Shown here: piece by piece, positions 1 to 20,550 of the stretch
Layout of the letters: the number at the start of each line of letters is the position of its first letter
Numbering within the stretch: position 1 is the stretch's first letter
Source: Chlamydiota bacterium
GTDB taxonomy: Bacteria > Auribacterota > Tritonobacteria > UBA1439
DNA: 20,550 nucleotides
Direction: 5' to 3'
Assembly (NCBI GenBank): GCA_037133055.1
Contig: JBAXOY010000049.1
Coordinates: forward strand, 1-20,550
Notes under the pieces: generated by a model
What the model was told of the DNA's origin: nothing
The model's database searches: none
Seen by the model: only the letters and a program-made list of their open reading frames with translations
Program-made: the position numbers and the translations under genes

Positions 1-2
1 AC

Positions 3-1568
3 ATAGATTCTTCCTCGCCCGCGATAGGTTCGGACGGGAAGGTGTATGTCGGCTCTTGGGATAATAACCTCTACAGCATTAATTCAAACGCGAGCCTTGA
101 CTGGAGTTATCAAACCGGATACCACATAGATTCTTCCTCGCCCGCGATAGGTTCGGACGGGAAGGTGTATGTCGGCTCGATGGATAATCGCTTGTACAGC
201 CTCAATTCAAACGCAAGCCTTGACTGGAGTTATCAAACCGGGTACTGGATAACCTCTTCTCCTGCGATAGGTTCGGACGGGAAGGTGTACGTCGGCTCGT
301 GGGATAATAACCTCTACAGTTTGAATTCAACCGCCAGTCTCGCATGGAGTTGGCAAACCGGGAACTACATAGATTCTTCCTCGCCCGCGATATGTTCCGA
401 CGGGAAGGTGTATGTCGGCTCGACGGATAGGTGTTTCTACAGCCTCAATTCAAACGCAAGTCTATGCTGGAGTTATGAAGCCTACACCGGCATAGTTTCC
501 TCACCCGCGATAGGTTCGGATGGAAGGGTGTATGTTCGCTCGTGGGATAGTAACCTCTATTGTATCGAACAAGGCCCTACTCCCACCATCACACCTACCC
601 CCACGATAACACCGACACCGACAATTACCTCGACCCTGACAGTGACCCCGACGCTAACCATTACGCCGACGCCCACGGCGTCCCCTATACCGACTATGTC
701 ACCGTCACCAACGCCATGGCCCACAGGCGATTTGTGGTGGACACGAGATGTACACGTGTATAACGCGGTTGCGACACCTGCATTGCCAATTGTGGGGGTA
801 TCTGTCCGTGCCAGCGCATATAGTACTGATAGCTGCACTACGGGCGAAGATGGGAGTTGTTCTGTAACAGTACATGCTCATGATACCGGGACAGTGTCTG
901 TAAATGTCTCGGCAGATGGATATGTTCCATTTGAAAACATCTATCCCGGATTACCCGCCTCTGGAGAATTGGAGATTGGACTGTATTCCATAACCCCCAC
1001 GGAGATACCAACCTCGACCCCGACGGATACGCCCACGATTACCTCGACGCCCACGGTTGTGTATCCTTCCATGGAAACGGGAAGCGTATCGGGGATGAGT
1101 ATTGCGGTGCCGAGGTCGATAGAGGACGGGTTTGCGTATGTGCTGATGTGCGCGGACGACCCATGGAAACAAATGGGAGCGGTGTGGGACAGCAACAACG
1201 AATTCGTGGAAAAGGGAAGTTATCCGGCGCAAGCGGTGGGGCTGATGATTCTACGTGACGCAGCCGAGCGGATTACGGTGAATGGGGGAGATTACCTGAC
1301 GATTACGAATGCAGCGGGGGAGGAGATGAAAATCTACCTGCCTGCGCTCGATACGACGGAGGACGTGACGCTATATATCGGCAAGGACGGTGCGACGTAC
1401 TACGACATCGCGCTGAGTGAGGTGGCATGTGCCGCGCCCACGGGAGTCGCAGTGCGGGTGAACTTCCAGCCTGCGGCGGCGACGTCTCCGGATGGGTACT
1501 ATCGCGACCACGGCACGGCGCCGGGCGGACACTGGGGTTCGGCGGGGGCGCAGGACTACGGGTGGTGA
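3..1568 (+). CDS. PQQ/BamB-like beta-propeller repeat surface protein with Pro/Thr linkers, extra beta-rich domains and a C-terminal NFQP...DYGW tail; 5' end lies outside the window
   Basis: Frame is open from base 3. It has ~41-aa repeats SSPAIGSDGKVYVGSWDNNLYSLN...WSYQTG, (PT)n linkers and the C-terminal VRVNFQP...GY..D.G...DYGW shared with the two minus-strand paralogs. Confidence 0.88.
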   Translation: MDSSSPAIGSDGKVYVGSWDNNLYSINSNASLDWSYQTGYHIDSSSPAIGSDGKVYVGSMDNRLYSLNSNASLDWSYQTGYWITSSPAIGSDGKVYVGSWDNNLYSLNSTASLAWSWQTGNYIDSSSPAICSDGKVYVGSTDRCFYSLNSNASLCWSYEAYTGIVSSPAIGSDGRVYVRSWDSNLYCIEQGPTPTITPTPTITPTPTITSTLTVTPTLTITPTPTASPIPTMSPSPTPWPTGDLWWTRDVHVYNAVATPALPIVGVSVRASAYSTDSCTTGEDGSCSVTVHAHDTGTVSVNVSADGYVPFENIYPGLPASGELEIGLYSITPTEIPTSTPTDTPTITSTPTVVYPSMETGSVSGMSIAVPRSIEDGFAYVLMCADDPWKQMGAVWDSNNEFVEKGSYPAQAVGLMILRDAAERITVNGGDYLTITNAAGEEMKIYLPALDTTEDVTLYIGKDGATYYDIALSEVACAAPTGVAVRVNFQPAAATSPDGYYRDHGTAPGGHWGSAGAQDYGW

Positions 1569-1648
1569 AGGCGTTCTTCGACTCGAATCCCATAACAGGG
1601 CGGGCGGACGCGTTCCTCGACGTAAGCGCGAAGTTCACTGTTCAGTAG
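1562..1648 (+). pseudogene. Orphan 3' gene fragment homologous to the C-terminus of ORF 1898-2383
   Basis: Translates VVKAFFDSNPITGRADAFLDVSAKFTVQ*, versus VVVAFFDPSRPITGRQDAFLAPSGKFTIG in 1898-2383. It overlaps the stop codon of the upstream gene in a different frame. Confidence 0.7.
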
Positions 1649-1897
1649 AAGTGCCGTCTGAAGATGGGGAACTGACTCCCGACACATTGTATGTCATCAT
1701 GATGGATAAGAAGACGGTGACGGTCGCGTAGTGACCTTGTCGTCAGGGAGGAACACATGCCCGTTTCTGATAATGTAACACTTTTGAGCGGAGCGTGTTG
1801 TGCGTGATGTTCTCCCCCCCCAGGTGGCGTGTTGCTCTAAAGAGTGATATCCTTTACATAAGCACTATACCAGACTGCTCACCGAGGGGAGGGGCCC

Positions 1898-2383
1898 GTG
1901 AAGAGATCAGCTATGTTCTTGTGTATTCTTGTCGCAGAGGCTGCACTGTGTCATGCTCAGGTGCCGCAAGCGCAGGTGGTAATGAGCTCGGAGTGCTACT
2001 CTCCGTCGACGACCAGCTCGCAGACGGTAATGAGCGAGGGGTTTTACTCTTCGTCGACGACCAGCACGATAGAGTCAACCTTTGTGCTGAACCGGGCCAT
2101 CGAGAGTCCGTTTACTGTGTACGCAGTCGTCATTTTCCCCGACGGGAGCATGCGCAACTGTCTCGGCCTGAACGCCCCGCTCAAGCCGGTGGCGACCAAG
2201 ATGACGGGCCTCCCCGCCCCGTTCACCTATCCGCTCCTCTCCCTACCCGTTCCTGTGGGCGCGCCCTTCGGGCTGTACGAGGTCGTCGTGGCGTTCTTCG
2301 ACCCCTCGAGGCCCATCACTGGGCGGCAAGACGCTTTCCTGGCCCCAAGCGGTAAGTTCACTATTGGGTCTTGTACTGAATAA
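1898..2383 (+). CDS. Secreted hypothetical protein with a beta-sandwich-like C-terminal domain
   Basis: GTG start preceded by GGGGAGGGG. Signal-peptide-like N-terminus MKRSAMFLCILVAEAALCHA. Contains an internal 16-aa duplication. Confidence 0.7.
   Translation: MKRSAMFLCILVAEAALCHAQVPQAQVVMSSECYSPSTTSSQTVMSEGFYSSSTTSTIESTFVLNRAIESPFTVYAVVIFPDGSMRNCLGLNAPLKPVATKMTGLPAPFTYPLLSLPVPVGAPFGLYEVVVAFFDPSRPITGRQDAFLAPSGKFTIGSCTE
1972..2067 (+). repeat. 48-bp in-frame tandem duplication
   Basis: gcaggtggtaatgagctcggagtgctactctccgtcgacgaccagctc followed by gcagacggtaatgagcgaggggttttactcttcgtcgacgaccagcac. Confidence 0.85.
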
Positions 2384-2776
2384 GCAGGTTAGAGATTGTA
2401 GGTGGCAATCCTCCTCTACCTATTTAGGGTAGAGGATAGGAGCCGGCAGGAAACAGGGGAGCAGGCGAGCACCCGGTACGGGCATCCTCGCAGTTCCCCT
2501 CTTTTGTGCCGATAGTGTAGGGAAAAGGGTAAATTGCTTCCGTGTGCGTCCCGATGTCTTGTGTTATTGCCCTGCCACAAGGTCGGGCGGAAAGAGTACA
2601 TCAGTTCACAAGGACCTCCGGCGGGCGAAAAAGAGTATCCGCTTCAATGTACCCGACTAAAAAAGGAGGTACCATGCAACAGGGAGTACATTGTATAATC
2701 TCGGCGAACGGACAGACTTATACTACGGCAACGACGGTTTCTGGGTTCTGGTTTTTGGCAGAAGAAAATACGGTAT

Positions 2777-3190
2777 ATGGAACGAAAGGGGGGCGGGATC
2801 TATTTCGACTTCGAGAAACTGGACGTCTATCAGCTCGCCTTGGAGTTCGCGGATTTCGTGTTCCGGATGTGCAAGGGCATGCACGAGGCATACAGAAGCT
2901 CCCTGGTCGATCACGTGCAGCGGTCGGTGATCTCCATCGCCAACACTATTGCGGAGGGTTCGGGCAAGGTCTCGCGCAGGGAGAAGATCAAATATTTCTC
3001 TTATGCGCTCGACTCCACAAAGGAATGTGTTCCGCCGCTGACAATTGCCCGGCGACAGGAACAGATCAGCGAGGAGGCATACCGGAAGGGGAGGCGCTAC
3101 TGCGTTTCAATCTGCAAAATGCTGGTGAAATTAATCCAAGCGATCGAGGCACAGGAGCTCAGTAAGTCCGGCGAACATCACCATGCCTGA
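2777..3190 (+). CDS. Four-helix-bundle protein (23S rRNA intervening-sequence protein / S23-like family)
   Basis: FDFEKLDVYQLALEF...LVDHVQRSVISIANTIAEGSGK...YFSYALDSTKEC matches the family pattern FEKLxVYQ...QxxRAxxSIxxNIAEG...ARGSxxE; 137 aa. Confidence 0.88.
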   Translation: MERKGGGIYFDFEKLDVYQLALEFADFVFRMCKGMHEAYRSSLVDHVQRSVISIANTIAEGSGKVSRREKIKYFSYALDSTKECVPPLTIARRQEQISEEAYRKGRRYCVSICKMLVKLIQAIEAQELSKSGEHHHA

Positions 3191-3255
3191 TGTCGGTGGC
3201 GCTTTTTATGGTTTTTGCAGGCACCCAGTGCCCGGAATTTAGCACCCGTTTTCGG

Positions 3256-3331
3256 GACCCCATCGTCCAGAGGCCTAGGACTTCAGATTTTCGATCTGAA
3301 AACCCGGGTTCGAATCCCGGTGGGGTCGCCA
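3256..3331 (+). tRNA. tRNA-Glu(UUC), CCA encoded
   Basis: Acceptor stem GACCCCA/TGGGGTC, discriminator G then CCA. Anticodon arm TCAGA-TTTTCGA-TCTGA with TTC at 3290-3292. T arm CCGGG-TTCGAAT-CCCGG. 76 nt. Confidence 0.95.
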
Positions 3332-3336
3332 CGCAT

Positions 3337-3370
3337 AAAAGGGGCCTCTATTGAGGCCCCTTTTTCTTTT
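3337..3370 (+). terminator. Intrinsic, probably bidirectional terminator after the tRNA
   Basis: aaaaggggcctc-tatt-gaggcccctttt followed by a T tract. Confidence 0.85.
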
Positions 3371-3479
3371 AGCATTGCACGCGCGAGGTTAAGTCTAGCG
3401 AAGCGAAGTCCCTATCCTATTCCCCCTCATATTTTGTTGCGTGGGCGCGGAGCGGCTCGGTCAATGGGGGGGATGCTTC

Positions 3480-4733
3480 TCACCTCCAGCCGTAATCGCC
3501 CCATTCTCCATATGGAGCGCCATCGTCTACCAGATATCCGCTGGGGATTGCCGCCCCTGCAGACTGGTAATTAATCTGCTCCTTGACTGGCGTTGGTGTC
3601 CCGGTCGGTATGGGCGCCTGCTTTATACAATAAAAACGATTATCATTGGAACCGACATACACGCTACCATCGCTCCCGAGCGCTGGGGAGGCGAATATAC
3701 GATATCCAGTCACATAGCTCCATGCCAGCGAGCCCCCGGAGTTGAAGGAGTATAGACATCCATCCCTGGAGCCGACATACACGCCCCTATCACTCCCGAG
3801 CGCGGGCGAGGATAATACTTCATATCCGGTTTCATAGCTCCACCAGAGCGAGCCACTGGAAGTGAAGGAGTAAAGATGGTTATCGTCGGAGCCAACGTAC
3901 ACTCTCCTATTGATCCCGAGCGCGGGGGAGGAGTCCACATCTCCTCCGGTTACATAGCTCCATGCGAGCGAGCCACTGGAATTTATGGTGTAAAGACGGT
4001 TATCACTGGAGCCGACATACACACCCCCATCGCTCCCGAGCGTAGGGGAGGAGTACATAATCCCTCTTCCGGTAGTGTAGCTCCATGTGAGCGAGCCCCC
4101 GGACGTGAGGGCGTAAAGACGATTATCCCAGGAGCCGACATATACGCCCCCATCGCTTCCGAGCGCAGGGGAGGAGTATACCCAACTCCCGGTCAGATGG
4201 CTCCACGCGAGCGAGCCCCCAGGAGTGAGGGCATAAAGACGGTTATCCAAGGAGCCGACATACACTCCCCCGTCGCTCCCGAGCGCAGGAGAGGACATCA
4301 CATAACTTCCGGTCACATAACTCCATGCGAGCGAGCCTGTGGAGGTGATAGCGTAAAGACGGTTATCGTAAGAACCGAAATACACGCCCCCATCGCTCCC
4401 AAGCGCAGGGGAGGACTCCCAAGTACTACCGTAATAACTCCATGCGAGCGAGCCTGTGGAAGTGAAGGAGTATAAATTCAAGTCACCACAGCCGACATAC
4501 ACGCCCCCATCGCTCCCGAGCGCGGGAGAGGAGAAGTACCATATATAAATGGCCTTATAGCTCCAGGAGAGCACGGGGATTGACGGCCCCGCATATGAAC
4601 TCCTCCCCACATGCTGAGCATCGTGCCGGAACATCGGCCACGGACTATCGGCGAGTTGGGAATAGGCAGGGAGCATAAAAAGGGATGATACGAGCGAGGA
4701 CATTATCGCATACAGAGGGAATATGCGCCGCAT
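3480..4733 (-). CDS. Secreted PQQ/BamB-like beta-propeller repeat protein
   Basis: Likely ATG at 4733 (AGGAGGGG RBS). Signal peptide, SPWPMFRHDAQHVGRS motif, eight SSPALGSDGGVYVGSxDNRLY repeats, short PT linker and an NYQS...DYGWR tail. Confidence 0.9.
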   Translation of the reverse strand: MRRIFPLYAIMSSLVSSLFMLPAYSQLADSPWPMFRHDAQHVGRSSYAGPSIPVLSWSYKAIYIWYFSSPALGSDGGVYVGCGDLNLYSFTSTGSLAWSYYGSTWESSPALGSDGGVYFGSYDNRLYAITSTGSLAWSYVTGSYVMSSPALGSDGGVYVGSLDNRLYALTPGGSLAWSHLTGSWVYSSPALGSDGGVYVGSWDNRLYALTSGGSLTWSYTTGRGIMYSSPTLGSDGGVYVGSSDNRLYTINSSGSLAWSYVTGGDVDSSPALGINRRVYVGSDDNHLYSFTSSGSLWWSYETGYEVLSSPALGSDRGVYVGSRDGCLYSFNSGGSLAWSYVTGYRIFASPALGSDGSVYVGSNDNRFYCIKQAPIPTGTPTPVKEQINYQSAGAAIPSGYLVDDGAPYGEWGDYGWR

Positions 4734-4862
4734 AAGCCCCTCCTGTGTGCCGAGGTTCATCTTCTGATGGCAAGAGTATCATAATTCAGAGCGGTGGAGA
4801 ATAGGCAAGTTTGGCACTGGCAAGTTTGGCACAATCGGGGCGTGTTCTTCGGGGAGATATAG

Positions 4863-4981
4863 TATCCCACAGGGTGGGGTAGAAACGCTCAAGATGCGAG
4901 GCGCCTCACCACCTCGGGGATAAAAACGTCGGCCATCCGCCAGATCTTGGTTCTAACGTCGTCCACTACGCGTCGCCAGCA
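4863..4981. repeat. att-like junction repeat, copy 1 (pairs with 6429-6547)
   Basis: ~118-bp direct repeat. The terminal tggttctaacgtcgtccactacgcgtcgccagca is identical in both copies. Confidence 0.9.
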
Positions 4982-5022
4982 ATAAATCCCCATTTCGCCG
5001 TAAGGCGTCATGGGGATTTATT
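4981..5022. terminator. Hairpin / putative bidirectional terminator
   Basis: 13-bp stem aataaatccccat...atggggatttatt with an inner cgcc-gtaa-ggcg hairpin. Confidence 0.75.
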
Positions 5023-5056
5023 ATGCATACTTAAGGCGAGGCAATCCGTTGGTTTC

Positions 5057-6292
5057 TCACCTCCAGCCATAATCGCCCCACGCCCCATATTCAGAGCCGT
5101 CATCTTTCAGATATCCCTCGGGCACTACCGCTCCTGACGGCTGGAAGTTCATCCTCACCGGCGTCGGCGTGGGCGTGGGCCTCTGTTTTATGCAATAGAG
5201 GCGGTTATCAAGGGAGCCGATATACACGCACCCGTTGCTCCCGAGCGAGGGGGAGTACGTTACAACGCTCCCAGTTGCATAGCTCCATAAGAGTGAACCG
5301 CCAGAGGTTAGGGCGTAAAGACGGTTATCGCCGGAGCCGATATATACGCCCCCATCGCTCCCGAGCGCTGGGGAGTATCCTACGCTGCCCCCGGTCATAT
5401 AGCTCCACAAGAGTGCGCCCCCGGAGGTGAAGGTAAAAAGTCTGTTATCTAGAGCTCCAACATATACTCTCCCGTTACTCCCGAGCGCTGGGCAAAAATC
5501 AGACAACCCTGCGGTCCGATAGCTCCACGCGACCGAGCCAACGGAGGTGAGGGCGTAAAACCGCCAATTAGAGGAGCCGATATACACGCTCCCGTCGCTC
5601 CCGAGCGCGGGGGAGCAGTTCGCCGTGAAAGCATGATAGCTCCAACCGAGGCTCGCGTTTGAGTTGAGGCTATAGAGGCGACCATCCCACGAGCCGACAT
5701 ACACACTCCCGTCACTCCCAAGCGCGGGGGAGGAGTATATTTTCCATCCGGTCTCATAGCTCCACTCGAGCCCGCCGCCGGAAATGAGGGCGTAAAGACG
5801 GTAATCGTGGGACCCGACATATACGCGCCCGTCACTCCCGAGAGCGGGGTCGTAATGTACTATTTCCCCGGCTTCATAGCACCACGAGAACGAGCCGACG
5901 GATGTAAGCGCATAAAGACGATTATCGTCGGAGCCAGCATATATGCCGCCGTCACTCCCGAGCGCGGGGGAGGAGTATATTGCCGCTTCGGTCGCATAGC
6001 TCCATAAAAGTGAACCGCTAGAGGTGAGGGCGTAAAGACGATTATCGCCGGAGCCGACGTATACGCCGCCGTCATTCCCGAGCGCGGGGGAGGAGTATAT
6101 TGCCGCTCCGGTCGCATAACTCCACGAGAGTGCGGGTATTAAAGGTCCTGTATACTCACTCTGCCCCGTGTGCTTCGCATCATGCTGAAACATCGGCCAA
6201 GGAGTATCAGCGAGTTGAGAATAGACAATAGGGGTAGAAATGGGGAATAGGTAGAACGACACTGCCACATAAAGAAGGAAACTTCGCCTCAT
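5057..6292 (-). CDS. Secreted PQQ/BamB-like beta-propeller repeat protein (paralog of 3480-4733)
   Basis: Likely ATG at 6292 (AAGAGGG RBS). YSQLADTPWPMFQHDAKHTGQS motif, eight propeller repeats, PTPTPTP linker and an NFQP...DYGWR tail. Confidence 0.9.
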   Translation of the reverse strand: MRRSFLLYVAVSFYLFPISTPIVYSQLADTPWPMFQHDAKHTGQSEYTGPLIPALSWSYATGAAIYSSPALGNDGGVYVGSGDNRLYALTSSGSLLWSYATEAAIYSSPALGSDGGIYAGSDDNRLYALTSVGSFSWCYEAGEIVHYDPALGSDGRVYVGSHDYRLYALISGGGLEWSYETGWKIYSSPALGSDGSVYVGSWDGRLYSLNSNASLGWSYHAFTANCSPALGSDGSVYIGSSNWRFYALTSVGSVAWSYRTAGLSDFCPALGSNGRVYVGALDNRLFTFTSGGALLWSYMTGGSVGYSPALGSDGGVYIGSGDNRLYALTSGGSLLWSYATGSVVTYSPSLGSNGCVYIGSLDNRLYCIKQRPTPTPTPVRMNFQPSGAVVPEGYLKDDGSEYGAWGDYGWR

Positions 6293-6428
6293 AATCCCTC
6301 TTACGGACATACGGCGGGGAATAGACGCCCCAACCGATAACCAGTAATGCTGCTCACCTACAAGTAGAGTATAACATAATCCTATTGTGAATGAGGGGGA
6401 AACATCATTATCGGGGTGAAATATATGA

Positions 6429-6547
6429 TATCCCTCAGGGTGGGGTAGAAATGCTCACGATGCGGGGCAGGGCATCACATCGGGGATGAAAACGTCGGCC
6501 ATTCGCCGGATTCTGGTTCTAACGTCGTCCACTACGCGTCGCCAGCA
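6429..6547. repeat. att-like junction repeat, copy 2
   Basis: Direct repeat of 4863-4981, with GTCGCCA at 6538-6544. Confidence 0.9.
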
Positions 6548-6550
6548 TCG

Positions 6551-6588
6551 CCGCGGAGTCTGAGAAGGCTCCGCGGTTGCTCTTTCTA
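6551..6588. terminator. GC-rich hairpin / putative terminator
   Basis: ccgcggagtct-gaga-aggctccgcgg followed by ttgctctttct. Confidence 0.65.
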
Positions 6589-6663
6589 TAGGTTTCAATG
6601 TGGCGCGGGCGTGCTCATCACGGCATCCAGGTGCCGATTGTTGCCGTATCTGCGGCCTGATAT

Positions 6664-7614
6664 CTACTCCCCCTCAGTATCCTTGTGCGCAGTTTTCTTC
6701 CGCCACGGCCCACCAGGAAGCCAAACCATCTCGAAGCCAGTATCCTGGTTCATTGCTTTCAGAGGAGGTATGAGGAATATTCCAAGCGCCGTAATCACTT
6801 CTTCCAGAGACAGGCCTTTTGTAGCCGCTGGCAGGCGCCGGATAAATGCCTTCCATTGGGTTATCTTTACGGGGTCTTTTGAGAACTCCTCGGTGAGAGC
6901 CATTGGAGCATCAGATGAAAGGGAGGTAGCTCTCCTCTCGAAGGTTGCCTTTATGCTCCGGGTAAGCACATCCCCTTTGAATTCGAGATGGCGCGAGAGA
7001 ATCCAGAGATCATAGAAATCCTTCATGCGACTGTTGGCTTTCTCCAGTTCCACCATGGCCTGGAGTTTCTCGGCTACCACTGTTTCGGGAGGACACGCCT
7101 TCAGGGTGGGGGTGGGGAAACCGAGCATCGAAGGGTATTCGATAACGATCGGCGCGGGATGAACCACGTCACCGAGGCCCACATCAAGTTGCATGTGAAT
7201 CCTGGAATTGCCGAGGGTCGCGAGGAATGTAAGTCGCCAGCCATGATATTCGGCCTCGCCTGTGATGGCGGACGTTTCAATAGTAGCGGTATGGAAACGC
7301 AGGCCGTCCTCCTCAACGGTGACTGCCGCCGCTTCTCTGACGACCTCCGCCAGTGACTCGCCGTTGAACTTCATCCGGCCCATGAGGTCGATGTCTGCCG
7401 TTGGTCGGGCCGGAGGGACATTCCAGATTCGCAGAAGCAGGGCGCCCTTAAGAAGTAGCCTGTCGGCATGCCGTGTTTTCGAGAGTCGATAGAGAAATCG
7501 CTCCATGGCATAGTACTGGAGAAACTCGGCATAAGGGCGTCCGCTTTGCCTGGCCATGGCGAGTAGGCGATCATGCACCGAATGTGCGATATTGGTCAGC
7601 GGTCGCCGGTTCAT
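6664..7614 (-). CDS. abiEii: AbiEii/AbiGii-family nucleotidyltransferase toxin (type IV toxin-antitoxin / abortive infection)
   Basis: Motifs YAMERFLYRLS, LLLKGALLL, RPTADIDL, LDVGLGD, ETVVAEKLQAM and NSRMKDFYDL. ATGA overlap with the antitoxin gene. Confidence 0.92.
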   Translation of the reverse strand: MNRRPLTNIAHSVHDRLLAMARQSGRPYAEFLQYYAMERFLYRLSKTRHADRLLLKGALLLRIWNVPPARPTADIDLMGRMKFNGESLAEVVREAAAVTVEEDGLRFHTATIETSAITGEAEYHGWRLTFLATLGNSRIHMQLDVGLGDVVHPAPIVIEYPSMLGFPTPTLKACPPETVVAEKLQAMVELEKANSRMKDFYDLWILSRHLEFKGDVLTRSIKATFERRATSLSSDAPMALTEEFSKDPVKITQWKAFIRRLPAATKGLSLEEVITALGIFLIPPLKAMNQDTGFEMVWLPGGPWRKKTAHKDTEGE

Positions 7615-8219
7615 TGCAGGGCCTCCAGATAAGGCATCATCACCCGCTCAACACGGCAGAGCCGAGCGTAACGCAGGAGTTGGGCAGCATCGTTTTTTTT
7701 GCGTTCGAGGCAGAAACGGAGCGCCTCTACCGCCACGTCGATCCCAATCCTGTTTCGAAGCCGGAAACAGTCCGCGACCGTCTTGGCGGGTGAGTAGATT
7801 CGTACCGCCACGCCATCCAGTAGATGACTCTCCACCCCTTCGGTGAACGGCTTGCCGGTGAAACGAAATACCCGGAGTGGGGGATAGTCGAGCCGTGGCT
7901 GCTTGGAGCCCCTGGGAAGAGCTATATCGACAGCATGTGGGATCTGGGTTGTTATCCCGTGGAATGATAGGGCTGAGATCATACAGACGATGGCTGAAGG
8001 GATTTTCGCGGAAGCGGTGGCCAGATCGGGATTGCCGAGGCGCGGCAGCCCTGCGAGGCGGTAAAGGCCTCTGGTGAGCTGAACGATCTTCCCCTGATCC
8101 CTCAGGCGGTAGAGTGTGCGGGGATGGATGCCCAGGGCCAGGGCTTGAGTAGTCCGGAGCATCCCCCCATGCTGCTTGAACAGCTCTTGTGCCTTTGCGT
8201 CATTCCGGGTCGTTTTCAT
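7611..8219 (-). CDS. abiEi: AbiEi-family antitoxin / transcriptional regulator (type IV toxin-antitoxin)
   Basis: N-terminal wHTH (HGGMLRTTQALALGIHPRTLYRL...RGLYRL), then SALSFHGITTQIP and IYSPAKTVADCFR. Directly upstream of abiEii. Confidence 0.9.
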   Translation of the reverse strand: MKTTRNDAKAQELFKQHGGMLRTTQALALGIHPRTLYRLRDQGKIVQLTRGLYRLAGLPRLGNPDLATASAKIPSAIVCMISALSFHGITTQIPHAVDIALPRGSKQPRLDYPPLRVFRFTGKPFTEGVESHLLDGVAVRIYSPAKTVADCFRLRNRIGIDVAVEALRFCLERKKNDAAQLLRYARLCRVERVMMPYLEALQ

Positions 8220-8351
8220 GGCTGGATAAATATACCATCACTTATGCGCAGGTGTAAACCTTATTATCCGATAATCCACCTCTCCCCTTACATGCTGGGC
8301 TAAGGGGAGTAGGGACGAGATTCCTGCCAAAGATCTGTAATAGCGCTGATA

Positions 8352-8397
8352 TGGATAAAATGTCGGAGATTGCGGAGAATATCCGACGTTATATCCA
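8352..8397. promoter_or_regulatory. Inverted repeat upstream of abiEi, candidate operator
   Basis: tggataaaatgtcgga-N14-tccgacgttatatcca, 14/16 match between arms. Confidence 0.45.
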
Positions 8398-8612
8398 GGG
8401 CGAGGAGGCTGATTTATGAAGGCCAAGATCTTCCTGCTATTAAGTGACAGGCAAGCCCAAGGGCATTTAACGCTGGATTCCCGCTTATGCGGGAATAACA
8501 GGCGCTGCGATTTTGGGCCGCCCCCAGCCCCCCTCTCATACCCTGGTTCCAAGGAGCAGAGGGAGTAGAAGAGAGGTGGCCGCAAAGGGCGCTAAGCCCT
8601 GGATTATGGAGG

Positions 8613-8706
8613 TTATCCTGCACAGAAGGCTCCCGATTCCTTCAGCATCTTGATTGATTGGAGCCAGTCGAGTATCTGGTTCCATCTGGAAATCACGTGG
8701 GCGCCA
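8613..8706 (-). other. att-like junction 3 with orphan recombinase-tail-like peptide
   Basis: GGTTC(8678)-N17-GGCGCCA(8700-8706). Minus strand reads ..SRWNQILDWLQSIKMLKESGAFCAG*. Confidence 0.65.
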
Positions 8707-8710
8707 GAGT

Positions 8711-8745
8711 AAGAGAGAGCCCCGCGCGAGGGCTCTCTCTTTTTT
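8711..8745 (+). terminator. Intrinsic terminator
   Basis: aagagagagccc-cgcgcga-gggctctctctt followed by a T tract. Confidence 0.85.
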
Positions 8746-8999
8746 ATGGGTGGGAAAGCACCAGGGCGAATGGATTCCGAAGCTGTAGTAAAGAGTAAAG
8801 GTTTGACCCCGCCCGGACTTTGCGGACTTTGCTATTGACGTTCAGACCCCGGACCCCGTTCATAGCCGATGTCGGACGCCCCAAAGTTTGCATCACAGGA
8901 ATGAACCACGTGGCTGCCGCAGGATTACAGCCGAATCTATTGACGCAAAGTCCGCATTTTGGTCCACTGGTAACATGCTGTTAACGCGAAAGTCTCCCT

Positions 9000-10430
9000 G
9001 TGAAACGATTCTTTATCTGTGCCTTGCTAGTCGCAATCACGATATTCACATCGTGTGCACGCCCAAGAGTTAAACCAGATGCTATTCAACCAATGAACCA
9101 CTCCACTCCCGTACATGCCACTCTGGACGATTGGATTGCACGCGAGGCGATTCCGTTTTCCGTCGATTCGCCGGCAACCTTCAATGCCGGTGTTGCAAAG
9201 ATTGTTGCCGATCGTGGCGATTCGGTGGAGTTGCTCGGCTTCGGAGAAACGCTTCACGGCGGCGAGGACATTCTCATCCTCCGCAACCGGCTCTTCCAGC
9301 GCCTGGTGGAGGCGCATGGCTACAGCGCCATTGCCGTCGAGAGCAGTTTCCCCCGGGCGCGCGCAGTGAACGAGTACGTGGCCGGTCGCGGCCCGGCATC
9401 GTACGAGGCTGTGCAGGAGAGCGGATTCAGCCACGGCTTCGGCCGGCTCGACGCGAATCGAGAACTCGTGGAGTGGATGCGGCGATACAATGTCGATCCT
9501 TCCCATCGCGTCAAACTCCGGTTCTACGGCTTCGACAGTCCGACCGAAATGATCGGCAGCGATAGTCCGCGGCAACTTCTGCATTTTGTTCTCGATTACC
9601 TCGCTTCGATTGATCCTGCCGGGGGCCGGGAGCATCGAGAACGCATCGACCCGCTTCTCGGCCGGGACGCCGATTGGGAGAACCCCGCTGCATCGATGGA
9701 CCCGACGAAGTCGGTAGGCCTGTCACCAGCCGCAACGGCGTTGCGGATCGAGACGGAGGACCTCATCACGGAACTGACCGTACGCCGCCCCGAATTGACG
9801 GCCAAGAGCGACGAGTCGCGGTATTCGGAGGCCCTCCATTACGCTTCGGTGGCCCGGCAGTTGCTGGACTATCACGCCGAGTTGGCGCGGAAGTCGGATA
9901 CACGGCTTGTCCGTCTTCTCGGCATTCGCGACGCGATGATGGCGGACAATCTGGCGTACATGGTGTCGCATGAGCGCGGCCGGGGGAAAGTGCTGGTATT
10001 CGCTCACAACAGCCATCTGCAGCGCGGGAAGGCACACTGGCAACTCGGCGCCGAGATGCTCGCATGGTGGCCGGCGGGAGCGCACCTCCATGAGATGTTC
10101 GGCCCGCGCTATGCCGTCATCGGCTCGGCAGTGGGCGTTTCCGAGGCGAATGGCATCGGCCCGCCCGAAGCCGGCACTCTTGAGGCGCGCCTGACCGCCG
10201 TGCCGGGGCCGGCGCTGTTCATTCCGACTCACAGAGGCCAAGGGCTTCCAGCCTCTGCAATCGCAGCTCTTCCGACTCGCTCCGGCAGCATGAAGAACCC
10301 GACCTACTTTGCACTCACCCCACAAAGCTTCACCGATTTCGACTGGCTGGCTGTCCTGGATTCAACGGCATACAACCGCGGTGGGCCGCCGCTGCAGCAA
10401 TGGGACGCTAGTGAGGTGTCCCGGAAATAA
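9000..10430 (+). CDS. Erythromycin esterase (Ere) family protein, possibly a lipoprotein
   Basis: Motifs LLGFGETLHG, RNRLFQRLVEAHGYSAIAVES, LRFYGFD, RDAMMADN and AHNSHLQR. N-terminal MKRFFICALLVAITIFTSC resembles a lipobox. Alternative ATG at 9093. Confidence 0.85.
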   Translation: MKRFFICALLVAITIFTSCARPRVKPDAIQPMNHSTPVHATLDDWIAREAIPFSVDSPATFNAGVAKIVADRGDSVELLGFGETLHGGEDILILRNRLFQRLVEAHGYSAIAVESSFPRARAVNEYVAGRGPASYEAVQESGFSHGFGRLDANRELVEWMRRYNVDPSHRVKLRFYGFDSPTEMIGSDSPRQLLHFVLDYLASIDPAGGREHRERIDPLLGRDADWENPAASMDPTKSVGLSPAATALRIETEDLITELTVRRPELTAKSDESRYSEALHYASVARQLLDYHAELARKSDTRLVRLLGIRDAMMADNLAYMVSHERGRGKVLVFAHNSHLQRGKAHWQLGAEMLAWWPAGAHLHEMFGPRYAVIGSAVGVSEANGIGPPEAGTLEARLTAVPGPALFIPTHRGQGLPASAIAALPTRSGSMKNPTYFALTPQSFTDFDWLAVLDSTAYNRGGPPLQQWDASEVSRK

Positions 10431-10444
10431 CCTGTCTTAATCAT

Positions 10445-10523
10445 GTCATCTCTGAAAGCGAAGCGACGAAGCAATCTATTGGGTGACAATGCGTTGAGAT
10501 TGCTTCGCTTTGGCTCCCAATGA
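10445..10523. repeat. Degenerate REP-like palindromic element
   Basis: gtcat...agcgaagcgacgaagcaatct ... agattgcttcgctt...caatga, with perfect 11-bp arms cgaagcaatct/agattgcttcg. Confidence 0.65.
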
Positions 10524-10560
10524 TCACAAAACAATTAGTAGGGCAGATTACGGGACGCTG

Positions 10561-10650
10561 AACAGCGGCTGCGACGGATGATTCTCTCAGGATATTCATC
10601 TCGCTCAGCCACTTGACAATCTGGTTCCAACCGGCAACCGTTTGAGTCGC
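10561..10650 (-). other. att-like junction 4 (distal island boundary) with orphan recombinase-tail-like peptide
   Basis: GGTTC(10623)-N18-GTCGC(10646-10650). Minus strand reads ATQTVAGWNQIVKWLSEMNILRESS. Confidence 0.65.
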
Positions 10651-10652
10651 TG

Positions 10653-10690
10653 AAAATAGAAAGAGCCCTTGCGAGGGCTCTTTCTATTTT
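10653..10690. terminator. Bidirectional intrinsic terminator
   Basis: Perfect 17-bp stem aaaatagaaagagccct-tgcg-agggctctttctatttt. Confidence 0.88.
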
Positions 10691-10719
10691 GGGACTGAGT
10701 GAGGCGGCGGGCGGCGAGG

Positions 10720-12822
10720 TTACCTGACGCCGCGCGTCCGTTCGGCGCTTTCGCGCCGTTCCCCCGGCGGCCTTTCGAGCCGGTATATGTCCGCGAAGTC
10801 GACCCCGTGCCTGCGCACCGAATAGACGCGGCGAAAGGGGTATTCCTTCAACAGGCAGTCCGTCTCCGCGAACCTCACCCGGTACGAGAGCGGCACCACC
10901 AGCCAGTCGACATCGGGAGGGTATGCGGTGTTGACGCGCATCCCCGGTCCGCCGCGGGGCATCATGCGCTTCAGGTAATAGTCCAGCTCGCCGGAAATGC
11001 CGAGCGCGTAGACCGCGTCGCCCTCCCGGAGATGCCGGCTCAGGTACTCGGCGGCTTCCTTCGATCCCACGCCGAACCCGATCGACAGGTTCCGCGCCGC
11101 GCCCGGCATCCCCCCGATGAAGACATTGGAGTACAGGTCATACGCCGGCGCGATCCTCGCAAGCGGTGCGACGAGGCAGGCGGCGACGACCGTCCCCGTG
11201 AGCGCCGCGGCCGTCTTCCACGTGATGCGCACGCCCCTCCTGCCCGCGAACGCCGCCAAGGCGTCGACCACGGCCGCGAAACCGACCGCCGCGATAACGC
11301 ACAGGAAGGGGATCGCGGGGTCGATGTAGCGAAAGCCCATCTTGGCGCCCCCGCTCATCGCCGCGATGAAGAGGAGCGGCGTGAGGAGGCATATCAGCAG
11401 CGGGCCGCCCGCGTCCCTGCGCCTCCACAGGTCGTCACAGGACCGCACAATCCCGGCGGCGAGGAGAAGGAGCATCACCGGGGGCGTCCGGATGCAGAGC
11501 ATGAACGCATAAAACCAGCGGGGCGGGGCGACAACGACCCGCCCCATCCAGTATTTCAAGTGTCCCGCGTCCGCGAAATGGGATATGGCCGCATAGTGGA
11601 GCACCTCATTGACCATCGGCTTCCTGAAAACCCTGATGAACAAGATGGAGGCGAGGACGAGGAGTGCGCCCCTGATAAGGGAGCGTGCGTTCCCTTCCCG
11701 CAGCAGCCGGAGTGCGGCCGCTGCGCCGAGGAAGCCCGCGGCGATCGCCGGCCATGGGAGGGATCCGACCGCATTGATGGTCCCGATAAGCGTCTCCGCC
11801 CCGGGCATCTCCTTGACAAACTGCCCCCAGGGGAGCTCCCGAGGATCGAGCCAGAGCCTTGTGAAGATCGTGAAATAGATCGTCAGCCCGACGCCCAGCC
11901 ATGCGAGGTCGCCCGCCTCCCAGAACCTGAGTTTCCCCCGGCGGTCGAGGAGGCGCGCGCCGCCCTTCCACGCTGCGATCATCACGGGAAGCAGCGAGGC
12001 GGGGGTCTTGGTGAGAAGCGCGAGCCCGAAGAAGACGCCGGAGGACAGTTTCCATCCAAGGCTCCCTCTCTCCGCGGAGATCACGTAGCAGAGCAGGGTG
12101 AGGAGAAAAAAGAGCGTGAGCACCGCATCGAGCATCGCCACGCGGGAGGAGGCGATATGCGGGGGATAGAGGGAGAGGAGTATGGCGGCCAAGAATGCGA
12201 TCTTCTCACCCAGGACGAGCCTGCCCAGGAGGTAGAGGAGAAGGCCGGTCGCGATCCCCGCGGCCGCGATGGGCAGGCGCCACGCCGCGATCGGGTCGAG
12301 GATCTCGAAGGAGAACGGCGATGTGCCTTTCCCCAGGTAGGTGTCGCCCGCCCCGATCATCGCCGCGGGGACGATCCCCGGGTGCCCGAGGGCGGACGTC
12401 GCCTTCATGAATTCGCGCGCGCGTACGTTGAAGACCAGCGCCCTCCCGCTGTTGCTCCAGAGCAGCTCGTCGGGGCTGAGGCTGTGCCCGGTGAGGTCCC
12501 AAAGGCGCGGGACTGCGGCGAGGCCGAGCACGATCGATGCGCGCAGGATCGTCGCCCGGTGCGCGCCGAACCATCGGGCGAGACGCTCGATCGGATCGGG
12601 ACGGCGCACGGCCGCCGCGAGGAGCAGCAGGACGAGGAGGGCGAAAAAGGGGGCCGGGAGGCGGGAGCAGGTCAGCTTCGCATTCCCGATGCCCAGGACG
12701 ACGCCCCCGACCCGCACCGCCGCTTGGCCGAACAGGAAAATGTACAGCATGAGAAAGGTGTCGAGCAGCGAGAGCGCGCCGACGCACACGACGACTCCCT
12801 TTCTCCATCTCGAAATCACCAT
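10720..12822 (-). CDS. Polytopic membrane glycosyltransferase, GT-C fold (ArnT/PMT-like)
   Basis: Many TM segments. RLWDLTGHSLSPDELLW acidic loop motif, GHPG, SRVAMLDAVLTLF, GLALLTK and RYIDPAIP. Confidence 0.8.
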   Translation of the reverse strand: MVISRWRKGVVVCVGALSLLDTFLMLYIFLFGQAAVRVGGVVLGIGNAKLTCSRLPAPFFALLVLLLLAAAVRRPDPIERLARWFGAHRATILRASIVLGLAAVPRLWDLTGHSLSPDELLWSNSGRALVFNVRAREFMKATSALGHPGIVPAAMIGAGDTYLGKGTSPFSFEILDPIAAWRLPIAAAGIATGLLLYLLGRLVLGEKIAFLAAILLSLYPPHIASSRVAMLDAVLTLFFLLTLLCYVISAERGSLGWKLSSGVFFGLALLTKTPASLLPVMIAAWKGGARLLDRRGKLRFWEAGDLAWLGVGLTIYFTIFTRLWLDPRELPWGQFVKEMPGAETLIGTINAVGSLPWPAIAAGFLGAAAALRLLREGNARSLIRGALLVLASILFIRVFRKPMVNEVLHYAAISHFADAGHLKYWMGRVVVAPPRWFYAFMLCIRTPPVMLLLLAAGIVRSCDDLWRRRDAGGPLLICLLTPLLFIAAMSGGAKMGFRYIDPAIPFLCVIAAVGFAAVVDALAAFAGRRGVRITWKTAAALTGTVVAACLVAPLARIAPAYDLYSNVFIGGMPGAARNLSIGFGVGSKEAAEYLSRHLREGDAVYALGISGELDYYLKRMMPRGGPGMRVNTAYPPDVDWLVVPLSYRVRFAETDCLLKEYPFRRVYSVRRHGVDFADIYRLERPPGERRESAERTRGVR

Positions 12823-13033
12823 CTCCTCCTTCCCGTGGGTTGAGTATAGATGAATACGTGGTTCTCCGCCATCCCGGAGCCGGCGGCGTCAAGCGGGGAG
12901 GGGGATCGTTCACCCCTTTCAACGGTTGACCTCCGTGCGCGGCGTGGCCCATAATCTGGTGCTTCCGGAACCGTCCCTTCCATTTGAAGCACCGGAAGCC
13001 GGGAGGTCCGGGGCGGACGTCGCCTGGAGGATC

Positions 13034-14215
13034 ATGGCCAAGATCGTCGTGCACGGATTCTACGGCGAAGGGAATCTCGGGGATGAAGCCATCCTCGATG
13101 CCCTGATCCGTGAGATGCGCCGCTTCCCGCGGGCGAGGCTGGTTGTCTTCTCCAAGTATCCGGACCGTGTGGCCGGGGAGCACGCGGTGAGGAGCGTGAG
13201 CGAGCAAGACAAGGGCCGCCGCCTGCGCCGGATGTGGGAGATGCTCACGAGCCGCCTGGTGGTGGTTGGGGGAGGGGGGCTGCTGAGGGACCTGGGCGAT
13301 GACCCCGCCAACGTCAGGAGGTGGCTCGGGATCATCCGCGCCGCACAGGGGCTGCGCCGGAAGACCGCCCTCTGGGACGTGGGAGCGGACGATATCCGTT
13401 TCCCGGAGTCGGCGGCGCTGATCCGGGAAACCCTGGCGCGCGCCGATTTCATCAGCGTGCGCGACGGGGATTCGAAAGATGTCCTGAGGTCTCTCGGCGT
13501 GGAAGGGGAGGTTATGGTCGCCGCCGATCCGGCGCTCCTGCTCGTCGAGCCCGGGGCGGCGAGAACGGCGGGGGACGCATCGCCCCTGAGGGTCATGGTG
13601 TCCGTGCGCCACTGGTTCCGAAGGGGGCTGTACATCGAGCGGGCCGATCTCAACGATTCGTTCCTTCGGGCACTGGGGCAGGCGCTCGATTTTCTGGTGG
13701 AGGAGTACGGCGCGACGGTCGATTTCATGCCCCTGAGAACGACGGGATACGACGACGACAGGTCCGTCGCCCGTGCGGTCATCGCCGGGATGAAAAATCA
13801 ACACCGCGTCTCGCTGATCGAATCCGTCCCGGGAGTGGACTGTCTCATCGGGGTGCTGCCCCGCTACGCGCTGACGATCGGGATGCGGCTCCACTCGCTC
13901 ATCCTCTCCGCGGGCTCGGGCGTTCCCGTCATCGGGCTGGAATATATGCCCAAGGTGAGGGGATTCATGAAGAGCATCGCGCAGGAGGAATACTCGCTCC
14001 CGCTCGAGACGATCTCGCGCGACGCGCTGGTCGACAGGATCACGGCAACCTTCGGGAGTTACGACGAGCGCCGCCGGCTCATCCGCGCCCGGATCTCCGC
14101 CCTCAGGGAAAAGGCGCGGGAGAGCGTGGAGATGCTGGCGGCGCTCGCGGGGCTCCGGACGGCGTCGCCGGATCCGTCGAGCCGGGGCCGCGCGCGGGAA
14201 GGAGCGGCCGGATGA
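13034..14215 (+). CDS. Polysaccharide pyruvyl transferase family protein (CsaB/WcaK-like)
   Basis: GGAGG RBS with ATG at 13034. Motifs GFYGEGNLGDEAIL, GGGGLLRD, ISVRDGDS, AADPALL and IGMRLHSLI. Confidence 0.9.
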   Translation: MAKIVVHGFYGEGNLGDEAILDALIREMRRFPRARLVVFSKYPDRVAGEHAVRSVSEQDKGRRLRRMWEMLTSRLVVVGGGGLLRDLGDDPANVRRWLGIIRAAQGLRRKTALWDVGADDIRFPESAALIRETLARADFISVRDGDSKDVLRSLGVEGEVMVAADPALLLVEPGAARTAGDASPLRVMVSVRHWFRRGLYIERADLNDSFLRALGQALDFLVEEYGATVDFMPLRTTGYDDDRSVARAVIAGMKNQHRVSLIESVPGVDCLIGVLPRYALTIGMRLHSLILSAGSGVPVIGLEYMPKVRGFMKSIAQEEYSLPLETISRDALVDRITATFGSYDERRRLIRARISALREKARESVEMLAALAGLRTASPDPSSRGRAREGAAG

Positions 14216-15087
14216 CCGCCCGGGGCGCCGAACTGGATCTGGAGGCCGCGCTGCGAAGGGCCGGGTGGGGCGCACGCCTCCAATCCTACCGCCGCCTCCT
14301 CGCGGGGGCGAGCCGCTCCGCCGCGGCGGACGCTCCGCGCATCTCGATCGTGGTGATCGCATGGAGGCTCAATCCGGATACCGTGAAGAGCTTCCGGGTA
14401 CTTCAGTCGCAGCCCGCCGCCTCCGAACTGATATTCGTGAACAACGGGGCCGGGGAGCGGGAGTTCGACGTTTTGGAACCGTTCGCCGACGTGTCCGTGC
14501 GGCTGCGCGCCAACGCCGGGGCGTGCGGCGGACGGAATCTCGGCGCGGCCTTCGCGCGGGCCCCGCTCCTGCTTTTCCTGGAGGATGACGGGATTCCTTC
14601 CCCCGGTCTTGTGGCGGCGCACCTGGACGCGTTCAGGAAGTACGACGTCATCGCGGTGAGGGGCGTGATCACGGCGAAGACGGACAACCCGCTCAACCGC
14701 CTGGCGGCGCACTACTATCTCGGGGACAGGCCGTTTCCGGTCTTTGCCGATATCGAGGGCAATACCTCGTACAACGCGGAACTCTTCTATCGCGCCGGCG
14801 GATGGGACGAGCAGCTCCGGTACGGCAGGGAGGGGCTGGAGCTCTCGCGGCGTCTGACGGAGCTGGAGCCGGACAGGAGGAAGCAGATCTATGCCCCGGG
14901 GCCGCTCCTTTCCCACGACTATGCCCCGGACGAGGCGCACCTCGAAATCAAGCTGGCGCGGCACAGGAGGGCGACAACGCTCCTGCGCGCGAGATACCCG
15001 GACTATGACGAGTATCTCGCGAGCTGGGACCGGTATCGCGGGCGGGACGATCTGCTCATCAGGCGGGCGGCCCCTGAAACGGCATGA
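14212..15087 (+). CDS. Glycosyltransferase family 2
   Basis: ATGA overlap with the upstream gene. Motifs ISIVVIAW, ELIFVNNG, NAGACGGRNLGA, LLFLEDD and GGWDE. Confidence 0.85.
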   Translation: MTARGAELDLEAALRRAGWGARLQSYRRLLAGASRSAAADAPRISIVVIAWRLNPDTVKSFRVLQSQPAASELIFVNNGAGEREFDVLEPFADVSVRLRANAGACGGRNLGAAFARAPLLLFLEDDGIPSPGLVAAHLDAFRKYDVIAVRGVITAKTDNPLNRLAAHYYLGDRPFPVFADIEGNTSYNAELFYRAGGWDEQLRYGREGLELSRRLTELEPDRRKQIYAPGPLLSHDYAPDEAHLEIKLARHRRATTLLRARYPDYDEYLASWDRYRGRDDLLIRRAAPETA

Positions 15088-15182
15088 GGCGCGCGCCCGC
15101 GCATGATCGATCCGCCCCGGCGCCCGCCGCTCCGGCCCGCCGATAAAATGTCCGGACTCAGTATTCCGGGCGTGACCCCGGA

Positions 15183-16877
15183 TCAGTCCTCCCGGGCGCC
15201 CGGCGTCACCGCCCGGTTGGTCGCGAGGACCTGCTCGCCCAGACGCCCGATCACCGCGACCGGGGCGCGCACCTTCTCCTCGAGATAGCGCACGTCCCTC
15301 CTCTTCATCAGGGCGATCACGTGCCTCTCCGAATCCCACGCCCGGATGAATTGGGCGATGTCGAGGAATAGGTCGGGCTCCCCCGGGATGCCGCTCCCGA
15401 ATCGGAAATCGATCGTGTCCCCTGCGTCCACCATCACGAACCCGCGGTGCGTGTAGAAGGCGAGCGAGGGGGAGTAGAGATAGCTCGCGAGGAGGGTGTC
15501 GGGGCCGAGGTGCCTCGTGGCGATGAGGGCGAGCCTTCTGCAGGTGCGCTCCCCGGCGAAGATCCGCGGGATAAGCCGGGAGGCTATGATGTCGGTGAGG
15601 TAGATCGTCATGAGGAGCGCGCAGAAGAACCCGGCCGCATTTCCCTTGCGGATTCGCGTCCACGAGAGGATTCCCCCCGCGAGGATGAGCGCGCCCATGG
15701 CGATGAAGCCGGGGTGGCTCAGGCCCCTGATGTGGAATACGTAGGAATAGAAGATCCCGAATACCCCCGCCGCGCAGAGCACCGTGGAGACGGCGTGGGC
15801 CTGCCACATCCACGAGCGTGACACCCCGTCGAAGAGCCGGGAAAACGCGGCGCCCATCAGGAGGGCAACCGGCGGGAGCACGGGGATGATGTAGGTGACG
15901 AGCGCGGATTTCGACAGCGAGAAGAAGACAAAGATGATCGCGGCCCAGAGGACGAGGAAGAGCGGTATCCTCGCCCCGTCTTTCCCGCGCTCCCTCCAGA
16001 GCTGCCGGACGACGGCCGGCAGGAAGAGCGACCAGGGGAAGAGCAGCAGGAGAATGATCGGCACGAAGAAGCCGAACGGCTCCTCGCGGCGGTGCACCGT
16101 GGTGAGGAAGCGCTGGAAATGCTCCCGGATGAAAAAGAAGCGGGCGAACTCGGGGTTCCTCCACGAGACGAGAAGATACCACGGGGCGGCGATAGCCATG
16201 AAGAGCGCCAGTCCGGTCGCCCAGCGCATGTCGGCGAGGATCCGCCCTTTACGGGTGATACGCGCATAGGAGAGGATCACCGCGCCCGGGAGCAGGAAGC
16301 CGATCGGGCCCTTCGCGAGCGTCGCGAGCGCCATGGATGCCCAGAAGAAATGGAGCAGCAGCGCCCGGCGCGGGCCCTTCTCGCCGGCGGCGACGATCCA
16401 TAACGAGAGCGCCGCCGTCATGAAAAGAGTGAGGGGCATGTCGATGATGCAGAGCCTCGCGCACACGAAGTAGCCCGCTGCGGTCCCGAGTATGAGCGCG
16501 GAGAGCATGCCCACCCTCCTGCCGAGGACCCTGCGCCCGGTCCAGTAGACGAGGAGCACCGTGAGAAGGCCGCACAGGGCGGCGGGGAGGCGCGCGGCGA
16601 ACTCGCTCTCCCCGAGGAGCGCCATGGACGCGGCATTCATCCAGTAAAAGATCGGGGGCTTGAAGAAGAACTTCACGCCGCAGAGATGGGGGGTGACAAA
16701 ATCGCGGGTTGCGAGCATTTCGCGCGGGATCTCGGCGTAGCGCCCCTCGTCGGGGTCCATGAGGGGGAAGTTCCCGAGGAAGACGGCGAGAGAGAACCCG
16801 AAGGCGAGCGTGAGGGCGAGGATGTCCGTTCCCCAGCGCCCCTCCCGTTTCGAGGTGAAGAGGTACAACGTCTCCAT
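15183..16877 (-). CDS. ArnT-family (4-amino-4-deoxy-L-arabinose transferase-like) glycosyltransferase
   Basis: DPDEGRYAEIPREML...DFVTPHL.G..FFFKPPIFYW, FAARLP, IDMPLT, LAKGPIG, PWY and SKSALVTYIIP. GGAGG precedes ATG 16877. Confidence 0.9.
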   Translation of the reverse strand: METLYLFTSKREGRWGTDILALTLAFGFSLAVFLGNFPLMDPDEGRYAEIPREMLATRDFVTPHLCGVKFFFKPPIFYWMNAASMALLGESEFAARLPAALCGLLTVLLVYWTGRRVLGRRVGMLSALILGTAAGYFVCARLCIIDMPLTLFMTAALSLWIVAAGEKGPRRALLLHFFWASMALATLAKGPIGFLLPGAVILSYARITRKGRILADMRWATGLALFMAIAAPWYLLVSWRNPEFARFFFIREHFQRFLTTVHRREEPFGFFVPIILLLLFPWSLFLPAVVRQLWRERGKDGARIPLFLVLWAAIIFVFFSLSKSALVTYIIPVLPPVALLMGAAFSRLFDGVSRSWMWQAHAVSTVLCAAGVFGIFYSYVFHIRGLSHPGFIAMGALILAGGILSWTRIRKGNAAGFFCALLMTIYLTDIIASRLIPRIFAGERTCRRLALIATRHLGPDTLLASYLYSPSLAFYTHRGFVMVDAGDTIDFRFGSGIPGEPDLFLDIAQFIRAWDSERHVIALMKRRDVRYLEEKVRAPVAVIGRLGEQVLATNRAVTPGARED

Positions 16878-17049
16878 CGGCGAGGCCTCCACCGCCCATT
16901 GTCTCATTCCGGCGCCCCGAAGACCACGGGTAGTTTCGGTATGGCCGGGGGAAACAAACCCTTGCCCGCTCCTTCGCGCCCGTGATAGAGTGTCGCCGAG
17001 TCGGAAAGGAACACATCCCCCGCCGCTTGCGCGGGGCCCGCACAACGCC

Positions 17050-17715
17050 ATGCGCGCTGTTTCATTATCGAGATTCCATGTGTGCGCCCTCTTCGCGGGC
17101 GCGTGCCTCTGCGTGTGTTTCCCCCCGACGTCCCGCGCGGGGGATGATCCGCTGCGGGAAAAGAAAGAAGCCGTCAGCGCCCCGGGCGGCGCCGGGGCCC
17201 CCGCCGCGGGGCAGGGCTACACGATCAAATGCCCTGAAGGATGGACCGTGCGCAAGGGGATGGTTCCGCAGATCGACCTCACCCTCTCCTGCGACGCCGA
17301 CCCGGGAGCGACCATTTCCGTCACCAGGGCGCCCGCGGGCCCTGTGAAAGAGATCACGGAATCGGCGGCCCGCGAGATGAAGGAGATGCTCACGGCGAAC
17401 CTTCCCGGCTACGAGGTCACCGCCGAGGAGTGGCGCGAGGTGGACGGTGCGCGCGCGTACCGCGTTTCCGCCCGCTACACGCTTCGGTCCGGCGCGTTCC
17501 AGATGGCGATGCAGAACTCCCAGGTCCTGTTCGTCAAGGGAGGCACCGCCTACACCATCACCTACACCTTGACCCCCGGGCTATTCATGAAACACCTGGG
17601 CGAGTTCGAGACGACGCTCGGGAGCTTCGGGGCGAAGATCGAGGCGATTCCGACCGCGCCCGGGCAGCAACCCGCGGCACGGACGGCGGCGCTGCCAGTA
17701 TCCAGGAAACCTTGA
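17050..17715 (+). CDS. Secreted hypothetical protein, PsbP/DcrB/Mog1-like fold
   Basis: Signal-like N-terminus. GYTIKCPEGW...VDGARAYR...QVLFVKGGTAYTITYT...FETTLGSF is a pattern typical of this fold. Confidence 0.6.
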   Translation: MRAVSLSRFHVCALFAGACLCVCFPPTSRAGDDPLREKKEAVSAPGGAGAPAAGQGYTIKCPEGWTVRKGMVPQIDLTLSCDADPGATISVTRAPAGPVKEITESAAREMKEMLTANLPGYEVTAEEWREVDGARAYRVSARYTLRSGAFQMAMQNSQVLFVKGGTAYTITYTLTPGLFMKHLGEFETTLGSFGAKIEAIPTAPGQQPAARTAALPVSRKP

Positions 17716-17735
17716 CTGCAGGGCGGGGGGGACCC

Positions 17736-19532
17736 GTGGAATACCAGGTGTTTGCGCGCAAGTGGCGGCCGCAGCAGTTCGATGATGTGGTGGGGCAGGA
17801 GCACGTCACCGCGACCCTGAGGAACGCGATCGCCCGGAAGCGGGTGGGGCATTCCTACCTGTTTACCGGCCTCCGCGGCACCGGGAAGACGAGCACCGCC
17901 CGCATCCTCGCCAAGGCCCTGAACTGCGCCAAGGGGCCGACCGACGCCCCCTGCGATGCCTGCCCGTCCTGCACCGGCATCATGGCCGGCAACAGCATGG
18001 ACGTGCTCGAGATCGACGGGGCCTCGAACCGCGGCATCGACCAGATCCGCGAACTCAGGGAGAACGTGAAGTTCGCCCCATCCTCGAGCCGGTACAAGAT
18101 CTACATCATTGACGAGGTGCACCAGATCACCACGGAGGCCTTCAACGCGCTCCTCAAGACCCTCGAGGAGCCGCCGGCGCACGTCAAGTTCCTTTTCGCC
18201 ACGACCGAGCCGTACAAGGTTCCGTCGACGATCCTTTCCCGCTGCCAGCGGTTCGACCTGCGGGCCATCTCCGACCGGGAGCTCGTGGACCGCCTCGGCC
18301 GGATCGCGAAATCCGAGAAGATCGTCATCGACGAGGGGGCGTGCTTCGCCATCGCCCGCTACGCGCAGGGGAGCATGCGGGACGCGGAGAGCATTCTCGA
18401 CCAGCTCGTCTCCTTTGCGGAGGGCGCCATCGCCGAGGAGAACGTGATCGCCATGCTCGGGCTGGTGCCGGAATCCGTGCTGCGCGACATGACCGAGGCG
18501 CTGATTGCCGGCGACTGTCGCAAAGGGCTCGAGCTCATCGACGCGGTTTCCGCGGAGGGCAAGGAGCTCAAGTTCTTCCTGACCGACTGGATCGGGTACC
18601 TAAGGTCGATGATGCTCACGCTTACCCTCGGCGGGGACGAGCGCCGGGCGGGCGTCTCCCCCGAGTCGTGGAAGGCGGTGAAGGACCAGGCCGCGCGGCT
18701 GCCGCTCGACCGGCTTCTCTACGTGATGGACCTGCTCACCCGCGCGGAGCAGCAGATGAAGCGGACCCTCTCGCCGCGGATACTGACGGAGCTTGTGTTC
18801 CTTAAGGCCGCGAGGTCCGGCGATCTCGCCTCGGTGGGCGCTATTCTTAAAAAGATCCGCCTCCTCGAGGAGCGGCTCGGCGGCGGCGGGAGCCCCGCCC
18901 CGGGCGGGGGCGGAGGGGGCGGTCCGGGCGGGCGGTCCCCGGCCCCGAAGATGGGGGAGCGCGAGCGGGAGGCGAAGGCCGCTCCCGCCGCGCGGGACCG
19001 GAGTGGGGATGGGGTAGTTCATGAAATCCCAAATCCCAAATCCCAACCCGCCGGATGGCGGGACAAATCCAAAATCGCAAAAGTCGAAGAAAAGGTCCCC
19101 GCACCCGCGCCGCCGCGCGCCGCCGCCGTAACGCCGAGGGCCGATGAGGCGCTGGCGCGCGTGCGGGAGGTCTGGCACGAAGTGCTCGACAGGATCGCAG
19201 TGGTGCGGCCGATGCTCAAGTCCTGCCTCATCGAGGGTTCACCGGCCGCGTTCGTGGATGGGGTGCTGCGCATCGAGTTCCCCGAGGAGCGCGCCTATCA
19301 CTGTGATTCGCTTGAGCACCCGGGCAACAAGGGGATCGTGAAGCGGGCGCTCTGCGAGAGGCTCGGGTACGAGATCGGCGTCAAATTCGAGATCGTGCCG
19401 AAGACCGCGAGGGATGAGGCGGCCGGACGCCCGGCCGCGCCGCGCAAGGAGCTGCAGAGCATCAAGAAGAACCCGCTGATACAGTCGGCCATCGAGATGT
19501 TCAATGCGCAGGTCGTGGATGTGAAGAGATAG
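17736..19532 (+). CDS. dnaX: DNA polymerase III subunit gamma/tau
   Basis: GTG start. YQVFARKWRPQQFDDVVGQEH, Walker A GLRGTGKTS, zinc module, EIDGASNRGID, IIDEVH, SRCQRF and a C-terminal tau domain. Confidence 0.97.
   Translation: MEYQVFARKWRPQQFDDVVGQEHVTATLRNAIARKRVGHSYLFTGLRGTGKTSTARILAKALNCAKGPTDAPCDACPSCTGIMAGNSMDVLEIDGASNRGIDQIRELRENVKFAPSSSRYKIYIIDEVHQITTEAFNALLKTLEEPPAHVKFLFATTEPYKVPSTILSRCQRFDLRAISDRELVDRLGRIAKSEKIVIDEGACFAIARYAQGSMRDAESILDQLVSFAEGAIAEENVIAMLGLVPESVLRDMTEALIAGDCRKGLELIDAVSAEGKELKFFLTDWIGYLRSMMLTLTLGGDERRAGVSPESWKAVKDQAARLPLDRLLYVMDLLTRAEQQMKRTLSPRILTELVFLKAARSGDLASVGAILKKIRLLEERLGGGGSPAPGGGGGGGPGGRSPAPKMGEREREAKAAPAARDRSGDGVVHEIPNPKSQPAGWRDKSKIAKVEEKVPAPAPPRAAAVTPRADEALARVREVWHEVLDRIAVVRPMLKSCLIEGSPAAFVDGVLRIEFPEERAYHCDSLEHPGNKGIVKRALCERLGYEIGVKFEIVPKTARDEAAGRPAAPRKELQSIKKNPLIQSAIEMFNAQVVDVKR
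19024..19085 (+). repeat. Heptamer tandem repeat with embedded palindrome inside the dnaX linker
   Basis: (aaatccc)x3-aa-cccgcc-ggat-ggcggg-ac-aaatcca-aaatcgc-aaaagtc. Confidence 0.8.
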
Positions 19533-19568
19533 CGATCGAGCGATCGAGCGAGAGAAAAGGGAGAAAAG

Positions 19569-19874
19569 ATGCAGAACATATTCGGCATGCTCAAGGATGC
19601 GCACACGCTGAAGCGCGAGATGGGCAGGGTCAGCGAGGGGCTTGCCCATCTCGAGGCGGAGGGGGCTGCCGGGAAGGGGCTGGTCAGGGTGGCGATGGAC
19701 GGACAGATGAAGCTCAAGCGAGTGACGATCGCGCCCGAGCTCCTCGCGCGCGGCGACGCGGCGGCCCTCGGGGAGCTGGTCCTCGCCGCGGCGAACCAGG
19801 CGCGGGAGAATGCGCAGAAACTCGCCGCCGAAGCGATGCGGAAATTGGCGGGCGTGCCCGGGGGCATGGGTTGA
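19569..19874 (+). CDS. ybaB: YbaB/EbfC family nucleoid-associated protein
   Basis: 101 aa, EGAAGKGLVRVAMDGQMKLKRVTI...LVLAAANQA. Lies between dnaX and recR. Confidence 0.92.
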   Translation: MQNIFGMLKDAHTLKREMGRVSEGLAHLEAEGAAGKGLVRVAMDGQMKLKRVTIAPELLARGDAAALGELVLAAANQARENAQKLAAEAMRKLAGVPGGMG

Positions 19875-19959
19875 CGTTCCGGCCGGGTGCGGCGCCGGGA
19901 GCGAGAACCCGCATTCTGTTCCTGAGATTCGAGACCTGAGATTTGAGATCCGGCATTCG

Positions 19960-20550
19960 ATGAAATACCCCCTCTCCATCGCCAGGCTCATCGAGGAGTT
20001 GATCAAGCTCCCGGGCATCGGCCCGCGGAGCGCGGAGCGGATCGTCTTCCACCTCCTGAAAGTCCCCGCCCCCGAGTGCGCCCGGCTCGCCGATGCGCTC
20101 ATCGAGGCCAAGAAAAAGATCCACCACTGCTCGGTCTGCTACAGCGTGGCGGAGACCGACCCGTGCCCCGTCTGCTCGGACGCGCGGCGCGACCCGCGGA
20201 CCCTCTGCGTCGTCGAGCGGCCCGCCGACATGATGGCGGTGGAGAAGACGGGCGACTATCACGGCCTCTACCACGTCCTCATGGGAAAGATCGCCCCGCT
20301 CGACGGGGTCGGGCCCGAGTCGCTGCGGGTCGAGGAGCTCGCCCGCAGGGTGAAGAGGGGGGGGATCGCGGAGGTGATCATCGCCACCGGCTCCGATGTC
20401 GAGGGTGAGGCGACGGCTCTTTACCTCGCCCGCGTCCTGAAGCCCCTCCCGGTCAAGGTCACCCGCATCGCGCACGGCATCCCGATGGGGAGCAGCCTCG
20501 ACTTCAGCGACGAGGTGACCATCGCGCGGGCATTCGACGGCCGCACCCCG
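19960..20550 (+). CDS. recR: Recombination mediator RecR (stop codon not reached in the window; absent from the ORF track)
   Basis: MKYPLSIARLIEELIKLPGIGPRSAERIVFHLL, C4 zinc finger CSVC...CPVC, YHGLYHVLMGKIAPLDGVGP, EVIIATGSDVEGEATALY and VTRIAHGIPMGSSLDFSD. Confidence 0.97.
   Translation, partial: MKYPLSIARLIEELIKLPGIGPRSAERIVFHLLKVPAPECARLADALIEAKKKIHHCSVCYSVAETDPCPVCSDARRDPRTLCVVERPADMMAVEKTGDYHGLYHVLMGKIAPLDGVGPESLRVEELARRVKRGGIAEVIIATGSDVEGEATALYLARVLKPLPVKVTRIAHGIPMGSSLDFSDEVTIARAFDGRTP

Follow-up and report, generated by a model that had tools for sequence, protein, structure and literature searches.

Serial, newest-first accretion of gene-bearing islands by large serine recombinases (LSRs) is well supported for a tRNA-Glu locus within the window, the whole 20,550-nt stretch of DNA that was analysed. 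The tRNA gene is followed by four units, each ending in a junction (J1 to J4), which occupy positions 3332-10652 (Table 1). These are probably four islands that were inserted one after another by LSRs, are closed by attP-type half-sites and lost the body of the LSR gene later. An earlier note, made from the letters of the window, had proposed the four units, their boundaries and their cargo classes; all of these proved real, with the end of unit 4 now set at 10652.

Table 1. Features of the tRNA-Glu array in the window
Feature	Position	Strand	Remarks
tRNA-Glu(ttc)	3256-3331	+	
Unit 1	3332-4978		1647 bp
Terminator-like hairpin, unit 1 left arm	3337..3364	+	Repeat family also on contigs C80, C188
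Unit 1 cargo: PQQ-type beta-propeller gene	3480..4760	-	426 aa; Pfam/PADLOC
J1 right arm	4889..4978	-	29-codon antisense frame like clade-B LSR tails; attP-type half-site 4949-4978 on +
Unit 2	4979-6544		1566 bp
Hairpin, unit 2 left arm	4981..5022	+	Same family directly 3' of tRNA-Glu in G007
Unit 2 cargo: PQQ-type beta-propeller gene	5057..6310	-	417 aa; Pfam/PADLOC
J2 right arm	6455..6544	-	J1 type; half-site 6515-6544
Unit 3	6545-8706		2162 bp
Terminator-like hairpin, unit 3 left arm	6550..6577	+	
Unit 3 cargo: type IV toxin-antitoxin pair	6664..8219	-	AbiEi (7611-8219) and AbiEii (6664-7614); Pfam/PADLOC
Second GGTTCCAA copy	8545..8552	+	133 bp before J3; tRNA-like (10-nt) spacing to GG
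J3 right arm	8613..8706	-	Clade-A LSR tail; half-site 8678-8706, 1-nt deletion in core
Unit 4	8707-10652		1946 bp
Terminator-like hairpin, unit 4 left arm	8711..8741	+	
REP-like 26-mer behind unit 4 hairpin	8786-8811		Other copies on further contigs
Unit 4 cargo: erythromycin-esterase-family protein	9000..10430	+	476 aa; Pfam/PADLOC
J4 right arm	10570..10652	-	Clade-A LSR tail; half-site 10623-10652, decayed core
Hairpin 3' of J4	10653..10690	+	Family also behind tRNA-Asn on C21 and at junctions in G007, L096, L098

The units have a GC content of 0.56-0.59, compared with 0.67 in the downstream DNA. Cargo genes face the tRNA in three units and point away from it in one. The two propellers are 61% identical and are reciprocal best matches within the genome, and the esterase of unit 4 is only a remote homologue of EreB (48.8 bits against a cut-off of 750). 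Domain searches (Pfam/PADLOC) and clade profiles found no recombinase gene in any of the four units, which bears out their description as integrase-less, and no LSR remnant was found at their left arms.

Each junction consists of a GGTTCnnn 8-mer, a spacer and the last 7 nt of the tRNA, with motif starts at 4949, 6515, 8678 and 10623 and spacers of 15, 15, 14 and 15 nt, respectively. In tRNA-Glu itself, the T-loop 8-mer (3307-3314) and the last 7 nt (3325-3331) are separated by 10 nt and likely form an attB-type half-site. To judge from the letters, the 5-bp change in spacer from 10 in the tRNA to 15 at J1, J2 and J4 is the attP/attB signature of LSRs. Indeed, in the sections of Rutherford et al. 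(2013, PMC3783163) on the LI integrase, the ZD is placed at positions 16-24 in attP and 11-19 in attB, the same 5-bp shift, and these positions agree with the window junctions and the tRNA. The four repeated motifs of the earlier note are present, but J4 ends in CTG rather than CCA, J3 is one base short, and there are two unrelated junction types, one at J1/J2 and the other at J3/J4. The Glu-specific motif occurs six times in the genome, four of them within this 7.4 kb, where about 0.002 would be expected by chance, an expectation that is post hoc since the motif was defined after being seen. J1 and J2 are 86% alike over 125 nt; their 17 differences all fall in 91 nt, and the 34-nt half-site at their ends is identical (post hoc P about 0.003).

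The enzyme that fits these sites was found among relatives. At locus L093, tRNA-Glu is followed by an antisense-overlapping LSR with Resolvase, Recombinase and Zn-ribbon domains, by cargo, and then by the same arm as J4; the island holds one LSR, three small genes and a methyltransferase. This LSR family matches the A118/LI structure by sequence (E 3e-7). Relatives of the L093 LSR (clade A) lie at a tRNA 3' end in 51 of 80 loci, with tRNA-Ala, Lys, Val, Asn and Pro as targets. A junction-type site closes the LSR-bearing island in L093 and in 23 of the 51 tRNA-adjacent loci, and where 5 kb or more of sequence is available past the LSR, such a site is present in 22 of 32 loci. Among the downstream motif-plus-tail matches in LSR loci, 30 of 37 have a spacer of 15 (11 spacings tested; P about 3e-25, kin not being independent), and in 16 of 24 attL/attR pairs, identity goes on for exactly 2 nt to the left of the 7-nt tail. 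A cognate LSR at the same site is thereby found for the J3/J4 type (L093, P0176 and the 23 loci), and for the J1/J2 type there is resemblance to a clade-B LSR only. Two points speak against the LSR reading: an inverted motif, as in textbook LSR sites, is missing from the right half-sites (GAACC in 1/51 left arms and 1/30 right flanks), and a GG before the 7-nt tail, seen in 23 of 24 clade-A sites, occurs in none of the four window junctions. Intact recombinases mostly occupy the tRNA-proximal slot, and the LSR frame continues into a tRNA at 60 of 79 ends, in line with the earlier proposal that the newest insert lies beside the tRNA.

The arms themselves carry traces of these genes. Read antisense, J3 and J4 encode the C-terminal tail of the clade-A LSRs, the same tail that ends the full-length LSR P0176. 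A profile built from two database LSR tails matched only J4 (33.6 bits, best) and J3 (11.4 bits) in the six-frame genome. Among recombinase-less clade-A arms, 16 of 16 have an open tail that bears marks of purifying selection (pN/pS 0.47 in frame compared with 1.1-1.2 off frame; no stops in 16), and the second GGTTCCAA copy was found in 13 of 17 clade-A arms. J1 and J2 likely encode the tail of a second LSR clade (clade B), in which 77 of 120 members have a tRNA-antisense end and 23 of 120 a W..LL[ND].VRT tail in the J1/J2 register. A clade-B tail profile did not score J1/J2 at the thresholds used. The search for an LSR with the J1/J2 tail gave nine matches in 8 of 79 genomes with a phylum-wide pattern, two of them J1 and J2 and no other identical, and nothing with a 42-residue protein query or a viral pattern. 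In viral contigs, neither the clade-A arm pattern nor a clade-B LSR was found, and a single clade-A LSR had a broken end. Only 2 of 79 LSR ends read into the tail, both from truncated LSRs (L152 and L161) that continue in frame through the junction. An AlphaFold model of P0176 renders the tail as a helix (501-515, pLDDT 35-57). Gene comparisons show that these LSR genes run antisense across their own att site, the integrated form ending in tRNA-antisense codons and the conserved C-terminal tail staying at the far end of the island. The arms are cut-off ends of recombinase genes and show protein-type constraint, which refines the earlier reading of the junctions as attP arms: they are attP-type, of the large serine family, but also broken gene ends. 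The notion that they are arm sites of a tyrosine integrase was dropped once the LSR tail frame appeared. We found no description of tRNA-targeting LSRs with a split C-terminal tail in the literature, covered mostly through open-access main texts.

A hairpin follows the tRNA and every junction, with minimum free energies of -25 to -29 kcal/mol in 60 nt. The hairpin that had been ascribed to each unit is there every time, but the repeat family occurs elsewhere in the genome too, and a promoter and terminator scan, taken as a whole, did not rise above shuffled sequence. At least six nearly identical left arms (84-95%) carry unrelated cargo in G007, L096 and L098; together with the 34-nt identity of J1 and J2, they fit an actively reused shell better than accretion followed by simple decay.

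A possible but doubtful alternative builds on such shells, namely, a dedicated, self-propagating family of non-autonomous cassettes, excised and re-inserted in trans by visiting LSRs, with a fixed left arm bearing a terminator, a right arm bearing the tail, and changing cargo. The tail would be kept because a cassette that lands before an LSR island gives the LSR there its complete C-terminus. The recurrence of the same left and right arms around unrelated cargo, the selected open tails, and half-sites identical over 34 nt between propellers of only 61% identity agree with this scenario, as do units of 0.77-3.6 kb without an LSR in 8 of 80 LSR loci and the recombinase-less units in the tRNA-proximal slot of the window genome (G000), G007 and L092. 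However, the left ends of units in L095 and L098 retain LSR remnants, J3 and J4 carry damage, the two LSRs that read into a tail are both truncated, shared cargo frequently has its breakpoints at internal REP-like ends instead of the cores, and contigs of six runs revealed no circle or whole-unit deletion joint. The remnants, the damage and the missing joints likewise speak against the claim that these are purpose-built cassettes still moving alone, and the predicted circular junctions were sought in the same contigs without success.

Comparison of genomes shows variation at the tRNA end. G002, of the same genus, lacks the array at this locus, G007 and L098 hold different recombinase-less stacks, and in two other studies contigs part from the window sequence immediately behind 3331, at the tRNA CCA, as anticipated for a stack that varies among relatives with breakpoints there. 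The sequence behind the CCA in runs X3 and X6 has no exact match in five genomes and one 3-mismatch match in G001. Run X2 showed a loose end at 3332 when 90% likeness was allowed; at 98% it was gone, and it was dropped. The window genome holds a second stack, of the tRNA-Asn type. Pattern matches in G003, G004, G005 and G006, located in genes or without hairpins, were dropped as chance, the three in G004 uninspected. In one run, a variant departs from the window sequence at 4743, within unit 1 and remote from any core, and unit 2 shows a 120-nt repeat deletion. Such changes would suit local duplication or homologous recombination among propeller paralogues, with units 1 and 2 as copies, as would the reciprocal best match of the two propellers among about 25 paralogous places and the likeness of J1 to J2. 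This origin of part of the array is very unlikely: it leaves J3/J4, the LSR tails and the 5-bp shift unexplained, units 1 and 2 have different left arms, and the unit 2 left arm lies directly on the tRNA in G007.

The window genome (92% complete) was also searched for a helper enzyme. It yielded no LSR of clade A or B: there was no match to PF07508 or to the L093 LSR, and the clade A and B profiles gave nothing above 12 bits, so the large serine recombinase gene that the earlier note had suggested looking for did not turn up. Seven genomes of the family hold no close relative of the L093 enzyme (best 30-35% identity). The array resembles an integron in being a row of small accessory-gene units, one gene or operon each, with repeated boundaries and no recombinase per unit, and six tyrosine-recombinase (PF00589) matches occur in the genome. 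These six are XerD, XerC, one phage-type gene and three fragments, none at the cut-off, and no IntI was detected in this 92%-complete genome, the best TIGR02249 score being 141 bits, on XerD, against a cut-off of 265. The attC consensus comprises paired RYYYAAC and GTTRRRY boxes. A search of both strands up to 200 nt from the four junctions and from the tRNA end gave no such pair. Integron cassettes are co-oriented under one Pc promoter, whereas three units here lie on the minus strand and one on the plus strand, each behind a hairpin, and the boundaries, being LSR gene ends, appear to be double-stranded LSR half-sites rather than attI or attC. An array made by an integron or a tyrosine integrase is extremely unlikely and largely refuted, and the earlier analogy with integrons fails as to mechanism.

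For accretion by LSRs, we propose the following scenario. In attB, the zinc-ribbon domain would bind the 8-mer in the T-loop of the tRNA; in attP, it would bind an identical 8-mer lying 5 bp farther outward. Strands would be exchanged close to tRNA positions 69/70. Since the right half-site would be little more than the last 7 nt of the tRNA, the tRNA would remain usable as a target after each insertion; new islands would enter beside it and push older ones outward. In older islands, the LSR body would be lost by deletion or cargo replacement and the arms retained, as in CIMEs. At least two LSR clades would have fed the stack, clade A at J3/J4 and likely clade B at J1/J2. Units would move only on arrival of a matching LSR, the simplest route being recombination of the tRNA site with an arm lying downstream, which would remove proximal units first; the damaged distal junctions J3 and J4 are probably fixed in place.

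Accretion of recombinase-less units has already been published, for Dehalococcoides ssrA islands and for CIMEs, and the gain here lies in mechanism and breadth. According to the sections of McMurdie et al. (2011, PMC3146451) on these islands, they stand in tandem behind a tRNA-like gene, the 3' end of the LSR gene dsiB overlaps attL, 15 islands lack an integration module, and the LSR may reach its full length only in the circular form or when it lies downstream of an adjacent island. The window units are likewise tandem, putatively LSR-inserted and devoid of an integration module, and the overlap recurs in the relatives' autonomous islands (L093 and the 60 of 79 LSR ends). In contrast, the Dehalococcoides islands described there use ssrA with a 20-bp repeat and a six-gene integration module with DsiA/DsiB; here, the target is tRNA-Glu with a shared block of about 7-9 nt, which places the array outside that group, L093 has the gene set given above, the units are only 1.6-2.2 kb, two LSR clades seem to share one stack, the motif that is bound in shifted position would be the T-loop, and the tail can be defined as a conserved element. 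The array agrees with CIMEs as outlined in parts of PMC5704250 (integration and transfer genes lost, att sites kept, accretion giving tandems with chimeric internal att sites), with J3 and J4 damaged in their cores; the examples given there involve tyrosine integrases and ICE/IME helpers, unlike an LSR split by its own att site. It also differs from LI/A118 in having the motif in the left half-site only, attP inside the recombinase gene and a tRNA end as target.

Other systems are more distant. The staphylococcal and enterococcal cassette chromosomes, as treated in parts of PMC6222049, are LSR-driven islands with variable cargo, and a single gene end can hold several att sites as well as remnants, but they use a CcrAB pair and target rlmH; the LSRs studied here score 81-132 bits against a CcrB cut-off of 900 and target tRNAs, and do not belong there. 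Tycheposons of Prochlorococcus stack at tRNAs, newcomers pushing older ones inward, and a minority use LSRs; in the portions of that report considered (bioRxiv 10.1101/2020.12.28.424599), most have tyrosine integrases (910/937), att sites of about 40 nt and replication genes aboard. The Islander work (PMC4383910) states that serine integrases were not known to target tRNA genes, and its method discards islands that are shorter than 2 kb or have no integrase.

The findings assign an enzyme family and a site grammar to a common kind of hypervariable tRNA locus that would be missed by tools relying on a tyrosine integrase and a long repeat. Quite unlikely, though worth stating, is a cross-phylum cassette format for tRNA-targeting LSRs, in which recombinase-less shells with host-type cargo are added to and taken from a stack in trans, the tail of a shell landing before an LSR island turns its tRNA-truncated LSR into a full-length one, and the attB-spaced second GGTTCCAA copy allows internal excision; if true, the array would be the serine-recombinase counterpart of an integron. 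The binding motif of these LSRs appears to be the universal T-loop, and they seem to need only the last few bases of the tRNA, which would explain the many tRNA targets per clade and the growth of the stack. The swap of the C-terminus on integration offers a testable idea for directionality control, and such LSRs could serve for serial insertion at tRNA genes.

The tRNA-Glu(ttc) gene of the window is followed by four units of 1647, 1566, 2162 and 1946 bp, with a GC content of 0.56–0.59 versus 0.67 past 10.7 kb. Two of the units contain a PQQ-type beta-propeller gene each, one an AbiEi/AbiEii pair and one a remote homologue of erythromycin esterase. As the earlier note had described, no unit contains a recombinase gene, and the right end of each consists of an 8-mer starting with GGTTC that a spacer separates from a repeat of the last 7 nt of the tRNA; the note's assignment of unit 4 to the Ere family stands as a remote erythromycin-esterase homology only. 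The cores of the third and fourth junctions are damaged. The spacers at the four right-end junctions (J1–J4) are 15, 15, 14 and 15 nt, whereas in the tRNA itself 10 nt separate the T-loop 8-mer from those 7 nt. A strong hairpin lies 3' of the tRNA and of each junction. The Glu-specific motif, defined post hoc, has six copies in the genome (G000), four of them in the array, with approximately 0.002 expected per 7.4 kb. J1 and J2 represent one junction type (86% alike over 125 nt), and J3 and J4 another. Three propeller proteins of the window have similar NFQP...YGW(R) ends (3480–3570, 5057–5150 and 1450–1568).

Features located in the window and elsewhere in its genome (G000)
Feature	Location	Strand	Remark
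tRNA-Glu(ttc) gene	window 3256-3331		
Second GGTTCCAA copy	window 8545-8552		
tRNA-Asn-type stack	G000:C80 (L218) ~13344, 8110, 2377	minus	
tRNA-Asn with group I intron	G000:C21:30862 (L219)		missed by ARAGORN
Tyrosine-integrase 3' fragments	G000 C13:14906-15214, C70:711-899, C168:1143-1298		

At the related locus L093, an antisense large serine recombinase (LSR) gene overlaps the end of tRNA-Glu, and beyond it come three small genes, then a methyltransferase gene and finally a J4-type arm, i.e., a unit end carrying a half-site. The LSR family matches the A118 integrase by sequence. Among the relatives of the L093 enzyme (the best 80 of 176 genome loci), which are hosted mostly by Acidobacteria but also by Nitrospira, Omnitrophica and Verrucomicrobia, 51 loci adjoin the 3' end of a tRNA gene (Ala 29, Lys 12, Glu 9, Val 1). 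Of the 32 loci where 5 kb or more of downstream sequence is available, 22 have a motif-plus-tail match, and the spacer is 15 in 30 of 37 downstream matches (11 spacings tried). In 16 of 24 pairs of island ends (attL and attR), the identity reaches leftward past the 7-nt tail by exactly 2 nt. A zinc-ribbon motif has been placed at positions 16–24 in attP and 11–19 in attB (Rutherford et al., PMC3783163); the 9-mer ending in our 8-mer would fit these positions if exchange occurred near tRNA positions 69/70. In contrast to the textbook LSR site, the right halves here lack the inverted motif, from which we infer that attL would stay a target after insertion and that stacks could grow. Overall, the feature is real and very probably derives from LSR att sites. 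The scan for LSR genes proposed in the earlier note found none in G000, which is 92% complete.

The arms themselves are ends of recombinase genes, those at J1 and J2 by resemblance. Clade-A arms, the L093 type that includes J3 and J4, encode in antisense a conserved tail of approximately 26–31 residues in frame with the LSR; the integrated LSR stops after 12–21 tRNA-antisense codons, and the database LSR P0176 has the clade-A tail as its C-terminus. By a rough pattern, the tail ends two of 120 LSR relatives and tRNA antisense ends 104; under similarly rough labels, 60 of 79 LSR ends read into a tRNA. A profile of those two tails, run against the six-frame genome, gave matches at J4 (33.6 bits) and J3 (11.4 bits) and nowhere else, and an independent profile built from 16 island ends matched only J4. 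Truncated LSRs deeper in the stacks of loci L152 and L161 read through the junction into the tail. Among 16 recombinase-less arms, there are no stops across 22 tail codons, and the tail pN/pS is 0.47 in frame versus 1.19 and 1.13 off frame, the pairs not being independent. J1 and J2 translate, in another frame than the clade-A tail, as W-x6-VRT. Among 120 relatives of a second LSR, from the related genome G007, the tail occurs in the J1/J2 register in 23 and tRNA antisense in 77. By this sequence resemblance, J1 and J2 may be linked to the second LSR clade (clade B); the clade-B profile gave no score on them, and no LSR with their tail was found in the phylum genomes, by protein query or in viral contigs. 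Since the 8-mer keeps its position in two reading frames, a DNA-level constraint besides the coding one is suggested.

The tRNA region was queried against 41 genomes, and the matching locus was found in G002, G004, G005, G007 and G008. The locus varies between relatives, as had been expected. In G002, a member of the same genus, the array is absent and the tRNA and its terminator are followed by two genes and dnaX. G007 has, directly next to the tRNA, the hairpin with which unit 2 of the window begins, and its contig C81, which by synteny appears to join the tRNA-bearing contig, has six J4-type junctions, one of them degenerate, upstream of the conserved flank; the cargo between them differs from that of the window (propellers, a hydrogenase operon, ExbBD and others). 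Of 79 genomes of the phylum, a single one yielded the site in its strict form, so the arms are patchy there. A scan of metagenomes with the J4 pattern gave eight loci. A four-junction stack without a recombinase follows tRNA-Glu(ttc) in L098, and a J4-type arm is fused to the tail of tRNA-Glu(ctc) in L092, L094 and L099. Cargo common to G007, L096, L097 and L098 has differing neighbours; some of the breakpoints coincide with junctions, others with a REP-like end inside the left arm. L092 is a single unit behind tRNA-Glu(ctc), whose left arm matches the 240 bp past its right junction at 85% (reverse strand, 1400–1641 and 4148–4387). In L041 (G005:C124), reading by eye shows, directly behind tRNA-Glu and in the same orientation, a gene like AbiEi and a shortened end like that of AbiEii. 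In L043/L044 (G008:C42), tRNA-Glu is followed by a 200-bp unit that contains no gene; an exact 18-nt repeat of the tRNA end and a second terminator close it, a geometry unlike that of the LSR arms.

Twelve sequencing runs hold part of the window, and six (X1–X6) were compared, all as contigs. The breakpoints expected at the tRNA end were observed: contigs from X3 and X6, which come from two studies distinct from the possible source study, diverge right after position 3331 into common new sequence, at 98% likeness, and the match of an X4 contig also ends at 3331 while the contig continues. These divergences are compatible with the entry of a new unit next to the tRNA, the old units putatively lying behind it on one molecule. 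X3 retains pieces of all four units, with J2 bridged, and a variant in X2 diverges at 4743, which is not at a core. The circular junctions sought in the earlier note did not appear, as no joint skipping a whole unit or closing a circle was present in the X1–X6 contigs.

The best reading of the array, which we hold to be reasonably probable, is accretion with decay. Counted in its favour are the LSR remnants in L098, L095, L152 and L161, where they lie at left unit ends, the concentration of most intact LSRs in the proximal slot, the damage to the distal J3 and J4, and the loss from all four window junctions of the GG present in 23 of 24 clade-A sites. The main rival, a cassette family mobilised in trans, is rather unlikely in our estimate; it would account for the recombinase-less units that occupy the slot next to the tRNA in G000, G007 and L092, for one left-arm family bordering unrelated cargo at least six times, for LSR-less units of 0.77–3.6 kb in eight of 80 LSR loci, and for J1 and J2 sharing all 34 nt of the half-site, as against 17 differences over the remaining 91 nt and a cargo identity of 61%. 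The smallest recombinase-less units belong to Acidobacteria stacks (L154, L171 and L170; 0.8–0.9 kb, toxin-antitoxin-like by eye), and two units of L154 are near duplicates. A second copy of GGTTCCAA lies 110–161 bp before the junction in 13 of 17 clade-A arms. It shares the spacing of the tRNA site, with 10 nt to a GG, and almost none of the arms at the 80 genome loci have it (1/30); it could be an internal attB-like site.

A scan for the motif at other tRNAs, as had been proposed, revealed a second, tRNA-Asn-type stack in G000. Contig C80 has a pair of sites that combine spacer 15, the tRNA-Asn tail and hairpins, and a third that is degenerate; the cargo includes Fic, YhcG, DUF488, a phosphate transporter and a two-component pair, with two further tail types and no recombinase. 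Its hairpin family also occurs 3' of the intron-containing tRNA-Asn on contig C21, behind which the stack presumably belongs. Three tyrosine-integrase 3' fragments just upstream of tRNA-Met, tRNA-Ser and tRNA-Phe are likely scars of another island class. Upstream of the IVP gene, positions 1–2720 of the window form a second low-GC cargo zone, in which a propeller and a secreted protein of 161 aa are encoded. Relatives carry tRNA-Lys(ttt) at this position, G004 with a 2.1-kb unit bounded by a repeat of the tRNA-Lys end; there is no tRNA-Lys(ttt) among the tRNAs listed for G000. A TACTAC(G/A)G-type sequence lies 3' of CCA in about ten G000 tRNAs, precedes the IVP gene (2720–2750) and opens one internal unit in G007.

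The earlier note had proposed a tRNA-anchored analogue of an integron. Integrase and attC tests were negative, which rules out an integron for the tRNA-Glu array. Tycheposons show similar stacking at tRNAs but are described as using mostly tyrosine integrases. Serine integrases are given as not known at tRNA genes in the Islander paper (PMC4383910), and a 2026 preprint attributes to them less than 1% of the att-delimited islands in its species set. A literature search listed no published account of a tRNA-targeting, tail-splitting LSR group. For Dehalococcoides, McMurdie et al. (PMC3146451) report ssrA islands in tandem whose LSR overlaps attL, count 15 islands that lack an integration module, and propose a neighbour as a possible source of the gene end; accretion of CIMEs is reviewed in PMC5704250. 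The principle of accretion with recombinase-less units is already known from ssrA islands and CIMEs.
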